Source of the DNA: a virus
Reading direction: 5' to 3' (one strand)
Length of the DNA stretch: 64,000 bases
Virus record (IMG/VR): IMGVR_UViG_3300012984_000014
Coordinates: 32,001 to 96,000 of that record
Shown: piece after piece, positions 1 to 64,000 of the stretch
How positions within the stretch are numbered: position 1 is the stretch's first letter
Layout: every line of letters starts with the position of its first letter
The notes under the pieces: model-generated
Database searches by the model: none
What the model was told of the DNA's origin: nothing
The model's input: only the letters and a program-made list of their open reading frames with translations
Made by a program: the position numbers and the translations under genes

Positions 1-2127
1 GGGTATTCGACCGTTGCCACGGGTGGGATTGGGAACGCCGCTGATTCTACATACACCGCGGCGGCGACTATTGCCGACATACTTATTGGAATAAACACGA
101 TGGCTCGCCGTCGCCAATCATTCCAGACCAAGAATGATACGAACGGCACGAGTCAGCCGGCCGACGACGCGGCGAGCGTTGATCTGGCAAATCAGATCGC
201 GACATCCAGACCGCAATGGCTTCGCGCGCTCGCCAATTCGGGGACAACGCCTTACACAATCTCCAGCGACGTCCCTGCTGGCCCTGGACAGGGCAGCTAT
301 TTCATGGGCGAGTTCAACGACCCGACCCAAGCAAATTCGCATCTTCGGAAGACGGCGATCAAAATAACAGGTTCCAACCGTGCCATCAGCCTTGGAAAGT
401 GGCAACGAGTATGGATCGACGCAGCAGCCGGATTCGCGGCTAGGTTTGGAGGGACAGGAAACATCCAAGCAGGCATCTTGGAAGACTTTGGCGCAAATGG
501 CGGCGCGATATGGATGGAGCCTACCATTTCTCCAACAGCGGTCGATGCGCCAACAAATTGGAGGAACGGTGTAATAAAGCCCAAGGCGAGCGAATCGAAG
601 TGGGGCGGATCCTCGATCGTTTATGGCAACACCAACAGCGGTTGGGTTTGGCACGTCATGGAAAAGTTGCTGGTGTACGGCAACGACACGACGCAATCGG
701 GAGGAGCTCGAAACGGAGCGATCCAATTCAGTTTCCGTATGGACGCGCCACTCGCCGCAGCATCTGTTTCCCTTCAAGGTAGACCTTTGGTTTACCGCGA
801 TTGCGTCTTTGTTTGCCAAGACACTGGAAGCCAAGGGCTAATTCTGGTCGAAGGCACACAACAAGTAACATTTGATAATTGCAAATTCTTTGACATTGCC
901 GGTCGAACTATCGACAACCCGTTGTTCTTCGTCAACGCTAGCGGCGCGCAAGTACGCCTGAAAAATTGCACGTTCTTCTCGCCGGAAGGACGTTGCCTGG
1001 CAACAAATCAGTCTTCCGGAATTCACATTGACGATTGCACATTTGTCGCTGGAATCGGCGGCTCTTCAACATTGACGGCGCCGCAAGTGCTGGCGATCAA
1101 CGGCGGAGATACTCCGCAACCGTCGACCATCCGTGACTCGCGAATATACCTCGGGACGGCAGTTTTCCGGGCAAATGCGACGGCTACAACCACGCCTCTA
1201 GTTGCCTTCTATGGGACCACGGTGACGGTGCAGAATCTCAGTGTAAAGGTAGATTCTTCGGCCACTGATCTGGGATGGGCAAAGATTCTGGACGTGTTGG
1301 TTAATTCCCAAACTGGGCAAGGATCCTTGGGAGTATTCGAGAACATCACGCTGGATTGCAACTCTGTAAAGGCGAACGCAACGAGCAGCAACAACGTCGT
1401 TTCATTGAGCGCCTCCGCCACTCCCGACTCCAGCAGGCTCGAAGTGAATCACTTGCTGATTCGAAACACACAGATCAACGTATCTGCTGGGAATTCCAAT
1501 GCTTGGGTGTCCGTCGGAAACGGCGTTGTCGGAACAGACTGGCTAGTCGTTGCGTCCACGACACTTCCGACGAACAAGATCGGGTCTCTGATCAAGATCT
1601 CAGGGAACGCCAATACTCTCAGAGACATCAAGATCGGGCGCGCCCGATACGCGATGTCCAACAACAACGGCGCGATCCTAGTAATCGGCGACAATAACAA
1701 GATTTCAGGCATTTCAGGCGACGAAACATTCAACGCTACGGCAGGAAGCGGAGGGGCAACTCAGTACCTCCTGTCCATCGTAGGTAATCACAATGCTCTG
1801 CTTGAGGTCGACGTGACGATGGGAGCTGATTCTAACGCAATCGCCAACTTCGTTGGCAGAGACAATTCGCTCTGCCTGTCAACGTTGTTGGCCACCGCGG
1901 CATCCGGGCTCGTTCCGGTCAGCTTTTCTTCCGGCCGTCGTTGCAGATTCGTCAACAACACGTTGCATTGGAACGGGACGACAAATGTTGGCGTAAACAT
2001 GACTACTCTCGACTCAATCATCGACGACGTTACCATTTATCGTTCGGCCGGTGCGTCCGCGGGTTGGAGCAATGCCGCTTCAGGCAGCGTCACTGGCACT
2101 TGCGCAATTTTGTCGACTACCCTCTGA
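1..2127 (+). CDS. Tailspike/tail-fibre-like protein with right-handed beta-helix repeats (5'-truncated)
   Basis: Frame 1 is open from base 1 (GYSTVATGG...) so the gene starts outside the window; repeats VTFDNCKF, VRLKNCTF, IHIDDCTF, STIRDSRI; G/N/S/T-rich; lower GC than core genes. Confidence 0.65.
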   Translation, partial: GYSTVATGGIGNAADSTYTAAATIADILIGINTMARRRQSFQTKNDTNGTSQPADDAASVDLANQIATSRPQWLRALANSGTTPYTISSDVPAGPGQGSYFMGEFNDPTQANSHLRKTAIKITGSNRAISLGKWQRVWIDAAAGFAARFGGTGNIQAGILEDFGANGGAIWMEPTISPTAVDAPTNWRNGVIKPKASESKWGGSSIVYGNTNSGWVWHVMEKLLVYGNDTTQSGGARNGAIQFSFRMDAPLAAASVSLQGRPLVYRDCVFVCQDTGSQGLILVEGTQQVTFDNCKFFDIAGRTIDNPLFFVNASGAQVRLKNCTFFSPEGRCLATNQSSGIHIDDCTFVAGIGGSSTLTAPQVLAINGGDTPQPSTIRDSRIYLGTAVFRANATATTTPLVAFYGTTVTVQNLSVKVDSSATDLGWAKILDVLVNSQTGQGSLGVFENITLDCNSVKANATSSNNVVSLSASATPDSSRLEVNHLLIRNTQINVSAGNSNAWVSVGNGVVGTDWLVVASTTLPTNKIGSLIKISGNANTLRDIKIGRARYAMSNNNGAILVIGDNNKISGISGDETFNATAGSGGATQYLLSIVGNHNALLEVDVTMGADSNAIANFVGRDNSLCLSTLLATAASGLVPVSFSSGRRCRFVNNTLHWNGTTNVGVNMTTLDSIIDDVTIYRSAGASAGWSNAASGSVTGTCAILSTTL

Positions 2128-2132
2128 AAGGT

Positions 2133-2519
2133 ATGATTTTGAACATGGAAAAACTAGTAGCACTCATCGGCATTGGAGTAGGTGCAAGCATCTGCTTTCT
2201 GATCGCTAGTCTATCGGCGTGCAGCCTCTTCAAGACCAACGAACCGCTATATCCATCTGTGGTGAAGTGCCTCCCGCCGACGCAAGAAGCGGAAGACGTC
2301 GTGAAGGGCATCCTGCTTTCGGGGCTCGATGGCTACAAGCAAGCCTTGGACGACGCGGCGCTGAAGTACGGCCCAGGCGTCGTGCTGTGTATCGTCAACA
2401 GCCTCGTGTCCGAATGGGGCAACCCAGGATCGCCTGCACGCGAGAGCAAACGAGCGCAGGCTGCCAAGCTACGTGGCAGCGAGTTCCTGGCAGAGCACCC
2501 CGCGAAGGTCGAACATTGA
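2133..2519 (+). CDS. Putative lipoprotein
   Basis: ATG 2133 (or 2145); hydrophobic N-terminus ending in lipobox-like LSAC. Confidence 0.6.
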   Translation: MILNMEKLVALIGIGVGASICFLIASLSACSLFKTNEPLYPSVVKCLPPTQEAEDVVKGILLSGLDGYKQALDDAALKYGPGVVLCIVNSLVSEWGNPGSPARESKRAQAAKLRGSEFLAEHPAKVEH

Positions 2520-2833
2520 TCAGGACGCTCGCTGTTCTGGTTCTGTCAGCGGCGACGATGTGCACCCCGGCTTCCACGAAGTCGGGGACGCCTCCGCCTC
2601 CTGACGTCTTCGTTCCGCCCGTCACAACCTCGGACGCAGGCCGCGCCGACGCCGGCCCGCCCGGGCTCTGCCCCGACGCGCGTCAGCATCTCGTCGAGAT
2701 GGGATGCCCGCCCGCGGAGAGCTACTTTGGTGAGTGGGAGACGACTTGCGCGGGGAAGTCGGACGGCCAAGAGATCGCCAAATGCATCTTGGCGAAGAAT
2801 GTTTGCAACGAAGCTCACGCTTGCGAGGAATGA
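2516..2833 (+). CDS. Secreted Cys-rich small protein (possible lipoprotein)
   Basis: TTG overlapping upstream stop; signal-like RTLAVLVLSAATMC, Pro-rich linker, DAGRADAG, C-terminal cysteines. Confidence 0.55.
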   Translation: MIRTLAVLVLSAATMCTPASTKSGTPPPPDVFVPPVTTSDAGRADAGPPGLCPDARQHLVEMGCPPAESYFGEWETTCAGKSDGQEIAKCILAKNVCNEAHACEE

Positions 2834-3549
2834 AAATGGTCACCATCGTTGTCAAGAACCAGTCTACAGTCGTCACTGACGCTCAAGTCCGCGCCATCCT
2901 CCCGGCGCTGCAGGAGCAACTCGATCAACACCTCTGCCCTTCTTGGGACGTTGGGCCGTTCCACCTTCAATTCCGGGCGAAGGGCGATCTGATCAAGAAG
3001 GGCGAACGCCAGTTCATCTTCATGGATCACACCGGAGACGCGAGCGCGCTGGGCTATCATGACATCACCGTCAACGGCGATGCCATCAGCTACATCGGCG
3101 TCAAGGAGACGATGGACGACGGCGGCGAGTGGACCGTTACGGCTTCGCACGAGTTGTGCGAGATGTGCGTGAACGACCATTTGGACGACACGGAATATGA
3201 CGAACACGGCAACCGTATGTACATCAAGGAAGTCTGCGACGCCGTGGAGGCGGACAGCCTTGGATACAGGATTCACGGCGTTCTCGTTTCTGACTTCGTG
3301 CTTCCCGGCTGGTTCCAGCCCGAGGTCAAGCACACCGCCAAGCTGAGCTTCTGCGGCCACGTCTCGAAGCCGTACGAGCTGGCCGCGGGTGGCTACATCA
3401 GCTACATCGACCTGGCGCGCCCCGCGAAGGGCTGGCAGCAGATCTTCGCCAAGGAGAACGACCCCGTGAAACGCGCGGGTACGGCGCGCGGCAAGATGCG
3501 GGAGCGTGTCGCGCTGCATCACACGAAACGCAAGTCAGTATCTCACTGA
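2830..3549 (+). CDS. Putative zinc metallopeptidase-like protein
   Basis: ATGA overlap at 2830; motifs ALGYHD and TASHELCEM (HExxE). Confidence 0.55.
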   Translation: MKMVTIVVKNQSTVVTDAQVRAILPALQEQLDQHLCPSWDVGPFHLQFRAKGDLIKKGERQFIFMDHTGDASALGYHDITVNGDAISYIGVKETMDDGGEWTVTASHELCEMCVNDHLDDTEYDEHGNRMYIKEVCDAVEADSLGYRIHGVLVSDFVLPGWFQPEVKHTAKLSFCGHVSKPYELAAGGYISYIDLARPAKGWQQIFAKENDPVKRAGTARGKMRERVALHHTKRKSVSH

Positions 3550-3572
3550 TTCAGCGCGTAAAGCCCTGGCGC

Positions 3573-3581
3573 TGGTAGAAT
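3573..3581 (+). promoter_or_regulatory. Extended -10 promoter (TGnTAGAAT), probably leaderless helicase mRNA
   Basis: TGGTAGAAT ends 7 nt before GTG 3589; no SD. Confidence 0.4.
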
Positions 3582-3588
3582 AGCGCTC

Positions 3589-5109
3589 GTGCTGCAACTT
3601 ACGCTGACCAACCGCAAACTGTACGTGGCCGGGGCCGACTCGGCCACGATTCGCGCGTTGGAAGAAGCGACAAGTTACACGGTGGCTGGTCACTACTTCT
3701 CGCCTGCGTTCAAGAACAAGCGCTGGGACGGGAAGGAGCACCTGCTCACACTTTCGCGTCACGCCGGCTACTACGTTCCGGCCGGACTGTATTGCGACGT
3801 CATCGCTGTGTTGCTTGGGCGCGGCGTCAAGTACAAGCTCGTGGACGAGACAGAGGTGCGCCACATTCCAACTCCGCTGGAGTGGAATGAGGCCATAGTT
3901 CTCCGAGAATACCAAGAGCGCGCGGTCAAGACGATTTTGAACGCTCGCTTCCACCCCGGAGTCGGGCTCCTGAAGATGCCGATCCGCTCGGGGAAGACGA
4001 AGACAGCGGCGCGCCTAATTGCCACCGTAGGGCTCCCGACTCTGTTCCTGGTGCCGAGCCAGATGCTGCTGCGTCAGACGTTCGAGGCGCTCACCGAGGC
4101 ACTGCCGTCAACGCACATCGGCATGATTGGTGACGGCGAGAACGAAGTTGGCTTCATCACCATCGCCACACTCCAATCGCTCGACCGCCTCCGGAACGGT
4201 GTTGTGCCGCGCCGGAAGCCGCGGAGGGGCGAGACCAAGGAGGAGGCCAAAGAGGCGGAGGCGGAGCGCCGCGCGAAGTCGAAGGTGATGAAGCGCCGCT
4301 ACAAGGAGCTGTGCGAGGCGTTCGACCTCGTGATCTGTGACGAGGCCCACCACATCCGTGGCCAGGGCGACTGGTACAAGATCATGTACGAGATGGACGC
4401 GCGGTACAAGGTCGGCCTTTCGGCGACGGCCTACCCGGAGAATCAGGACGAGGCGGAGCGCGGGATCATCTGGATGAAAGCGACGTGCGGTCCAATACGC
4501 ATTGACATCCCAACGTCGGAGCTGGTGGAAGCCGGCTTCCTGATGCGCCAGAACGTCTACATGGTCCGGATCACGAAGCCGAACCTGATGGGCCAGAGGT
4601 GGAGCAATACGCTCCGAGAACGCGCGATCACTCAGAACACGAAGCGAAACAAGGTCATCGCGCGTCTGGCCAAGAAGTTCATCGGCGAGGGTTTGAAGGT
4701 ATTGATTGTGGCCAATCGGTTCGATCACATCGCGTGTCTGGAGGAGGCGCTGGATGCGGATGGCGTCGACTACCGGATCGTCACCGGTCGTGACAATGCC
4801 GATTCGCGCCAGGAGAAGGTCGAGGGCTTCGTCAAGGGCGAGTACGGTGCGCTCATCGGGACGGTCTTGGGCGAGGGGGTAGACATCCCATCGGTCGATG
4901 TCGTGATCAATGCCGAGGGCGGGAAGGACGACAAGGCAACCGTCCAGCGCCAGAGGAATCTCACCATCAGCGCTGGGAAGACCAGAGCGATTCTTGTGGA
5001 CTTCTTGGATGAAACGAACGAGTATTTCAAGAAGCATTCGCATGCTCGCCTCGAAGCCTACCGTGCTGAGTCGTCCTTCAAGGTACGGATCGCCGGCTCG
5101 GAGCGCTGA
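3589..5109 (+). CDS. Superfamily 2 (DEAD/DEAH-box) helicase, UvsW/XPB-like
   Basis: LREYQ Q-motif, PIRSGKT Walker A, ICDEAHH, GLSATA, GEGVDIP. Confidence 0.9.
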   Translation: MLQLTLTNRKLYVAGADSATIRALEEATSYTVAGHYFSPAFKNKRWDGKEHLLTLSRHAGYYVPAGLYCDVIAVLLGRGVKYKLVDETEVRHIPTPLEWNEAIVLREYQERAVKTILNARFHPGVGLLKMPIRSGKTKTAARLIATVGLPTLFLVPSQMLLRQTFEALTEALPSTHIGMIGDGENEVGFITIATLQSLDRLRNGVVPRRKPRRGETKEEAKEAEAERRAKSKVMKRRYKELCEAFDLVICDEAHHIRGQGDWYKIMYEMDARYKVGLSATAYPENQDEAERGIIWMKATCGPIRIDIPTSELVEAGFLMRQNVYMVRITKPNLMGQRWSNTLRERAITQNTKRNKVIARLAKKFIGEGLKVLIVANRFDHIACLEEALDADGVDYRIVTGRDNADSRQEKVEGFVKGEYGALIGTVLGEGVDIPSVDVVINAEGGKDDKATVQRQRNLTISAGKTRAILVDFLDETNEYFKKHSHARLEAYRAESSFKVRIAGSER

Positions 5110-5199
5110 GCGGCCCACGGGCCTAATTTGAGGTGTGCGGGGGACGAGGTAGGGAAAGCGGGGCGGGAATCCCCTTTGGATGATTATCGGGTCGGCCGT

Positions 5200-5425
5200 T
5201 AGGCCTGAAGCGGAAAACCGCTTAGTATGTGGATGCAGAGACGAAAAGTCCCGAGGCGAAAATGCCCGACCGCGGCGAAAAGTCTCGCCGAGCGCGCGGA
5301 TAAGCGCTAGGTTTCGTCGTTTCGAAACCCGACCGCCTCGCAACCGACGAGGCCCAAGCAGCCCGCCGTCCCCAAAGGATCGCGGGCTGTCCTTTTTACA
5401 GAGGCATGGAAGCGGAAAACCGCCT
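5200..5425 (+). ncRNA. Candidate structured RNA/DNA element (at least 8 short hairpins)
   Basis: Stems AAGCGG/CCGCTT, GAC/GTC, GGC/GCC, CGGCGA/TCGCCG, AGCGC/GCGCT, GGTTTCG/CGAAACC, CCTCG/CGAGG, CAGCCCG/CGGGCTG; 15-bp direct repeat at 5207 and 5409. Confidence 0.3.
5359..5397 (+). terminator. Possible intrinsic terminator
   Basis: CAGCCCG...CGGGCTG stem followed by TCCTTTTT. Confidence 0.4.
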
Positions 5426-5445
5426 GGGAAAGATGGAGAGACACG

Positions 5446-5796
5446 ATGAACCTCGGCATGGGCAAACGACGATTCACCAAAAGCAAGGCGCACCCCGACG
5501 AGTTCCCTGGTCATGGGAACGTGGACCTGAACACCGCCTTCGAGGAGCTGAGCGCCTCCGCCTTCGCACTCTGGCTGCGCATCTCCGGCGAGCGTGAGGC
5601 GTTGGTAGAAGGACGGCGCGCCCTCGCCAAGCTCACCGGCTACAGCCAGCGCCGGATCGGCGAGCTTTTGCAGGAGCTAGAGCGCAAGGGTTATGTCGGT
5701 TTCGTCCCGGAGACTGGTCCAAGGCCCGATGGGATCGTGATCCACCGCCGCTGTGTCATCAGCCACCGCGCGGGCGTCGTCCGTCTCAGCGCTTAG
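5446..5796 (+). CDS. Winged-helix/HTH DNA-binding protein
   Basis: LSASAFALW...RRALAKLTGYSQRRIGELLQELERKGYV; GGAG upstream. Confidence 0.75.
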   Translation: MNLGMGKRRFTKSKAHPDEFPGHGNVDLNTAFEELSASAFALWLRISGEREALVEGRRALAKLTGYSQRRIGELLQELERKGYVGFVPETGPRPDGIVIHRRCVISHRAGVVRLSA

Positions 5797-5902
5797 AGCA
5801 TGACCAACCCTACTTTCCTTTGCATCGAATACTGATCAAAATCAGCATTCCAACGCACTTACCCAACCCAATTACCTTCTAACGATAGGAAGTCCAACAA
5901 AT

Positions 5903-7030
5903 ATGGCATCATCATCCGCCGCTAAGCAACCAACTTTCTACATCAACCCCGACTTCCGACGGAAGTTCATAGATGAGGAAAACTACATAGGCGGATGGGA
6001 GGAGTGCCAGGACGACAAGCCCAATAATCGTTGGAAGAAGGGGGAAGGGGAGGGGAACCTTATAGGAGGGGAGGGGAAGGGGGATGGCTCTCCAAGTAGG
6101 GGATCTATGATTAGGGAATCGTCCGAGCGAAGCGAGGACCAGGATGCCGAGCCGTCAAGAATTCGACTCGCCAAACCGGACAATTCCACTCAGGATGCTG
6201 CGCATCCTGCGCCGACGCGGCGGGTTGATATGTCGGCTATGCGAGCCGGGCGAGAGCAGATCAAAAAGCGAACTGCCAAAACGAACGCTGAGCATCGCAA
6301 ATTCGCCAAGGATCGTGTAGCAAAGAAGCCGATTGATTGGAGTCGGTTGGATCAAGTCGGGCGCCCGGTGGTCAGCTTCGACCCATTCCACGAAGACAGA
6401 CCGCGCGCCTTGCGAATCCTGGGAAGGGACGCCAGAGACCGTACACGCCAAGAGATCGTTCGCAAGTACGGCGTGGAATTCAGCCGTATTTATGTCAGGT
6501 ATCGTCGCGACGCCGAACGCAGGAAGACAGGAATCACGGCCCCGGACTACATGGTGCGCCACGAACGCGAGCAGAAAGCTTGCGAAGAAGCCGCGATCCA
6601 GTGTGTTCTCCGGGGAGTTACGCCACGCCAAGTCCTCGAATACTGGGACGCCAACATCAAGAACTACACAAACAATAATTTGACCATTCCCCCTTTGAAC
6701 TTTTTGAAGAGCGCGTCCGCGATTGATCGTGTGGCCTGCAGCGCGCTCGGGACCGTTGGGCGCATCGAGCGGACCAAGGCGGCTCCGGAAACCGTCAAGA
6801 TTAAGCCTGAAAACAGGAACACATTCAGCGGCGTTGGCGGCTTGGACATTAGACTCCGGCCGACCCTCGAAGCCGCCGGATTTGCGACCCAAGCCTACAA
6901 TGATCGTTACCTTCTGTCCATACAACACAATGCCTTGGCTGTTGCCGCGGGGAAATCCATATTTATGGCTGAAGGCCGCGTGCGAAACATGGTCAAGCAC
7001 GCCGCGAAATCGCTTTATAGTGGTAATTAA
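5903..7030 (+). CDS. Putative replication initiator/replisome organiser
   Basis: Directly upstream of loader and helicase; GEGEG-type linker; AGGAAG SD; function inferred from position. Confidence 0.5.
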   Translation: MASSSAAKQPTFYINPDFRRKFIDEENYIGGWEECQDDKPNNRWKKGEGEGNLIGGEGKGDGSPSRGSMIRESSERSEDQDAEPSRIRLAKPDNSTQDAAHPAPTRRVDMSAMRAGREQIKKRTAKTNAEHRKFAKDRVAKKPIDWSRLDQVGRPVVSFDPFHEDRPRALRILGRDARDRTRQEIVRKYGVEFSRIYVRYRRDAERRKTGITAPDYMVRHEREQKACEEAAIQCVLRGVTPRQVLEYWDANIKNYTNNNLTIPPLNFLKSASAIDRVACSALGTVGRIERTKAAPETVKIKPENRNTFSGVGGLDIRLRPTLEAAGFATQAYNDRYLLSIQHNALAVAAGKSIFMAEGRVRNMVKHAAKSLYSGN

Positions 7031-7051
7031 GCCAATCCACTTCAAGTTACC

Positions 7052-7726
7052 ATGAGAACATTGGACGAATTGGAGCGATTCCAGCTCCAGATCAGCACGG
7101 AGCCAAAGGCACAAGAGCTGTTGGACTACTACAGCTCGTGCTACGAGGCTTGCATACCCAAGCTTTTCTGGGACGTCCAACGAACGGACGTGAGCCACAA
7201 CAAGGGCGCGTTCGACAAAGTCGTGGCGAAGTATTGCGCGAAGCGCAAGAAGGCGATGCGTCACGGGTACGGGTTGTTGTTCACCGGCGACAACGGTGTT
7301 GGCAAAACGATGTTCATCAGCTACATACTGACGCAAATGATCAAGCGCGGATGCAGCGTCTACTACACAACGCTTCCGCAGTTGGACATCGACATCAAGC
7401 GTGGGTTCAACGACCGCGAGATGGACAAACGCCTCACGCAGTACCTCGGAAGCGACTTCATTGCCGTGGATGAGCTTGGCAAGGAGCACTACAAGTCCGA
7501 GAGTTACCTGAACACGCGCTTCGAGCTTCTGCTCAAGACGCGGCACGACGACGGCGACCCGACGTTGCTGGCTTCAAATGTGGATTACGCGGCGCTTTGT
7601 GGAATCTATGGCGCTTCAATCCAATCCATGTGGGACGGACGCTATGTGGCTGTCGCCATGGAATCTGGCGACTTTCGCAAGACTCTCCAAGCGCGAGCCA
7701 AAAAAGACTTGGGGATCAAGATCTGA
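7052..7726 (+). CDS. DnaC/IstB-like AAA+ helicase loader
   Basis: GLLFTGDNGVGKT Walker A, IAVDELGKE Walker B, TLLASN. Confidence 0.85.
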   Translation: MRTLDELERFQLQISTEPKAQELLDYYSSCYEACIPKLFWDVQRTDVSHNKGAFDKVVAKYCAKRKKAMRHGYGLLFTGDNGVGKTMFISYILTQMIKRGCSVYYTTLPQLDIDIKRGFNDREMDKRLTQYLGSDFIAVDELGKEHYKSESYLNTRFELLLKTRHDDGDPTLLASNVDYAALCGIYGASIQSMWDGRYVAVAMESGDFRKTLQARAKKDLGIKI

Positions 7727-9129
7727 TGTTCGACGTCGAATTTGAACACGACATCGTTTGCTGCTCGCTCAAGGATGACCAGTTCATCAAGCGCGCGATC
7801 CGAATCTGCGACGTCCACCACTTCGGTTCCAAGGAGCTCTCTTGGATTTGGAAGGTGATCAGCGAAACCTGGAACGCCTTCAATGAGCGCCCGACGCCTC
7901 GGCTCATCACTGCCCGCGCCAAGGATGACTTTCCGGACGATGAGAAACGCAAGCCGTATCTCCAGCTGGCCCTCAAGCTGTTCAAGTCCAAGCCGACCGC
8001 TCCGAAGTCCGCCCTGGAAGAGTTGGGCAAGTTCGTTCGCCAAGTCAATCTTCAGCTCGCGCTCGAAGAGTCCGCCAAGCACCTGGAAAAGGGCAAGTTG
8101 GACGAGGCCGAGGCCGCACTGTACAAGTCCTCACGCATCGTCGTGGAGCGCAACTACACCCACATCGATTGGTGGAAGGACTTCGAGACGCGCCAGGCGG
8201 CCCGCAAGCACGAGCGCGAGCACCCCGAGGAGCACACGGTCATCCCCACCGGCTTGAAGACGCTCGACCGCGCGTTGGGTGGCGGATCTCGCAAGGGCGA
8301 GGTCGGGCTGATCATGGGAACGACTGGACGCGGCAAGTCGGTCCTGCTCTCCGGGATGTGCCACGCATCGATCGCGCGCGGGTTCAACGCCGTGTACTTC
8401 GCGTTGGAAATGCCCGCCAATCAGGTCGCCACGCGCGCGGACGCTCGTTGGTCCGGCATGAAGTACGACCAGTTCAAGAGCTTCGACTTCAAGCCAACCG
8501 AATTGCGAGAGCTCGAAGCGCGGCGGAAGCGCGGCGAGAAGCGACTGGCTGGAAAGTATCACATCCTGTCGATGCCAGTGAAGTCGGCTGACATCCGAAC
8601 GGTCAAGGCCGCACTCTCGGACCTTCGAGAGGAATTCGGGTTTGTGCCGTCGCTGGTAGCGGTGGACTCCGGCGACCACATGAAGAGCGTTGACCGGACG
8701 CTCGATCAGTACCGCCTCCAGCAGGCGGAGGTGTACTGGAGCCTCAAGCAGCTCGCAGAAGAAGAAGGCTATGTGCTTTGGTCGACGGTCCACGCCGGTC
8801 GTGAATGGGCAACGCAGATCGCGACCTCGGAGGCCACATCTGAGAGCTACGACAAGGCCCGCATTGCCGACCTGATCCTGTCCATCAACGACCCCAACGC
8901 CAAGCCGGGACGCCGTAAAAAGGCGATCGTTGCTGCGGACGACGACGACGAGGACGAGCCCGAGGAGGTCAAGACGGCTGACGCGGCCGAATCAGCGGCG
9001 CGGAAGCTTGAGCTGTATCTGGCCAAGTACCGTGATGGCGTGTCCAAGCTCAAAATCGAGTTGGACGCAGACTTCTCCAGGATGTTGTTGAAAGAGGTCT
9101 CCGAGACCACCGATGAGGCCGCAGAATGA
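7726..9129 (+). CDS. dnaB: Replicative DNA helicase
   Basis: ATG overlapping upstream TGA; IPTGLKTLDRALGGG, GTTGRGKS, YFALEM, VAVDSGD. Confidence 0.88.
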   Translation: MFDVEFEHDIVCCSLKDDQFIKRAIRICDVHHFGSKELSWIWKVISETWNAFNERPTPRLITARAKDDFPDDEKRKPYLQLALKLFKSKPTAPKSALEELGKFVRQVNLQLALEESAKHLEKGKLDEAEAALYKSSRIVVERNYTHIDWWKDFETRQAARKHEREHPEEHTVIPTGLKTLDRALGGGSRKGEVGLIMGTTGRGKSVLLSGMCHASIARGFNAVYFALEMPANQVATRADARWSGMKYDQFKSFDFKPTELRELEARRKRGEKRLAGKYHILSMPVKSADIRTVKAALSDLREEFGFVPSLVAVDSGDHMKSVDRTLDQYRLQQAEVYWSLKQLAEEEGYVLWSTVHAGREWATQIATSEATSESYDKARIADLILSINDPNAKPGRRKKAIVAADDDDEDEPEEVKTADAAESAARKLELYLAKYRDGVSKLKIELDADFSRMLLKEVSETTDEAAE

Positions 9130-9356
9130 AGCATGAATGGGTGCAAGATTCAAGGGTTCCGGAGCCGACTACAAAGCATGAAGGCTGGAAGCCTGCAGAG
9201 AAGTGCGCAAAATGTGGCGTTTCTCGCTCGTACGTGGCTTGTTTCTTTCCGAATAATCCAGACGAAGGATGCGAAGGCAATTCGTTTGGTTGCAACCCGT
9301 TCGTAATAATGTTGATTTTGTTGTCGATAGGCGCATTGATAAAGGTGTTCAAGTGA
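9126..9356 (+). CDS. Small Cys-containing protein with C-terminal hydrophobic segment
   Basis: Coupled by 4-bp overlaps on both sides. Confidence 0.5.
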   Translation: MKHEWVQDSRVPEPTTKHEGWKPAEKCAKCGVSRSYVACFFPNNPDEGCEGNSFGCNPFVIMLILLSIGALIKVFK

Positions 9357-10099
9357 GCACTGTGGCGTCCATCATCGAAGATCTGAAGCTGCACGACCGC
9401 CTCCGAATCGCCTTGGAGCGTCGGGAGCACGAGAACGTGATCGTCATGCAGGCGGACGCGCTGACAGCGCTCCGCGCGCTCCCGAGCGAGTCCATTGATC
9501 TGTTCAACTTTGACCTCCCGTACGAATCGCTGGAGAAGCATCGCGCGGTCGGCTCGACGACGCGCTTGAGCCACTCCACCAAGTCCAGCAACGATTGGTT
9601 CGGCGTGTTCCCCAACGCGCTGTTCCCCGAGATGCTGAAGGAGATGTTCCGCGCGCTCAAGCCGAATCGCCACCTATACGCCTGGTGCGATGACGAAACC
9701 AGCGACATTCTGAAGGCGGACCTAACGGCCGCGGGATTCAAGGTGTGGAAGCGACTCGTCTGGGACAAGCAGATGATCGGCATGGGGTACCACTACCGCG
9801 CGCGCTACGAGTTCATTTTGTTCGCAGAGAAGGGCAAGCGCCGCGTCGCTGACCTCGGCGTGCCTGATGTTCTGAGCTTCAAACGGATCAAGAACAAGGA
9901 TGCCTATCCAGCGGAGAAACCCGTGGAGATCAACGAGATCTTGACGCGCCAAAGCTCACTCTCCGGAGAGGTCGTGTGCGATCCATTCTGCGGAAGCGGC
10001 TCGGCCGGGAAGGCGGCGCAGAATCTCGGCCGTCGTTTCGTCGGCTTCGACGTCTCGCCCGAGGCTGTCCGCCGAACACGAGAGCGGCTTGGCCTCTGA
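9353..10099 (+). CDS. DNA N6-adenine/N4-cytosine methyltransferase (beta class)
   Basis: GTG overlap; motif IV DLPY, YPAEKP, motif I DPFCGSGS. Confidence 0.88.
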   Translation: MSTVASIIEDLKLHDRLRIALERREHENVIVMQADALTALRALPSESIDLFNFDLPYESLEKHRAVGSTTRLSHSTKSSNDWFGVFPNALFPEMLKEMFRALKPNRHLYAWCDDETSDILKADLTAAGFKVWKRLVWDKQMIGMGYHYRARYEFILFAEKGKRRVADLGVPDVLSFKRIKNKDAYPAEKPVEINEILTRQSSLSGEVVCDPFCGSGSAGKAAQNLGRRFVGFDVSPEAVRRTRERLGL

Positions 10100-11165
10100 G
10101 TTCGACATCTCGGACTACCTGGAAGGCGCGCTGAAAAGGCCGAAACCATCGGCCAACAACGAGCTGACCGCGGAGTGCCCTAGCTGCGAGAAGTGGGGCA
10201 AGTTCTACGTTAACCGCGAGTCGGGCCGCTACGTGTGCTTCAGCTGCGAGTTCCGTGGCAAGTCCATTGTCGGGCTCGTGGCGCAACTCGAAGGCCTGGA
10301 CTGGAGCGAGGCTCGGAGCTTCGTGTTCAAGCGCGCGGTCAAGTTCCGTCGGCGCGAGTCGCTTCTCAGCCTGAGCGATCGCATCCGCCTCATTCGGCCG
10401 GGTGCGGAGGTCGAAGAAGATGCGCCGACCGGACCGGTTGACTTCCCGGTGCCCAAGGGCGTCACGCCGGTTTGGAGCGAGAAGGGTGAATGGCGTCTGC
10501 CGCCCTACCTGAAGGACCGTGGCATCAAGAGTCGAACGGCCAAGGCTTGGGGCATGGGATACGTGATGGGGCGCCTCTGGCTGGACTTCCCGGGCCGTGA
10601 CAAGCCGTTCTGCTTGGCCCAACGCCTCGTGATTCCCATCAAGTGCCCGGCCGGACGCTCTTGGACGGCGCGCGACATGGACGCGGGCGGCATCCCGAAA
10701 TACCTGAATCCGCCATCCGCAGATCATCGCAGGCTGCTCATCGGCTGGAACGTGGCACGCCTGACAGGCGACCTGGTGATTTGCGAGGGTCCTCTGGACG
10801 CCGTTCGCCTCTGGCAGCACGACATCACCGCTGTGGCGCTAGGTGGCAAGGAATTGCACGACGAGCAGTTGGCCATGCTAACCGATTTGAGCCCGGAGAC
10901 GGCGGTCACGGTCATGCTGGACCCGGAGGAGCAGATTGCCCCGCTAAACGTGGCGCAACGGCTGTCTCTTCACTTCAAGTCCATTTATATGGCCAAACTT
11001 CCGTTAGGGGTTGACCCCGGATCGTCAACGCGCGAAGAGGCGCACGCCGCGGTTGACAGCGCCAAGAAGTGGTCTGGAGGACGGGCGCCGTTGCTCAGCG
11101 CTTTGCTAGAGCGCTCGCGGGCCTCCATAGATTCCAGGCATTCAAAAAAAGTTCATAAGAGCTGA
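10089..11165 (+). CDS. dnaG: DNA primase (Zn-binding plus TOPRIM)
   Basis: CPSC...YVCFSC zinc finger; KYLNPP, VICEGPLDA, VMLDPE. Confidence 0.88.
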   Translation: MASEFDISDYLEGALKRPKPSANNELTAECPSCEKWGKFYVNRESGRYVCFSCEFRGKSIVGLVAQLEGLDWSEARSFVFKRAVKFRRRESLLSLSDRIRLIRPGAEVEEDAPTGPVDFPVPKGVTPVWSEKGEWRLPPYLKDRGIKSRTAKAWGMGYVMGRLWLDFPGRDKPFCLAQRLVIPIKCPAGRSWTARDMDAGGIPKYLNPPSADHRRLLIGWNVARLTGDLVICEGPLDAVRLWQHDITAVALGGKELHDEQLAMLTDLSPETAVTVMLDPEEQIAPLNVAQRLSLHFKSIYMAKLPLGVDPGSSTREEAHAAVDSAKKWSGGRAPLLSALLERSRASIDSRHSKKVHKS

Positions 11166-11203
11166 AAAAAAGTCTCGCCTTGTAAGCAAGGTCGCGCTAG
11201 TAA
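11132..11203 (+). promoter_or_regulatory. Phage promoter family copy 1
   Basis: TTCCAGG-N42; A-tract, TCGCCT, 17 nt, TAGTAA. Confidence 0.55.
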
Positions 11204-11239
11204 TCCCTTCAAGTGAAGGCCGTGACCAAAGGAACCAAA

Positions 11240-12406
11240 ATGGGAAGCAGCACCGAAGAGTTCGACAGCAGCGGGCGCAAGAAGGTCAAGTGCGAGATCT
11301 GCGACAAGTTCTACCACCGCGTGGACGTGCACGCGAAAAAGATCCATAAGATTGAAGCTTCGGCGTATGCCAAGAAGTTCCCGCTTGCCGAGTTGATGAG
11401 CGAGTCGGCGCGCGAAAAGCAAGCAGAAGAGGAGGCGGCGGCGTTGGCTCCGCCTCTGCCCACGCCCGGAGTCGGCCCGGGGTCGTCTGCTGATATTTCC
11501 AAGCCGCTGCGCTTCGGCGCTGCTTCACTGTTCGAGCGCACGGGGCTCGAAGCCGAAGACATCATCAAGGTTCCGATGCACGATGAAAATTGGGTGATCG
11601 GCGCCAGTGAGCAAGCGAACCTCGAAGCGCTCGCCCTCGGCATCGAGATGAACGAGAACGTGTTGATCGTCGGCCCTCCCGGCGTAGGCAAGTCCACCCT
11701 CGCTCGCGAGCTGGCAAGCGTCTGCAATCAGCCGGTCACGCGTCTGAGCTTCACCGGCGAAGTCCGTGTGGGCGACTTGATGGGAGGCTCCCGGATCATC
11801 GTCGACCCGACGAGTGGCCAGGCCATCACCAAATACATTGACGGCCCGTTGCCAATCGCCGCTGAAAAAGGGCATTGGATCATCATGGAGGAGTTCGACA
11901 GCGCGCCGAGCCAAGTCACGTTCGCCATGCACTCGATGCTGGAACGCCCACGCCAACTCCGCTTGATGGAGTCGGATCGCGAGGTCGAATTCAACCAGCA
12001 CTTCCGCGTCCTCGCCACGGCGAACACCTTGGGCTATGGCGACGAGTCGGGCCTGTACGCGGGCACCGCGCCGATGAACGAGGCGCTCTTGGATCGCTTT
12101 GGGATTGTAATCCGTGTGGATTATCCCAAAAAGGAAGATGAAGTCAACATCCTGACGGAGAGGACTGGCATCAAGAAGGAGTGGGCAGAAATGTTGGTGG
12201 ACGTGGCCACGAAGGTCCGCGACGCGCAACGCCAAGAGTCGACGATGACTAGCCTCAGCCCGCGTCGCCTCATCATGTGGGCGGCGATGACGGTGAAGAT
12301 GAAGCACCCGCGCGCCGCTGCGCGCATCACAATTCTGAACAAGCTCCCGCCCCAAGATCATGTCTTTGTCGAAGGCATCATCCAACGTCTGTTTGGTGGA
12401 AAATGA
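11240..12406 (+). CDS. MoxR/CobS-like AAA+ ATPase with N-terminal zinc finger
   Basis: CEICDKFYH..H; GPPGVGKST; IIMEEFD; ATANT; ALLDRF; start 11240 (SD AAAGGA) or 11213. Confidence 0.88.
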   Translation: MGSSTEEFDSSGRKKVKCEICDKFYHRVDVHAKKIHKIEASAYAKKFPLAELMSESAREKQAEEEAAALAPPLPTPGVGPGSSADISKPLRFGAASLFERTGLEAEDIIKVPMHDENWVIGASEQANLEALALGIEMNENVLIVGPPGVGKSTLARELASVCNQPVTRLSFTGEVRVGDLMGGSRIIVDPTSGQAITKYIDGPLPIAAEKGHWIIMEEFDSAPSQVTFAMHSMLERPRQLRLMESDREVEFNQHFRVLATANTLGYGDESGLYAGTAPMNEALLDRFGIVIRVDYPKKEDEVNILTERTGIKKEWAEMLVDVATKVRDAQRQESTMTSLSPRRLIMWAAMTVKMKHPRAAARITILNKLPPQDHVFVEGIIQRLFGGK

Positions 12407-14415
12407 GCAGCGCGGCCAAAACCAAGGTTGGAGGCGTTGACCCTTCCCTGCTGGGGTTGGTCGGGCCGTTCACCAAGATCGCCCGCGCGATGTCGTCGCA
12501 ATGGAACGTGACGATCATCCCGAGCGGATTCTCTTGCAAGACGGACGGGAAAACCATCTACATCCCGTTCACATCGGACTTCCTCCCGGAAAGCCAACGC
12601 CAGCAGTTGCACGGGATGCTGGATCACGAAGTCTGTCACGTGGTGGAAGAGCAGGAACACACATCCGCGGGCCGCGCCACCCCGATGGACATCCTGAAGG
12701 GCGAGAAGAACAAGACCATTCGGATGCTCACCAACTGCGTCGAAGACGTCCGGATTGAGATCAAGTGGAGCCGGGTCTATCCCGGGGTGGCCGAGAACTT
12801 GAATGCCATCAATCTGGAGTCTGCTCGCGCTTGGGAAAAGAAGCCGGAGGCGCGGCCGAACTTCTGGGATCGTTTAGGGTGTGCTTTCATTCTGAAGGCG
12901 CGCGGAATCGAACCGACTTGGGTTGGAAAAGAAACGTTGGAAGCTTTGGACAAAGTGTCCGAAGAATTGGAGGAATCACGCAATATTCGTTGGGCACAAG
13001 ATAGCTACGACATCGCGGAACGGATCTACAAGAAGCTGAAGGCGGACGCCGAAGAAACGCTGGAACGCGACAAGAAGGCCAAGGAAGAGAAGGGGAAGGG
13101 CAAGAAAAAGAAGAAGGTCAAGGTCAAGGTCGTTGAAGACGACGAGCCAGCCCCCGAGGGCGACGCGGAAGAAGGCGACGAAGCCGGAGAGCTCGAAGAC
13201 GGCGACACAGTTCGCAAGGGCAAGGCCGGATCGTCTGGCGACGATGGAACTGAGATCGAAACGGACGACGACACGGGCGGCCCGGAGTCGGACGAGGACG
13301 AAGAGGAGAAGAGCGCTGGCGGCGAAGCGGAAGCCGATGAAGAGGGCGAGGACGAAGAAAAGGCCGACAGCAAAGGCGGTTCTCCGGATGAAGATTCAGA
13401 GCCGACCGAGGAAGAAGTTGCGCGCGCCAAGGAGGTCGTCGAAGGCGAGTCGTCTACGGACGACCTGATGGACGAAGTGAAGTCGGACGTCGAGAAGGCC
13501 GCGCGCTCGGACGCGCGAACCCATCGCCGCTACGTGCCCGACTTCGATATGAAGAAGCTGGACAAGTGGATCAAGCCGTCGCCAACGTTCGACGCAGACG
13601 TCAACTACAAGAACGCGCGCGCGGAGGTCCAGTCGCAGATCGGCGCCATCCGTTCCAAGCAGCTCGCCTACATACAGACCATTACTCGAAAGCGCCTGGT
13701 GCCGAACCAAGACGCCGGCCGTTTGGACACCCAGCGCCTCGCGTCGGTTCGTACGGGCGCCACCGACGTCTTCAACTTCATCAAGAAGGGCCGAAACCTG
13801 GACACCTCGTTCGAGGTTCTTCTGGACCTCTCCGGCTCGATGGGTTCTGGAGACGCCCCGGGCCGCGCTGCCTATTACGCCAAGCGCACCGCCATTGCCC
13901 TGGCAGAGCCTTGGGAATCGCTTCGGATCCCGTTCGAGATCATCGGGTTCACCAACAATCACATGCGCGGTTCGTTCCGATCCGGAGACCCGGATGCCGT
14001 CCGAAGGTGTCCCTTTGACTTCTACATTTTCAAGGGCTGGAATGAGCGCATGGCAGCGTGTCGGACGCGCTTTTCAGCGATCCGAGGCTATGACGACAAC
14101 GCAGACGGCGAGGCTGTCCACGCCGCTGCTTGCCGCCTCGCGGTCCGCCCCGAGAAGCGACGGATCTTGGTGGTTGTCTCCGACGGCCTCCCGTGCCATT
14201 CTGGCATCAGCCGTTCCGCTCTCGATGATCACCTCAGGGAGACCGTCCGCCAGATCACCCGTGCTGGCATTGAGGTCATCGGCGTCGGCGCCGGAACGGA
14301 CGCACCCGCGCAATTCTACAACAAGTCAACCGGCGCCAGCAACATGATCATCAAGGATCTGAACAAACTCGCCACGACGCTTTTCAAAACTCTTCGAGAC
14401 AGGATGCTGAAATGA
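12403..14415 (+). CDS. CobT-like VWA protein with N-terminal HExxH domain and acidic linker
   Basis: LDHEVCHV, VEDVRIE; MIDAS LLDLSGSM; VVVSDGLP. Confidence 0.85.
   Translation: MSSAAKTKVGGVDPSLLGLVGPFTKIARAMSSQWNVTIIPSGFSCKTDGKTIYIPFTSDFLPESQRQQLHGMLDHEVCHVVEEQEHTSAGRATPMDILKGEKNKTIRMLTNCVEDVRIEIKWSRVYPGVAENLNAINLESARAWEKKPEARPNFWDRLGCAFILKARGIEPTWVGKETLEALDKVSEELEESRNIRWAQDSYDIAERIYKKLKADAEETLERDKKAKEEKGKGKKKKKVKVKVVEDDEPAPEGDAEEGDEAGELEDGDTVRKGKAGSSGDDGTEIETDDDTGGPESDEDEEEKSAGGEAEADEEGEDEEKADSKGGSPDEDSEPTEEEVARAKEVVEGESSTDDLMDEVKSDVEKAARSDARTHRRYVPDFDMKKLDKWIKPSPTFDADVNYKNARAEVQSQIGAIRSKQLAYIQTITRKRLVPNQDAGRLDTQRLASVRTGATDVFNFIKKGRNLDTSFEVLLDLSGSMGSGDAPGRAAYYAKRTAIALAEPWESLRIPFEIIGFTNNHMRGSFRSGDPDAVRRCPFDFYIFKGWNERMAACRTRFSAIRGYDDNADGEAVHAAACRLAVRPEKRRILVVVSDGLPCHSGISRSALDDHLRETVRQITRAGIEVIGVGAGTDAPAQFYNKSTGASNMIIKDLNKLATTLFKTLRDRMLK
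13903..13935 (+). repeat. 33-bp exact direct repeat, copy A
   Basis: GCAGAGCCTTGGGAATCGCTTCGGATCCCGTTC identical to 51493-51525. Confidence 0.95.
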
Positions 14416-15473
14416 TCCAGGGCCAGGTGGACCACGAATTGTACGAAGACATCGAGCGTGAGCTGATGCCCATCATCCGCTCCGCGGCGCGGCGCTTCGC
14501 GCCCGGCCTCGGAATCAGCACTGAGGATGCCGTCCAAGAGGGGCGCCTGGCGCTGATGCTCGCTCTGAAGGGATATGACTACAACGCCAGCAAGGGCGGG
14601 ATTTACAACTTTGCCCGCAAGACCATCCGGAACGCGATGTGCGGTCTGCTCTACTCGGCCACGACGCAGAGCCGATGCCCGCGCGTGGTGATGGAAGAGA
14701 ACGGCGAGCTGGTTGTTGTGAAGATGTGGCCGGCTCTGACGGACGTTCCCGAGGTCCATCCGGACAGGGATGCCAAGACGCCTGAAGAACTGGCGATCGA
14801 AAGCGAGTTCACGGACAAAATCCGTGTACTTCGTATGCGCTTGGTCAATCGCCTAAATCCTTTTCAGCTGAAAGTCTTGAGTTGCATTTCCAGAAACAAC
14901 GTTCTTTTTGAGACATTCTTGCGCAATCGAGACGAGCCCGAGGCGACGCACGCTCTCATCGGCGAGTGGCTTGGAATGGGAATGGACGAAGACGGCGAAG
15001 CCAAATTGGCCTCGGGCAATCGCCACACCAAAAAGAATGCCGTTGATTGGGCCGTCCACAGAATCAAGCAGCACTTCACGGTTCTGATGGAGGCCGAATT
15101 CAGCGACATCGTGGAGGAGGCCATACAAGCCGGGAAGTGGCCCATGTTTTACGTTTCGACGAAGCAAAACGACAAGTCCTTCATTCAGGGCATCATCGAG
15201 AAGCGCTCGCTGGACGCGCGCCCGATCTCCTCCCCTGAAATCAAGGCCCGTACCGGCAAGGACGGGACGCGAGCCGTCCGGCACATCGAAACGTATTCGT
15301 GGGGCTCGGTCATCATGCTAAGTTTTGGCGAAAATGCAGCAACCGTAGTTGCCGAAGGACGATTCAACGCCATCAGCGGCGAGGTCCTTCAGCCGTCGGG
15401 CTCCTGGAAGTCCATTCTGGACGTTGTTCCCTGGTACGTCAAAGCGTCGCACTTTATCAACGAAAAGGGCTGA
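14412..15473 (+). CDS. Phage sigma70-family (SigH-like) factor with C-terminal extension
   Basis: Region 2 EDAVQEGRLALMLALKGYDY...YNFARKTIRNAM; region 4-like KNAVDWAVHRIKQ. Confidence 0.75.
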   Translation: MIQGQVDHELYEDIERELMPIIRSAARRFAPGLGISTEDAVQEGRLALMLALKGYDYNASKGGIYNFARKTIRNAMCGLLYSATTQSRCPRVVMEENGELVVVKMWPALTDVPEVHPDRDAKTPEELAIESEFTDKIRVLRMRLVNRLNPFQLKVLSCISRNNVLFETFLRNRDEPEATHALIGEWLGMGMDEDGEAKLASGNRHTKKNAVDWAVHRIKQHFTVLMEAEFSDIVEEAIQAGKWPMFYVSTKQNDKSFIQGIIEKRSLDARPISSPEIKARTGKDGTRAVRHIETYSWGSVIMLSFGENAATVVAEGRFNAISGEVLQPSGSWKSILDVVPWYVKASHFINEKG

Positions 15474-15474
15474 A

Positions 15475-16344
15475 ATGGCTGACAAGAGGATGCCGCGGTG
15501 CCTCGGCTCATTCGAGGAAGACGACCCGCAATGCGATGGCGATCCTGTAGGAAAGACAGAAGCCGAGCGCGCGCCATGCGCATATCGCGATAGGTGCGCC
15601 GGCTTCGTGAAGCTGATGCAGATCACCAAGCGGCCGCGGGATTACTTCATCAGGACGATGGAAGTGATCGGGCAAGGCAAGTCCAAGCCGGTCGCTTACA
15701 CATTCGCAAATCATGAAGGGTTCGAGGAGCAGGTGAACGAGCAGATTCTGCTGTATGGAATCCACGGCGGACGAGCGCGCAACGAAAAGCCGTTGAAGCC
15801 TCGAATGGTGGTGAAAAAGACGCCGAAGGTAACGGGGCTCAGGAAGCCACCTAGGCCCACCAAGGCGTTTGCTCGGGCCGGGGCCAAGGCTCGGGCCAAG
15901 CAAACTCGGGACGGCCGCGAGAAGTCAAAAGAGGTGGGACAGTGGTACATCAAGCGCGTGGCGACTCGTTTGGCACGGAAGGTGGCTGCGTTCGAGGAGT
16001 CCGCGCGCCCTGGCGAGTTGTTCCTTGTGGACCGGCTCGAATCCTCCAACTACTGTGCCTTGTACTGCAAGGGGAAGACGCGGCGGATCGCGATCACGAG
16101 TTACCTGTACAAGCCGAACAGGGGGCTGATCGAGGTCCGCCTGGCAGTGGCGTTTGCGGACTACATGACAGCGTGCTCACGCTCGGAGCGTGATGGGCTC
16201 GCCCCGGTCGACCACACAGGCAAAGACGGGGCTTTCAAGGTGCGAATCATGAACGTTGACTCGCACAACGCGAGCGTGATAGCAGAGACGCTTTCCAAGG
16301 TGGACAAGCGCGGCGGCTTCGCGTTCCCAGAGGCAAGAACATGA
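15475..16344 (+). CDS. Hypothetical protein (N-terminal Cys cluster, basic middle)
   Basis: ATG 2 nt after upstream stop; coupled to next gene. Confidence 0.6.
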   Translation: MADKRMPRCLGSFEEDDPQCDGDPVGKTEAERAPCAYRDRCAGFVKLMQITKRPRDYFIRTMEVIGQGKSKPVAYTFANHEGFEEQVNEQILLYGIHGGRARNEKPLKPRMVVKKTPKVTGLRKPPRPTKAFARAGAKARAKQTRDGREKSKEVGQWYIKRVATRLARKVAAFEESARPGELFLVDRLESSNYCALYCKGKTRRIAITSYLYKPNRGLIEVRLAVAFADYMTACSRSERDGLAPVDHTGKDGAFKVRIMNVDSHNASVIAETLSKVDKRGGFAFPEART

Positions 16345-17330
16345 AGAAGAAAATGGTGATCGTCGGCGGAGGTATCTCGGGCTTGATCGCGTCCTGGGTG
16401 TACACGCAGGTGCCCGGGCTCGACGTCGTGGTGCTGGAGCCGGGGAAGCCGGGCGGAGACTTCGCGGCCGGCGGGCTCAAGTACATCCACAAGACGGACC
16501 CGATGGAGGAGCTGCTTCAAGACCTCCGAATCACTTACACAGACTACAGCGTTCAGGGCGGCATCCTGCTCCACGGCGCCGTGGAGCCTTTCCCGGCAGT
16601 CCTCAAAGGGATGGACAAGGGGCGCGCGCTACGGATTCAGCACGATCACTACCGCAAGACACGCCAGATCGAGCCCGACGCCTTTGCCGCGCGCTCGATG
16701 AACGACCCTGAAAGCTCGGGCCCGCGGAAGGCGCTCCGCTGCGATATGGAAAGGATGCTCAAGGACTTGATCGGGCTCGCGCCGATCGCAAAGGATGGCT
16801 GCGCGCGCATCGATCCTCACCGTGTAATCGGGACGTCGGGCAATCAATACCTGTTCGACTACCTGCTGCTGACCATCCCGATCTGGGTGATCAAGACCAT
16901 GGTCTGGTTCCCGCTCCCGGACACGATGGCCATCAAGCTGAACCTCGTGATGGTCGACCCGCCGGAGAAGGTCGACGCCTTTGCCCAGTGGGATTACGTC
17001 TACACGCCATACACACCCGAGAACATGATCCATCGGATCAGCCCGCGCGACGGCGGCTACACGTGCGAGTTCAACGGCGCCTGGGAGGAGGGCGACGGAA
17101 CCGGGGACAAACTCACCTCTGAGCTCAACTTCCTGTTCCCGGGCGGCTGGGCGCTCGCGCGGACGCTGAAGGGCCTCAACGGACACCTGCTGCCGATGAC
17201 CACCAAGCCCGTCTGGCCCGACAACATCCGCCCGCTCGGGCGCTTTGCGCAGTGGGATCCGCGGATGACCTCCGACGTCGTGCTCAGTACGTGTCTGGAA
17301 CAGGCAAAAGCATGGAATCTGACTACCTAG
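16341..17330 (+). CDS. FAD-dependent oxidoreductase (Glf/amine-oxidase-like Rossmann fold)
   Basis: VIVGGGISGL...VLE...PGG; C-terminal LGRFAQW. Confidence 0.8.
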   Translation: MKKKMVIVGGGISGLIASWVYTQVPGLDVVVLEPGKPGGDFAAGGLKYIHKTDPMEELLQDLRITYTDYSVQGGILLHGAVEPFPAVLKGMDKGRALRIQHDHYRKTRQIEPDAFAARSMNDPESSGPRKALRCDMERMLKDLIGLAPIAKDGCARIDPHRVIGTSGNQYLFDYLLLTIPIWVIKTMVWFPLPDTMAIKLNLVMVDPPEKVDAFAQWDYVYTPYTPENMIHRISPRDGGYTCEFNGAWEEGDGTGDKLTSELNFLFPGGWALARTLKGLNGHLLPMTTKPVWPDNIRPLGRFAQWDPRMTSDVVLSTCLEQAKAWNLTT

Positions 17331-18217
17331 TCAGGATGTGGGCTGCCCAAGAGCAGCAGCAGCGTGAACTAGGGCTCGACCCCGCGGAACTGAGCGACGT
17401 CGAACGGCGACGCCTAGGTGATGATCTCGCGCTCCTCCTGCACGAGGAGGCGTCAGAGCTGGGGCGCCTTTCCGGAGGCTACAAGCGGCACATCCTGCGT
17501 GCGTCGAAGGTGGACCGTCACGCGGTCGCGTTCGAGTGCGCGGACGTGCTGAAGACGATGCTGGCCCAGGCGCAACTCCACGGCGTGACGCTAGGCGAGT
17601 TGGTCGACGCCTTCACGCAGAAGACCGAGGCCGTGCGCCAGAAGGCGCTCGCCGAACACCTGGAGCTGAGCGAGTCCTGCCGCGTCCTGTGCGTGGACGT
17701 GGACGACGTGATCTGCGACCTCGAACCTTGGCGCGACGAGTTGAAGAAGCTCGGGCCCGTCGAAGCAGCGGCCGCGCTCCGCCTCGAAGCGTCGGAGGAC
17801 ATGAAGAACGCCTTTTACTCGGGCGGACGCTTCCGCGAGATGGCGGCCGTTCCCGGAGCTGCCGAAGGACTCGCGCGCGTCTCCGCGGCCGGGGTCAAGA
17901 TCGTCCTCATCACGGCGCGCCCCCAGTGGCAGTACAAGCGCCTCCATTCTGACACGGTCTACTGGCTAAACCGCGAGGGAATGACGTACGACCTCCTGCT
18001 GTTCAGCCGGAACAAGGTGGAGGCCGTCTATGACCACGTGCGCCCGGCGTGGCCCATCGCTTTCGTGGAAGACCACCCGGTCAATGCCGATGCAATCGCT
18101 GAAGCTGGCATTCAAGTCCTTCTGTACGATCAACCACACAATCGTCACGTTTCAGCGAAGTCAGGGATCACCCGGGTAGCTAGCTGGACCGATATCACAA
18201 CGAAGTTGGGAGTGTAA
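17312..18217 (+). CDS. Fusion: all-alpha NTP pyrophosphatase (MazG/dUTPase-like) plus HAD 5'(3')-nucleotidase
   Basis: LHEEASEL...YKRH...ECADVL; HAD motifs VDVDDVICD, ITAR, FVEDHPVN. Confidence 0.75.
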   Translation: MESDYLVRMWAAQEQQQRELGLDPAELSDVERRRLGDDLALLLHEEASELGRLSGGYKRHILRASKVDRHAVAFECADVLKTMLAQAQLHGVTLGELVDAFTQKTEAVRQKALAEHLELSESCRVLCVDVDDVICDLEPWRDELKKLGPVEAAAALRLEASEDMKNAFYSGGRFREMAAVPGAAEGLARVSAAGVKIVLITARPQWQYKRLHSDTVYWLNREGMTYDLLLFSRNKVEAVYDHVRPAWPIAFVEDHPVNADAIAEAGIQVLLYDQPHNRHVSAKSGITRVASWTDITTKLGV

Positions 18218-18223
18218 TCTGAA

Positions 18224-19582
18224 ATGAACAACGCAGACAGCAGCTACGATTACGAGCAATACAACAAGCGCCTGATGGGCAACATCGTCCGGATGCCTCT
18301 GGTGGTCGGCAGTGCCAAGGGTTGCCATTTGGAGGTTCGTCTAGGAGGCGGTCCGGAAGTCGAACCCATCTTGGACTTCTGGGGCGATGAGGGCGTGGCC
18401 TCGCTCGGCTACAACTCGGACGAGTTCCGGATGGCCATGGCCGAATTCCTGAACGCTGAGATGCCGCAACGCCTCCCCGACGTCTACCCGCACGAACTGC
18501 GTTGGCAGGCGGCAGAGATCATCTGCTCGCGTACGGGCATGGATCGCCTGTTCTACTCCAACAGCGGCACGGAGGCGAACGAGGCCGCCATCAAGCTCGC
18601 GCGCAAATACTGGTGGGACAAGGAAGCTGCCGAGGGAACCCCGGGCTTTGGCGACGCCTTCCCTCAGTTCAAGAACTGCGCGCGCCGACACAAGATATAC
18701 ACCATTGAAGGCAACTTCCACGGCCGCACGGGCTACTCGCTCGCCGCGAGCGACTACCGCGTCAGCCCGTACCACCGCACCGGCTACGGCGTCAGCGCAC
18801 CGGGTTTCGGCGTGATCACGGAAGACCTCCGTGAAGTCGCCTTCGACGGCCAGGAAATGACGGGCATCGAGGAGCCCGACTGGACCAAGGTCGCTGCCGT
18901 GATGCTCGCACCCGTCCTCGGGAACAATCTGGTCAAGACCTATCCGCAGAGCTTCTGGGAACGGCTCGACCGTCTCCGGAAGCAGCACGGCGTCCTGCTC
19001 GTGTACGACGATGTACAGGCGGGCAACGGGCGAGCCGGCCACTACGCTACGTGGCAGAAGTGCGGCGTCAAGCCGGACATCATGTCACTCTCCAAGGGCA
19101 TTGCGATGGGGCTCCCGATGAGCGTCACGCTGGCCTCGGAGGAGGTCGCCAAAAGCTTCGCAACGCCAGGCGTCCACTTCAACACGTTCGGCGGGACGCT
19201 CTTGTGCTGCCACTTGGCGATCAAGCTCTACAAGTGGTTGGACGAGCACCTGCACGAAGTCCGCGAGCGCGGCGACTTCATCCGGGAGCAGTTCGGCGCG
19301 CGCTCCTGGATAAAGCACTTCGACGGCTCCGGGATGCTGAACGCCTTCCAGCCGGACTTCAAGGAGTTTGGCTATGACGGCTATCAATTCATCGCGCGCT
19401 CGCGGGAGAACGGGCTGGCTCTCGTGACTCACCGCCAGCATGGGATGATCCGCTTCACGCCTCCGCTGAACGTCACGCAGAGCGACCTACAGGAGGCGTT
19501 CAACATCCTCGACAGGACCCACAAACAGCTCGCGGCGGAAGCCGTCGCGGACGCCGAAAAACTCGGAATGGGGGCGGTTTGA
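18224..19582 (+). CDS. Class III PLP-dependent aminotransferase
   Basis: NSGTEANEAAIKLAR, FHGRT, YDDVQAGNGRAG, PDIMSLSKG (PLP lysine), TFGG. Confidence 0.9.
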   Translation: MNNADSSYDYEQYNKRLMGNIVRMPLVVGSAKGCHLEVRLGGGPEVEPILDFWGDEGVASLGYNSDEFRMAMAEFLNAEMPQRLPDVYPHELRWQAAEIICSRTGMDRLFYSNSGTEANEAAIKLARKYWWDKEAAEGTPGFGDAFPQFKNCARRHKIYTIEGNFHGRTGYSLAASDYRVSPYHRTGYGVSAPGFGVITEDLREVAFDGQEMTGIEEPDWTKVAAVMLAPVLGNNLVKTYPQSFWERLDRLRKQHGVLLVYDDVQAGNGRAGHYATWQKCGVKPDIMSLSKGIAMGLPMSVTLASEEVAKSFATPGVHFNTFGGTLLCCHLAIKLYKWLDEHLHEVRERGDFIREQFGARSWIKHFDGSGMLNAFQPDFKEFGYDGYQFIARSRENGLALVTHRQHGMIRFTPPLNVTQSDLQEAFNILDRTHKQLAAEAVADAEKLGMGAV

Positions 19583-20577
19583 ACACGCCCAAGGTCACGC
19601 TCCTTTCGCACACGGGGCTCCCGCTGGAAACGGTGATGAGCCTCTGGAACGCCTCGAAGGATGAGCTGCCGCTGCTCACCCCAGAGGAGATCAAGGCGAC
19701 GGTCGACCCGGATGACGTCCGCAAGCTGTTCCGCGAGGTCATCGCGCAACACATCCCCGTCGGCGAGTCGGTGGACTTCGTGTTCATGATCGAGGGCGTC
19801 AGCGTCTCGTGGCGCGAGCAGGCCGTGCGTCATCGCATCGGCGTCAAGCCCTCGCCCGAGCGCCTGGGGATCGACATCGGCATGATCGACGTGAAGGACT
19901 TACCGAACCTAGCCGACAGCGTTTATTGGTCTCAGTCGATGCGAATCCAGAACATGGGCAAGTTCGCCGATTTGGACAACTATCGGACGCCGGAGACGAT
20001 CGTGCAGCACGCCGATTCCGAAAAGTTGAAGGCCATATATGACGAGACGATGTGGCTTATCCAGGAAGGCTACAACAAGTTGGTCGCGGCCGGGATCCCG
20101 ATGGAGGACGCACGCGAGCTGATCCCGCTCGGGGCCACGCACCGCATCTCGTGGAAGCTGAACATCAGCTCGCTCCAACACATCGTGTCGAAGCGCGGCT
20201 GCTGGATCCTACAGCTCGGAATCTGGGGCCCGGTCATCGAGGGGATGATCCGAGAATTGACCGAAAAGGTGGATCCAATCTTCGGTGAGTTGGTCACACC
20301 TCCGTGCCTGAAGGGCGACGAGTTCAAGGGCTGCGTCTACATGGAGGAGAACCGTCGGCGCTACACCGGCGACGACAAGCTGCCTCCGTGCCCGCTCCAC
20401 GTCGTCCACCACCACATGGACCAGTCGACGCCGGCAGCGGACCGTCAGTTGGTCGCGTCTTGCGGCATCGACCTCGGGGTGCCGATGCAATCCGAGATGC
20501 GCAAGCGCGCTGAAGATTACCGCAGTTTTTGGGGTCGTGACCCGTACTCGGGCAAACGGCTGCGCGTGCTCCGATGA
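19579..20577 (+). CDS. thyX: Divergent flavin-dependent thymidylate synthase-like protein
   Basis: QAVRHRI...SQSMR with insertion; EDARELIP; N..L.H....KR. Confidence 0.75.
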   Translation: MNTPKVTLLSHTGLPLETVMSLWNASKDELPLLTPEEIKATVDPDDVRKLFREVIAQHIPVGESVDFVFMIEGVSVSWREQAVRHRIGVKPSPERLGIDIGMIDVKDLPNLADSVYWSQSMRIQNMGKFADLDNYRTPETIVQHADSEKLKAIYDETMWLIQEGYNKLVAAGIPMEDARELIPLGATHRISWKLNISSLQHIVSKRGCWILQLGIWGPVIEGMIRELTEKVDPIFGELVTPPCLKGDEFKGCVYMEENRRRYTGDDKLPPCPLHVVHHHMDQSTPAADRQLVASCGIDLGVPMQSEMRKRAEDYRSFWGRDPYSGKRLRVLR

Positions 20578-20795
20578 CGCCAGTGCTGCTTTGCGAGTAC
20601 ATCGTGGCCGGCGCGCTCGGGCTCGCCGGAGCCGTCTTCATTCTGGCTTGCCTCGCGGCGCTCATCAAGTGGCTCTTCATCAAGCCGGATCCTGACGACG
20701 ATGGCGACGAGGACGACGACGGCGAGGAGCGGCCCGCCGACTTCAAGGCGACGTCGAAGGCAGCGGCCATGGCAGCATCGAAGGACACCAATTGA
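20574..20795 (+). CDS. Small single-TM membrane protein with acidic tail
   Basis: Hydrophobic N-terminal helix; coupled both sides. Confidence 0.55.
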   Translation: MTPVLLCEYIVAGALGLAGAVFILACLAALIKWLFIKPDPDDDGDEDDDGEERPADFKATSKAAAMAASKDTN

Positions 20796-21373
20796 TCATC
20801 GTCCTCGAAGGCGTCAACGGAACGGGCAAGAGCACGTACGCGGAGAAGCTCTCCAAGGGCCTCAACGCGCCCGTGCTCCGCCCGTTCCGGCAGGGTCCCG
20901 ATCACCACTTCACCGGCACCACGAGCATCGAGCGCGAGCTGAAGGCGCTCGCCGTCCCGTACAACACGCACGTGGACGACATCTACACGGCGGACATCCT
21001 CGCGCGGCTGCTCAAGTTCAACAAGCACATCCCGGTCATCCTGGACCGCTCGGTGGGCAGCGCGATAGCGCACGGGGAACGCCCGCTAAGGGACGCCGGG
21101 CGCCTGCTTGGGCTCTGGCAACAGCTGCTAGGTCCGGACACGCACGTGGTGTACGTTTGGCTCACGGCGCCGTGGTCTGTAGCCAACCCTCGGTTGGCTC
21201 TCGATCGGCGCGGGCGCTTCACCGAGGAAGAGCACAAGCGGCTTCACGGGCTGTTTCGCTACGTGTTCGAGATGGTGCGATACACCAAGTTGGAGATCGA
21301 CACCGCGAACGTCGATGCGAACGATGGCGTGAAGCAGATCGTCGAGTTGATGGGAATTGTCCAAACTCGATGA
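20792..21373 (+). CDS. dNMP (thymidylate-type) kinase
   Basis: IVLEGVNGTGKST P-loop; VILDRS. Confidence 0.8.
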   Translation: MIIVLEGVNGTGKSTYAEKLSKGLNAPVLRPFRQGPDHHFTGTTSIERELKALAVPYNTHVDDIYTADILARLLKFNKHIPVILDRSVGSAIAHGERPLRDAGRLLGLWQQLLGPDTHVVYVWLTAPWSVANPRLALDRRGRFTEEEHKRLHGLFRYVFEMVRYTKLEIDTANVDANDGVKQIVELMGIVQTR

Positions 21374-21680
21374 ACTCAGAGCGAAACTCCGAACCGGCGA
21401 ATTGGAAGCCGAGTTGGAGGCAAGGCGCGAGCAGTCCAACAGGATTTACAAGATAAATCCATCGGGATCGGATGCGCTGATCAAGTTCGGGCGCCACCGC
21501 GGTCTTACCCTCCTCCAGATCAAGCAGAAAGAACCGGGCTATCTGGACTTCATTCGCAACTCGGACTTCCCCGAGGAGCTGAAGGACGTCGTGCGGTACA
21601 TACAGACGATCACCGCGGCCAAGGAGATCTCCCTGGCGGCCGACTCGTTGACCGACTGGCTCAAAGGCGACAAGAAATGA
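21357..21680 (+). CDS. Small protein with exonuclease-X C-terminal-like (DUF3820-like) motif
   Basis: IKFGRHRGLTL...EPGYLDFI. Confidence 0.6.
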   Translation: MSKLDELRAKLRTGELEAELEARREQSNRIYKINPSGSDALIKFGRHRGLTLLQIKQKEPGYLDFIRNSDFPEELKDVVRYIQTITAAKEISLAADSLTDWLKGDKK

Positions 21681-24600
21681 CCGATACAACCGACGACTTC
21701 GTGCACCTCCACACGCACAGCGACATGAGCCAGCTGGACGGGTGCGGGAAGATCAGCGAGTACGTCAAGACAGCGAAACTCCGCGGGCATAAGGCGCTCG
21801 CCTTCACGGACCACGGCACGATGCGCGGCGTGATGACGCACTACGAGCAGTGCAAGGAGGTAGGCATCAAGCCCATCTTCGGCACCGAGTTCTACGTGTC
21901 GAAGAACATGTTCAGGAAGGGCCTGACGGCGGAGGAGAAAGCCGAGCTGACCAAAGGCGCGAAGAAGGCGGACCACAAGGAGATCCTCCGCGCGTATGAG
22001 GACCACGAGGGCATCCGCGACCGTTGGCACATCACGTGCTGGGCGCAGACGAACGAGGGCCTGAAGAACCTGTACAAGCTCTCCAGCATGAGCTTCATTG
22101 ATGGGTTCTACTACAAGCCGCGCATCGACCTCGCGACCCTGATCAAGCACGGTGCGGGCATCCACGTCGCCTCTGGTTGCCTGTCGAGTCCGATCAACGA
22201 CTCGTGGAACGAGGGTCGGAAGCGGGACGCGCTGAACTACGCCGATCAGCTTCAGGAGGCGTTCGGCGAGCGTTTCTGGTTGGAGGTTCAGCCACACGCC
22301 ATCGATATTCAGTGCGAAGCAAACCGCCTGATGATGAAGCTCCACGATCGCTACGGCGGCAAGTCGCGCTACCTCGCGACGCAGGACGCCCACTATGTGG
22401 ATCAGGCGGACGCGGAGCACCACGAAGTGCTGCTGTGCATCGGGACGGGCTCGAACCTGAGCGACCCGAAGCGCTTCAAGTTTGACGGCGATGAGTTCCA
22501 CTTCCGGACGCGAAAGGAGATGTGGAACGCCTTCAAGCGCCACCACGACTTCTTGCCCGGTCGCTGCGTTAAAGAGGCATTAAATTCCACCATAGAACTA
22601 GCTGAATCTTGCACAGCGAAGATGGAGGTGGACTATCACAAGGTGTTGCTTCCAGACCCCGGCATCCCGGCAAAATATGCCGGTGACCCCTTTGCCTATC
22701 TGAAGGACGAGTGCGTGATGGGATGGGCTTGGCGGGACATCCCGACGCGCGCCCGGGCGTACGCAAAGCGCGAAGGAATCACGCCTGTGGACGCCATCGA
22801 GCTGTACCGCGCGCGCCTGAAGATGGAGTTGAAGGCGCTGAAGGTGCAGCGGTTCGTCCCATACTTCTTGATCATCCGTGACATCTACCGCTTCGCCCGG
22901 GAAGCCTCCATCATGGTCGGCCCAGGTCGTGGCTCCGTCGGTGGATCACTGATCGCCTACTTGTTGGGAATCGCGGCGACGGACCCGATTGAGCACGGCC
23001 TGATCTTCGAGCGCTTCATCAGCCCAACTCGTATCGACATGCCCGACGTGGACATGGACTTCGAGGACCGGCGACGCGGCGAGATCATCCAGTACATCAG
23101 GACCAAGTATGGCGACGACAAGGTGTGCCAGATAGCCACCATCGGCAAACTCTCCGGCAAGGAGTGCATCCGGTCCGTCTCGCGCGTCCTGGAGATCCCC
23201 CTGAACGAGGTCAATCAGGTCACGAACAGCATCATTGAACGGTCGTCCGGCGACGAACGCGCCAGCCAGACGATCGCCGACAGCTTCCGTGACTTCGAGA
23301 TCTGCCGCGCCTTCAACAAGAAGTATCCCGAGGTGCTCCGTCACGCCCAAAAGCTCGAAGGCATGGCCAAGAACCTCGGAATCCACGCCGCTGGTGTCGT
23401 CGCCAGCCCTATCCCGCTCGTGGAGGCGATACCGCTGGAGGTCCGCAAGCACGCAGGCGGCGACATCGTCGTATCAGCATTCGACATGTATGGCGTGGCG
23501 GCCGCGGGGCTCGTAAAAATGGACGTGCTCGGCCTCCGAACGCTTTCTGTCGTCAAGGAGGCTTTGGAAGCCATCGAGGCTCGGCACGGCATACACATTG
23601 ACCCCGAGCGACTGGATCTGAACGACCCTAAGGTGCTCGCTGGCTTCACGGCGCACGACTACGGCGGCGTGTTTCAGTACGACACCCCGAGCGCGGACAA
23701 GGTTTGCATCGGCGTCAACTTCACGAGCTTTGAAGACGTCGCCGCGATGACGGCGCTCAACCGGCCGGGCACGAGCCGCTCCGGCCTCGCAACCAAGTAC
23801 GTGGAGCGCAAGAAGAACCCAAAATTGGTGGAAAAGATCGACTTCCACCCTGCCGTCTCCGCTATCACAAAGGACACACTGGGAATCATCGTCTACCAGG
23901 AGCACGTTCTGCGCATCTTCACCGACATCGCGGGTTTCGCTCCGGCGACTGCAGACAAGCTGCGCAAGACCATTGCCAAGAAGATCGGCGACGAGACGCT
24001 GGGAAAGGAGCGCGAGAACTTCGTGGAGGGCGCGATGAAGACCACGCCCGGGATGACGGAGGCGGTCGCCAACAAAATCATGGACGCGATCACGTTCTTC
24101 GGGTCGTACGGTTTCAATAAGAGCCACGCAACGGCCTACGGGATGATCGCCTATTGGTGCATGTGGATCAAGGTCTACTACCCTGTGGAGTTTTACTGGG
24201 CGCTTCTCAAGAACGAGCCCGAGCGAATCCGAATCCAACAGATTGCCAAGGACGCGAAGAAACACGGCATTGTGCTGTCTCCACCCCACGTTTCCTCGTC
24301 GTCTACCAACTTCAGCATCGACGGCGCGCTGGCCATTCGTGGCTCGCTCGTGGACATAAAGGGCGTGGGAGAGAAGGCCGCGCAAGCCATCATGGAGGCG
24401 CAGCCTTTCAAAGACATCATGGACTTCATCGCGCGCGTCGACCGTCGGCGCTGCAATCGCGGGGCTGTCGTGGCGCTCGCGAAAGCCGGCGCGCTCGACG
24501 GCCTGATGCCGAACATCAAGTGGTTCATCGAGAATGCAGACACGGTTTGGGACAAGCTCACATCGAAGCGGAAGCGGGACACAGGCGCGGCCGCGCTCGC

Positions 24601-25528
24601 GCTTCTGGAGGAGTCGAAGCTGACGGAGGACTACAACGAGGAGGACAAGCTGCTGGTAAGTTCGAAGGTTTCGCCGCTCGCATTCGGGCGTCACCCAATC
24701 GACGCCTATGCCTCTTTCATGGAGTCAGACATGAAGGTGGAGCTGGCGGAGATGGGCGCCGACGACTACTTCAAGGAGTACAACAACCGCGGCCACTTCA
24801 TCGCGGGCGTGATCGTGGAGGTCAAGTACAACCAGATCGGCGACTTCCACACCGGTCCCATGCCGACCGAGCTGGAGCGCAAGCAGCAGTTCTGGGGCGC
24901 GCGCTACGCGAACGTCAACATTGAGGAGCGCTCCGGTAAGCAGAACCGGGTGAAGTTCGATCACGACATCTTCGACGCGAACCGCCACATCATTGACAAG
25001 GGCGTCGGAACAGCAGTGATGGCCCATGTGACGGCGAGCGAATTCACGCAGACCCTCCGGGCCCAGTTCGCTATCGATGTGGATGACTTCCGGAAGCGTG
25101 CGCGCGCCTTCGAGCCGCTGACCATGTGGGAGACGATCGTCAAGGGTAAGCACCCCGCGAAGTTCTACCCGTGGCGTGACATCAAGCTCCGGAAGGCGCG
25201 CCTGCGCAATACTCTCTTCTGGGATCGGGACGCCGGCCCGTTCTGCGGTGTGGTCACGAATGTTCGCCTGAAGTACGACAAGAAGGGCAATTGCATGGCC
25301 TACTTCGGGTTGATCGGCGGTGACCTCCGATACACAGACGTGATGTGCTTCGCGTCGTTGTGGGACGAGATCAGGCGTGTCGTGAAGGTCGGCCGGCTGA
25401 TCAAGATCGATCTGGTGCGGAAAAAGGACGACTTCCGTGGCGGAAAAAGCGCCATGTTCGAAGGCGGCCGCGTGACGCATTTGAAGCGCGCACCATCATA
25501 TTCAGCCGCGCTCGGCACGTCTGAGTAA
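21677..25528 (+). CDS. dnaE: DNA polymerase III alpha subunit (family C)
   Basis: PHP VHLHTHS..S.LDG, AFTDHG; GPGRGSVGGSL; FERFISP.R.DMPDVDMDF; GIHAAGVV; YGFNKSHA. Confidence 0.96.
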   Translation: MTDTTDDFVHLHTHSDMSQLDGCGKISEYVKTAKLRGHKALAFTDHGTMRGVMTHYEQCKEVGIKPIFGTEFYVSKNMFRKGLTAEEKAELTKGAKKADHKEILRAYEDHEGIRDRWHITCWAQTNEGLKNLYKLSSMSFIDGFYYKPRIDLATLIKHGAGIHVASGCLSSPINDSWNEGRKRDALNYADQLQEAFGERFWLEVQPHAIDIQCEANRLMMKLHDRYGGKSRYLATQDAHYVDQADAEHHEVLLCIGTGSNLSDPKRFKFDGDEFHFRTRKEMWNAFKRHHDFLPGRCVKEALNSTIELAESCTAKMEVDYHKVLLPDPGIPAKYAGDPFAYLKDECVMGWAWRDIPTRARAYAKREGITPVDAIELYRARLKMELKALKVQRFVPYFLIIRDIYRFAREASIMVGPGRGSVGGSLIAYLLGIAATDPIEHGLIFERFISPTRIDMPDVDMDFEDRRRGEIIQYIRTKYGDDKVCQIATIGKLSGKECIRSVSRVLEIPLNEVNQVTNSIIERSSGDERASQTIADSFRDFEICRAFNKKYPEVLRHAQKLEGMAKNLGIHAAGVVASPIPLVEAIPLEVRKHAGGDIVVSAFDMYGVAAAGLVKMDVLGLRTLSVVKEALEAIEARHGIHIDPERLDLNDPKVLAGFTAHDYGGVFQYDTPSADKVCIGVNFTSFEDVAAMTALNRPGTSRSGLATKYVERKKNPKLVEKIDFHPAVSAITKDTLGIIVYQEHVLRIFTDIAGFAPATADKLRKTIAKKIGDETLGKERENFVEGAMKTTPGMTEAVANKIMDAITFFGSYGFNKSHATAYGMIAYWCMWIKVYYPVEFYWALLKNEPERIRIQQIAKDAKKHGIVLSPPHVSSSSTNFSIDGALAIRGSLVDIKGVGEKAAQAIMEAQPFKDIMDFIARVDRRRCNRGAVVALAKAGALDGLMPNIKWFIENADTVWDKLTSKRKRDTGAAALALLEESKLTEDYNEEDKLLVSSKVSPLAFGRHPIDAYASFMESDMKVELAEMGADDYFKEYNNRGHFIAGVIVEVKYNQIGDFHTGPMPTELERKQQFWGARYANVNIEERSGKQNRVKFDHDIFDANRHIIDKGVGTAVMAHVTASEFTQTLRAQFAIDVDDFRKRARAFEPLTMWETIVKGKHPAKFYPWRDIKLRKARLRNTLFWDRDAGPFCGVVTNVRLKYDKKGNCMAYFGLIGGDLRYTDVMCFASLWDEIRRVVKVGRLIKIDLVRKKDDFRGGKSAMFEGGRVTHLKRAPSYSAALGTSE

Positions 25529-25561
25529 AGAGAAGTCACCCCAATCAGGAGTCAATAGAAC

Positions 25562-26002
25562 ATGAGCGGAATCCAAGATGTGGCACGCGAGGCCGGGCTG
25601 AAGTCCGAGATCGTGGCCAACCTATTTGAAGCCATCCTGGCAGCAGTCTCGCGCGGCGAGAAGGTCCGGATCAAGGGCATCGGAACCTTCGAGCGCAAGC
25701 TGTACAAGGGGCGAACGCTCGTGACTCCTGCCGTGAACGACGGCGACCCGATCAAGTACCCCGACAGCTACGTGTTGAAGTTCCACCAGAGCCAACTGGC
25801 CAAGCGTCGCATCAATATCGTGGCCAAGAAGCAGCAAGCGTCGGAGGAGCCGAAGCCTTCCAAGAAGGAGAAGAAGGCAGCTGCGACCGCCGAATCTTCA
25901 AAGCCGGCGAAGAAGAACAAGACCACTCCGCCACCCGCGGCGGAGACCCCGAAGAAGAAAAACAAGCCAAAGCGGGTGCCCGAGCCCGGCGAAGAGGAGT
26001 GA
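25562..26002 (+). CDS. HU/IHF-like DNA-binding protein with K/P/A-rich tail
   Basis: GEKVRIKGIGTFE...GRT..TP...G....P....KF. Confidence 0.8.
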   Translation: MSGIQDVAREAGLKSEIVANLFEAILAAVSRGEKVRIKGIGTFERKLYKGRTLVTPAVNDGDPIKYPDSYVLKFHQSQLAKRRINIVAKKQQASEEPKPSKKEKKAAATAESSKPAKKNKTTPPPAAETPKKKNKPKRVPEPGEEE

Positions 26003-26003
26003 A

Positions 26004-26606
26004 ATGCCTAAAGTGGACTTTTCAAAGAGGACGATCACGGTTCAAGGCACTGAGGTCGTTTTCGACACGCAGACGCACTTCCCGGTTCTGCCCGACCTGA
26101 GCGCGGAGATGGGCGGGATCGCGTCCGCGATGGCTTGGTGGGCGTCGGTATGGGCGGCCGCATCAGCGGAGCAAATCGACGCCGATAGCTTCTATCGCCA
26201 TTGGCGCGCGAAGAAGGCGGAAGAGTTCCGCGGCGCCGATCCGAAGCTCTCCGACGAGAAGCTGAAGGCCAAAATCGAGGCTCATCCGGAATTCCCCAAG
26301 ATGAAGAAGGCCCTGGCGCTCGCTGAAGAGAATGTGGTCTTGGCCAAGGGTTGTTTCGTTTCCCTGGAGAAAAAGGGGAACATGCTTCAATCTCTCGGGG
26401 CCAACATCCGTAGCGAGTTGAGCAAGACTGGTCTTAGCACGCCATCGGAGCCAAAATCAGCGCCGCGCCGCTCGGTTCGTGAAGAAGCCGAGGACGAAAC
26501 CGAACAACCGTGGGCGGAGCCCGACCCTAGCAAGGTCGCTGCCGGCGAAGAAAAGATGAAGAACACGTTCAAGGGTAAGGGCGGAGCTGCCCGTTTCAAG
26601 GAGTGA
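26004..26606 (+). CDS. UvsY-like recombination mediator (putative)
   Basis: Helical pattern KLSDEKLKAKIE...SLEKKGNMLQSLG; position before SSB-like and RecA. Confidence 0.4.
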   Translation: MPKVDFSKRTITVQGTEVVFDTQTHFPVLPDLSAEMGGIASAMAWWASVWAAASAEQIDADSFYRHWRAKKAEEFRGADPKLSDEKLKAKIEAHPEFPKMKKALALAEENVVLAKGCFVSLEKKGNMLQSLGANIRSELSKTGLSTPSEPKSAPRRSVREEAEDETEQPWAEPDPSKVAAGEEKMKNTFKGKGGAARFKE

Positions 26607-26609
26607 ATC

Positions 26610-27941
<1,332 letters not shown>

Positions 27942-27945
27942 GAAG

Positions 27946-29049
27946 ATGGCGGCGGCAAAAAAGCCCGCCCCGAAGACTGCCGGACTCGCCAAGAAAGCGG
28001 CTCCGGCAGTTCCTTCTTCGGATGGGCGCATCGTGAAACCAAACATCCGTGAGCTGCTAGAGGGCATGCGGAAGTCCATCGGCGAGGAGAACGTGCTGCT
28101 GCTCGGCGGTGGCGCGGAGGCGCTCAAGATCAAGGGCGTGATCTCCACTCGTGCGCCCGAGGTGGACGAGGCCATTGGACGTGGCGGGATACCTCTTGGA
28201 AGGATCTCGATCATACACGGCGGCGAGGGCTCCGGGAAGACGACTCTGTGCTTGCAAACCGTTGCCGAGTGCCAATATCAGGGCGGAGCCGGCGCGTATT
28301 ACGACACAGAACACAAGTTGGATCCGGACTACGCCCAAGCGCTCGGAGTGGATAGCGACAACCTGATCATCGTGCGTCCGGAGACGTTGGAAGGGTTCTT
28401 TGACTCTTCGCATTCGTTCATGGATCTGGTGATTGCACAGCGAAAGGAGACGGGCATCTGGGCGCCATGCATCATGGTCCTGGATTCCATCAATTCAACG
28501 ATGGCCAAGTGCGTGGTCGAAGGCGACGCGGGCGATCAGCAATACGCGCCGGAGGCGCGCATCTGGTCCAAGCAACTCTCCGACCTGAACCGGCGGATCT
28601 CGCAAGAGTCCGTCGCGCTCGTCCTAATCAGTCAGGTCCGCAAGAAGATCGGCATTCAGTTCGGCGACCCGGACGAGATTGCCGGCGGACAAGGTCCGAG
28701 GTTCTACGCCTCCCTGATCATGAAGGTGACCAGGACGGGCTCGGAGGTAGTCGACGGCGAGAAGACGGCCAACAAGACGCAGGTGGAGTGCAAGAAGAAC
28801 CAGATCAGCCCTCCGTTCAAGAAGGCCCAAGTGCTGATCAAGTATGGAAAGGGCGTGGACTTCGCGCGCTCTCTTCTGAAAGTCGCCACCACGGCCGGCA
28901 TCGTCGTGAAGACTGGGAACACGTACACGCTCGACGGCGAGAACATTGGCGTTGGCGAGGGTGCAGCGACCAAGTGGTTGCGAAAAAACACAGAGGCGCG
29001 CGCGCGCCTCAACAAGCAATGGCGTGAGTCGAAGGGCTGGCCGGTATGA
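27946..29049 (+). CDS. recA: RecA/UvsX recombinase
   Basis: GRISIIHGGEGSGKTT, YYDTEHKLD, VLDS, ISQVRKKIG..FGDP. Confidence 0.93.
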   Translation: MAAAKKPAPKTAGLAKKAAPAVPSSDGRIVKPNIRELLEGMRKSIGEENVLLLGGGAEALKIKGVISTRAPEVDEAIGRGGIPLGRISIIHGGEGSGKTTLCLQTVAECQYQGGAGAYYDTEHKLDPDYAQALGVDSDNLIIVRPETLEGFFDSSHSFMDLVIAQRKETGIWAPCIMVLDSINSTMAKCVVEGDAGDQQYAPEARIWSKQLSDLNRRISQESVALVLISQVRKKIGIQFGDPDEIAGGQGPRFYASLIMKVTRTGSEVVDGEKTANKTQVECKKNQISPPFKKAQVLIKYGKGVDFARSLLKVATTAGIVVKTGNTYTLDGENIGVGEGAATKWLRKNTEARARLNKQWRESKGWPV

Positions 29050-29246
29050 AGGCCAAGCATTGGTACGCGCCTGCTGGCGATGCTTGGCGTAATGATGCAG
29101 GTGTCCTCGTGAGTGATCACGGAGGCAATCAGTGGCTAAGAGTACACAGTTTCCAGTTGGAAAGGGAGGCCACGCTTGGTGATGTAAGGAAGGCTGCGGC
29201 TGCTCTTGGATTCGAGTTGGTAAAAGTAGGGAAGAAACAGGCATGA
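29046..29246 (+). CDS. Hypothetical protein
   Basis: Coupled by ATGA overlaps. Confidence 0.5.
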   Translation: MKAKHWYAPAGDAWRNDAGVLVSDHGGNQWLRVHSFQLEREATLGDVRKAAAALGFELVKVGKKQA

Positions 29247-30376
29247 AGACGTTTCGCGGGACGATGATCAGTGATATTCATATGAGTAATCGGCTCATGG
29301 GCGCGCGCCCCGGACCGAACGGCGTGACGGACCGACTCCAGGACCAAATCGGCCTCTGGAAGAGGGTCCAAGAGTCGGCCCGCGAACACGGCTCCAAGGA
29401 CATCTTCATCCTTGGGGACCTATTTGACAAGTCGCTCGTGGACGCTATCACGCTGACGGCGACCGTCCGCGCGTTAGCAGAAGCGAGCGACATCACGCAC
29501 TGGATCCTCCCCGGGAATCACGACGCTGTGAACACCCGGGGAGGGCGCTTCACGGTCGAAGCCTTCGGCGAGATGGGCAACGACCGGATCCGCTACATGA
29601 AGACCGGCGAGCGCTACGGCTTCGGCGCGGGAGACTGGTGTGGATTCTGGCCATTGGAGTATGGCGACCAGGATCGATCGCGGGAGGCGTTGGAAGAGAT
29701 AAAGTTCAAGGCCAAATCCAAGAAGGAGCCTTGGGGGCAAGAGAACCTGCTGCTTCACCACAGTATCGTCGGTTGCAAGTTCGCCGATTGGGTTTGTGAC
29801 GACGGATTGGAAGCTGCCGAGGTATGCGATGGATTCGATTGGGTATACAGCGGCCACTTTCATGACACCCAGGAATTCGGCCACCGTGGAATGTATCTCG
29901 GAGCTCCGATGCACCATCGCTTCGAGGATGCGGGGCGTCCGGCAGGTTTCTGGAACATGACTTGGGACAGCAAGGGCGGCTGCTTGAAGGACTTCATGGA
30001 CGGTGCTTGCCCGCGGTTCCACGAAACAGAAGGCATTCTGGAAGATGTTCCGACCGGAGCCAATCTGGGCGACTACATCCGGCTCAACGTGACAGCGACG
30101 ACGGCCGGTTGGGAGGACGTCAAGGCGGACGTTCGGGCGCGTGTCGAGGCTTGGAATAAGGCCGGCTACCGCGCGAGCTTCAAGCACAAGCCGGTCTACC
30201 ACCATTCACGTCGCATCTCGGCGACGGAAGCGAAGAAGACAGGCGGGATGAGCGTGGAAGCGATGATGTCGGCATACGTGGAGTCGCCAGACGTCGACAC
30301 GACCGGGCTGGACCTCGCGCGGCTCCGTCGGATCGGGCGCGAAGCGCTCGAAGCCGCGAAAGCGAAGGTGCTGTGA
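29243..30376 (+). CDS. sbcD: SbcD/Mre11-like metallophosphoesterase nuclease
   Basis: ISDIH, LGDLFD, PGNHD, LLHH, SGHFH. Confidence 0.9.
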   Translation: MKTFRGTMISDIHMSNRLMGARPGPNGVTDRLQDQIGLWKRVQESAREHGSKDIFILGDLFDKSLVDAITLTATVRALAEASDITHWILPGNHDAVNTRGGRFTVEAFGEMGNDRIRYMKTGERYGFGAGDWCGFWPLEYGDQDRSREALEEIKFKAKSKKEPWGQENLLLHHSIVGCKFADWVCDDGLEAAEVCDGFDWVYSGHFHDTQEFGHRGMYLGAPMHHRFEDAGRPAGFWNMTWDSKGGCLKDFMDGACPRFHETEGILEDVPTGANLGDYIRLNVTATTAGWEDVKADVRARVEAWNKAGYRASFKHKPVYHHSRRISATEAKKTGGMSVEAMMSAYVESPDVDTTGLDLARLRRIGREALEAAKAKVL

Positions 30377-32265
30377 TGGGGCTCATCAGCATTGAGGCCG
30401 AGGACTTCTGCAGCTATCAGACGCTGAAGCTCAAGCTTCGAAAACGTGGCCTCGTTTGGATCGGCGGCGAGAACGAAGACACAGCGGCCGCCGCGTCGAA
30501 CGGTTCCGGGAAGACCACGCTGTTCAAGGCTGTAAGTTGGGGAACGTACGGCAAGACCGTGGACGAGCGCGACGGCGATCAAGTGATCCGCTTCGGCCAG
30601 AAGTGCGCCAAAGTGACCTGTCGCTACACGGACGGTTACGTGTCTCTTCGCGAGCGTCGCAAGGGCAGCCCGAAGCTGTTTCTATGGAAGGGCGAGGAGG
30701 AGATCAAGGGCTCGAAGGAGGAGCTTCAGGCTCGCATCGACGCGCTGATGGGACAGGACTGGCAGACGTTCAGGAACGTCTCGCTGTATGGCCAGCGGGA
30801 CAACAAGCGCTTCATCCACCCCGAGACGAGCGACAAGGAGCGCAAGGACGTCCTCCACCGCATACTCCGGACGGGCATCTATTCGGTGGCGCACAAATGG
30901 GTCCAGGAGGAGGCGCTGAAGCTCAAGCGGGCCGCGGACGCGCTGCAGGTCGAAGTCGACAAGGCGATGGCGCGCCTGGAAGAGTACGACCTGGAAGACC
31001 TGGAGCGTCAGCGCGACGAATGGGAAGAGTCACGGAAGCGCCGCGTCAACGCGCAGAAGACGACCGCGCGCGGCTTCGTCGATGCTGCCAAGGAAACGCT
31101 CAAGGAGGCAGGCGACCTCCCGGCGTTGGAGACTCGGCTGGCAGGATTGCTCGCCAAGCAGCCTGCTGTCAAAGCGTTGCAGGGCGAGCTGGAGGCGCTA
31201 GAGACGGCCGATGAGGAGATCGGCGACCGCCTCGCGGCCGCTCACACCAAGTCCGTAGCAGCGGCGGCGAGCCTCCAAGCCCTGGAGAAGCAGCGCGCCA
31301 AGCTCGAAACCGAGGACGGCACCTGCCCGCTCTGCTCGGGCGACATGACGGCGGGCTCCGCGGCGGAGCACGTGGCCGAGCTGGACGCACAGCTTGAAAA
31401 GGACCGGAAGGCCCTGAAGAAGCTTCAGGCCGCGGAGTCGATGATCGCGACCGAATCGAGGGCGCACGGCGACGCGATGACCACCAAGCGCGCCGCGCTG
31501 AAGCGCCTCCGCGCGGATTTGGAAGACCTCTCCGATGCCCAGGCGGCCGTCAACGACGCCAAGCGCGCGTCCGAGCGCGCTGCCGAACAGAAGGCCCAGG
31601 CGCGCGCCGCGCTCGACCTGGCAAAGGAGATCGCGGCCGAAGTCAATCCGCTCACGGAGCAGATGGAGCGCGCGCGGGAGCGCTCCAAGAAGGCGATCGA
31701 GGCGCGCGACGCGGCCAAGCTGTCGCTCGGAGTCACGGCGGAGGAGCGGGCGCACTACGAGTTCTGGACCAAGGGCTTCAGCCCCTCGGGCTGCCCGTCG
31801 TTCTCGCTTGACGCCGTGATGCCGTCGCTCACCGAGCGCACCAACTACTACCTCGAAACGCTCGCCGACGGGGACATCACGATGAACTTCAGCACCCAGC
31901 GCGAGCTGAAGAGCGCCAAGGGCGAATTCCGCGACGAGATTGGAATGGAATGGGAGATAGAGGGCGTTCCCGGACACGAGCCGAGCGGAGGCCAGTGGAA
32001 GAAGATGGAGATTGCCTGCAACTTCGCGCTCGTGGACCTCGTGGCGTCCCAAGAGGGCGCCCAATCAGACCTCCTCCTGCTGGACGAGGTGTTCGACGGC
32101 CTGGACCCGGAGGGCGTCGACCGCGTTGGGATCCTCCTGCAGAAGCTCCGTTCAGAGCGGAGCACGATCATGGTCGTCTCGCACGCGCAGAACATGCAGG
32201 AGTGGTTCGAGCGCGCGCTGATGGTGAAGAAGTTCGGCGGAATCAGCAGCTGCGACGTGGCGTGA
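30376..32265 (+). CDS. sbcC: SbcC/Rad50-like SMC ATPase
   Basis: SNGSGKTT, coiled coil, CPLC zinc hook, PSGGQ signature, LLLDEVFDGLD, VVSH. Confidence 0.92.
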   Translation: MGLISIEAEDFCSYQTLKLKLRKRGLVWIGGENEDTAAAASNGSGKTTLFKAVSWGTYGKTVDERDGDQVIRFGQKCAKVTCRYTDGYVSLRERRKGSPKLFLWKGEEEIKGSKEELQARIDALMGQDWQTFRNVSLYGQRDNKRFIHPETSDKERKDVLHRILRTGIYSVAHKWVQEEALKLKRAADALQVEVDKAMARLEEYDLEDLERQRDEWEESRKRRVNAQKTTARGFVDAAKETLKEAGDLPALETRLAGLLAKQPAVKALQGELEALETADEEIGDRLAAAHTKSVAAAASLQALEKQRAKLETEDGTCPLCSGDMTAGSAAEHVAELDAQLEKDRKALKKLQAAESMIATESRAHGDAMTTKRAALKRLRADLEDLSDAQAAVNDAKRASERAAEQKAQARAALDLAKEIAAEVNPLTEQMERARERSKKAIEARDAAKLSLGVTAEERAHYEFWTKGFSPSGCPSFSLDAVMPSLTERTNYYLETLADGDITMNFSTQRELKSAKGEFRDEIGMEWEIEGVPGHEPSGGQWKKMEIACNFALVDLVASQEGAQSDLLLLDEVFDGLDPEGVDRVGILLQKLRSERSTIMVVSHAQNMQEWFERALMVKKFGGISSCDVA

Positions 32266-32321
32266 TTCAGCGCCTATTGGTCCGGGCCGCCTACTTCGGG
32301 CGGTCCAACCAAGGAGACCAA

Positions 32322-32930
32322 ATGAGCATTCGTAGGAAGACCAAGACCAAGAAGAAGGCCGCGGAGAAGCCCAACAAGCTCGTGCGCGCGACGTTCGGCG
32401 ACCTGTACATGTTCGGCTACCCGAAGCACCGGGCCGAGAAGCAGGTGCTGACCGTGTATGGGGCGATCGTGGGTGAGCACGCCTTCGTCTTCGCCAAGCA
32501 CACCCGCTTCGGCAACACACCGTCGCTGGCCAAGATCCGACCGGCCAACCAGGTCTTCAAGACGAAGGAGCAGTGCCTGCTCGCCCAAAAGCCGGTCAAC
32601 GGTTGGGCGTGGGACAACAGCGATTCGGCCTTGGTCCCGGTCAAGCTCACGCTCAACTCGGACAACACCTACACGGTCCACAACGTCGATGGGAATCGGC
32701 GCTACTGGAACCGAGGCTTCACGACCAAGCGCGCGGCCATCGCTCACGCGCTGAAGGACGCGAACGAGAACCTGGAGCGCGAGACCAAGGACTATGTCAA
32801 GATCCGCAACAAGGTGAAGGCGCTCAAGGCCGCGCTCCGCCGCGCGCCGAAGGAGCGCGCGCCGCGCAAGCCGAAGCGCAAGACGGTCGCAGACCAGATG
32901 GTGTCCTTCGGGCTCTTGCGTCGGAACTAG
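32322..32930 (+). CDS. Basic hypothetical protein
   Basis: AAGGAG SD before ATG 32322; core codon usage. Confidence 0.65.
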   Translation: MSIRRKTKTKKKAAEKPNKLVRATFGDLYMFGYPKHRAEKQVLTVYGAIVGEHAFVFAKHTRFGNTPSLAKIRPANQVFKTKEQCLLAQKPVNGWAWDNSDSALVPVKLTLNSDNTYTVHNVDGNRRYWNRGFTTKRAAIAHALKDANENLERETKDYVKIRNKVKALKAALRRAPKERAPRKPKRKTVADQMVSFGLLRRN

Positions 32931-32932
32931 CG

Positions 32933-33295
32933 ATGAGCGTTGAAGTCTCCGACGGCCCGATGGACTGCCCCAATTGCGGGGCAGACATGGTTGAAGACGC
33001 CAGAGAACGAACGATTCGCATCGTGTTCTCCGGGCCCGAGGAGGCCGACGAAATGGAAGTGGACGCGGGCGAGTCGGATCTGATCCGCTGGGTCTGCGAA
33101 GGGTGCGGATACAAAGAGACGACCGAGCAACGTGGAGAATCCAATGACGAAGAAGACGAAGAAGACGACGAAGGTGGAGAAGCCAGTCGGAGTGACGCTG
33201 TACTTCGAGGACAAGGCTCTGGTGGCGAAGTTGGTCAAGCGCGTCCCGGGGAAGAATTACAAGCGCGCACAAGACGCCATCGAAGAGGTTTTTGA
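32933..33295 (+). CDS. Zinc-ribbon protein
   Basis: CPNCG...CEGCG; 3' part overlaps next gene. Confidence 0.5.
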   Translation: MSVEVSDGPMDCPNCGADMVEDARERTIRIVFSGPEEADEMEVDAGESDLIRWVCEGCGYKETTEQRGESNDEEDEEDDEGGEASRSDAVLRGQGSGGEVGQARPGEELQARTRRHRRGF

Positions 33296-33659
33296 GCGAA
33301 GGTTTGGGAAAGCGCGTGTTGCCCACGTACGCGGATCGACGAAGACGCAGGCGCCAGATGCCACGGCTGCGGATGCTGAAATCATTGCTTCAAATCTTTT
33401 CCATGTGGACGTTATCAGCCTTTCCTACAAGCGGCCAGAGGAGGTCTCTGTGCCGACAAAGAACGTCGGGCACAAGTCTGCAATCGAATCTCTGGGGAGA
33501 GATGTCGAAAGCCTCGACAGAGACATCAAGTCCAACACGGAAGACATTGCGCGTTACGAGAAGATCATTGACGAAAAACGGCAATTCTTGGACGTGTACA
33601 AACAATCTCGTCTGGAATTGTTGGAAGCAATCAAGACGCTGAAGGCTCTGAAGGCGTGA
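33144..33659 (+). CDS. Hypothetical coiled-coil protein
   Basis: GGAG SD; coupled to ruvC-like gene. Confidence 0.6.
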   Translation: MTKKTKKTTKVEKPVGVTLYFEDKALVAKLVKRVPGKNYKRAQDAIEEVFERRFGKARVAHVRGSTKTQAPDATAADAEIIASNLFHVDVISLSYKRPEEVSVPTKNVGHKSAIESLGRDVESLDRDIKSNTEDIARYEKIIDEKRQFLDVYKQSRLELLEAIKTLKALKA

Positions 33660-34471
33660 AGGCCATCGGCTTCGACATCTCGCTGAACCACGGCGCCGCG
33701 TACGAGCTGACCAACGGAAAACCCACGTGGTTCAGCTACTACACGGTGGCCGCGGGTGTCGCGGCCAACAGCCCGTTTGGGCACCGACTCCCCGCGCCTC
33801 CGACCAAGAAGAAGGGAGGCGATGAAGTCGACCTTCAACCATATCGTGTCCAGCGCCTGGCGTGGATCGAGAGTTGGATTGACAAGACGGTGCTCGTGGC
33901 GCGACGTCCAGACTTCGTGGGGATCGAGGACTACGCGCTGCGAGCGGAGCAGGGGGCGCATCAACTGGGCGAGGTCGGCGGGATCGCCCGAATCCTGTTC
34001 TGGTTTCGGGGAGTCTACTTCCGAAAGCATGACCCAATCAGCGTGAAGCTGTTCGTGGCGCACGACGGAACCGCCCAGAAAGACCTGATCGAGGAGTGTG
34101 CCCGGAAGCGCTGGGGGATCGATCACAGCGACGTCAACGCCGAGCCTCCGCCCGGGAAGAAGCAGAACAGGACCACATCCGAGGACTTGGCGGACGCCTT
34201 CGGAATTGCCAAACTCGTGGACGTGGAACACCGGATCCGCTCCGGCAAACTCCGCCTTCAGGATCTGGAGCACGACAAGGAGCGGCAGGTGTTCAATCGG
34301 GTGACGAAGACCTACCCGGTGAGCCTCATCGGGCGTGAGTGGATTCGGAATCCGGCGGGCTCGTACGGATCGCCCGACGCGGTGAAGATTCGGCTCCAGG
34401 CAGAGATCGCTCGCACTAGCAAACGCAACCCTAAACTAGCGGCCTACCTCGACAGAATTCTGAAGGGATAA
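33656..34471 (+). CDS. ruvC: RuvC-like Holliday junction resolvase
   Basis: IGFDISL, VGIEDY, DLADAFGIA acidic triad. Confidence 0.75.
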   Translation: MKAIGFDISLNHGAAYELTNGKPTWFSYYTVAAGVAANSPFGHRLPAPPTKKKGGDEVDLQPYRVQRLAWIESWIDKTVLVARRPDFVGIEDYALRAEQGAHQLGEVGGIARILFWFRGVYFRKHDPISVKLFVAHDGTAQKDLIEECARKRWGIDHSDVNAEPPPGKKQNRTTSEDLADAFGIAKLVDVEHRIRSGKLRLQDLEHDKERQVFNRVTKTYPVSLIGREWIRNPAGSYGSPDAVKIRLQAEIARTSKRNPKLAAYLDRILKG

Positions 34472-34474
34472 GCC

Positions 34475-34765
34475 ATGCCGAGCCAGTGGGGCAAAGACAA
34501 GAAATGCCCATCTTGTGGAGTTAGCTACAAGAAGTTCAGAACTGGTCTGCGTTTCTCTGATATTGTCCAATGGTTTTGGATAAATGACACTGATAGTTCG
34601 CTTTGGCGCTACAAGCGCCGTCGGACCATTCTCGGTGCCTGGCACGGTGCCAAGAAGGAAGGCTGGGAGCTCCACAAGCAAGAGTGCTACCTGCAGCGGC
34701 TCCACGACGACGCGCGCGAGCCCGAGCAACCCAACTTTGCTACCATCGAAGGCGTACCATTTTGA
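34475..34765 (+). CDS. Hypothetical protein (CPSC)
   Basis: Fits between coupled genes; AT-richer. Confidence 0.5.
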   Translation: MPSQWGKDKKCPSCGVSYKKFRTGLRFSDIVQWFWINDTDSSLWRYKRRRTILGAWHGAKKEGWELHKQECYLQRLHDDAREPEQPNFATIEGVPF

Positions 34766-35655
34766 AAGCTGACAACCTCATAATCGACGGGCGACACCTC
34801 CTGTTTCGTTGCTCCGATGCCTTCCGTGAGCTAGTGGCCGATGGCGTCGGGACGGGTGGCGTGTACGGCTTCTTGGCAGCGGCGATGCGCGTCCACTCGC
34901 GCTACGGCGGCAAGACCAGGGTGGCGTGGGAAGGCAAGGGCAACTTCCGCCTCAAGTTGTACCCCCACTACAAGAAGAAGGACGAGGTGGACCCCGAGCG
35001 CGAGCGGATCCGGTCCGAGATGACACGCCAGCAGAAGGTACTGGAGAAGCTCCTGCAAGCACTCGGAGTCGACCAGCACTGGGGCGTCGGATGCGAGGCT
35101 GACGACGTCATCGGACGGCTCGCGCATACCGCGTCCGGGACAGTCGTGATCTACACCGGTGACTCCGACCTCCGACAACTCATCGACCCCGAGGGGCGCG
35201 TCACGGTCGTCTCGCCGGGCTTCAAGACCGACACGGCCTATGCCTGGGAGGACGTGATCAAGCGGCACGGCGTTCCGCCGAACCTCCTGGCGCAGCTCAA
35301 GGCCATCGCCGGTGACACGTCGGACGCCATCCCGGGCGCCCCTGGAGTTGGTGACAAGACGGCCGCAAAGCTCCTCAACCACTACGGATCGCTGGCGGCC
35401 GTGCTCCAAGCGGCGGAGGCCGAAGACGCGCTATGGCCCGAGACTCCGCGCCGCTGCAAGATCATCAAGGCTGCTGCCAACGACATCCGTCTGTACTACC
35501 AGTTGACCAGGGTGCGACGGACAATGCCTTGCCGCAAGCTGGTGGGCGCGCGCAGCCAGAAGGCCGTGCTGGAGCAGTTCAAGGAGCTCAAATTCAGGTC
35601 GCTCAGCTACCCGGCGGAGTTGTCCGCGCTGCTGGCCATGGGAGGGCCAAAGTGA
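34762..35655 (+). CDS. 5'-3' exonuclease / flap endonuclease
   Basis: IIDGRHLLFR, YK, EADDVIG, TGDSDL, GDTSDAIPGAPGVGDKTA. Confidence 0.92.
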   Translation: MKADNLIIDGRHLLFRCSDAFRELVADGVGTGGVYGFLAAAMRVHSRYGGKTRVAWEGKGNFRLKLYPHYKKKDEVDPERERIRSEMTRQQKVLEKLLQALGVDQHWGVGCEADDVIGRLAHTASGTVVIYTGDSDLRQLIDPEGRVTVVSPGFKTDTAYAWEDVIKRHGVPPNLLAQLKAIAGDTSDAIPGAPGVGDKTAAKLLNHYGSLAAVLQAAEAEDALWPETPRRCKIIKAAANDIRLYYQLTRVRRTMPCRKLVGARSQKAVLEQFKELKFRSLSYPAELSALLAMGGPK

Positions 35656-35942
35656 GTGATGCGACTCACATAGCCGGCCTGGGGCTTGTGATTGGCGGTC
35701 GATTTGCTAGGCAGCGATGCGCGTGGTGCGGCGAGATTCTTGTGGATGAGGATGCGGAGTTGATGGCCACTACGGATCCGACTCCGCGCGACCCGTGTTG
35801 GCCGATCAATTCGCTCATTCGGGTCACAAAAGGAAAGGGCGTTACGGGCTACGAACAGTTGGGGCATGCGGATTCGCTTCCTGTGGATTGTTGCGCTTAT
35901 TCTGGAACGCGAACCCCTCCAAAACTGGAACTTGTGAAATGA
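35652..35942 (+). CDS. Hypothetical protein (CAWC)
   Basis: GTGA overlap start. Confidence 0.5.
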   Translation: MSDATHIAGLGLVIGGRFARQRCAWCGEILVDEDAELMATTDPTPRDPCWPINSLIRVTKGKGVTGYEQLGHADSLPVDCCAYSGTRTPPKLELVK

Positions 35943-36532
35943 CCATTGCAGGCAGAAACTCACTTCCCGGCGAAACGCCTGGCGACAAGATCATCAGAAT
36001 CGTGAAGAGCTATGACGGCTGTTCGCTGAAGCATGAGGCCGACCGACTCGGGAAGCTCGTGGCGCGCGGCGTTGATTCGCCTTCGGACGTCGTTGGAATC
36101 CGAACCAACTGCGGAATGTTCGCGCTGGGAATCTGGGCGGAGGCCGGCGTGGACAGTCCGATCCTGGACAGGAAGTACGTCAACGGCGCGGCCATCTCCT
36201 GGTGCGTTCAGATCGGCATCGACCGCGGCGCGCTCGTGAAGTACACCGACGGCGGTCTCAAGCCTCGGCGCGGCGCGCTTCTTCACTACAAGGCGCCGGG
36301 CGAGAACGATGACCACGTGGAATTCTTGCTGTCAGACATCGATGAGCACTGGAACGCTGTTCACGGCGGCGGCGGTCGAGCCGACAACGCCATCACAGTC
36401 TCGAAGGCTCCTGGCGTCGTGCTTTGGAACAATGGCAGGAAGCTGTTCCAATTCTGGAACCCCGACAAGTTGGGCATCGAGGTGGTGGGCGTCGGTAGCG
36501 ACATCAACGATGCCTATCCGGACGACACTTGA
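35939..36532 (+). CDS. CHAP/NlpC-P60-like Cys-His hydrolase (possible peptidoglycan hydrolase)
   Basis: TNCGMF and RGALLHY...DHVEF. Confidence 0.5.
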   Translation: MTIAGRNSLPGETPGDKIIRIVKSYDGCSLKHEADRLGKLVARGVDSPSDVVGIRTNCGMFALGIWAEAGVDSPILDRKYVNGAAISWCVQIGIDRGALVKYTDGGLKPRRGALLHYKAPGENDDHVEFLLSDIDEHWNAVHGGGGRADNAITVSKAPGVVLWNNGRKLFQFWNPDKLGIEVVGVGSDINDAYPDDT

Positions 36533-37125
36533 TCCGTTTGAAGTTGCTCGACAAGCTCGAAGAGCAGTGGAAAGGATGCCAAGCTTGCGGCCTCCATCGA
36601 GGCCGCGGGCGAATCGTTCACTGGCGAGGTAGTCCGAGCGCGCCGTTGTTCGTCATCGGCGAGGCACCAAGCGGTGACGACGATGCTGAAGGCCTGCCGT
36701 TCGTTGGCAGGTCTGGGCATATGGTCGACCTGATCCTAAAACAGGCAGGGCTTGGCAACGATCACGTCTTCATGACTCATTCGGTCGGATGCCACCCGCC
36801 AGGCGGTCGGGCGCCGGACCAAGAAGAGATCCAGGCATGCTCGAACCGTCTTCAGATTCTTCTGCGGATAGTTCGGCCGCGAGCCGTCCTGCTGTTTGGA
36901 TTCGTCGGTGCAAAGCTTGCGGGAATCCAATCTGTGGCAGCGAGCCGGGGCCAACAGTCCAGCCTGGATATGCCATGTTACGATGGGCGTATGCGCTCTT
37001 GGCCCGCGATCGTCACGTGGTCTCCAGGATTCCTAATCCGGTCCGGCGGCCAAGGCTCTCCTAGGTTTCAAGAGTCGTTGTCTGACGTTGTGACGGCGTG
37101 GAAGTTAGCAAATTCAGTCGAATGA
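36529..37125 (+). CDS. Family-4 uracil-DNA glycosylase-like protein with altered active site
   Basis: CQAC, IGEAPS, GLPFVGRSG, GCHPP, EIQAC; THSV and TWSP replace canonical TN and HP. Confidence 0.8.
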   Translation: MIRLKLLDKLEEQWKGCQACGLHRGRGRIVHWRGSPSAPLFVIGEAPSGDDDAEGLPFVGRSGHMVDLILKQAGLGNDHVFMTHSVGCHPPGGRAPDQEEIQACSNRLQILLRIVRPRAVLLFGFVGAKLAGIQSVAASRGQQSSLDMPCYDGRMRSWPAIVTWSPGFLIRSGGQGSPRFQESLSDVVTAWKLANSVE

Positions 37126-37592
37126 CTGGCGTTTACCAGATACGTTGCAAGGCCAACGGGCGCCGTTACGTCGGAAGCTCTCTGGATATCAAGCGCCGTT
37201 GGAAGGAGCACAGAAGCGACCTGAGGAAAAGAAGGCATTGCAACGCGCGCCTCCAAAACGCTTGGAACAAATACGGCGAAAGAGCTTTTGAGTTCAAGCT
37301 CATCCAACTTACGAGCGTGGCGGAGTTGATTCCCGCTGAGAAGCTCTGGTTTTGGCTGCTCCAACCAGAGATGAACATCCAGACGGACATTGGGCGCCCG
37401 CCGATGCTTGGGAAGACGCACACGGAAGAGACACGGGCCAAGCTCAGAGCCTGGGCCCACTCTCCGGAGGGACGCTTGGCGTGTTCTGGCGGAAAGGGCG
37501 TGGCCCAAAGCCTAGAACACAAACGGAATATGGGGCGCGCGTTGAAAAAGGCTTGGGAGCGGCGGAGAAGGAATTCAGCTGCGTTGGCCTAG
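37122..37592 (+). mobile_element. Free-standing GIY-YIG homing endonuclease with NUMOD3 repeats
   Basis: GVYQI...YVGSS.DI..RW.EH; GKTHTEETRAKL. Confidence 0.85.
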
Positions 37593-37616
37593 AACGGTTA
37601 TTATCGTTCCCAACGC

Positions 37617-38198
37617 ATGATCCTCTCTGACAAACACCTGAAACGCGCACTAGCCAAAGGCGACCTGGTAGTTGAACCGCTGAAAAGCGCGGCCATTCAA
37701 CCGGCGTCAATCGACCTGACGTTGGGCGATGAGTTCATGCATTGGCCCAGAGAGAGGACGTTCCGCGGCGCCATCGACATGGCGGACGCGGCGTTGAAAT
37801 CGCCTCCGATGGAGCGCGTCATCGTCGGGAACGGAGCTCCGTTCGAGCTGTTCCCGGGCGCGTTCGCGCTTGCGACGACTGAAGAGAAGATCGGATTGGA
37901 TCCGGGCCTCTGCGCGCGCGTCGAAGGCCGGAGCTCAATTGGCCGCTTTGGGTTGATGGTCCACGCGACCGCGGGTTTCATTGATCCGGGGTTCGCAGGC
38001 AAGATCACGCTCGAAATGTACAACTTGAGTCCGCATGTGATCCGTCTTTACCCGGGCCAATCCATCTGCCAGATTGCGGTGTCCGCCATGAGCAGCCCTG
38101 CCGAGCGACCGTATGGCGCAGCGCGCGGTTCTAAGTATCAGGGCCAAGATGGCGTTGCGGCCAGCCGATGGAAGGGGATTGGTGATGGGAATCCTTGA
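37617..38198 (+). CDS. dcd: dCTP deaminase
   Basis: ILSD, IQPASIDL, ARVEGRSSIGR, AGFIDPGF.GKITLE. Confidence 0.93.
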   Translation: MILSDKHLKRALAKGDLVVEPLKSAAIQPASIDLTLGDEFMHWPRERTFRGAIDMADAALKSPPMERVIVGNGAPFELFPGAFALATTEEKIGLDPGLCARVEGRSSIGRFGLMVHATAGFIDPGFAGKITLEMYNLSPHVIRLYPGQSICQIAVSAMSSPAERPYGAARGSKYQGQDGVAASRWKGIGDGNP

Positions 38199-38385
38199 CG
38201 CCTTCATGATCAAGGGTGACAAGAAGCCGTACTGCACTGCGGCCCAGCTTGGGCTCTTTAAGAAGTCGCGCGCGGGCGGGTTGACCAGCTTCTTCCGGAC
38301 CGCGAATTGTTGCATTTGTGGCACTGAGGTTCCGAAGTCAAAGACGTTCTGCAGCATGGAATGCTGGGAAAAGAGAGCAAAGTAA
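38185..38385 (+). CDS. Small zinc-finger protein
   Basis: CCICG...FCSMEC. Confidence 0.5.
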   Translation: MGILDAFMIKGDKKPYCTAAQLGLFKKSRAGGLTSFFRTANCCICGTEVPKSKTFCSMECWEKRAK

Positions 38386-38387
38386 AG

Positions 38388-38633
38388 ATGGCATCAGCAA
38401 AGAAACGCCCCAAGGGTCAATGGATCGATGACCTCCACGGCGCCGTGGGCGACTTCATCAGGATCGAGACGGCCGTGGGTGTGAACAGAGGCGGGAAGCT
38501 CTCCGGAATTCGTACCCGTACCATCGAGTTCAACGGAGAAAAGCAGGACATTCCGACCGAGTTGGAGTTGAACGGCGACCCAACGGACACTGTTAATATC
38601 TCCAGCTTGGTAAAAATTTCCATAGGAACTTGA
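38388..38633 (+). CDS. Hypothetical protein
   Basis: ATG 3 nt after upstream stop. Confidence 0.55.
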   Translation: MASAKKRPKGQWIDDLHGAVGDFIRIETAVGVNRGGKLSGIRTRTIEFNGEKQDIPTELELNGDPTDTVNISSLVKISIGT

Positions 38634-38670
38634 AAAAGTTCTCGACTCTGTAACTGATTCAGGCTATGGT
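38600..38670 (+). promoter_or_regulatory. Phage promoter family copy 2
   Basis: AAAAAGTTC-TCGACT-17 nt-TATGGT. Confidence 0.7.
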
Positions 38671-38680
38671 TGAGGCTTCT

Positions 38681-39166
38681 ATGAGCTGCGGAGTCTACAG
38701 AATCGTGTGCTTGGCGAACGGTCGATGCTACATCGGCTCAAGTCAGCGCATCGAGCTGCGCTGGGGCGAACACAAGAGCGAGCTTCGCTCCGGCGTCCAT
38801 CACAGTCGACACCTGCAGCGCTGCTGGGCCAAGTACGGGGAAGACCGGTTCAAGTTCGAGGTCCTAGAGTTGGTCGACGGCGACCCGCTTGCGGCCGAGC
38901 AACGCTGGCTGGACCAGGAGCGGCCTGAGCTCAACGGAACGTTCAATGCGGTGGCTCCGTGGCGAGGAAAACGGCTTTCGGCGGAGCATCGCGCCAAGAT
39001 CAGCGCCAGCCACAAGGGGCGAGTCGGGCCGTGGCTTGGGAAGAAGCGCCCCGACCTCGGGGCGAAAGTCGGCGCGGCGCTTCGCGGCCGAACGCTCCCG
39101 GAAACGACGCGCGCTAAGATGCGCGCTGCTTGGGCACGTAGGAAAGCACTTCAAAAGGAGAATTAG
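38681..39166 (+). mobile_element. Second free-standing GIY-YIG homing endonuclease with NUMOD3 repeats
   Basis: GVYRI...YIGSS.RI..RW.EH; GKRLSAEHRAKIS; ATG 38666 lies inside the -10 box so 38681 preferred. Confidence 0.85.
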
Positions 39167-39667
39167 ATGGAATTTATGGAAATGCAAGAACAGGTCCACA
39201 CGTGGGCCGAAGAGAAGGGCTGGACCGACCCCGAGATCCTGAACCCTGACGCGGACCCGACTCCGACCGAGGAGCGGCTGGCGCAAATCGCGCTCATTCA
39301 CCTCCAACTCAGCAACGAGCTGGAGTTGATCAGGAAGGGCGAGCCGTCTAGCGGGTTTTTGGAAACCATCGCCGTCTCGCTTCCGCCGATCGCGCGCGTC
39401 GAAGGCGTGAACGCGATCAAGGTGCTGTCCAAGCTTGCGCTCGTGCACTCGGAGGTCTCCGAGGGCGTGGATGCCGTTCTGAAGGGCGTCATCAAGACTA
39501 CCGTCGTGGACGGAAAGCCGGAGGGCCTCGGGAGCGAAACCGCTGACGTTCACATCCGGCTGCTTCAGCTCGCTGGAATGCTCAATCAGGATTCAACCAA
39601 AGACTTCGCGTTGAAGATGGAATACAACGCGCAACGAAGCTTCAAGCACGGCGGAAAGCTCGCCTGA
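39167..39667 (+). CDS. MazG-like NTP pyrophosphohydrolase
   Basis: LALVHSEVSE...SETADVHIR...KMEYN..R..KHGGK. Confidence 0.8.
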   Translation: MEFMEMQEQVHTWAEEKGWTDPEILNPDADPTPTEERLAQIALIHLQLSNELELIRKGEPSSGFLETIAVSLPPIARVEGVNAIKVLSKLALVHSEVSEGVDAVLKGVIKTTVVDGKPEGLGSETADVHIRLLQLAGMLNQDSTKDFALKMEYNAQRSFKHGGKLA

Positions 39668-39668
39668 G

Positions 39669-40322
39669 ATGTCACACCCCCAACATCCGAACTGCTCGGC
39701 CTGCCGAAAGGCGCTGTTCAAGAGTGCGGCTGCCGCGAAGGTCAAGCCGTCGGACCCGTATGCGTTCTGCCGGAATCCAGCGTGCGCTGAATACACCTTC
39801 CGGAATGACCGCCCGACGGATCCCAAGAAGCCGACGCCGGAGCAACTGGCCAAGGCAGTTCGGATCTCGGGGAAGGCTAGCAATGGTCTGGATGGCAAGT
39901 CTGCCAAGACGGTTTCGACGCAGAAGCCGAAGCAGTCGGTGAAGGTCGATCATTCGGCGAGTTTGAAGGCTGTCAAGGAAGCAGACAAGATCATCGCGAT
40001 CACGCCGGCTCCAGAACCGGCGTCGGAGCCCGCGCCGAAAACGGTAAGGATCAATCCCAAGCCCGTTTCGGCCCGCGGCGTTCCACGTCGGGCCGTTCCG
40101 ATATCGGAGGCACCGGCCAAGCCGAAGGAGTCCGAGCCACTGGCAAAGGCGCGCACCCGTTTGCGCGCAATACTGGAAGCAGTTACGGTCGGACAACCAA
40201 AGGAATCCATAAGTTTGGTCCTGGCAATCCTGAATCAGGAGACAGGGAACCAGAAGGCCGCGGAAGCGCTGATCGACGAGTTCAAGCTGGATGAGAAGTA
40301 CGGTCTGCTCAAGTTCACATGA
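39669..40322 (+). CDS. Hypothetical protein (N-terminal Cys4, K/P-rich middle)
   Basis: CSAC...CRNPAC. Confidence 0.6.
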   Translation: MSHPQHPNCSACRKALFKSAAAAKVKPSDPYAFCRNPACAEYTFRNDRPTDPKKPTPEQLAKAVRISGKASNGLDGKSAKTVSTQKPKQSVKVDHSASLKAVKEADKIIAITPAPEPASEPAPKTVRINPKPVSARGVPRRAVPISEAPAKPKESEPLAKARTRLRAILEAVTVGQPKESISLVLAILNQETGNQKAAEALIDEFKLDEKYGLLKFT

Positions 40323-40495
40323 CCGCGGACGAATACGAGGAGCGCTTTGGCTCGAAGCCGCTGCTGGACGACCTTCAACGGGTGAACTGCTCTCGGCCGG
40401 GGACGATCGGTCATCTGCTTTGCGGAGTCTGCGAGGAGTGCAACCGACCTAAGTTCCAGTGCGATTGCCCCACTAAGTCTCCACAAACTGAATAA
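40319..40495 (+). CDS. 58-aa Cys-rich protein
   Basis: Hand-translated MTADEYEERF...CGVCEEC...CDC; ATGA overlap. Confidence 0.5.
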   Translation: MTADEYEERFGSKPLLDDLQRVNCSRPGTIGHLLCGVCEECNRPKFQCDCPTKSPQTE

Positions 40496-40548
40496 TCGTT
40501 CGTGATTAGCAAAAAGTTCTCGACCGATGGAAGCATCGGCACTAGAAC
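40479..40548 (+). promoter_or_regulatory. Phage promoter family copy 3 (leaderless)
   Basis: CTCCACA; AAAAAGTTC-TCGACC-17 nt-TAGAAC, ATG 7 nt later. Confidence 0.75.
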
Positions 40549-40555
40549 TAGCTAC

Positions 40556-41683
40556 ATGGAAGCCACAACCGATACCGTCGAAGTCAAGAAGAAGAAGCCA
40601 GGCAAGAAGGGCGAGAAGATCCCGATGAAGGCGGGCCGACCGGTGGCGCCCCCGGCAGAGCCGGGAACGGGCCGGCGCCCCACGCCTCCGGAATTCGAGG
40701 AGACCGAAGTCAAGGGCATCACCTCCGCCTGGCTCATCTGGGTGGGCTCGGAATTCTACAAGGGCATCGCCGACTGGAGCGACGAGGCCATCGCGCTCGG
40801 CATCTCCAAGCGCCTCCCGAATGCCTCGATGGCGCGCCAACTCGCGGCCCCGGGCACGGTCGTTTTCGTTGCCCACGATGAAGGTGAAAGCCACAGCTGC
40901 ACCAAGTGCGTCGGAGCGTGTGAGTGTCCGAGTTGCCGCAAGCGCATCAGCGAAATGACCGCGCTGCGAAACGTGATCGCTTCGATGAAGGCCGCGTTCA
41001 AGGGGGACTTCGTGACCGAGGCGCCGCGCGGACTGAAGCGCTTCGAGGAAGTCCGCCTGCGAACCATCGCAGAGCTCGAAGCCGAGATGAAGGCTTGCGA
41101 GGAGTGCAAGGGGAAGGGTTCCATCAAGGCGGGCACCGGCGGAGAGGTGGCGCTCAAGGACGGCCGCGTGTGGGATTATCGCACCTACAACTACTGGCTC
41201 CACCAGCCCAAGAAGTTCGATCCGGAGACGATGGTGGCCGAGGTCGAAATGTGCGAGACTTGCGGCGGGAAGGGCGACCTTCCCAATGCTCAAATCTTCG
41301 GCGTTTTCGCTCCGGAGCGCGTCGAATACATCGCCCGCGGCGACGAGACGAAGGAGGAGCTAGAAGCCCTCAAGGGCTTCAGGATCGTGGAGAAGGACGT
41401 GCTCAAGACGGAGGCCAAACGCAAGTGCGGTGTCCGGAAGGCCGGCGGCGTGTACGCGGTTACTTCTGCCGAGGGCGCGGACGGCGACAAGCTGCTGCAG
41501 GATGCCATCAAGGCGGGCCTCGTCAAGCCGGATGGCGCCGAGGTCCACGGCTCGTTCATCCGCTTTGGGCGCCCTGTCCCGGTGGCAGAGAAGCGCTTCC
41601 GTGGATTGAAGAAGATCAACTTGGGAACGGTGCGTGAAGCTGTCGACCAAGCCGAGATGATCGCAGAGGCGAGCGAAGCCTGA
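40556..41683 (+). CDS. Hypothetical protein with several CxxC/CxxCxGxG motifs
   Basis: CTKC, CPSC, CEECKGKG, CETCGGKG, KCGVRKAGGVY. Confidence 0.7.
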   Translation: MEATTDTVEVKKKKPGKKGEKIPMKAGRPVAPPAEPGTGRRPTPPEFEETEVKGITSAWLIWVGSEFYKGIADWSDEAIALGISKRLPNASMARQLAAPGTVVFVAHDEGESHSCTKCVGACECPSCRKRISEMTALRNVIASMKAAFKGDFVTEAPRGLKRFEEVRLRTIAELEAEMKACEECKGKGSIKAGTGGEVALKDGRVWDYRTYNYWLHQPKKFDPETMVAEVEMCETCGGKGDLPNAQIFGVFAPERVEYIARGDETKEELEALKGFRIVEKDVLKTEAKRKCGVRKAGGVYAVTSAEGADGDKLLQDAIKAGLVKPDGAEVHGSFIRFGRPVPVAEKRFRGLKKINLGTVREAVDQAEMIAEASEA

Positions 41684-42046
41684 TCAAGCTATGGAGGCGA
41701 GTTCAGTCAGAATTCGCCTTCGCAACTGCAGGTTGTTGAAAGGCTTCAAGAACGTCCGAAGCTCTTCACCCGGCGGAACGTCCCCGCCAGTGGTGAAGAG
41801 CGTTCGGATCTGCGGCCGTAGCGCGCGCGCTTCTTTTTCCAGTTCCAACCCGTTGCCGTCCTTCAGATAGATGTCTGTGATCAGGACGACCTTGACGTGT
41901 GGGCAGATCGTTCGCAGGATCAGGCGCGCGTTGGCAACGGTGTAGGCGGAGATGACGTCATAGGCATCGCTTGCCAGGGAGCGAAGCAGCGCGCGAACCA
42001 CCAGCGCGTCATCGTCTACAAGTAGCACAATCGCTGGCCTGTCCAT
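41684..42046 (-). CDS. Stand-alone response-regulator receiver (CheY-like) protein
   Basis: LLVDDD, phosphoacceptor ITDIYL, FTTG, LKPF. Confidence 0.85.
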   Translation of the reverse strand: MDRPAIVLLVDDDALVVRALLRSLASDAYDVISAYTVANARLILRTICPHVKVVLITDIYLKDGNGLELEKEARALRPQIRTLFTTGGDVPPGEELRTFLKPFNNLQLRRRILTELASIA

Positions 42047-42068
42047 GGCCTCGATTATGCCCGAGCGA

Positions 42069-42611
42069 TCACAGGTGGCCTAGGACCTGATTGAACGTCG
42101 AAACGCGCAAAGCCTCACGCGGGACGGTCGCGGTGACACGTCGTCCGCCGTAGGCTCGGAACATTCCTTCAGGGAAGGGTGCGTGGGCGTTTTTTGCAGT
42201 GTAGAAGGCGCTTCGCATCTTGCGGGCGGCCGCGATGCTTTGGACATCGACGTCGGGCGACCCCCAGACCTCGGACGTGTAGCCGTCCTTGTGGATCTGG
42301 TACAGGCCCCAAGCGCGGCCGCGGTCGCACTCCTTCGGCCGGCAGTCGTTCCGGCGGAGGCGATCGGAGAGGGCCGTTTCAACGTAGGCGGTCGCCAGCA
42401 TCGCTGCTGCCAGGATCCGGTCACCCTTCGAGGCGCTGGCGATGGCGCGCGCGAGCGCTTCCGGGTCCGTCTTCTCCTCGCGCGGCGCTAGCAGGCTTCG
42501 CTGTGCCAAGACGAGGCGATCCACCATGTTGTAGGGCTCCTTGCTGGCAGCCGGGAGCGCGATGGCTAGGCCGGCAAGGAGGAGCAGGGAGAGGGCGAAG
42601 CGTTTGATCAT
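42069..42611 (-). CDS. Secreted lytic transglycosylase (SLT-like)
   Basis: AGGAG SD; signal peptide MIKRFALSLLLLAGLAIALPA; AYVET (catalytic Glu) and GRAWGLYQI. Confidence 0.7.
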   Translation of the reverse strand: MIKRFALSLLLLAGLAIALPAASKEPYNMVDRLVLAQRSLLAPREEKTDPEALARAIASASKGDRILAAAMLATAYVETALSDRLRRNDCRPKECDRGRAWGLYQIHKDGYTSEVWGSPDVDVQSIAAARKMRSAFYTAKNAHAPFPEGMFRAYGGRRVTATVPREALRVSTFNQVLGHL

Positions 42612-42691
42612 GGGAGTCTCCTGAAAGCGGGGATGGTACGCTAGGTAGCGCGCGCCAACATCTTTCCGCTGAATCGCGAACTGGCTCAATA

Positions 42692-42763
42692 TTCCACAAA
42701 TGCAAAAAAAGATTGGTGAAAGGCAAAAAAGTTATCGACGTGTGGAAGCAAAAGCCGTACTAC
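42692..42763 (+). promoter_or_regulatory. Phage promoter family copy 4 (leaderless)
   Basis: TTCCACA-N42-TGTGGAA; TCGACG-17 nt-TACTAC, ATG 6 nt later. Confidence 0.8.
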
Positions 42764-42769
42764 TTAGGC

Positions 42770-43069
42770 ATGGCAAGCAGCAAAGCAGTGAAGTTCGGCC
42801 CAGTGTTCGCTCGCGCGTCTTATACGGTGAAGGTGCGCGGGGAGCATGGGTGCGCCGTGTATGGCAATTCAGACGTGAGTGCTCAAGTCGAGTGTTACCT
42901 TTCCACTCGACCACACGGCGTCGTGGATGTGTTCTACAGCGAGTCGTGTGGCCACTGCAGTGGCTCGGGCCGCGTCTGTACGAACCGCCGCATGATGCGC
43001 TGGGCGCCGTGCCCGGCGTGCAAGGGCAACCCCGAGATCCAGGCCGACACGCTGATCGCAACGTTCTAA
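42770..43069 (+). CDS. Small zinc-finger protein
   Basis: CGHCSGSG, CPACKG; leaderless start. Confidence 0.65.
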   Translation: MASSKAVKFGPVFARASYTVKVRGEHGCAVYGNSDVSAQVECYLSTRPHGVVDVFYSESCGHCSGSGRVCTNRRMMRWAPCPACKGNPEIQADTLIATF

Positions 43070-43097
43070 AAAACAGAACCTGGAAGGAATCAGAAAA

Positions 43098-43634
43098 ATG
43101 TCTAAGTTCAAGCAAGTTGCTCCCGCCTCCGAACCGAAACCCCAGCCCGCTCCCGAGGCTCCTCCGATCACCAAGTACGAGATGATTGCCAAAGTCTACT
43201 CCCGCAAGAAGGAGGTGATGGAGGATTCCATCGCGGCGTTCAAGGCGAGCGTCGAGAAGGACGGCTGCAGCTACGCCATGATCTGGAAGGGCGAGGCGGC
43301 GATGTTCGCTGAGGCGTTCCTTCGGGAGACGCACGGGATGGAGTCCTTCATCGCGCCGCGCCGGCCTCCGTACGACGCGCCAGCCAACCAGGCGGAGGAG
43401 GACGAGAACACCAAGGCGGAGGCGGCCGACATCCTCCGGATCCGGGAGGGATTCGAGCGCATGCTGGCCAAGCACGTGAGCGACCTCCTGGGTGGCGAGT
43501 ACGCGCCTGCCGACGGACCGTGGGTCGCCAACTCGACGTCTCAGATGGCCAACCTGGACACTGTCCAGAAGGCGAACGTCAAGCGCGCGCTGTACTCGAT
43601 GTACACGCAGCTCCTCGCCTGCATCGACGAATGA
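43098..43634 (+). CDS. Hypothetical protein
   Basis: GAAGGA SD; core-like codons. Confidence 0.7.
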   Translation: MSKFKQVAPASEPKPQPAPEAPPITKYEMIAKVYSRKKEVMEDSIAAFKASVEKDGCSYAMIWKGEAAMFAEAFLRETHGMESFIAPRRPPYDAPANQAEEDENTKAEAADILRIREGFERMLAKHVSDLLGGEYAPADGPWVANSTSQMANLDTVQKANVKRALYSMYTQLLACIDE

Positions 43635-43642
43635 TGTCATAG

Positions 43643-43714
43643 TTCCACAAGCAGAGAAAATATTGGAGTCTGGCAAAAAAAGTTCTCGACGTGTGGAAGC
43701 ACTTAGGCTAAGGT
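43643..43714 (+). promoter_or_regulatory. Phage promoter family copy 5
   Basis: TTCCACA-N42-TGTGGAA; TCGACG-17 nt-TAAGGT. Confidence 0.8.
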
Positions 43715-43760
43715 TCTTCTTGTAGGGCGGCCGTGGCGGCCGCCCTCGGAAGGAGAGAAA

Positions 43761-43955
43761 ATGAAAATAGTGTGCATCACGTTGGACGACGAAACGGCCG
43801 AGAAGCTCGGAGAGATCTTGGCAAGTTCCCAGTTCAACGTGAACGAGCAAATCGCGTCGATGATCCAAATCGACTACGAGGAGTGGCAATACTCAAGCCA
43901 CGACTCGCCGCGCTCGGCACGATGGATTCGATTCCTGAAATCAGAACAGAACTGA
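43761..43955 (+). CDS. Small RHH/HTH-like protein
   Basis: AAGGAG SD; ITLDDETAEKL. Confidence 0.55.
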   Translation: MKIVCITLDDETAEKLGEILASSQFNVNEQIASMIQIDYEEWQYSSHDSPRSARWIRFLKSEQN

Positions 43956-44007
43956 GGCCACGCGCTCCGGTTCATCGCGAGCCGGGGCGCGCCCCTACTA
44001 AGCCCGA

Positions 44008-44352
44008 ATGGCCGAGCCAATCAAACTCAAGCCGGTGGACGAGATGATCCAAGTCTGGGACGGCTACCGAGGAAACAACCGAATTGGTTGGAAGATGGTT
44101 GGAAGCGGCAAGCGCCTCGTGGAGGTATTCGGGACTTGGTGCGTGCATTGCCTAACGAATTGGGGATGGACTCCGCAACCAGATCACGCCGATCGGATTC
44201 ACCAAGCGATGAAGCTGAAAGGGTGCCCGCGTTGCAAGCGCGCAGATGACGGCACGCCCATCCCACGAAAGCCACTCACGACGCCTCGCGCGTCTTCTCT
44301 GGAAGGCGTCAGAGAGCGCCTCCGAAACCCAAATGCGAAGAAGCCCAAATGA
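44008..44352 (+). CDS. Hypothetical protein (CVHC, CPRC)
   Basis: ORF track; coupled to next. Confidence 0.55.
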   Translation: MAEPIKLKPVDEMIQVWDGYRGNNRIGWKMVGSGKRLVEVFGTWCVHCLTNWGWTPQPDHADRIHQAMKLKGCPRCKRADDGTPIPRKPLTTPRASSLEGVRERLRNPNAKKPK

Positions 44353-44633
44353 CCAATAGACACCAGATCCCATCAATCCTGCCAGCGCCGACACCAGCCG
44401 CCCAAGCTTTTTCCAACGCTAGCTCCATCCTTTCCGAGCCATCGCCGCTTCCGCTCCGCCGGACCTTCGTTGCCAAGGCGCGCGAGATCCGGGCGCTCTC
44501 GGAGCGTCTCACGGCGCTGATGGACGTGGGGACGCCTTTGGACGAGATTGACCGGCTCGCCCGCGATCTGGCGATGAAGTGCTTGCAGGCTCAACAGGAG
44601 ACTCTCAGGGCGCGCGCGGACGGAGCGCGCTGA
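44349..44633 (+). CDS. Hypothetical protein
   Basis: ATGA overlap. Confidence 0.5.
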   Translation: MTNRHQIPSILPAPTPAAQAFSNASSILSEPSPLPLRRTFVAKAREIRALSERLTALMDVGTPLDEIDRLARDLAMKCLQAQQETLRARADGAR

Positions 44634-44639
44634 ACAGCG

Positions 44640-44882
44640 ATGGCAAAAGTTCGAAGCCACGCCGGCCTTGAGGTCGTTGTCTTCCTCGGTGAATTCAGAA
44701 TCCAGGGACGGGCCGGCGCCATCCTCGGCTCCGGCGCCGACGACAACGCGCACTTCAGGGCGGCCGAGCGCTTCCTGCTAGAAGGCAACCAACCGCACAA
44801 AGATAGCATCGGCTACGTCTGGCCCGACCGGAAGGCCGCGGAATCAGCACTCCAGGCGATTGCCCAAAGGAACCTGAGATGA
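44640..44882 (+). CDS. Hypothetical protein
   Basis: In tandem + strand array. Confidence 0.55.
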   Translation: MAKVRSHAGLEVVVFLGEFRIQGRAGAILGSGADDNAHFRAAERFLLEGNQPHKDSIGYVWPDRKAAESALQAIAQRNLR

Positions 44883-45139
44883 TGACTGAAAGCGAGAAGA
44901 AGTTGATGGATCTGGTCTTGTCCGGCCAGAGCATTTCCGACTACACGACGCGCTTCAACGAACTGCGGAACGCTGTGCTTTTTGAGCGTCTTCCGCCGGA
45001 AAAGAAGGCCGTTTGGCAGGAGGCATACCGCCAATTGCGGTTGGCCCGAATCAATTTGGACCAGGTGTCGGTCGACCTCGGCGTGTCGAATCTGACGCTA
45101 ACTCCTTGGAAAAAAGAAGTCGACGAGGAAGTCCCATGA
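44879..45139 (+). CDS. Hypothetical protein
   Basis: ATGA overlaps. Confidence 0.55.
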   Translation: MMTESEKKLMDLVLSGQSISDYTTRFNELRNAVLFERLPPEKKAVWQEAYRQLRLARINLDQVSVDLGVSNLTLTPWKKEVDEEVP

Positions 45140-45801
45140 TAGACGCGAAGGAATACAAGCACGAGTCATACGGGATGGTGTCGTTTTCACACAGGAGCGG
45201 CAATCCAAAGTTGTTCCATAGCGCGCTTGAAAACCACTACAACTACATCACGCTCAGCGTGAAAACTTGCACGCTACTTCGGGGCGAGGATGGAGATCGG
45301 CTCTTTGGGCCGATGCACGGCGACATTGTCGAAGTCGACCTGTCTGCTAGCCAATTTGCTGAACTGCTGACGACGATGAATGTCGGCATGGGCGCCGCGT
45401 GCACCATACGTAGCATTGGGAACAAGACGTTGGAGCGTCCGCCAGACATCGATTCCACTCCGGAGAACATGAGGATCGAATTCAAGGCACGCGCCAAGTC
45501 TTTCTCCAAGAAGATTCTGGAACGGGCGAACGGCGTGGCAGAATTGCTCAAAAAGCCGACGCTCAACAAGGCCGACCGCGCTAGCATCGGCGACATCATC
45601 CGGACAGTGGCCCAGGAGTTGGAGAAAAACATCCCTTTCTTCGTGGAGATGTACCAGGAGGCGACCGGGAAGGTGGTTGACGCGGCCAAGGCCGAGATCG
45701 AAGGCTTTATGGTCTCGGCCGTTCGCCAAGCCGGCCTCGCCGCGCTAGCGGCCGGAAAGGTCCAGATCACTCCGCCCGCACTCCCGCCGATTAAGTCATG
45801 A
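45136..45801 (+). CDS. Hypothetical phage protein
   Basis: ATGA overlap start; HESYGMV...IVEVDLSASQFAELLT. Confidence 0.65.
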   Translation: MIDAKEYKHESYGMVSFSHRSGNPKLFHSALENHYNYITLSVKTCTLLRGEDGDRLFGPMHGDIVEVDLSASQFAELLTTMNVGMGAACTIRSIGNKTLERPPDIDSTPENMRIEFKARAKSFSKKILERANGVAELLKKPTLNKADRASIGDIIRTVAQELEKNIPFFVEMYQEATGKVVDAAKAEIEGFMVSAVRQAGLAALAAGKVQITPPALPPIKS

Positions 45802-46142
45802 GCATCGGGATCAGCCGCACGCCGTCCTTCCGGGATCATCACGAGTCCGTCAGCGTGACAGCATACGGCACTCGGGACGACCCGCCTGGACCAGAGGACA
45901 TCGGACGGGCCGCTGGCATGCTATTCGCAGCAGGAGAGGCAGCGCTGGCGGTCGACCCGTACGGCTCGCCGGAGGTCTCGCACAGCAAGAGCGGCGGCGT
46001 GAGCCTAGGTTGCAAGCGGCTGACGTTCCGCATCCAGTTCGCCGTCTCCTCGGACGACGTGCTGGCAGGCGGCCCGATCCACCGCGAGCGTGCCACAGAG
46101 GTGGGCAGGACGATGTACCGCGCGCTGGAGGCACGTTTCTGA
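45798..46142 (+). CDS. Hypothetical protein
   Basis: ATGA overlap. Confidence 0.5.
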   Translation: MSIGISRTPSFRDHHESVSVTAYGTRDDPPGPEDIGRAAGMLFAAGEAALAVDPYGSPEVSHSKSGGVSLGCKRLTFRIQFAVSSDDVLAGGPIHRERATEVGRTMYRALEARF

Positions 46143-46143
46143 A

Positions 46144-46827
46144 TCAGTGACCGGCTGACGGCGTTGGAGCCGGAGTCTCGGACGTTGGAGCGGGCGCCGT
46201 CAGTGATGGCATAGGGGGCGGTGGTTTGCCTGAGGCCGCGTTGATGATCGTCGTGATGAGCCAGATCAGGAAGGCGAAGACGATCGGACCGCTCGTGCCA
46301 GTCAGCAAGCCCCACCAGCGGCCCGACTTCGCTCCTGCAGCCTTTCCGCTTTCGCGACCTTGCTCGTTGGCAAGCGCTTCGACGCGGATGACGAGCGCGT
46401 TGTGATCACGCTCGCGCCGCGCGTCTTCGGTGAGGTTCGCCGTCACGGCACTGGTTAGGCTGGAGATGTCGCCGCGGAGGCCGGATATGTCACCGCGCAA
46501 TCCTTTAAGCTCGCCAACATCCTCCTGGATGCTGTTGATCTTGGCATCGTAGTCACTGAAGCGCGACACCATCTTGCCTTCGAGTGTCGCGCGCTCGCGC
46601 GCTTCGGCCTCAATGGCTCTCTGCATCTGCTCGCGGTCCGTCTTCGAGCCCTCGATGGCCTGCTTGGCAGTCGTCAGAACGCGGTTGAGCAGCGCGCGGT
46701 CGTTGTCGTCCAGCGCACCGATTGAGTCACGGCGCTCTTGGCGAGGGTCGACGGCCTTCATTGATGCCAACGTCTCGACAGCAGGCAGCGCGCCCGGCCG
46801 CGGGAACTTAGGGGGCGGATCGGCCAT
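46144..46827 (-). CDS. Coiled-coil protein with C-terminal TM helix
   Basis: Heptads LRGDISGLRGDISSL; TM WWGLL...IVFAFLIWLITTII. Confidence 0.65.
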   Translation of the reverse strand: MADPPPKFPRPGALPAVETLASMKAVDPRQERRDSIGALDDNDRALLNRVLTTAKQAIEGSKTDREQMQRAIEAEARERATLEGKMVSRFSDYDAKINSIQEDVGELKGLRGDISGLRGDISSLTSAVTANLTEDARRERDHNALVIRVEALANEQGRESGKAAGAKSGRWWGLLTGTSGPIVFAFLIWLITTIINAASGKPPPPMPSLTAPAPTSETPAPTPSAGH

Positions 46828-47170
46828 TGGGCAACATCACCATGTGTTCGCGAATTTCGCGAATCTCATTGGACATGCGCTCCGTGGCTCGGGCCGTTCC
46901 GACGAGAGACAGCACGCTGAAGAAGGCAGCCACGATGGCGACGCTGACGGCAACGTAGGGCAGGTCAGACTTGTTCCGCTTCAGGTCGCGCAGAGCGTCA
47001 CGCACCTCTTGCCTGAATTCAGCTTCTTCCTGGACGCGCCTTGCGTCTTCGGCCTTGAAGGCCACCATCTGATTTGCCAAATCGGCATCAGTTCGGTCCT
47101 TGATGCCAAGTTTGACCGCCAATGAACGGGCGAGGGCTTCAACGGCCTGAGGGCTGAGTGACGTCTCCAT
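46808..47170 (-). CDS. Coiled-coil protein with single TM helix
   Basis: TM YVAVSVAIVAAFFSVLSLV; overlaps partner gene. Confidence 0.6.
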   Translation of the reverse strand: METSLSPQAVEALARSLAVKLGIKDRTDADLANQMVAFKAEDARRVQEEAEFRQEVRDALRDLKRNKSDLPYVAVSVAIVAAFFSVLSLVGTARATERMSNEIREIREHMVMLPNGRSAP

Positions 47171-47268
47171 CTTTTCGCTAGCCTAACGTTTCGTGAGATC
47201 ATGCGGTAGCGGATTGGCCCGTTTAGACGTTTCAGCGGCGACGAAAGGGCGCCTTTAATTTAGCCAAG

Positions 47269-47940
47269 ATGAAACTAAGCGAATGGAAGACCGCCGTGCG
47301 CTCGTTGAGCAAAGTCGGTGGGGAGTCGCCGCTTGTCTTGGAACGCTTTGGCACAACGTCGTCGAGCGAGCCCAGCGCGCGCGTCCTCTGCTTCAACGTG
47401 AAAGACTTGTTGTCACGCCCGCGCCTCGCAGTCGAAGCGACCGACGCCATGCGCGCGCTTGGCCATCCCGGAAACCTACTGATCGATCGCACCAATGCCA
47501 AGATGAATGATTCCATTAGTCTGATGTTCTATGGCGCGAGCGGCCCATCAGACCGCGTGAAGCAGATCTTTGAAGCGCGCCGCGTTGGAGGGGCCATTGA
47601 AGTGATCATCACGCAGTTCCGTCCGTCGGAAGTATGCAGCCTGGTGCCCGGGAATGCTGAGTCACCAGACTTCTTGGATCGTATTTACGATGCTTGCAAG
47701 AACGACCTCCGGATGCTCCGCGGTTGGCCGGCTGAAACCGAATTCGAGGCTAAGCGTCCCTTTGGTCCGATGATGCATGGCGTGGAAGGGCGCGTGGTCT
47801 TCCAGGGCGGATCCGGACGAGCACGCGCGGAAACCATGTTCAACGCCTCGCTCAACCAGGAAGGGAAGATTTCAGCGGTCCTGCCGATTTTCCCGCATAT
47901 CCGACTGGAGATCGCGATGAGCACGATTGAGGACCTATGA
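47269..47940 (+). CDS. Hypothetical protein (MKLSEWK N-terminus)
   Basis: ORF track; coupled to next. Confidence 0.6.
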   Translation: MKLSEWKTAVRSLSKVGGESPLVLERFGTTSSSEPSARVLCFNVKDLLSRPRLAVEATDAMRALGHPGNLLIDRTNAKMNDSISLMFYGASGPSDRVKQIFEARRVGGAIEVIITQFRPSEVCSLVPGNAESPDFLDRIYDACKNDLRMLRGWPAETEFEAKRPFGPMMHGVEGRVVFQGGSGRARAETMFNASLNQEGKISAVLPIFPHIRLEIAMSTIEDL

Positions 47941-48557
47941 ATCTGGAAGAGATCAGAGAAGCCGCGCGTGAATGCGGCTATGAGCGCGACGAAGCCAAGC
48001 CGCTGATCATCTTGGACTCGCCGAAGCCGGTCGCGTTCGATTTGCGTGGGCTTTCCAAAGCGATGGCGCCCAAGCTCGAAGCGCTCGCCAAGCATCTCGC
48101 CGTTTCTACAGAGAAGCTCGCTGATGCCTTGGACAAGGCGTGGATCGACATCGTGGCCGCGTCCGAGACGGTTCCGGCAACGGGCCTCCGCGGCGAGGGC
48201 GCGAGCCTCCTGCTGGAGGGCATGATCAAGGTGGTCGACGGCGCGGACGAGGCGAGTCGGGACGATTCCGTTGACGTCTTCGCGCGCGCCAAGGAGATTC
48301 TCAGGGTAGGCGGGTTTGCGGGCTCGATTCCGGGCGCCGCGTCAGAGGCGATGGAGATTGAGAAGAAGCTGGCGGAGGTCGCGGCGCTCACAGGCTCCAC
48401 AGTCGAGTCCATCAAGGACTCTGTGAGCGCCCTCGCGCGCACCTCGTCCAAGTCGCGGTCCGAGGCATTGGCGGACGCCCTCGCTGCCGCCGGCAGATCT
48501 CGACACGGCGACCTCGTGGCCAAGCTATTGGGCTTTGACGTTGGGAGCTTCGAGTGA
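47937..48557 (+). CDS. Hypothetical mosaic-like protein
   Basis: ATGA overlap; contains TGLRGEGASLL and AMEIEKKLAEVAALTG. Confidence 0.65.
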   Translation: MNLEEIREAARECGYERDEAKPLIILDSPKPVAFDLRGLSKAMAPKLEALAKHLAVSTEKLADALDKAWIDIVAASETVPATGLRGEGASLLLEGMIKVVDGADEASRDDSVDVFARAKEILRVGGFAGSIPGAASEAMEIEKKLAEVAALTGSTVESIKDSVSALARTSSKSRSEALADALAAAGRSRHGDLVAKLLGFDVGSFE

Positions 48558-49270
48558 AGCTAGGCGACTTCAAGAAGCGCCTCCGGAGCGCGCCCAAGGA
48601 AGAGCCAAAGGAGTGGAAGAAGCCTCTGCCCGTTGAGAGCATGAACTGCCCCGAGTGCCTCGGGACGGGGAAGGCGGACGCCAAGGTGGGCGAAGGTCCG
48701 CCGCTGAGGACGTGCGAGACGTGCGGCGGCTCGGGTCTTCAGCTCTCCGGCGTGCCGAAGCGCAAGCAGACCAAGAGCGACCGTGCCAAAGAGGTCGCCA
48801 AGGCGCTCGACCGCGGCGTGATCAAGGTGCCGGCCGGCACGCGCGTCGAAGCGCTTGGCCCAATCAAGGGGCGCCGCGCTGACCTCCTGATCATCGACGA
48901 TCCGATCAAGGAGCGCGGCGAGGTCGATGACGCCGTGGATGCACTCGCACGCTTCCGGGAAGGCGGAGTGGTCGGCGCAGTCTCTCGCTCGCGCGGCAAG
49001 ACCACAACGGACTTCATAGAGGACCTCCTGGACACTCTGGGCACAGAGGACAAAGAGCCGGCGACTACCACGTGCCTGGAGTGCGGCATCTTCGTTCGCC
49101 CCCATCATCCGGAGGATCACTGCAACGATTGCTCGCTGGTCACGATGAAAAAGTGCAGGGTTTGTGCCAAGGAAATGGGACTTTGTTTCAAACACAAGTT
49201 CAATCCAGCCTGGATCTGCAAGCCGTGCGCTCGTAAGAAGTTCGCAGAGCGCGGGAAAATGCCTCTATGA
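48554..49270 (+). CDS. Zinc-finger protein with terminase-like motif
   Basis: CPECLGTG, CETCGGSG, IKGRRADLLIIDDPIK, C-terminal Cys clusters. Confidence 0.65.
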   Translation: MKLGDFKKRLRSAPKEEPKEWKKPLPVESMNCPECLGTGKADAKVGEGPPLRTCETCGGSGLQLSGVPKRKQTKSDRAKEVAKALDRGVIKVPAGTRVEALGPIKGRRADLLIIDDPIKERGEVDDAVDALARFREGGVVGAVSRSRGKTTTDFIEDLLDTLGTEDKEPATTTCLECGIFVRPHHPEDHCNDCSLVTMKKCRVCAKEMGLCFKHKFNPAWICKPCARKKFAERGKMPL

Positions 49271-49461
49271 GCATATGGAAGCGCGCGTTCAACTACGTTG
49301 CGGACCTATTCGGGGCGCCTCACGTCTTCACCAACTGCCCTCGTTGTGGGAAGCGACACGTTGACTTCGGTGAATGGGCGTCTCGTCCGCATAGGACGCA
49401 TCTCTGCGCGGATTGCGGTGCCAAATGGGCCCCGTCCCAACGTCCTACGGTGGGAATTTGA
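49267..49461 (+). CDS. Small zinc-finger protein
   Basis: CPRCG..H.D...HRTHLCADC. Confidence 0.6.
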   Translation: MSIWKRAFNYVADLFGAPHVFTNCPRCGKRHVDFGEWASRPHRTHLCADCGAKWAPSQRPTVGI

Positions 49462-50267
49462 ATCCAAAACACCCAACGTATGCTCGAATGATCGAGATCG
49501 TCCAGAAGAACGAGATCTACAGCTATCAGACGCTGGCCAAGGCCGTCGGAGTTACGATCCAGAATGCTATGTCTCGCGCCATCGATCTGGAGGTGCGCGG
49601 GCGCCTGACTCGCACGCAAAGCGGCGCCTTCGTCGCGCTCTCCTTCCCAGAAGAGCCCAAAAGCGGCTTGTTTCTGAAGCCGTTGCCGCCTTTGACGAAA
49701 GAGAAGCGGACAGAGATGGCCCGACGGTCCTTGTCGAAGATGCAAAAGGAACGGCGCGAACAGAAGGAGGCCGCTGCGCGCCCAACGATCCTTCGCGCGG
49801 TCATCGAGCAGTCGGAGCTCGTGCTCAGAGGCGCGCCTCCGGACAACCCGGAATTGGGGCGTTTGATCATCGAGGCCAAGGCGCAGTCGCCGGCCAAACG
49901 TCGGACGGCCAAACGCGCTGCCGAGGTTGCCGCAGGACGCGCTCGGTTCGAGGCGTTGGAGCAAGCGCGTGCAGAGAAGAAAGAAGCTGCGCGCCGTGCC
50001 AAAGAGGCAGCAAAGATCGAACGCGCCAAGGCGGCAGAAGAACGGCGCGCCGCGCGTGATGCTATCGAACGTTTCGAGCGCCAGGAGCGGCGGATCGCTC
50101 GCGGAATGAAGTCAGGACGGAGCAAATACTGCCGTGTCTGCGAAGGATTGGGCGAGCGTCGGCCGAAAGACGCGCCGTGCCCAGGATGTGGTGAAGCGTA
50201 CGAGCGCGAAGTGATTGAAATCAGCGTCTCGGGGTTCTCGTCGCTAGCTACGTTCGATGCCCACTGA
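49458..50267 (+). CDS. HTH plus coiled coil plus zinc-finger protein
   Basis: YQTLAKAVGVTIQNAMSRAIDLE; CRVC..CPGC. Confidence 0.6.
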   Translation: MNPKHPTYARMIEIVQKNEIYSYQTLAKAVGVTIQNAMSRAIDLEVRGRLTRTQSGAFVALSFPEEPKSGLFLKPLPPLTKEKRTEMARRSLSKMQKERREQKEAAARPTILRAVIEQSELVLRGAPPDNPELGRLIIEAKAQSPAKRRTAKRAAEVAAGRARFEALEQARAEKKEAARRAKEAAKIERAKAAEERRAARDAIERFERQERRIARGMKSGRSKYCRVCEGLGERRPKDAPCPGCGEAYEREVIEISVSGFSSLATFDAH

Positions 50268-50598
50268 AGAGCACGACTACAACTGCGCGCGCTGCCATCG
50301 TCCCGTCAGCTTCCACCCGTTCGCTGATTGCCCAACGCCGGACGTCCTCGCGCGCAGACCACGGCCAACGCCGGCCGCGTCGTTCCTTCAGCTGATGGCG
50401 CTGACCGCCATCGCCAGCTCGCGCCTCGCCGGCCCGGTCCGCCCCGACTTTGCTCCGACCATCGTGTTGGCCTCGTACCGTGGACCGCAGCCCGAGCCCA
50501 AGCCGGTCGTTCCGCGCTCGAAGATGCGAACGCCCGAAGAGAACGAGCGGCGCAAGAAGCGCAAGGCCCAACGCCGCTCCCGGAAAGGACGCCGATGA
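50257..50598 (+). CDS. Basic hypothetical protein
   Basis: CARC; Arg/Lys-rich C-terminus. Confidence 0.5.
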   Translation: MPTEEHDYNCARCHRPVSFHPFADCPTPDVLARRPRPTPAASFLQLMALTAIASSRLAGPVRPDFAPTIVLASYRGPQPEPKPVVPRSKMRTPEENERRKKRKAQRRSRKGRR

Positions 50599-50867
50599 CA
50601 CTCGACCATATCAACGCCGTGTTCGAGGGCGGGAGCGCGCTCTTCATTGCCTCGAACGTCCGCCGGCTGCACCTCGACAAGAAGCTGTCGGGCGTCAACA
50701 TCCTGCCCACAATCTGGTTCAGCATTTGGGGCTTCTGGAATCTGTTCTACTATTTCGGGCTGTCGCAGTGGTACAGCTGGTCAATGGGAGCGCTGGTGTT
50801 CTGGGCGAACACCACATGGGTCGTGCTCGCGTTGGTCTATCGTCGGCGTGCCAAGGTGCAATCGTGA
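50595..50867 (+). CDS. Three-TM membrane protein (SemiSWEET/PQ-loop-like half transporter)
   Basis: 90 aa, three hydrophobic helices; GVNILPTIWFSIWGFWN. Confidence 0.55.
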   Translation: MTLDHINAVFEGGSALFIASNVRRLHLDKKLSGVNILPTIWFSIWGFWNLFYYFGLSQWYSWSMGALVFWANTTWVVLALVYRRRAKVQS

Positions 50868-51103
50868 GAGGCGAAGCGCTCGGGAAGGCGCTCGCCAACG
50901 ACACGTTCGTGGACTTGCTAACGCTGGCCATCGACGACAAGGACCTGATCGCTGAATTCGATCGGCTCAAGGGTCACAATCTGAGTCGCGTCGGAACACC
51001 ACTAGATCTGATGATCGACGATTCGACAGGCAGAACCGAGCAGGCCCTGGACGACTTCACCGACTTCGTTTGGGACCTATCGCAGCGCATTCCGCCGCCA
51101 TGA
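50864..51103 (+). CDS. Hypothetical protein
   Basis: GTGA overlap start. Confidence 0.55.
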   Translation: MRGEALGKALANDTFVDLLTLAIDDKDLIAEFDRLKGHNLSRVGTPLDLMIDDSTGRTEQALDDFTDFVWDLSQRIPPP

Positions 51104-51918
51104 AGTTGGACGAACTTCGGCGCCAGTTCCGGAAGCGGACGCAGGAGGAGATCTGCGCCGAGGTGGAGAACTTCATCGCGCGCAAGCGGACCAAGATCCT
51201 GGAGCGCTGCGACTGCGGCCACCTGGTAGAGGAGCATTCCGGCCCGGACGAGCGCGCGACGTTACGCGGCACGAAGCCTGAGCTGCCGATCGGCTATTGC
51301 TACCACTGCCCTTGCACGCGGCATAATCCGATGCCGGAGCGAACCGAAGAGCTGCCCGTGACGCTCGACCTGGACAAGGCGCGGGCCGACGCAGCCGAGA
51401 CGCTACCGCTGCCAAAGGGCACGGAAGGCGCTTTTCCGGACACGACGGCTGACAAGCGCTTCGCTGAAGAATACCTGGGCGAGTTCCCCGCCGCAGAGCC
51501 TTGGGAATCGCTTCGGATCCCGTTCCCAACGCTTGTTGACGCTACGCGCGGCGACAGCAAAGTCGCCAAGACGCTTCTTGGCACGCACGCCTTGTGGGTT
51601 CCAGCAGGCGCCGAATACAAAGCGTCGGAAGCCGATCTGGTCCAGCTGAAGGGATTCTTCCACGGCGGCGAGGTGGGCGATCTACACTTCACCGTTTGGG
51701 ACGGCCGGCGTGACAGGTCTGGTCAACCAGTGCTGGTGGATGTTGGCGCGAAGCACCTTTACATCGTCGAGCACGAGCGGTGCCCATACGAATACGTTGG
51801 CGACCGCTCCGGATCACACGCCTCTTTTCGTCGCGGTATTGATTGCCGCTTCTGCAAGAATTTGGGGCGTGTGATCAGCTTGAAGTCGGCTCGTCTTCTA
51901 CCTAGCAAAAAAGCATGA
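51100..51918 (+). CDS. Hypothetical mosaic-like protein
   Basis: ATGA overlap; RFAEEYLGEF followed by AEPWESLRIPF shared with the VWA gene. Confidence 0.65.
   Translation: MKLDELRRQFRKRTQEEICAEVENFIARKRTKILERCDCGHLVEEHSGPDERATLRGTKPELPIGYCYHCPCTRHNPMPERTEELPVTLDLDKARADAAETLPLPKGTEGAFPDTTADKRFAEEYLGEFPAAEPWESLRIPFPTLVDATRGDSKVAKTLLGTHALWVPAGAEYKASEADLVQLKGFFHGGEVGDLHFTVWDGRRDRSGQPVLVDVGAKHLYIVEHERCPYEYVGDRSGSHASFRRGIDCRFCKNLGRVISLKSARLLPSKKA
51493..51525 (+). repeat. 33-bp exact direct repeat, copy B
   Basis: Identical to 13903-13935 and translated to the same peptide. Confidence 0.95.
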
Positions 51919-52445
51919 AGATCAGTGAATTCAAGGATCGAGCGCGCGGCGGCGAATTGAACTCACCGCTCGTTTCCAGGCGCAAAGTACGCTGGAAAGG
52001 GCTTCATATTGGGGTCGATCCTGCTTCTGGCCCGAGTGAAAAAGTTGCTTTCGCCATCGACGATCCGCTGGACCGATTGTTCGACCCCGACTTGCCACTT
52101 ACCGGCGGACCAAAAAAGGGGCGCATTCTCTCTCCAGAGACGCCCACGATGAATGTCAAAAAACTTCCAAGGCCAGAGGTCGATGCGAGCAAGCTAGACC
52201 GCGCGCGCTCCAAGATTGATGATTGGGAGTCTATGGAAGACGACTTGCCATATGTGGCAATCGACAAAGGCGGACGCGCGATGACCTGTAGTACTTGCGA
52301 GGGTTCGCTCGGCGATCTCGACGTCTTCTGCCCGCGTTGCATGGTGCGCGTAACGCCAGTCCGTTGTGGCTGCGATTCTACGTGGGACGGGCCGCGCGCC
52401 GATTGCGAGCGTTGCGGCGGAACGGGAGTTTGCAAATCAAAATGA
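51915..52445 (+). CDS. Zinc-finger protein with terminase-nuclease-like motif
   Basis: LHIGVDPASG; CSTC..CPRC..CERC. Confidence 0.6.
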   Translation: MKISEFKDRARGGELNSPLVSRRKVRWKGLHIGVDPASGPSEKVAFAIDDPLDRLFDPDLPLTGGPKKGRILSPETPTMNVKKLPRPEVDASKLDRARSKIDDWESMEDDLPYVAIDKGGRAMTCSTCEGSLGDLDVFCPRCMVRVTPVRCGCDSTWDGPRADCERCGGTGVCKSK

Positions 52446-52503
52446 CCAAAAAAATCCACAAAATGGTTTTGAAAAGCGTTGCATACATGATATTTGAAGT
52501 TTG

Positions 52504-52786
52504 AAATTTTGTGGATTTTTGTCTGGATTTCAACTTGGAATTTGGTTGCAAAATGGCTCGAAAAATGGCCTGGAAATCAGTCTGAATTTGGTCCCAAAAT
52601 GGCGCTGAAAATGGCCTGAAATTGCCGCCGAGTTTGGGTTGGAAATGCAGCCGAAAAAGCCTCGGAATTGCCAGCGAAAAGCCCTCCCGAATTTGGAGCG
52701 AAAAGACCTCGGAATTCCGTCCGAAAACGCCTGCAGAATCAGGCGCGGATTCCAACGAAAAACCAGGCCTAAATGCATCGCGAATT
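52504..52786. other. Phased A/T-tract array (intrinsically curved DNA)
   Basis: 25 AnTm tracts with starts 9-14 bp apart, mean about 11.6 bp; no credible ORF. Confidence 0.8.
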
Positions 52787-53195
52787 AGCCCTAGGCGCGC
52801 TCGGAGTTGGAAGCCTATATATAGCGCTCCGCGCCCGCGTTGCCCTGTGAATGTGTGCACAGAAAACGGCTCGAATTTAACGCACACACTTGTGAATAGG
52901 CAGAATTTGTGCCTTTGAAAGTCAGAATCGCTCGGATTCGCCGCGCAACCACCACACACACAAAAGCGGCCGACCGACCTGATTTTTGCAGATTCCTGGC
53001 TAATTTTCCAAATTTGCCGTTGCTGAGCCAGAATTTGGCAGAATTCGGCAGCGACGCGACGGAACGTCCCTCTGCATGGGACCGCTCCGACTCGGCCACG
53101 AGTCCGCCCGGCTAGCTTCCGCGGATTGCCCGTAAGAGGCGGAACGGGCCGCGACTCCGAGCGCTACCGCCCACGGCAGGCGGATCCAGCCTAAT

Positions 53196-53267
53196 ATCCA
53201 CAAAGTTGAGAAAAAGAACGGCGCTACCAAAAAAGTTCTCGACTTGTGGAAGCAGAAGCCTTATGGT
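53196..53267 (+). promoter_or_regulatory. Phage promoter family copy 6
   Basis: ATCCACA-N42-TGTGGAA; TCGACT-17 nt-TATGGT. Confidence 0.8.
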
Positions 53268-53320
53268 CTCTCCTGTCGCCGAACGAACCGGCGGGAAGCC
53301 GCCCCGAAGGAGAGAAGACG

Positions 53321-53662
53321 ATGGAAAAAGCCGAAAAAGTGGTAGAAGCCGTGAAGTTTGCCCCGTTCCAGTCGACCGATTGGATGGGTTACGCCGGGTG
53401 CGAGGCGTTTCCGGACGGCTCCGAGCCGATTATTGGCTACCTCGAAGTGGACGGGAACCTCGCGGTGGCGATTCTCGACGGAATCGGCCTCGGGGTCCAC
53501 GTGGAAGTTCCGACGGGTGACGACGAAGAGATGCACGAGGAGACGGAAACGGAGGAGTATTACTGGGACGGGCCCGCGGCCGGAGGGCGCGCCCTCGCGT
53601 TCCTTCGCCCGGAGATGGCCTCCGGAGATCTACTCGCCCTAAACCCCACGGTGAAGCCGTGA
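53321..53662 (+). CDS. Acidic hypothetical protein
   Basis: AAGGAG SD; ATG 53321. Confidence 0.65.
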   Translation: MEKAEKVVEAVKFAPFQSTDWMGYAGCEAFPDGSEPIIGYLEVDGNLAVAILDGIGLGVHVEVPTGDDEEMHEETETEEYYWDGPAAGGRALAFLRPEMASGDLLALNPTVKP

Positions 53663-54033
53663 GCGCGAAGAAAGCGGTTTCCCATTCGTGGGAGGATTCG
53701 CGAACGGTCGTTTTCTCGGCGCGCGCTACCACCCACAGCCGGGCGTTCTCCGGCTCCGCTCGCCTAGTCGCCTACACGGGAAGCGACCCCAAGATCGGAG
53801 GGGCCGCGCTCGTTTCGTTCGTCGAGCCGGAGGCCAAATCGGCCGTCCAGCTGATGTGCTCCTACTCGGGAGGGGTCGCGGAAGCGGTCCTAGTCGCGGC
53901 CGGCCTCCGGAAGACGCTGAAGCTCGCCCCGATCTCGGCCGCGTACGCGGACCTAGGCGGGCCGGTCGGAATCGCAGAGGATTCGCTACGGGACGGGACG
54001 GGAGTCTTCAAGATCGTCTTCTATCGGCGCTAG
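53659..54033 (+). CDS. Hypothetical protein
   Basis: GTGA overlap. Confidence 0.55.
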   Translation: MSAKKAVSHSWEDSRTVVFSARATTHSRAFSGSARLVAYTGSDPKIGGAALVSFVEPEAKSAVQLMCSYSGGVAEAVLVAAGLRKTLKLAPISAAYADLGGPVGIAEDSLRDGTGVFKIVFYRR

Positions 54034-54041
54034 CCACAATC

Positions 54042-54113
54042 TTCCACCAACTACAAAAAAGATTGGTGGAAGGCAAAAAAGTTCTCGATTTGTGGAAGCA
54101 GAAGCCGTACTTA
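54042..54113 (+). promoter_or_regulatory. Phage promoter family copy 7 (leaderless)
   Basis: TTCCACC-N42-TGTGGAA; TCGATT-17 nt-TACTTA, ATG 6 nt later. Confidence 0.8.
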
Positions 54114-54119
54114 TAGGGC

Positions 54120-54278
54120 ATGGACGCCGAAACCCGCCGAGCCCCCGAAGAAACCGGAACCGACTCCACGCCCGTCGCGATGGGAACGATCGGCTTCGAT
54201 TGGTACCTAGCGGCCATCGGCTTCTCGCCCGAGGCGCTTCGCGCGGCTCGCGTCCCCTCCTTCCAAGAAAGCCTCTGA
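54120..54278 (+). CDS. 52-aa leaderless protein
   Basis: Hand-translated MDAETRR...FQESL. Confidence 0.5.
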   Translation: MDAETRRAPEETGTDSTPVAMGTIGFDWYLAAIGFSPEALRAARVPSFQESL

Positions 54279-54279
54279 A

Positions 54280-54495
54280 ATGACCACCGACACCCTCCTA
54301 GTCCAAGCGATCAAGGACTCTCTCCACCTCCGCGTTCGGAAGCACCTAGAGATCTGGAAAACGGTCAGCGCGCGCTACCCGGATGTGGCCTATGAGCGCT
54401 TCGACCGGATGATGGGGAAGCTCGAAATGGACGAAGTCATCACTTTGACCGGTTCGCGCGGCCCGAACGCCTACAAACTCCAAGGAGAAGCGTGA
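54280..54495 (+). CDS. Small winged-helix-like protein
   Basis: ORF track. Confidence 0.55.
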   Translation: MTTDTLLVQAIKDSLHLRVRKHLEIWKTVSARYPDVAYERFDRMMGKLEMDEVITLTGSRGPNAYKLQGEA

Positions 54496-54821
54496 AAATG
54501 GCCTCTATTAGCGATCTAGCTAGCTCGGAAGTCACTCGGCTCGTGGCCGATAACTTCAAAAAGACCCAGCGCGGCCCTCGCCCTGCCGGCGCTCCCTTCG
54601 TGGACGTCGCCTTCATCCCCGGGCGAAAGAAGGCCGTCCTAGTCCTCGTCAACGGAGAGGGCGCGGACGAGTACAGGCGCGGGAAGACTTTCGCCGCGAC
54701 CCTAACCACGAAAGGCTGGAAGCCGCTCCCGGCGATGAACGCGCTTTCCGGAAAGAAGATCTACACGGACGCGGAAGCGGCCGAGGCCGTTCGCGCCCTC
54801 TTCGCGGCGGTCGAACGATGA
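54492..54821 (+). CDS. Hypothetical protein
   Basis: AAGGAG SD; overlap. Confidence 0.6.
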   Translation: MKMASISDLASSEVTRLVADNFKKTQRGPRPAGAPFVDVAFIPGRKKAVLVLVNGEGADEYRRGKTFAATLTTKGWKPLPAMNALSGKKIYTDAEAAEAVRALFAAVER

Positions 54822-55027
54822 GCGCGCGGTTCGTAGGCGTTAAGCGCACGAGAAGCCACGTAGGCGCGCCGCTACCGCCCCACATGGCCCACGCTCCGAC
54901 GCTCTCCAAGGGCGCGCGGAAGGGCGCTCCGGAGCCGGCTAGCGCGCTCCTTCCGGACGGAACGGAAGGCCCGAAGGAGGGCGAAGACTTCGTGGAATGG
55001 TTCCTCCGGCGCGAAGGCGCCAAATAA
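54818..55027 (+). CDS. Hypothetical protein
   Basis: ATGA overlap. Confidence 0.45.
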   Translation: MSARFVGVKRTRSHVGAPLPPHMAHAPTLSKGARKGAPEPASALLPDGTEGPKEGEDFVEWFLRREGAK

Positions 55028-55098
55028 TCCACAGTTTCCAAAAAAGATTGGGACGCTACAAAAAAGTTCTCGACTTGTGGAAGCATCGGGCCTATACC
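55027..55098 (+). promoter_or_regulatory. Phage promoter family copy 8 (near-leaderless)
   Basis: ATCCACA-N42-TGTGGAA; TCGACT-17 nt-TATACC, ATG 8 nt later. Confidence 0.8.
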
Positions 55099-55106
55099 TA
55101 CTTTCG

Positions 55107-55241
55107 ATGAAGAACACGACCAACCCGAAGCTAACCGCCCTCCGAATCCAAGCGCGCACCGCCCTCCGATTGGCCCAAAAGGCCCAAATGGCCGAACTCA
55201 ATGCGAAAGCCGCCAAAAACGAGAAAGGTTCCAGCAAATGA
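55107..55241 (+). CDS. 44-aa basic peptide
   Basis: Hand-translated MKNTTNPKL...GSSK; ATGA-coupled to next. Confidence 0.5.
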   Translation: MKNTTNPKLTALRIQARTALRLAQKAQMAELNAKAAKNEKGSSK

Positions 55242-55687
55242 CCCTCCCGATCCAGACCCTAAACGCCATCGACTCCATCGCCTCTAGCGCTATCGCCACC
55301 GAAGTCCTCATCAAGCGCGCGCGCCAAGGGCGCTTCCGCTTCTATGGGTGGGAATACGCCACCGCGAAGGTCACCCGCGTCACTAAAGCTCGCATTTTCG
55401 TCAAGGGAACGTGGGAAGGGGCAAGCGAGCGCGAGTTCAACCGCTCGGACCTCATCGAACGATCCGGAGAAAAGTTCAACCGCGCAGAGCTCATCGTCGA
55501 CCCCGAGCTCATCGCGAAAGCGCGCGCCGAAGAGGCGGCCGAGAAGGCCCGTCGAGCCCTCGAACAAAATGGTCTAGTCGCCCTCCTAGGCATCCGGAAG
55601 CTCTTCGACGAAGACGCCATCAAGGGCCGCTCGGACGGAGAGATACAGGCCCTTATCGCGGCCGCGGCCGACCTAGGTGTCCTGTGA
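55238..55687 (+). CDS. Hypothetical protein
   Basis: ORF track; ATAKVTRVTKARIFV. Confidence 0.65.
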   Translation: MTLPIQTLNAIDSIASSAIATEVLIKRARQGRFRFYGWEYATAKVTRVTKARIFVKGTWEGASEREFNRSDLIERSGEKFNRAELIVDPELIAKARAEEAAEKARRALEQNGLVALLGIRKLFDEDAIKGRSDGEIQALIAAAADLGVL

Positions 55688-55911
55688 AGCTCATCCCGGT
55701 CGGGAACGTCCGGAAGGGCGACCGCCTACGCGCCTCCGACGAGTCGAAAGAGCTTAAAACCGTGGCATACGTCGCCAACGCGCGCGTATCCGGCTACAAA
55801 GTGGCGGTATTCGAGGACGGCTCCCAGCGGGCGCTCGGGCACCGGACGGGGTTTGCCACAGTCTACCCGGCCGAGCCCGTCGCGGAATCTCCACAAAACC
55901 TACACAAGTAG
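55684..55911 (+). CDS. Hypothetical protein
   Basis: GTGA overlap; VGNVRKGDRL. Confidence 0.5.
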   Translation: MKLIPVGNVRKGDRLRASDESKELKTVAYVANARVSGYKVAVFEDGSQRALGHRTGFATVYPAEPVAESPQNLHK

Positions 55912-55971
55912 GTATAAAAGTTCCACACCTCCAAAAAAGTTCTCGACTTGTGGAAGCAGCGGACGTATACC
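55900..55971 (+). promoter_or_regulatory. Phage promoter family copy 9 (leaderless)
   Basis: TCGACT-TGTGGAAGCA..-TATACC, ATG 7 nt later; extra CTCCACA and TTCCACA upstream. Confidence 0.8.
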
Positions 55972-55978
55972 TATCTAC

Positions 55979-56197
55979 ATGGACAACACCACCGCCACCG
56001 AGTCGACCGAAACCGCCACCGCTCGCGCCCAAGGCATCGCCATCGCCAACGACCGTTGCTGGACGAAAGACCAGCTAATCGCGATGGCCACCTACGGATT
56101 CAAGGGCTCGACGGGCTACCCGGAGGGCTCCGACCTCCACTTTGTGGTCCTCTGCGCCGCGAACGACGAAGCCAAGCGCCTTACGGCCGGTTTCTGA
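55979..56197 (+). CDS. Small leaderless protein
   Basis: MDNTTATES...; start set by promoter. Confidence 0.6.
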   Translation: MDNTTATESTETATARAQGIAIANDRCWTKDQLIAMATYGFKGSTGYPEGSDLHFVVLCAANDEAKRLTAGF

Positions 56198-56269
56198 AAG
56201 CCGCCTGCCGCGCCGATTCGCCTCCGCGCCTCCCGGCCCGGGGGCTTTCGGCGTTAGGAGACCACATAA

Positions 56270-56698
56270 ATGTCCAAATATAGCGTCCGCTACGTCCACA
56301 AGATCGCGCCCTCCACGAACGACACAGGCCCGGACGTCGAGATCCCCAACGGGGCGTTCTCGGACTCGAAGACCCTAGCGTCCGTCCTACGCGCGGCCGG
56401 CGTACTCGCCTCTGGCGCGCGGGTGGCTACGTTCCGCGTAGAGGGCGATAAAACCATCGTCTTCCCGTTCCTTCCCGGTTCCACCACCTATTGGCACGCG
56501 GTGATTCTAGGCCCAGTAGCGGTCCAGGAATCGCCCAAGGCCTCGATCACTCCAGAATTCGAGAATCAGTGCCTTTCGATCGGTCGGGAGTTCCTTCCCG
56601 CGGTCGCCATCCAGGTATTGGAAAACGGCGGCACGAATTCGCCCGAGGAACAGGCCGAATACGAGGCTTGGCTCCGCTCCCAATTGGAGGCGTCGTGA
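56270..56698 (+). CDS. Hypothetical protein
   Basis: AGGAG SD. Confidence 0.65.
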   Translation: MSKYSVRYVHKIAPSTNDTGPDVEIPNGAFSDSKTLASVLRAAGVLASGARVATFRVEGDKTIVFPFLPGSTTYWHAVILGPVAVQESPKASITPEFENQCLSIGREFLPAVAIQVLENGGTNSPEEQAEYEAWLRSQLEAS

Positions 56699-56880
56699 AA
56701 CGCCTCCTGGGCATTACGGTCGCCCGGGCCATCGTCTCGGGCGACGTCGATCGGGCGAGGCGGGAAGCGGGCGGAAGGCGCTCGTGGACCGTTCCCGAGG
56801 CGCGCGCGATTGTCGGCGCGTGTCGAGCGGCTCGCGCTCGCTTCCCGGGGTGCGCCGTCGATTCACGCGAGTTCTTTTAG
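56695..56880 (+). CDS. Small hypothetical protein
   Basis: GTGA overlap, GGAGG SD. Confidence 0.45.
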   Translation: MKRLLGITVARAIVSGDVDRARREAGGRRSWTVPEARAIVGACRAARARFPGCAVDSREFF

Positions 56881-56888
56881 AGCCTACT

Positions 56889-56960
56889 TTCCACAAAGTA
56901 GATATAATCGACCGCGCCTACAAAAAAAGTCTCGACTTGTGGAAGCAACGGCCGTATACC
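56889..56960 (+). promoter_or_regulatory. Phage promoter family copy 10 (leaderless)
   Basis: TTCCACA-N42-TGTGGAA; TCGACT-17 nt-TATACC, ATG 7 nt later. Confidence 0.8.
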
Positions 56961-56967
56961 TATCTAC

Positions 56968-57201
56968 ATGGACATCACGACCCACACCGACGCAAACGAG
57001 AACCGCAAGATCGTCATCGACCTCGCGGATGGCATCCACCTCGAATACAGCCCGGAGACGGAACCGCGCTGCGTCGAGGTCATCGACGGGAAGATCTTCA
57101 CGACGACTCAAGAGGCCGCAGAGGAGCTAGCCTCCGAGATGCGCGCCTGGGGCGTAAAGCCGGCGCGCCCCCTCGGCTTCGCGGTCGTCTTCTGGGGCTA
57201 A
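56968..57201 (+). CDS. Small leaderless protein
   Basis: MDITTHTD... Confidence 0.6.
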   Translation: MDITTHTDANENRKIVIDLADGIHLEYSPETEPRCVEVIDGKIFTTTQEAAEELASEMRAWGVKPARPLGFAVVFWG

Positions 57202-57261
57202 CGCGCTCCGCTCCCGCTCGCCTCCGCGCCCTAGGGTCTGGAGGCTTTCGGCGTTAGAACC

Positions 57262-57621
57262 ATGAAAAACCTCATCCTCGCCATCCTCGCCATCCTCGCC
57301 CTCGTCATCCTCGTTTCGGCCAGCCCGGCCCAGGCACGAGCGACTAGCTACGAAAGCGCCATCGCTTCCGCCCACGCCTCCGGCGCGTGCTACGTCGTCC
57401 AGACCTCTTTCGGCTGGGTCGTCGTCCAGGAATGCGACGACGAACGCGAGCAATCGCTCCCGGATAGCCATATTCTGATGTCTTGGGCCGATTCCCCGTG
57501 CGCGTTAGCCGGTGAAGAGGCGCTCGCCTCCGAGGTCGATGGCGAGGAATTCGACTTTGACTCCACCTATGAATGGGCTTTCGACGCTTGCGAGCGCGAT
57601 ACGGCCTTGGATTGCCAGTAA
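57262..57621 (+). CDS. Secreted acidic small protein
   Basis: Signal peptide MKNLILAILAILALVILVSASPAQA; four Cys. Confidence 0.65.
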   Translation: MKNLILAILAILALVILVSASPAQARATSYESAIASAHASGACYVVQTSFGWVVVQECDDEREQSLPDSHILMSWADSPCALAGEEALASEVDGEEFDFDSTYEWAFDACERDTALDCQ

Positions 57622-57636
57622 TTGGAAGGCAGACAG

Positions 57637-57861
57637 ATGAATAAGCCAAGAATGACCAAGAAGACGCGCCATTTCCTCGAATTCGTCCGGGAGAACCCGG
57701 GCCTCAACGCGCTCCGGATCCACCGCGCGATTGGCCACCTCTACACGCGGAACGGTCACCAGTTCACCTACGCAACGCTCAAGCGAATGGTAAAAAACGG
57801 CCTCGCTACGCGCGGCCCGTCGGCGAACGGCCGCGGATTCGGCATCCACCCCGTCGGCTAG
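57637..57861 (+). CDS. Small winged-helix-like protein
   Basis: FVRENPG...IHRAI...YATLKRMVKNGL. Confidence 0.55.
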   Translation: MNKPRMTKKTRHFLEFVRENPGLNALRIHRAIGHLYTRNGHQFTYATLKRMVKNGLATRGPSANGRGFGIHPVG

Positions 57862-57867
57862 AGCCTA

Positions 57868-57941
57868 ATCTACAAAGTTCGTCAAAAAGATTGGTCGAGA
57901 GCAAAAAAGTTCTCGACGTGTGGAAGCAGAAGGATTAGGTT
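57868..57941 (+). promoter_or_regulatory. Phage promoter family copy 11
   Basis: ATCTACA-N44-TGTGGAA; TCGACG-17 nt-TAGGTT. Confidence 0.8.
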
Positions 57942-57988
57942 TCTCTTCGAGGCCGGCGGACGGCCTCCGAAAGCCCAAGGACAAGAAA

Positions 57989-58414
57989 ATGGAAAAGCTC
58001 GAAACCAAAAAAGCCCTCCTCCTCGCCCTCGCCTCCGCCCTTACCGCGCTCGGATGGAGCGCGACGATTGAACCGCTTCTTCAAATCCTCCGCGTTCCCG
58101 GCTTCCCGGCGCTCCGGACCCCGGAAGTCCGTTTCTCCGGCGCGCCGTCGAGTCCAGACGTGCGCTTCGTTTGGCACGGATACACCGCCAAGAAGCCGGA
58201 AACGATGGCCGCGCGCATCGCGGAAGTCCTAAAAAAGGAGGCGGACGCGCAGAAGGAAGCCGAGGCCAAGCGGACCACGCCGATCCACCTAACGGCCGCG
58301 GAACGCGAGGCTTTGGAAGCGCTCGTACAGACGCGGATCGCCTCGCTTCCCGCTTCTTGGCCCGCTCGGGCCGCGTTGGAGAACGTTCTAGCCAAGCTCG
58401 GGGTGGCGTCGTGA
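57989..58414 (+). CDS. Hypothetical protein
   Basis: AAGGA SD; leader hairpin GAGGCCG/CGGCCTC. Confidence 0.6.
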   Translation: MEKLETKKALLLALASALTALGWSATIEPLLQILRVPGFPALRTPEVRFSGAPSSPDVRFVWHGYTAKKPETMAARIAEVLKKEADAQKEAEAKRTTPIHLTAAEREALEALVQTRIASLPASWPARAALENVLAKLGVAS

Positions 58415-58680
58415 GCGATTCCAACAAACTCCCAAGGAATAAGCGCCTTCAGGAGATTCACCGCCTCAATCCCCCGAATCCCGTGGCAGAATTCGACAAG
58501 AATAAGGCGCGCGCGCTCTCGAAAGTGGCGCACGAGCAGGTATCGGGCCCGCTCCTTTGGGCTTCCGAGGCAAATTCCAAGAAGGAGCTCCTAGACCAGC
58601 TAGAAGCGGCTGAAACGGCGCTAGAGCTCCTCTACGAGTCTGTAAAAAGCTTTCGGCGCGACGTCCGGAGGGGCGAATGA
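58411..58680 (+). CDS. Hypothetical protein
   Basis: GTGA overlap. Confidence 0.5.
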   Translation: MSDSNKLPRNKRLQEIHRLNPPNPVAEFDKNKARALSKVAHEQVSGPLLWASEANSKKELLDQLEAAETALELLYESVKSFRRDVRRGE

Positions 58681-58826
58681 GCCCCGTAAAGGCAGCGCTA
58701 GCGGCGCTCCGCCAGCACGATGGCGACGTCGACAAGGCGACCGCGGAAACCGGCCTCCTTCGCTCCTTCGTGGCCGACATCGCCCGGCAATTCGCGGACT
58801 ACCTCCGCCCTCGGACGGCAAAATGA
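58677..58826 (+). CDS. 49-aa protein
   Basis: Hand-translated; ATGA overlaps both sides. Confidence 0.45.
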   Translation: MSPVKAALAALRQHDGDVDKATAETGLLRSFVADIARQFADYLRPRTAK

Positions 58827-58963
58827 GCGCGCGTATCGTTTCCGCGGCGGACGATTGGCACACCGCCTACATCGGCGCGCGCCGAATCGGCGACTATTCC
58901 ACTTGGGAGCGCGCTCGCGAGGCGCTCCGCCGACAAGGGTGGTTCGTGGAGGACGGAAAGTGA
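58823..58963 (+). CDS. 46-aa protein
   Basis: Hand-translated; overlaps both sides. Confidence 0.45.
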   Translation: MSARIVSAADDWHTAYIGARRIGDYSTWERAREALRRQGWFVEDGK

Positions 58964-59244
58964 AGCCGATTCTCCTTCGGCTCGCCTACCTCCTTGGGAG
59001 AAAGGTCGGGAAACTCTCCCGGAAGCGCCAGGAGCGCGCTCGCCGGAGACTCGAAGCGGGCAGAAACACGAACGGCGCGCTGCCCGCCTTCGTCTTCTCT
59101 GGGTGCGTAACGGCCCGAGAACGCCACGAGCCAATATCTATTGCATTCGACTCCCAAGAGGCGACGATCGCTGACGTAATCGACATCCTAGAGCGAGGAA
59201 CGCCCAAGGTTAAGCCGCGAAGACGCAGGAGGACCGCGCAATGA
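58960..59244 (+). CDS. Basic hypothetical protein
   Basis: GTGA overlap, GGAGG SD. Confidence 0.45.
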   Translation: MKPILLRLAYLLGRKVGKLSRKRQERARRRLEAGRNTNGALPAFVFSGCVTARERHEPISIAFDSQEATIADVIDILERGTPKVKPRRRRRTAQ

Positions 59245-59408
59245 GCCGAGCAAAGGCCGTGGAGACGCTCCGGAAGAGGCGCGACCGAGCGCTAAGGGCG
59301 CTGAAGTCCCAACGACGGACGGCGAAACCGAGCGAACTAGCCGCCATCGCCGAGAAAGAAGCGACGATCCAGCGCGCTTACGAGTCCGAGCGCTGGATCT
59401 TAGGGTGA
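59241..59408 (+). CDS. 55-aa basic protein
   Basis: Hand-translated; GGAGG SD, ATGA overlap. Confidence 0.45.
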   Translation: MSRAKAVETLRKRRDRALRALKSQRRTAKPSELAAIAEKEATIQRAYESERWILG

Positions 59409-59420
59409 AAAGAGGGCAAA

Positions 59421-59690
59421 ATGTCCAACAATTGGTGCAAAGAGTGTGAGCATTTAGCCATCCCGTGCGCGGCCTGCGAGGAGAAGGCCTCCAAAGAGCG
59501 GCTCGAACGTCTCGAACGGATCAAAACGCCCATAGCCGCCAGCCTTCCAGGCCGCGCCACCCATTTCGAGCACACCCCAGGGAAGCTCGCTTGTGGCCTC
59601 GTAAGCTCCTCCGCGCTCCGAACGTCCGAGTTTCCAAGAGTTGATTGCAATAGCTGCCGAAGACGCGCCCTAGCGCGCCGTTTCGTCTAG
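59421..59690 (+). CDS. Small zinc-finger protein
   Basis: CKEC, CAAC, THF...ACG...VDCNSC. Confidence 0.55.
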   Translation: MSNNWCKECEHLAIPCAACEEKASKERLERLERIKTPIAASLPGRATHFEHTPGKLACGLVSSSALRTSEFPRVDCNSCRRRALARRFV

Positions 59691-59704
59691 GGTAATTGGG
59701 TTAG
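59688..59704 (-). repeat. Outlying copy of the 17-bp repeat
   Basis: Reverse complement CTAACCCAATTACCCTA. Confidence 0.85.
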
Positions 59705-60455
59705 ACGTCGCTCGCCCTCCCCTTGGATGGAGTAGCCGAGCCCCCGAAAGCGGAAAAGAGAAACGACCCGAAGCCGGAAGGAGCCTAACCCGCCCTTTCC
59801 GGCTTTCCTGCGTTCCGCTGTGCCCTTCTGCGCGCTTTCGCGCTTCCCGCAGCCCGTCCTCCACGCCGCCCTCCGGAAGCGCGTTTAAGCGCCTCCTAGC
59901 GTCTCCGCGCTCCAACGGCCGATGAGAATCGACCGAGCGCTTGAGCGCTCGCCTCCAGAAAGCCAACGCCTTGTGCCTAAACGGCCCGTTACGGCGTTTT
60001 CGCATCGTCTCATGGACGAGAGTGTGCGGAGCCCGCCGAGACGATTCTTGCCATCGTTCTGTGCCAAAACGCCCTAAGCGCCCAAATTCGCCCTTTCGCC
60101 GATTCCCATCGTTCCGCCGCTCCGCGCCTCCTCGTCCACCCAACCCCTTGGAAGAATCACCACCAGAACCGAACGAACCGAGATAGCCTCCGCCGTTCTA
60201 CGCTGCCCGCCGTTTGCGCGTACGTGTGTTCTTTTACGCTCTCGAACGCCTCCGGAGCGCTTCGTTGTTCCGCTTTCGAAGGCTCGGAATTGACCAAATC
60301 TCGGCTCCGGAAACCCCGTGGATTGTCCGGCACACACATCCTGCAGGCACGCCTTGGCCATCCCGGTCCATGGTGCATCCACCTGCCAAACGCCACCATT
60401 TTGTGGGTAAGCGGAGGTCGCCTGGATGGAGAATTTGTGGCGTTTCTCGGCTCCC

Positions 60456-60858
60456 GAGGGTAAGTCAAGTTACACAGAGAGGGTAATTGGGGTGGAATTG
60501 CCGATTGTGTACGTATCGTGGACAACGGTCACGTACGGACCTGAAATGGCCCTGGGAAAACTTCTGGCTCCCCAGCGCGTACGTAACTCTATTACCCTAT
60601 TAGGAGGATTGCAATAGTAATATCCATAAGATAATGCATATATCGAGTAACCCTATTACCCTATGTAACTCTATTACCCTATTAGAGTAGGGCCGACAGC
60701 ACCTCGGCAAGAAGAGCCTATTAGGGTAATTGGGTTACAGTGGAATGGTAAGAGCGTTACATCGAGTCGGCCGCTCGTCTAACCCAATTACCCTAGGGTA
60801 AGAGCGTTACGCCTAACCCTATTACCCTATAGCTATACAGTGTAACCCTATTACCCTA
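60456..60858. repeat. Array of 11 copies (both orientations) of GTAACCCTATTACCCTA-like 17-mer; iteron/terminus-like
   Basis: Copies at 60456(-), 60480(-), 60583(+), 60647(+), 60665(+), 60722(-), 60747(-), 60780(+), 60794(-), 60814(+), 60842(+); AT-rich, gene-free. Confidence 0.9.
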
Positions 60859-61089
60859 GCGCCTAGCGTACGCTATCGTGGATGGTCTATGGTGTCGTGC
60901 CTACCTACCTACCACCCACACACCACGTATATAGCTATATAGTGTCCAAATTGCCTACGAAACTGGACAACATGGCTTGATTAGCCACGCCTACCCACCC
61001 CACTGTGGATGTTTTCTGGAAAAACCCCCGTGCGGCGCCCATGTCTGGGCGGCTCGGAATGCACACGCCGCTCGGACACCCCAATGCAC

Positions 61090-61160
61090 ATCCACAAAAC
61101 GAACTTTCTTTCCATAGCGTTGACTTTTCGCTCGACGCCCTCCCGCGCATCCACTATACC
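61090..61160 (+). promoter_or_regulatory. Phage promoter family copy 12 (no TGTGGAA half-site)
   Basis: ATCCACA; TCGACG-17 nt-TATACC, ATG 11 nt later. Confidence 0.65.
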
Positions 61161-61171
61161 TACCGACACAC

Positions 61172-61369
61172 ATGACAACCGAACAACTCGAAGAACGCCA
61201 AGCACTCGCGGACGACATCGCGACCTCCTCCAAAGCAATCACCATCGCTCTGGAGTGCGCGGTTTCGTGCGAGACGGAAACCGACTTCATCGCCAACCTC
61301 GAAGACGCCGAGGCCCAGCTGGTGGACATGCTCCGTGAAGTCCGCGAGCTGAAGGCCACCCGTGGCTGA
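61172..61369 (+). CDS. Small acidic helical protein
   Basis: Follows promoter copy 12. Confidence 0.6.
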   Translation: MTTEQLEERQALADDIATSSKAITIALECAVSCETETDFIANLEDAEAQLVDMLREVRELKATRG

Positions 61370-61598
61370 CGCAAAAAAGTACTGGAACGACAGTGCGCAA
61401 CTCGCAAACTTCGCCGCTCGCATCCGACGCGAGTGGGGGCCGTGTTGGCACATAATGGTGCCCGCAATACGCGCGGCTGTCGTGGACCAATTCACTCTTG
61501 GCGTAATCCGTAGCCAAGAGCGAGAGAGCGTGCCCATGGCCGCAATCGACGAATTGGCACAGGCGATGCACGCCGCTATGGGAACAGAAAACGCCTGA
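61362..61598 (+). CDS. Hypothetical protein
   Basis: Overlaps upstream stop. Confidence 0.5.
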   Translation: MADAKKYWNDSAQLANFAARIRREWGPCWHIMVPAIRAAVVDQFTLGVIRSQERESVPMAAIDELAQAMHAAMGTENA

Positions 61599-61713
61599 TC
61601 AGCCAAGAAGGCGCAAACCCAGTAAACACATTTCACCAGACAGTCGTCCTATCGCGCCCCGGCGACGCGCACCACGCCCGGGACGCTCCACTCATTCGAG
61701 GAACAGCAACAAC

Positions 61714-61950
61714 ATGCCAGCCCGGAAAGCAACGCAACCACGGGACGCACCCCAGTTCGCAAAACAGCAACAACGACTAAATGCCGCCGTTCTCGAACGG
61801 GCACGCGGAAACGAGCAGGTGGCTCGCATCGAGTTGGCAGGCGCAAAGCGTCGCCTCCTCCTGGCGGCCGACGAATACGCGCGGAAGCAAGACCAAGCCG
61901 ACCGATGCACCGCTGAACTTCGAATGCTCGAAGCCAGATACAAGAAGTGA
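61714..61950 (+). CDS. Small coiled-coil protein
   Basis: GAGGA SD. Confidence 0.5.
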   Translation: MPARKATQPRDAPQFAKQQQRLNAAVLERARGNEQVARIELAGAKRRLLLAADEYARKQDQADRCTAELRMLEARYKK

Positions 61951-61981
61951 ACGACCGACCATTTGCAGCCTGGAGAGCAAC

Positions 61982-62194
61982 GTGGAACCAAAACCAGCAA
62001 TGAACCCGAAAGTAAAGAGCAAACCGACGCCCGCGCCGAAGCCGCCGCCGCCGGACCCGCACGAGGTGGCCGCCAAGGCGCTGACCGACGTCATCGGCAT
62101 CCTCGGGCAACTCAACGATGACGACCGCGAGCGCGTTCTGAAGAGCGCGCAGGCCTACTTCTCTCCCCTCGCGAAAAAGGAATGGGAACGGTGA
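61982..62194 (+). CDS. Hypothetical protein
   Basis: GGAG SD then GTG 61982 (or ATG 62000). Confidence 0.5.
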   Translation: MEPKPAMNPKVKSKPTPAPKPPPPDPHEVAAKALTDVIGILGQLNDDDRERVLKSAQAYFSPLAKKEWER

Positions 62195-62445
62195 GACACA
62201 GCGGCGCCATCCTCAAGAAGAACGTTCGGAGCATCACGCTTCGGTACGTCACGAAGCCCGGCAGCGCGGGCACGACACTTCACTACACGACGCTTCCACG
62301 AGCCCAGAAGGCGGCGAAGAGCAAGGTCGGATCTCGGCCGCGTCAGGACCCGGACGGGTACTTGGTCGGGCCGGACGGCTGCTGCTTGTTCTTCAAAGGC
62401 GCGACGCTCGAAGAGCTCTTTCCAACCAAACAGGAAAACCAATGA
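62191..62445 (+). CDS. Hypothetical protein
   Basis: GTGA overlap. Confidence 0.5.
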   Translation: MRHSGAILKKNVRSITLRYVTKPGSAGTTLHYTTLPRAQKAAKSKVGSRPRQDPDGYLVGPDGCCLFFKGATLEELFPTKQENQ

Positions 62446-62891
62446 CCAAGCCAACTCATAAGCCACCGCCAGCACAGAAGTTCTCCAAGCCCCGTACGCC
62501 CATCACGCAATCCGGCGTCGATGCACTCCTGGACCAAGCCGTGGAGAATGGCTACCAAGACGAGATCACACGCCAGGACCCCCGCTCGGTGGCTTGGGAC
62601 ATGCAGCGCTATTCGCCAGAGTGCGAGAACGAACCGACGGCGCGCCTGGTTCTCTTCATCGAAGACTGGCAGAAGCGCCATGTGCCCGCTTCTGAGACGC
62701 CCATCGCCGACGCTCTGCGATACTTGTCGGCGCTCGCCCTTGAGAAGGACCAAGGCCTAAAAACCAGCCAAGCCATCCACGTTTTGGAAGTGGCTCTGGA
62801 AGGCGAGCTTGGCGCTGAAGAACGCGCGGCGCACCCAATGCTCGACGTCTCCGTGGCCAAGGAACTTCGCAAGCACGTGAAGGAGTTCTGA
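62442..62891 (+). CDS. Hypothetical protein
   Basis: AGGA SD, ATGA overlap. Confidence 0.6.
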   Translation: MTKPTHKPPPAQKFSKPRTPITQSGVDALLDQAVENGYQDEITRQDPRSVAWDMQRYSPECENEPTARLVLFIEDWQKRHVPASETPIADALRYLSALALEKDQGLKTSQAIHVLEVALEGELGAEERAAHPMLDVSVAKELRKHVKEF

Positions 62892-62894
62892 GCC

Positions 62895-63146
62895 GTGCAC
62901 CAGTTCACCGGAAAGTACACGGTCAAGTTCGAATTCCGCGTGCCGGGCGAGCCAACGTTCAAGCGTTGGATGGGTGACTTTGCCAGCGCGGATCCGAAGC
63001 ACGCACGCAATTTAGTGACGGGGCAACTCAACATGCTGGGCTACGAAGTTGGAGCGCTCGCCGTGTACGACGGCGAATGGCTCGTGCTCGGCAACATCCT
63101 CCCGTTCGTGCCGGGCGAGCTTGTCCGGCTTCCGACCATCCACTGA
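62895..63146 (+). CDS. Hypothetical protein
   Basis: AAGGAG SD. Confidence 0.55.
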   Translation: MHQFTGKYTVKFEFRVPGEPTFKRWMGDFASADPKHARNLVTGQLNMLGYEVGALAVYDGEWLVLGNILPFVPGELVRLPTIH

Positions 63147-63153
63147 GGCAAAT

Positions 63154-63414
63154 ATGGCAATCACAGTCGACAAGGACGGCATCCCGACGAATCGACCACA
63201 GGTCACGTTCGTCGGAATTCGTGCGACCAACGTGTTCTTCATCCTCGGCGCGTGCCGGCGCGCCGCAATGAAAGAGGGCTGGACGACGGCACAATGGGCG
63301 CTACTCCGGGAGAAGTTCTTGGAGTTGGATCGAAGTGACGACCAAGGCGAGGCCGCGATGGCGTTGGCAACCCGATACTTCACCGTTCAAATCAACAACG
63401 CGGAGATAGGCTGA
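63154..63414 (+). CDS. Small phage protein
   Basis: GAGG SD; NVFFILGACRRAAMKEGW. Confidence 0.55.
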   Translation: MAITVDKDGIPTNRPQVTFVGIRATNVFFILGACRRAAMKEGWTTAQWALLREKFLELDRSDDQGEAAMALATRYFTVQINNAEIG

Positions 63415-63707
63415 TGGACCGGCTCACGCCGTTCGATCTCTACTCGACCGCCGAATTTGTGGCCGATAGCATCAAGCGCAAATTCGCAGGCAGCGCATCC
63501 CGGCGCTTGCAGGTGCAAATCTGCGAGAAGATCATCCTGCCGCTCGCGACCGACGAGGAGCTGCGGCGCGGGCTCGCCGCCGTCATCGGGCACGCGCGCG
63601 ACGGGATCGAAACCATGCACACCGTCAACCACACGGAGCCAGGGAGCTCGCCGGAAGAGAAGGCGTTGATCTGGCTCCAAAAGCTGATTGGGGCGGCTCC
63701 GCTATGA
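63414..63707 (+). CDS. Hypothetical protein
   Basis: TGATG overlap. Confidence 0.55.
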   Translation: MDRLTPFDLYSTAEFVADSIKRKFAGSASRRLQVQICEKIILPLATDEELRRGLAAVIGHARDGIETMHTVNHTEPGSSPEEKALIWLQKLIGAAPL

Positions 63708-63889
63708 ACGAGGAACAGAAGGCGCGCCTCCAGGAAGTCCGTGATGACGCGGAACGTGCTTACAGGCGCGAGGACGACGAAGACGAACGGCGCGCACTTC
63801 GAATCAAGGTGGAAACGCTCGAAGCAGTCGCCTTTATCTTCGGCGTGGAACTGGACCACTTTGATCCGTACCCGACGAGGCGCGGGTGA
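63704..63889 (+). CDS. Small charged helical protein
   Basis: ATGA overlap. Confidence 0.55.
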   Translation: MNEEQKARLQEVRDDAERAYRREDDEDERRALRIKVETLEAVAFIFGVELDHFDPYPTRRG

Positions 63890-64000
63890 AACTCTCGCTC
63901 GCCTTCCGGCAAGCCGCGTGGTTGTGGTACGCCAAGGCCCAGATTCGACGCGACGGCGTTTGGATTTCACGGCCACCGGTGTTCGAAGAAGGCGAGTGGC
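63886..64000 (+). CDS. Partial ORF running off the window
   Basis: GTGA overlap; frame open to base 64000. Confidence 0.4.
   Translation, partial: MKLSLAFRQAAWLWYAKAQIRRDGVWISRPPVFEEGEW

What the first reader, a model, noticed from the sequence alone, without database searches (positions are those of the whole stretch)
16341..21373. Candidate undescribed pre-replicative pyrimidine-modification pathway
Tightly packed or overlapping genes encode an FAD oxidoreductase, an NTP-pyrophosphatase/HAD nucleotidase fusion, a class III aminotransferase, a divergent ThyX and a dNMP kinase, just upstream of dnaE. This is the logic of base-substituting phages: destroy the canonical dNTP, build a modified dNMP, phosphorylate it, incorporate it. 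Known amine-bearing thymidine modifications (phiW-14, ViI, M6, PaMx11) are made on DNA from 5-hmdU via a kinase and amino-transferring enzymes, which I do not see in this window. One inferred route: dUMP to 5-hydroxymethyl (ThyX-like) to 5-formyl (FAD enzyme) to 5-aminomethyl-dUMP (aminotransferase). Alternatively the two enzymes make an amine/aldehyde side chain that ThyX attaches. dcd at 37.6 kb would supply dUMP.
Basis: partly seen in the sequence, partly recalled or inferred. Interest (0 to 1): 0.88.

Follow-up and report, generated by a model that had tools for sequence, protein, structure and literature searches.

The report
Conserved phage thymidine-nucleotide tailoring operon
An uncultured 116-kb phage keeps five nucleotide-handling enzymes next to its own DNA polymerase, and this conserved set most likely builds an amine-bearing replacement for thymidine; two of the enzymes have distant relatives in Pseudomonas therapy phages whose DNA carries a modified thymine of unknown origin.

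Summary
At 16341-21373 a translationally coupled row encodes five enzymes: a flavoprotein, a MazG-like/HAD nucleotidase fusion, an ArgD-like class III aminotransferase, a Cys-rich ThyX and a thymidylate-kinase-like protein. It runs straight into dnaE.

All 18 non-redundant related contigs that span the region (GC 35-63%) keep the first four enzymes, and 17 keep the kinase.

- The flavoprotein has a UDP-galactopyranose-mutase / amine-oxidase fold. It is not the PaMx11 gp47 type.
- The "divergent" ThyX belongs to a large phage subfamily with four conserved cysteines. That subfamily also occurs without the flavoprotein or aminotransferase, so it is not specialised to this operon.
- One small ORF in the row is not conserved.

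New here: Pbunavirus and Wifcevirus phages carry full-length distant homologs of the flavoprotein and the ThyX beside a DnaE-type polymerase. A 2025 preprint reports hypermodified thymidine of unassigned biosynthesis in Pbunavirus DNA.

The complete genome has no ThyA, no 5-hmdU DNA kinase domain and no aGPT-Pplase3.

Best reading (about 0.45): a pool-level pathway to an amine-bearing 5-substituted dU. The exact hydroxymethyl-formyl-aminomethyl route is unproven (about 0.15). No chemistry has been shown. This scan has flagged the same operon before on other DNA.

The parts
15475..16344 (+). Conserved upstream ORF of unknown function (289 aa from ATG 15475; the ORF as listed starts at 15349).
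   Evidence: tblastn/HMM hits at the same position in many related loci. No Pfam, PHROG or Atlas match. Membership of the pathway is unknown.
16341..17330 (+). FAD-type flavoprotein (329 aa) with a UDP-galactopyranose-mutase / amine-oxidase fold; a sequence family known only from phage contigs.
   Evidence: AF2 model pLDDT 92.9. VIA-align best match 4dsg_A, Z 26.6, rmsd 3.1, 324 residues, then protoporphyrinogen oxidases at Z 23. Foldseek agrees. Pfam matches only the Rossmann part. Full-length hhalign match to Pbunavirus gp64 / Wifcevirus Bas101_0051, probability 95.5%, E 1.6e-8.
17312..18217 (+). Fusion of a MazG-like all-alpha NTP pyrophosphatase with an NT5C-like HAD 5'(3')-deoxyribonucleotidase domain.
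   Evidence: Pfam NT5C E 1.4e-11 and weak PRA-PH. Conserved EExxE...ExxD motif, and DxDxV, T221, K255, D274. Best solved relatives are cytosolic and mitochondrial deoxyribonucleotidases and YpjD-type MazG proteins.
18224..19582 (+). Class III PLP aminotransferase, ArgD-like, with an altered substrate-gating motif.
   Evidence: Pfam Aminotran_3, 185.9 bits. Profile against PDB: acetylornithine aminotransferase, E 1.8e-85. Invariant K291, D262, R168, R410; EPIQGEGG is replaced by APVLGNN.
19579..20577 (+). Flavin-dependent thymidylate synthase homolog of the four-cysteine phage subfamily; the only Thy1 gene in the genome.
   Evidence: Pfam Thy1, 74 bits. Foldseek to T. maritima ThyX, E 4e-6. Canonical dUMP/FAD residues are kept; C208, C243, C252 and C271 are kept in about 96% of 150 diverse representatives. 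It is the single Thy1 hit in the genome.
20574..20795 (+). 73-aa ORF with a hydrophobic N-terminus and an acidic tail; not conserved, probably not part of the pathway.
   Evidence: Translation. No counterpart in the related loci.
20792..21373 (+). Thymidylate-kinase-like P-loop kinase (193 aa).
   Evidence: PHROG 761 thymidylate kinase, E 5e-12. Pfam Thymidylate_kin 23.1 bits, below the cut-off. Profile against PDB: thymidylate kinase E 1e-9, deoxynucleoside kinase E 1e-7. P-loop and DRSxxSxxAY motif present.
21357..21680 (+). Conserved 107-aa ORF before dnaE.
   Evidence: Weak ExoX-like_C hit. Homologs at the same position in several loci.
21677..25528 (+). DnaE-type replicative polymerase that would use the product.
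   Evidence: 1283-aa ORF. 39-67% identical homologs directly downstream of the cluster in all related loci.
37617..38198 (+). dCTP deaminase, a possible source of deoxyuridine nucleotides.
   Evidence: Pfam DCD, E 2.6e-44.

Best explanation
The row is one operon that tailors a thymidine-type nucleotide in the pool before replication.

Shown:
- The enzyme families.
- Intact catalytic motifs.
- Contiguity with the polymerase gene, and long-term co-conservation.

Inferred pathway:
1. dCTP deaminase, and the MazG-like domain acting on dUTP and/or dTTP, feed deoxyuridine or thymidine monophosphate.
2. The four-cysteine ThyX puts a folate-derived carbon on C5 of dUMP. The product is either dTMP or the hydrated 5-hydroxymethyl form.
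3. The mutase/amine-oxidase-fold flavoprotein oxidises or rearranges the C5 substituent to a carbonyl.
4. The ArgD-like transaminase turns that carbonyl into a primary amine, using an amino-acid donor.
5. The thymidylate-kinase-like enzyme phosphorylates the new dNMP. A host NDP kinase and the phage DnaE finish the job.
6. The NT5C-like HAD domain removes the competing canonical pyrimidine dNMP.

The simplest product is 5-aminomethyl-dU. A longer amino-alkyl or sugar-derived side chain is equally open. In 8 of 18 relatives an extra methyltransferase-like gene inside the cluster may add a methyl group.
For: - Co-conservation: 18 of 18 non-redundant loci spanning the region keep the flavoprotein, fusion, ThyX and aminotransferase, and 17 of 18 keep the kinase. 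This holds although aminotransferase identity falls to 37% and flavoprotein identity to about 26%, and GC ranges from 35 to 63%.
- Local rearrangements keep the set contiguous. ThyX and the aminotransferase are swapped in this window, and the accessory methyltransferase-like ORF takes three different positions.
- Translational coupling into dnaE.
- All catalytic motifs are intact.
- The HAD domain is nearest to dUMP/dTMP-preferring deoxyribonucleotidases.
- The aminotransferase is an aldehyde/omega-amine type whose gating motif is replaced.
- The flavoprotein family was found only on phage contigs. It gave no hit in cultured-phage records or in 185,579 species genomes by the pattern scan.
- Distant full-length homologs of the flavoprotein (hhalign 95.5%, E 1.6e-8) and of the ThyX (99%, E 3e-18) sit beside a HAD fusion and a DnaE-type polymerase in Pbunavirus and Wifcevirus.
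- Pbunavirus F8 and 14-1 virion DNA contains thymidine derivatives of 362 and 390 Da with no assigned genes (PMC12191111).
- The closest cultured ThyX relative is in an SP-15-type phage. A ThyX paralog of SP-15 has been proposed as a hydroxymethyl-dUMP synthase (PMC5977210).
- dTTPase-based exclusion of T is documented for PhiW-14 (PMC5977210).
- Established knowledge, not tested here: an FAD oxidase plus a class III transaminase converts CH2OH to CH2NH2 in neomycin biosynthesis (NeoQ/NeoN).
Against: - No chemistry or virion DNA data exist for this clade.
- The same ThyX subfamily is found in 17 well-flanked loci of PolA-type phages without the flavoprotein, aminotransferase, fusion or kinase. 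No conserved site separates the two groups. ThyX may therefore simply make dTMP.
- All co-conserving loci belong to one phage lineage with shared synteny (CobS-CobT-sigma ... DnaE), so part of the co-occurrence is inheritance.
- The flavoprotein fold class is not a typical alcohol oxidase.
- In Pbunavirus only about a quarter of T, in a TG context, is modified. That points to a step on DNA rather than pure pool replacement.
- A low-GC lineage (L090/L091) has flavoprotein-fusion-ThyX-DnaE with no aminotransferase in between.
- The link between the two HAD fusions is generic only (hhalign probability 6%).
Confidence: 0.45

Rival explanations
1. Ordinary nucleotide supply plus unrelated auxiliary genes. 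ThyX and the kinase make dTTP. The MazG-HAD fusion sanitises or drains the host pools. The flavoprotein and aminotransferase serve some amino-acid or polyamine need, and are linked to the others only by synteny.
For: - ThyX keeps every canonical catalytic residue and is indistinguishable from copies in phages that lack the other genes.
- ThyX is the genome's only thymidylate synthase.
- The aminotransferase's best solved relatives are arginine-pathway enzymes.
- All cluster-bearing loci share one lineage's synteny.
Against: - A pyrimidine deoxyribonucleotidase fused to an NTP pyrophosphatase next to a dTMP synthase would be futile if both handled the same base.
- The flavoprotein and aminotransferase never leave the ThyX/kinase block in 18 of 18 loci, despite rearrangements.
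- The aminotransferase has lost the ArgD/OAT gating motif.
- Homologs of the flavoprotein and ThyX travel together in Pbunavirus, whose thymine is modified.
Confidence: 0.25
2. Thymidine hypermodification that finishes on DNA, as seems to happen in Pbunavirus. The operon makes a precursor nucleotide and/or an amine-bearing donor, and part of the chemistry (flavoprotein, aminotransferase) acts on polymerised DNA in a sequence context.
For: - Pbunavirus modification covers about a quarter of T, in TG context (PMC12191111).
- All characterised amino-bearing thymidines are completed on DNA (PMC8989533).
Against: - No HMUDK_hel, aGPT-Pplase3 or HMUD2 in a genome rated 100% complete.
- A dedicated thymidylate-kinase-like gene inside the block argues for a monophosphate intermediate.
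- No DNA-binding domain is evident in the flavoprotein or the aminotransferase.
Confidence: 0.15
3. Synthesis of a free aminonucleoside or other small molecule, following the logic of puromycin precursors: an oxidoreductase, a transaminase, an NTP pyrophosphatase and a monophosphatase. The product would serve host takeover or signalling rather than DNA.
For: - The enzyme classes (oxidoreductase, transaminase, NTP pyrophosphatase, phosphatase) match that logic. This rests on established knowledge of the pur cluster and was not tested here.
- The kinase also resembles deoxynucleoside kinases (E 1e-7).
Against: - Constant placement between ThyX and the replicative polymerase.
- The kinase motif DRSxxSxxAY is of the thymidylate-kinase type.
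- No export or resistance gene is evident.
- The Pbunavirus link points to DNA.
Confidence: 0.05

Closest known systems
Pre-replicative thymidine replacement in SPO1/SP8/phi-e and PhiW-14 type phages (dUMP hydroxymethylase, dTTPase/dUTPase, dTMP nucleotidase, dNMP kinase)
   Same: Same logic: a thymidylate-synthase-type enzyme, enzymes that hydrolyse the canonical pyrimidine nucleotide, a dedicated kinase and the phage's own polymerase. dTTPase-driven loss of dTTP is documented for PhiW-14 (PMC5977210).
   Different: Those phages use a ThyA-family synthase. Here there is no ThyA, only a ThyX. They have no flavoprotein or transaminase at the pool stage.
Post-replicative amino-bearing thymidine hypermodification (M6, ViI, PaMx11, SP10, PhiW-14; Lee et al. 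2018, 2021)
   Same: The likely end result is an amine on the C5 methyl carbon of thymine. PaMx11 also uses a flavoenzyme, and reaches 5-aminomethyl-dU (PMC8989533).
   Different: Those pathways need a 5-hmdU DNA kinase and aGPT-Pplase acting on DNA. Of the defining Pfam families, the three tried by accession (HMUDK_hel, aGPT-Pplase3, HMUD2) are absent here; aGPT-Pplase1 and 2 were not tried. The PaMx11 flavoenzyme is MnmC1/DAO-like, whereas DAO-type structures match this protein only at Z about 15, against 26.6 for the mutase fold. No class III transaminase is known in those systems.
Pbunavirus / Wifcevirus module: gp64-like flavoprotein, histidine-less Cys-rich ThyX and HAD_PNKP fusion, upstream of a DnaE-type polymerase
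   Same: Full-length distant homologs of the flavoprotein (95.5%, E 1.6e-8) and of the ThyX (99%), a HAD phosphatase fusion, and the same position next to the polymerase. Pbunavirus DNA carries hypermodified thymidine whose genes are unassigned (PMC12191111).
   Different: That module has no aminotransferase and no thymidylate-kinase-like gene. Wifcevirus adds an SDR and a glyoxalase-like protein. Its ThyX reads RTR instead of RHR and lacks the 30-residue insert. The HAD fusion has the opposite domain order and no demonstrable homology beyond the HAD core. The role of that module in the modification is itself unproven.
Canonical flavin-dependent thymidylate synthase (ThyX, e.g. T. maritima TM0449)
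   Same: Same fold, and the counterparts of Q75, R78, H79, R80, S88, R90, E144, R147 and R174 are kept.
   Different: About 30 extra residues after the RHR motif, a C-terminal extension of about 110 residues, and four near-invariant cysteines that are absent from the solved enzymes. A phmmer search finds no solved structure at E 0.01.
NeoQ/NeoN-type alcohol-to-amine pair of aminoglycoside biosynthesis (from established knowledge, not tested here)
   Same: An FAD enzyme followed by a class III transaminase converts a CH2OH group to CH2NH2 through an aldehyde.
   Different: NeoQ is a GMC-type oxidase, not a mutase/amine-oxidase fold, and its substrates are sugars, not nucleotides.

Membership tests
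ThyX / Thy1 (PF02511) | Thy1 domain above the Pfam gathering score | tested here: met
   74 bits against a cut-off of 24.8; 72.8 bits in the six-frame genome search.
ThyX / Thy1 (PF02511) | ThyX motif RHR...SxR, plus the arginines that bind dUMP | tested here: met
   R84-H85-R86, S120, R122, R179 and R206 are conserved in the family, with a roughly 30-residue insert between RHR and SxR.
ThyX / Thy1 (PF02511) | ThyX fold | tested here: met
   Foldseek best matches are T. maritima ThyX, E 4e-6, probability 1.00. The model is only moderate (pLDDT 69.5) and the active-site loops are of low confidence.
ThyX / Thy1 (PF02511) | Makes dTMP from dUMP | not testable with these tools
   Needs an enzyme assay or thyA complementation.
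UDP-galactopyranose mutase (GLF, PF03275) | Three-domain mutase fold | tested here: met
   4dsg_A, Z 26.6, rmsd 3.1 over 324 of 329 residues. This is 3.4 Z units above the next family.
UDP-galactopyranose mutase (GLF, PF03275) | Sequence match to the GLF family model | tested here: not met
   No GLF hit in any of 34 family members even at E up to 10. The protein is therefore filed as mutase-like in fold only.
Flavin amine oxidoreductase (PF01593) | Family model match | tested here: inconclusive
   7 of 34 members give weak hits (best 3.7e-5). The Atlas neighbours after viral clusters carry Amino_oxidase. Structural Z is 17-20.
PaMx11 gp47-type flavin lyase (MnmC1/DAO-like) | DAO/MnmC1-type fold as the best structural class | tested here: inconclusive
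   DAO-family chains appear only at Z about 15, against 26.6 for the mutase fold. gp47 itself was not compared directly.
Class III aminotransferase (PF00202) | Family model, catalytic Lys and the PLP-binding Asp | tested here: met
   185.9 bits. K291 and D262 are invariant in 28 sequences.
Acetylornithine/ornithine aminotransferase subgroup | EPIQGEGG motif with the gating glutamate | tested here: not met
   The motif reads APVLGNN across the family. Both substrate arginines (R168, R410) are kept.
MazG-like all-alpha NTP pyrophosphatase | ExxE ... ExxD metal-binding motif and a family model match | tested here: inconclusive
   The motif is present and conserved. Pfam PRA-PH gives 17.7 bits, below the 21.3 cut-off. 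Profile hits to YpjD-type proteins reach E 7e-4.
NT5C 5'(3')-deoxyribonucleotidase (PF06941) | Family model and HAD motifs I-IV | tested here: met
   45 bits against 24.8. D149xD151, T221, K255 and D274 are invariant. The best solved relatives are cytosolic deoxyribonucleotidases, E 4.6e-5. Substrate was not tested.
Thymidylate kinase (PF02223) | Family model above cut-off; P-loop and DR(Y) motif | tested here: inconclusive
   23.1 bits against a cut-off of 27. PHROG 761, E 5e-12. Profile against PDB: thymidylate kinase 1e-9 but also deoxynucleoside kinase 1e-7. The motifs are present.
5-hmdU-based post-replicative hypermodification system | 5-hmdU DNA kinase and aGPT-Pplase genes in the genome | tested here: not met
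   No HMUDK_hel, aGPT-Pplase3 or HMUD2 match in six frames of a genome rated 100% complete. No such Pfam hit among about 70 ORFs scanned. aGPT-Pplase1 and 2 were not searched by accession.

The most novel reading that the evidence does not exclude
The Cys-rich ThyX and the mutase-fold flavoprotein form a previously unrecognised flavin-based machinery that installs carbon substituents on C5 of deoxyuridine nucleotides. The substituent could be one carbon or a sugar-derived chain, transferred through a flavin N5 adduct. This machinery would underlie the unassigned thymidine hypermodification of Pbunavirus therapy phages. In the uncultured clade studied here it would be extended by a transaminase and a kinase, to give the first amine-bearing thymidine analogue built entirely at the nucleotide-pool stage.
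Probability: 0.2. Interest if true: 0.9.

Novelty: new variant of a known kind. Interest (0 to 1): 0.78.

Why it matters
- Every amine-bearing thymidine known in phage DNA is finished on the polymer by a kinase/transferase pair. A route built from a ThyX, a mutase-fold flavoprotein and an omega-transaminase acting on free nucleotides would be a new biosynthetic logic for DNA hypermodification.
- It would add new enzymes for making modified dNTPs.
- The operon is kept across a widespread uncultured phage group, with GC from about 23 to 63%.
- Its two least ordinary enzymes have relatives in Pbunavirus, a genus used in phage therapy. The modified thymine of Pbunavirus was reported in 2025 without any candidate genes.
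- The link turns that open question into a direct knockout test in a cultured system.

Tried and rejected
- **Cultured-phage searches.** DNA and protein searches of cultured-phage records found no close relative of the cluster, and no hit at all for the flavoprotein. The only links to cultured phages are remote, at profile level.
- **Species genomes.** Pattern scans of 185,579 species genomes for the flavoprotein and for the ThyX variant returned nothing.
- **IMG/VR.** A single-sequence scan with the aminotransferase failed. The alignment-based scan worked.
- **Specialised ThyX, rejected.** I tested whether the ThyX in the operon is a specialised paralog. It is not: no group-specific conserved column except K27/R.
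- **gp47-like flavoprotein, not favoured.** DAO-type folds score far below the mutase fold.
- **HAD fusion homology.** Homology between the HAD fusions of this clade and of Pbunavirus could not be shown beyond the generic HAD core. The C-terminal domain of the Pbunavirus fusion has no Pfam match.
- **Accessory methyltransferase-like ORF.** It gave only weak class I methyltransferase hits.
- **Upstream 289-aa ORF.** It gave nothing in Pfam, PHROGs or the Atlas.
- **Tools unavailable.** Coordinates of the predicted models are not available, so no active-site geometry or cysteine-cluster distances were measured.
- **Wrong accessions.** Guessed Pfam accessions PF18724, PF18743, PF18744 and PF18745 turned out to be unrelated families.

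Full report
**What is there**

The window is bases 32001-96000 of a single-contig phage genome of 116,461 bp. The genome is rated 100% complete and has about 60% GC.

The finding lies in a + strand replication module. In order, the module holds:
- SF2 helicase, DnaB and an N6/N4 methylase;
- primase, CobS-like ATPase and CobT-VWA;
- a sigma-70-like protein and a conserved unknown ORF;
- the five enzymes of the finding;
- a small ORF, DnaE (1283 aa), HU, RecA, SbcCD, a 5'-3' exonuclease and a UDG-family protein;
- two GIY-YIG endonucleases and dCTP deaminase.

The junctions within the row are ATGA/TTGA overlaps or gaps of a few bases. Promoter-like and terminator-like sites in 11-27 kb are no more frequent than in shuffles. 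The row therefore reads as one transcription unit running into dnaE.

Two corrections to the coordinates:
- The fusion protein most likely starts at ATG 17312, where its homologs start, not at GTG 17252.
- A 73-aa membrane-like ORF (20574-20795) is wedged between ThyX and the kinase and has no counterpart elsewhere.

**The five proteins**

*Flavoprotein (16341-17330).* Pfam sees only its Rossmann start.
- A 34-sequence alignment gave a confident model (pLDDT 92.9).
- The best structural match is UDP-galactopyranose mutase: 4dsg_A, Z 26.6, rmsd 3.1 Å over 324 of 329 residues.
- Protoporphyrinogen oxidases follow at Z 21-23, and amine and amino-acid oxidases at Z 17-20. DAO-type enzymes score only about 15.
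- No member of the family matches the GLF sequence model. The protein is mutase-like in fold, not a member of that family.
- Its relatives are all unnamed proteins on phage-sized contigs. The Atlas neighbours are viral, then amine-oxidase clusters.

*Fusion protein.*
- It carries a conserved EExxE...ExxD motif of all-alpha NTP pyrophosphatases.
- It has a complete HAD active site: DxDxV, T221, K255, D274.
- The HAD half meets the NT5C model.
- Its nearest solved relatives are the cytosolic and mitochondrial 5'(3')-deoxyribonucleotidases. By established knowledge these enzymes prefer dUMP and dTMP.

*Aminotransferase.*
- It is a class III enzyme nearest to acetylornithine aminotransferases (E 1.8e-85).
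- It has an invariant catalytic lysine, the PLP aspartate and both substrate arginines.
- The EPIQGEGG gating motif is replaced by APVLGNN throughout the family.

*ThyX.*
- It has the ThyX fold and the counterparts of all the classical dUMP and flavin residues.
- It also has a roughly 30-residue insert after RHR, a C-terminal extension of about 110 residues, and four cysteines.

*Kinase.* It has the P-loop and the DRSxxSxxAY signature of thymidylate kinases, with weak family scores.

**Conservation**

An alignment-based scan of IMG/VR and one scan of metagenome contigs gave 92 loci with this ThyX type.
- Eighteen non-redundant loci span the flavoprotein gene through dnaE.
- All 18 carry the flavoprotein, the fusion, ThyX and the aminotransferase. 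Seventeen carry the kinase.
- Eight carry an extra methyltransferase-like ORF of about 260 aa, which sits in three different positions but always inside the block.
- The usual order is flavoprotein, fusion, ThyX, aminotransferase, kinase. This window alone has ThyX and the aminotransferase swapped.
- GC ranges from 35 to 63%. Aminotransferase identity falls to 37% and flavoprotein identity to about 26%.
- Two low-GC fragments (23-26%) show flavoprotein, fusion, ThyX and then DnaE, with no room for an aminotransferase.

All these loci share the wider synteny, so inheritance explains part of the co-occurrence. Contiguity that survives local rearrangement argues for a functional tie.

**The ThyX is not private to the operon**

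A profile search of 1.84 billion representatives found 221 clusters at E ≤ 1e-30. The four cysteines are kept in about 96% of the best 150.

Seventeen loci with at least 3.5 kb on both sides carry this ThyX but none of the other four enzymes. There it sits before a family A polymerase, next to a YfbR-like HD nucleotidase, a nucleoside-deoxyribosyltransferase-like protein, a UDG and sometimes a radical SAM enzyme.

A tree mixes the two contexts only slightly. Only one conservative column (K/R at position 27) separates them. The ThyX therefore very likely does the same reaction in both settings. It does not say what that shared reaction is.

**A link to cultured phages with modified thymine**

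In Pseudomonas phage crassa (Pbunavirus) and Escherichia phage Bas101 (Wifcevirus), a "hypothetical" protein of about 332 aa, a ThyX and a HAD_PNKP fusion lie just upstream of a DnaE-type polymerase.
- The hypothetical proteins align with the flavoprotein family over nearly their full length (hhalign 95.5%, E 1.6e-8, 274 columns). The alignment includes the C-terminal GRFAxW motif.
- The ThyX match is 99% (E 3e-18) and includes three of the cysteines. The fourth is seen by eye only.
- The HAD fusions share only the generic core.

A 2025 preprint reports that Pbunavirus F8 and 14-1 virion DNA contains thymidine derivatives of 362 and 390 Da. These replace about a quarter of T in a TG context, and no known modification genes are present (PMC12191111).

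The best cultured match to the ThyX is Listeria phage LIS04, an SP-15-type phage (99.9%, E 4e-35). Its ThyX sits beside HD and deoxyribosyltransferase genes, as in the second metagenomic group. SP-15 has dihydroxypentyl-uracil, and one of its two ThyX paralogs was proposed as the hydroxymethyl-dUMP synthase (PMC5977210).

These are associations, not proofs. They do raise the odds that this ThyX lineage and the flavoprotein work on thymine substituents.

**What is absent**

Six-frame searches of the genome found one Thy1 gene and no ThyA-family gene. They found no 5-hmdU DNA kinase helical domain, no aGPT-Pplase3 and no HMUD2. About 70 scanned ORFs gave no other nucleotide-metabolism enzyme besides dcd and the UDG-family protein.

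**Most likely mechanism**

I rate a pool-level thymidine-tailoring pathway at about 0.45. The proposed steps are:
1. Deoxyuridine or thymidine monophosphate comes from dCTP deaminase and the MazG-like domain.
2. ThyX transfers a C5 carbon.
3. The flavoprotein forms a carbonyl.
4. The ArgD-like enzyme transaminates it to a primary amine.
5. The kinase phosphorylates the product, and DnaE incorporates it.
6. The NT5C-like domain removes the competing canonical dNMP.

Only the families, the motifs and the conservation are shown. Every chemical step is inferred.

The specific hydroxymethyl, formyl, aminomethyl route has a precedent in enzyme pairing (NeoQ/NeoN, from established knowledge). It has none for this flavoprotein fold, and I give it about 0.15.

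Because flavin N5 adducts are central to both ThyX and the mutases, a longer, sugar-derived side chain is an open alternative. The Pbunavirus masses (thymidine plus 120 or 148 Da) would fit such a chain.

Rivals:
- Ordinary dTTP supply plus unrelated auxiliary enzymes (0.25).
- A pathway finished on DNA (0.15).
- A free aminonucleoside (0.05).

**Novelty and standing**

I found no paper describing this gene set. The scan itself has flagged the same operon on several other genomes, and two follow-ups reached a similar cautious reading.

New in this report:
- the fold assignment of the flavoprotein;
- the demonstration that the ThyX subfamily is broader than the operon;
- the co-occurrence counts;
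- the profile-level tie of both unusual enzymes to Pbunavirus and Wifcevirus.

**Limits**

Noticed in passing
L002:8224-9027, L004:8230-9042, L006:6430-7200, L007:9244-9996, L041:9571-10356: An accessory ORF of about 260 aa with an FGGSGWH motif. It gives weak class I methyltransferase hits (TRM5/TYW2, DUF938, spermidine synthase). It occurs in 8 of 18 related clusters, in three different positions, always inside the block. It is absent from this genome.
   Followed up: partly
L090:1-1900 and L091:1-3425: Very low-GC (23-26%) relatives show flavoprotein, fusion, ThyX and then DnaE, with only about 560 nt between ThyX and DnaE. The aminotransferase is therefore missing from the block. ORF calling after ThyX is poor, which might point to a different genetic code.
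   Followed up: no
L022, L031, L051, L058, L060, L064, L066, L081, L083, L088, L089, L093, L094 (around position 10000): A second group of uncultured phages carries the same four-cysteine ThyX directly upstream of a family A polymerase. A YfbR-like HD nucleotidase, a nucleoside-deoxyribosyltransferase-like protein, a UDG and sometimes a radical SAM/SPASM enzyme lie next to it. This neighbourhood resembles that of the SP-15-type Listeria phage LIS04.
   Followed up: partly
window 20574-20795: A 73-aa ORF with a hydrophobic N-terminal segment and a strongly acidic tail is inserted between ThyX and the kinase. It is unique to this genome among the loci compared.
   Followed up: partly
window 37098-37592 and 38666-39166: Two GIY-YIG/NUMOD3 homing-endonuclease-like genes flank the dCTP deaminase gene.
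   Followed up: no
L004:11907-16778, L007:12678-17444, L025:8046-13067; proteins P0241, P0242, P0288: DnaE homologs in several related loci are 300-400 aa longer than the one here. Some ThyX representatives are 650-870 aa and match in two or three separate stretches. Both suggest inteins or endonuclease insertions in these genes.
   Followed up: no
L016:12207-13286 (genome 107207-108286, outside the window): A 359-aa protein with a very strong DUF7227 match (E 1.7e-75) lies just before the terminase and portal genes.
   Followed up: no
L098:8736-10067: In Wifcevirus Bas101 the ThyX/HAD block is followed by a short-chain dehydrogenase and a weak glyoxalase-fold protein before the polymerase. 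These genes are not present in Pbunavirus crassa or in this clade.
   Followed up: no
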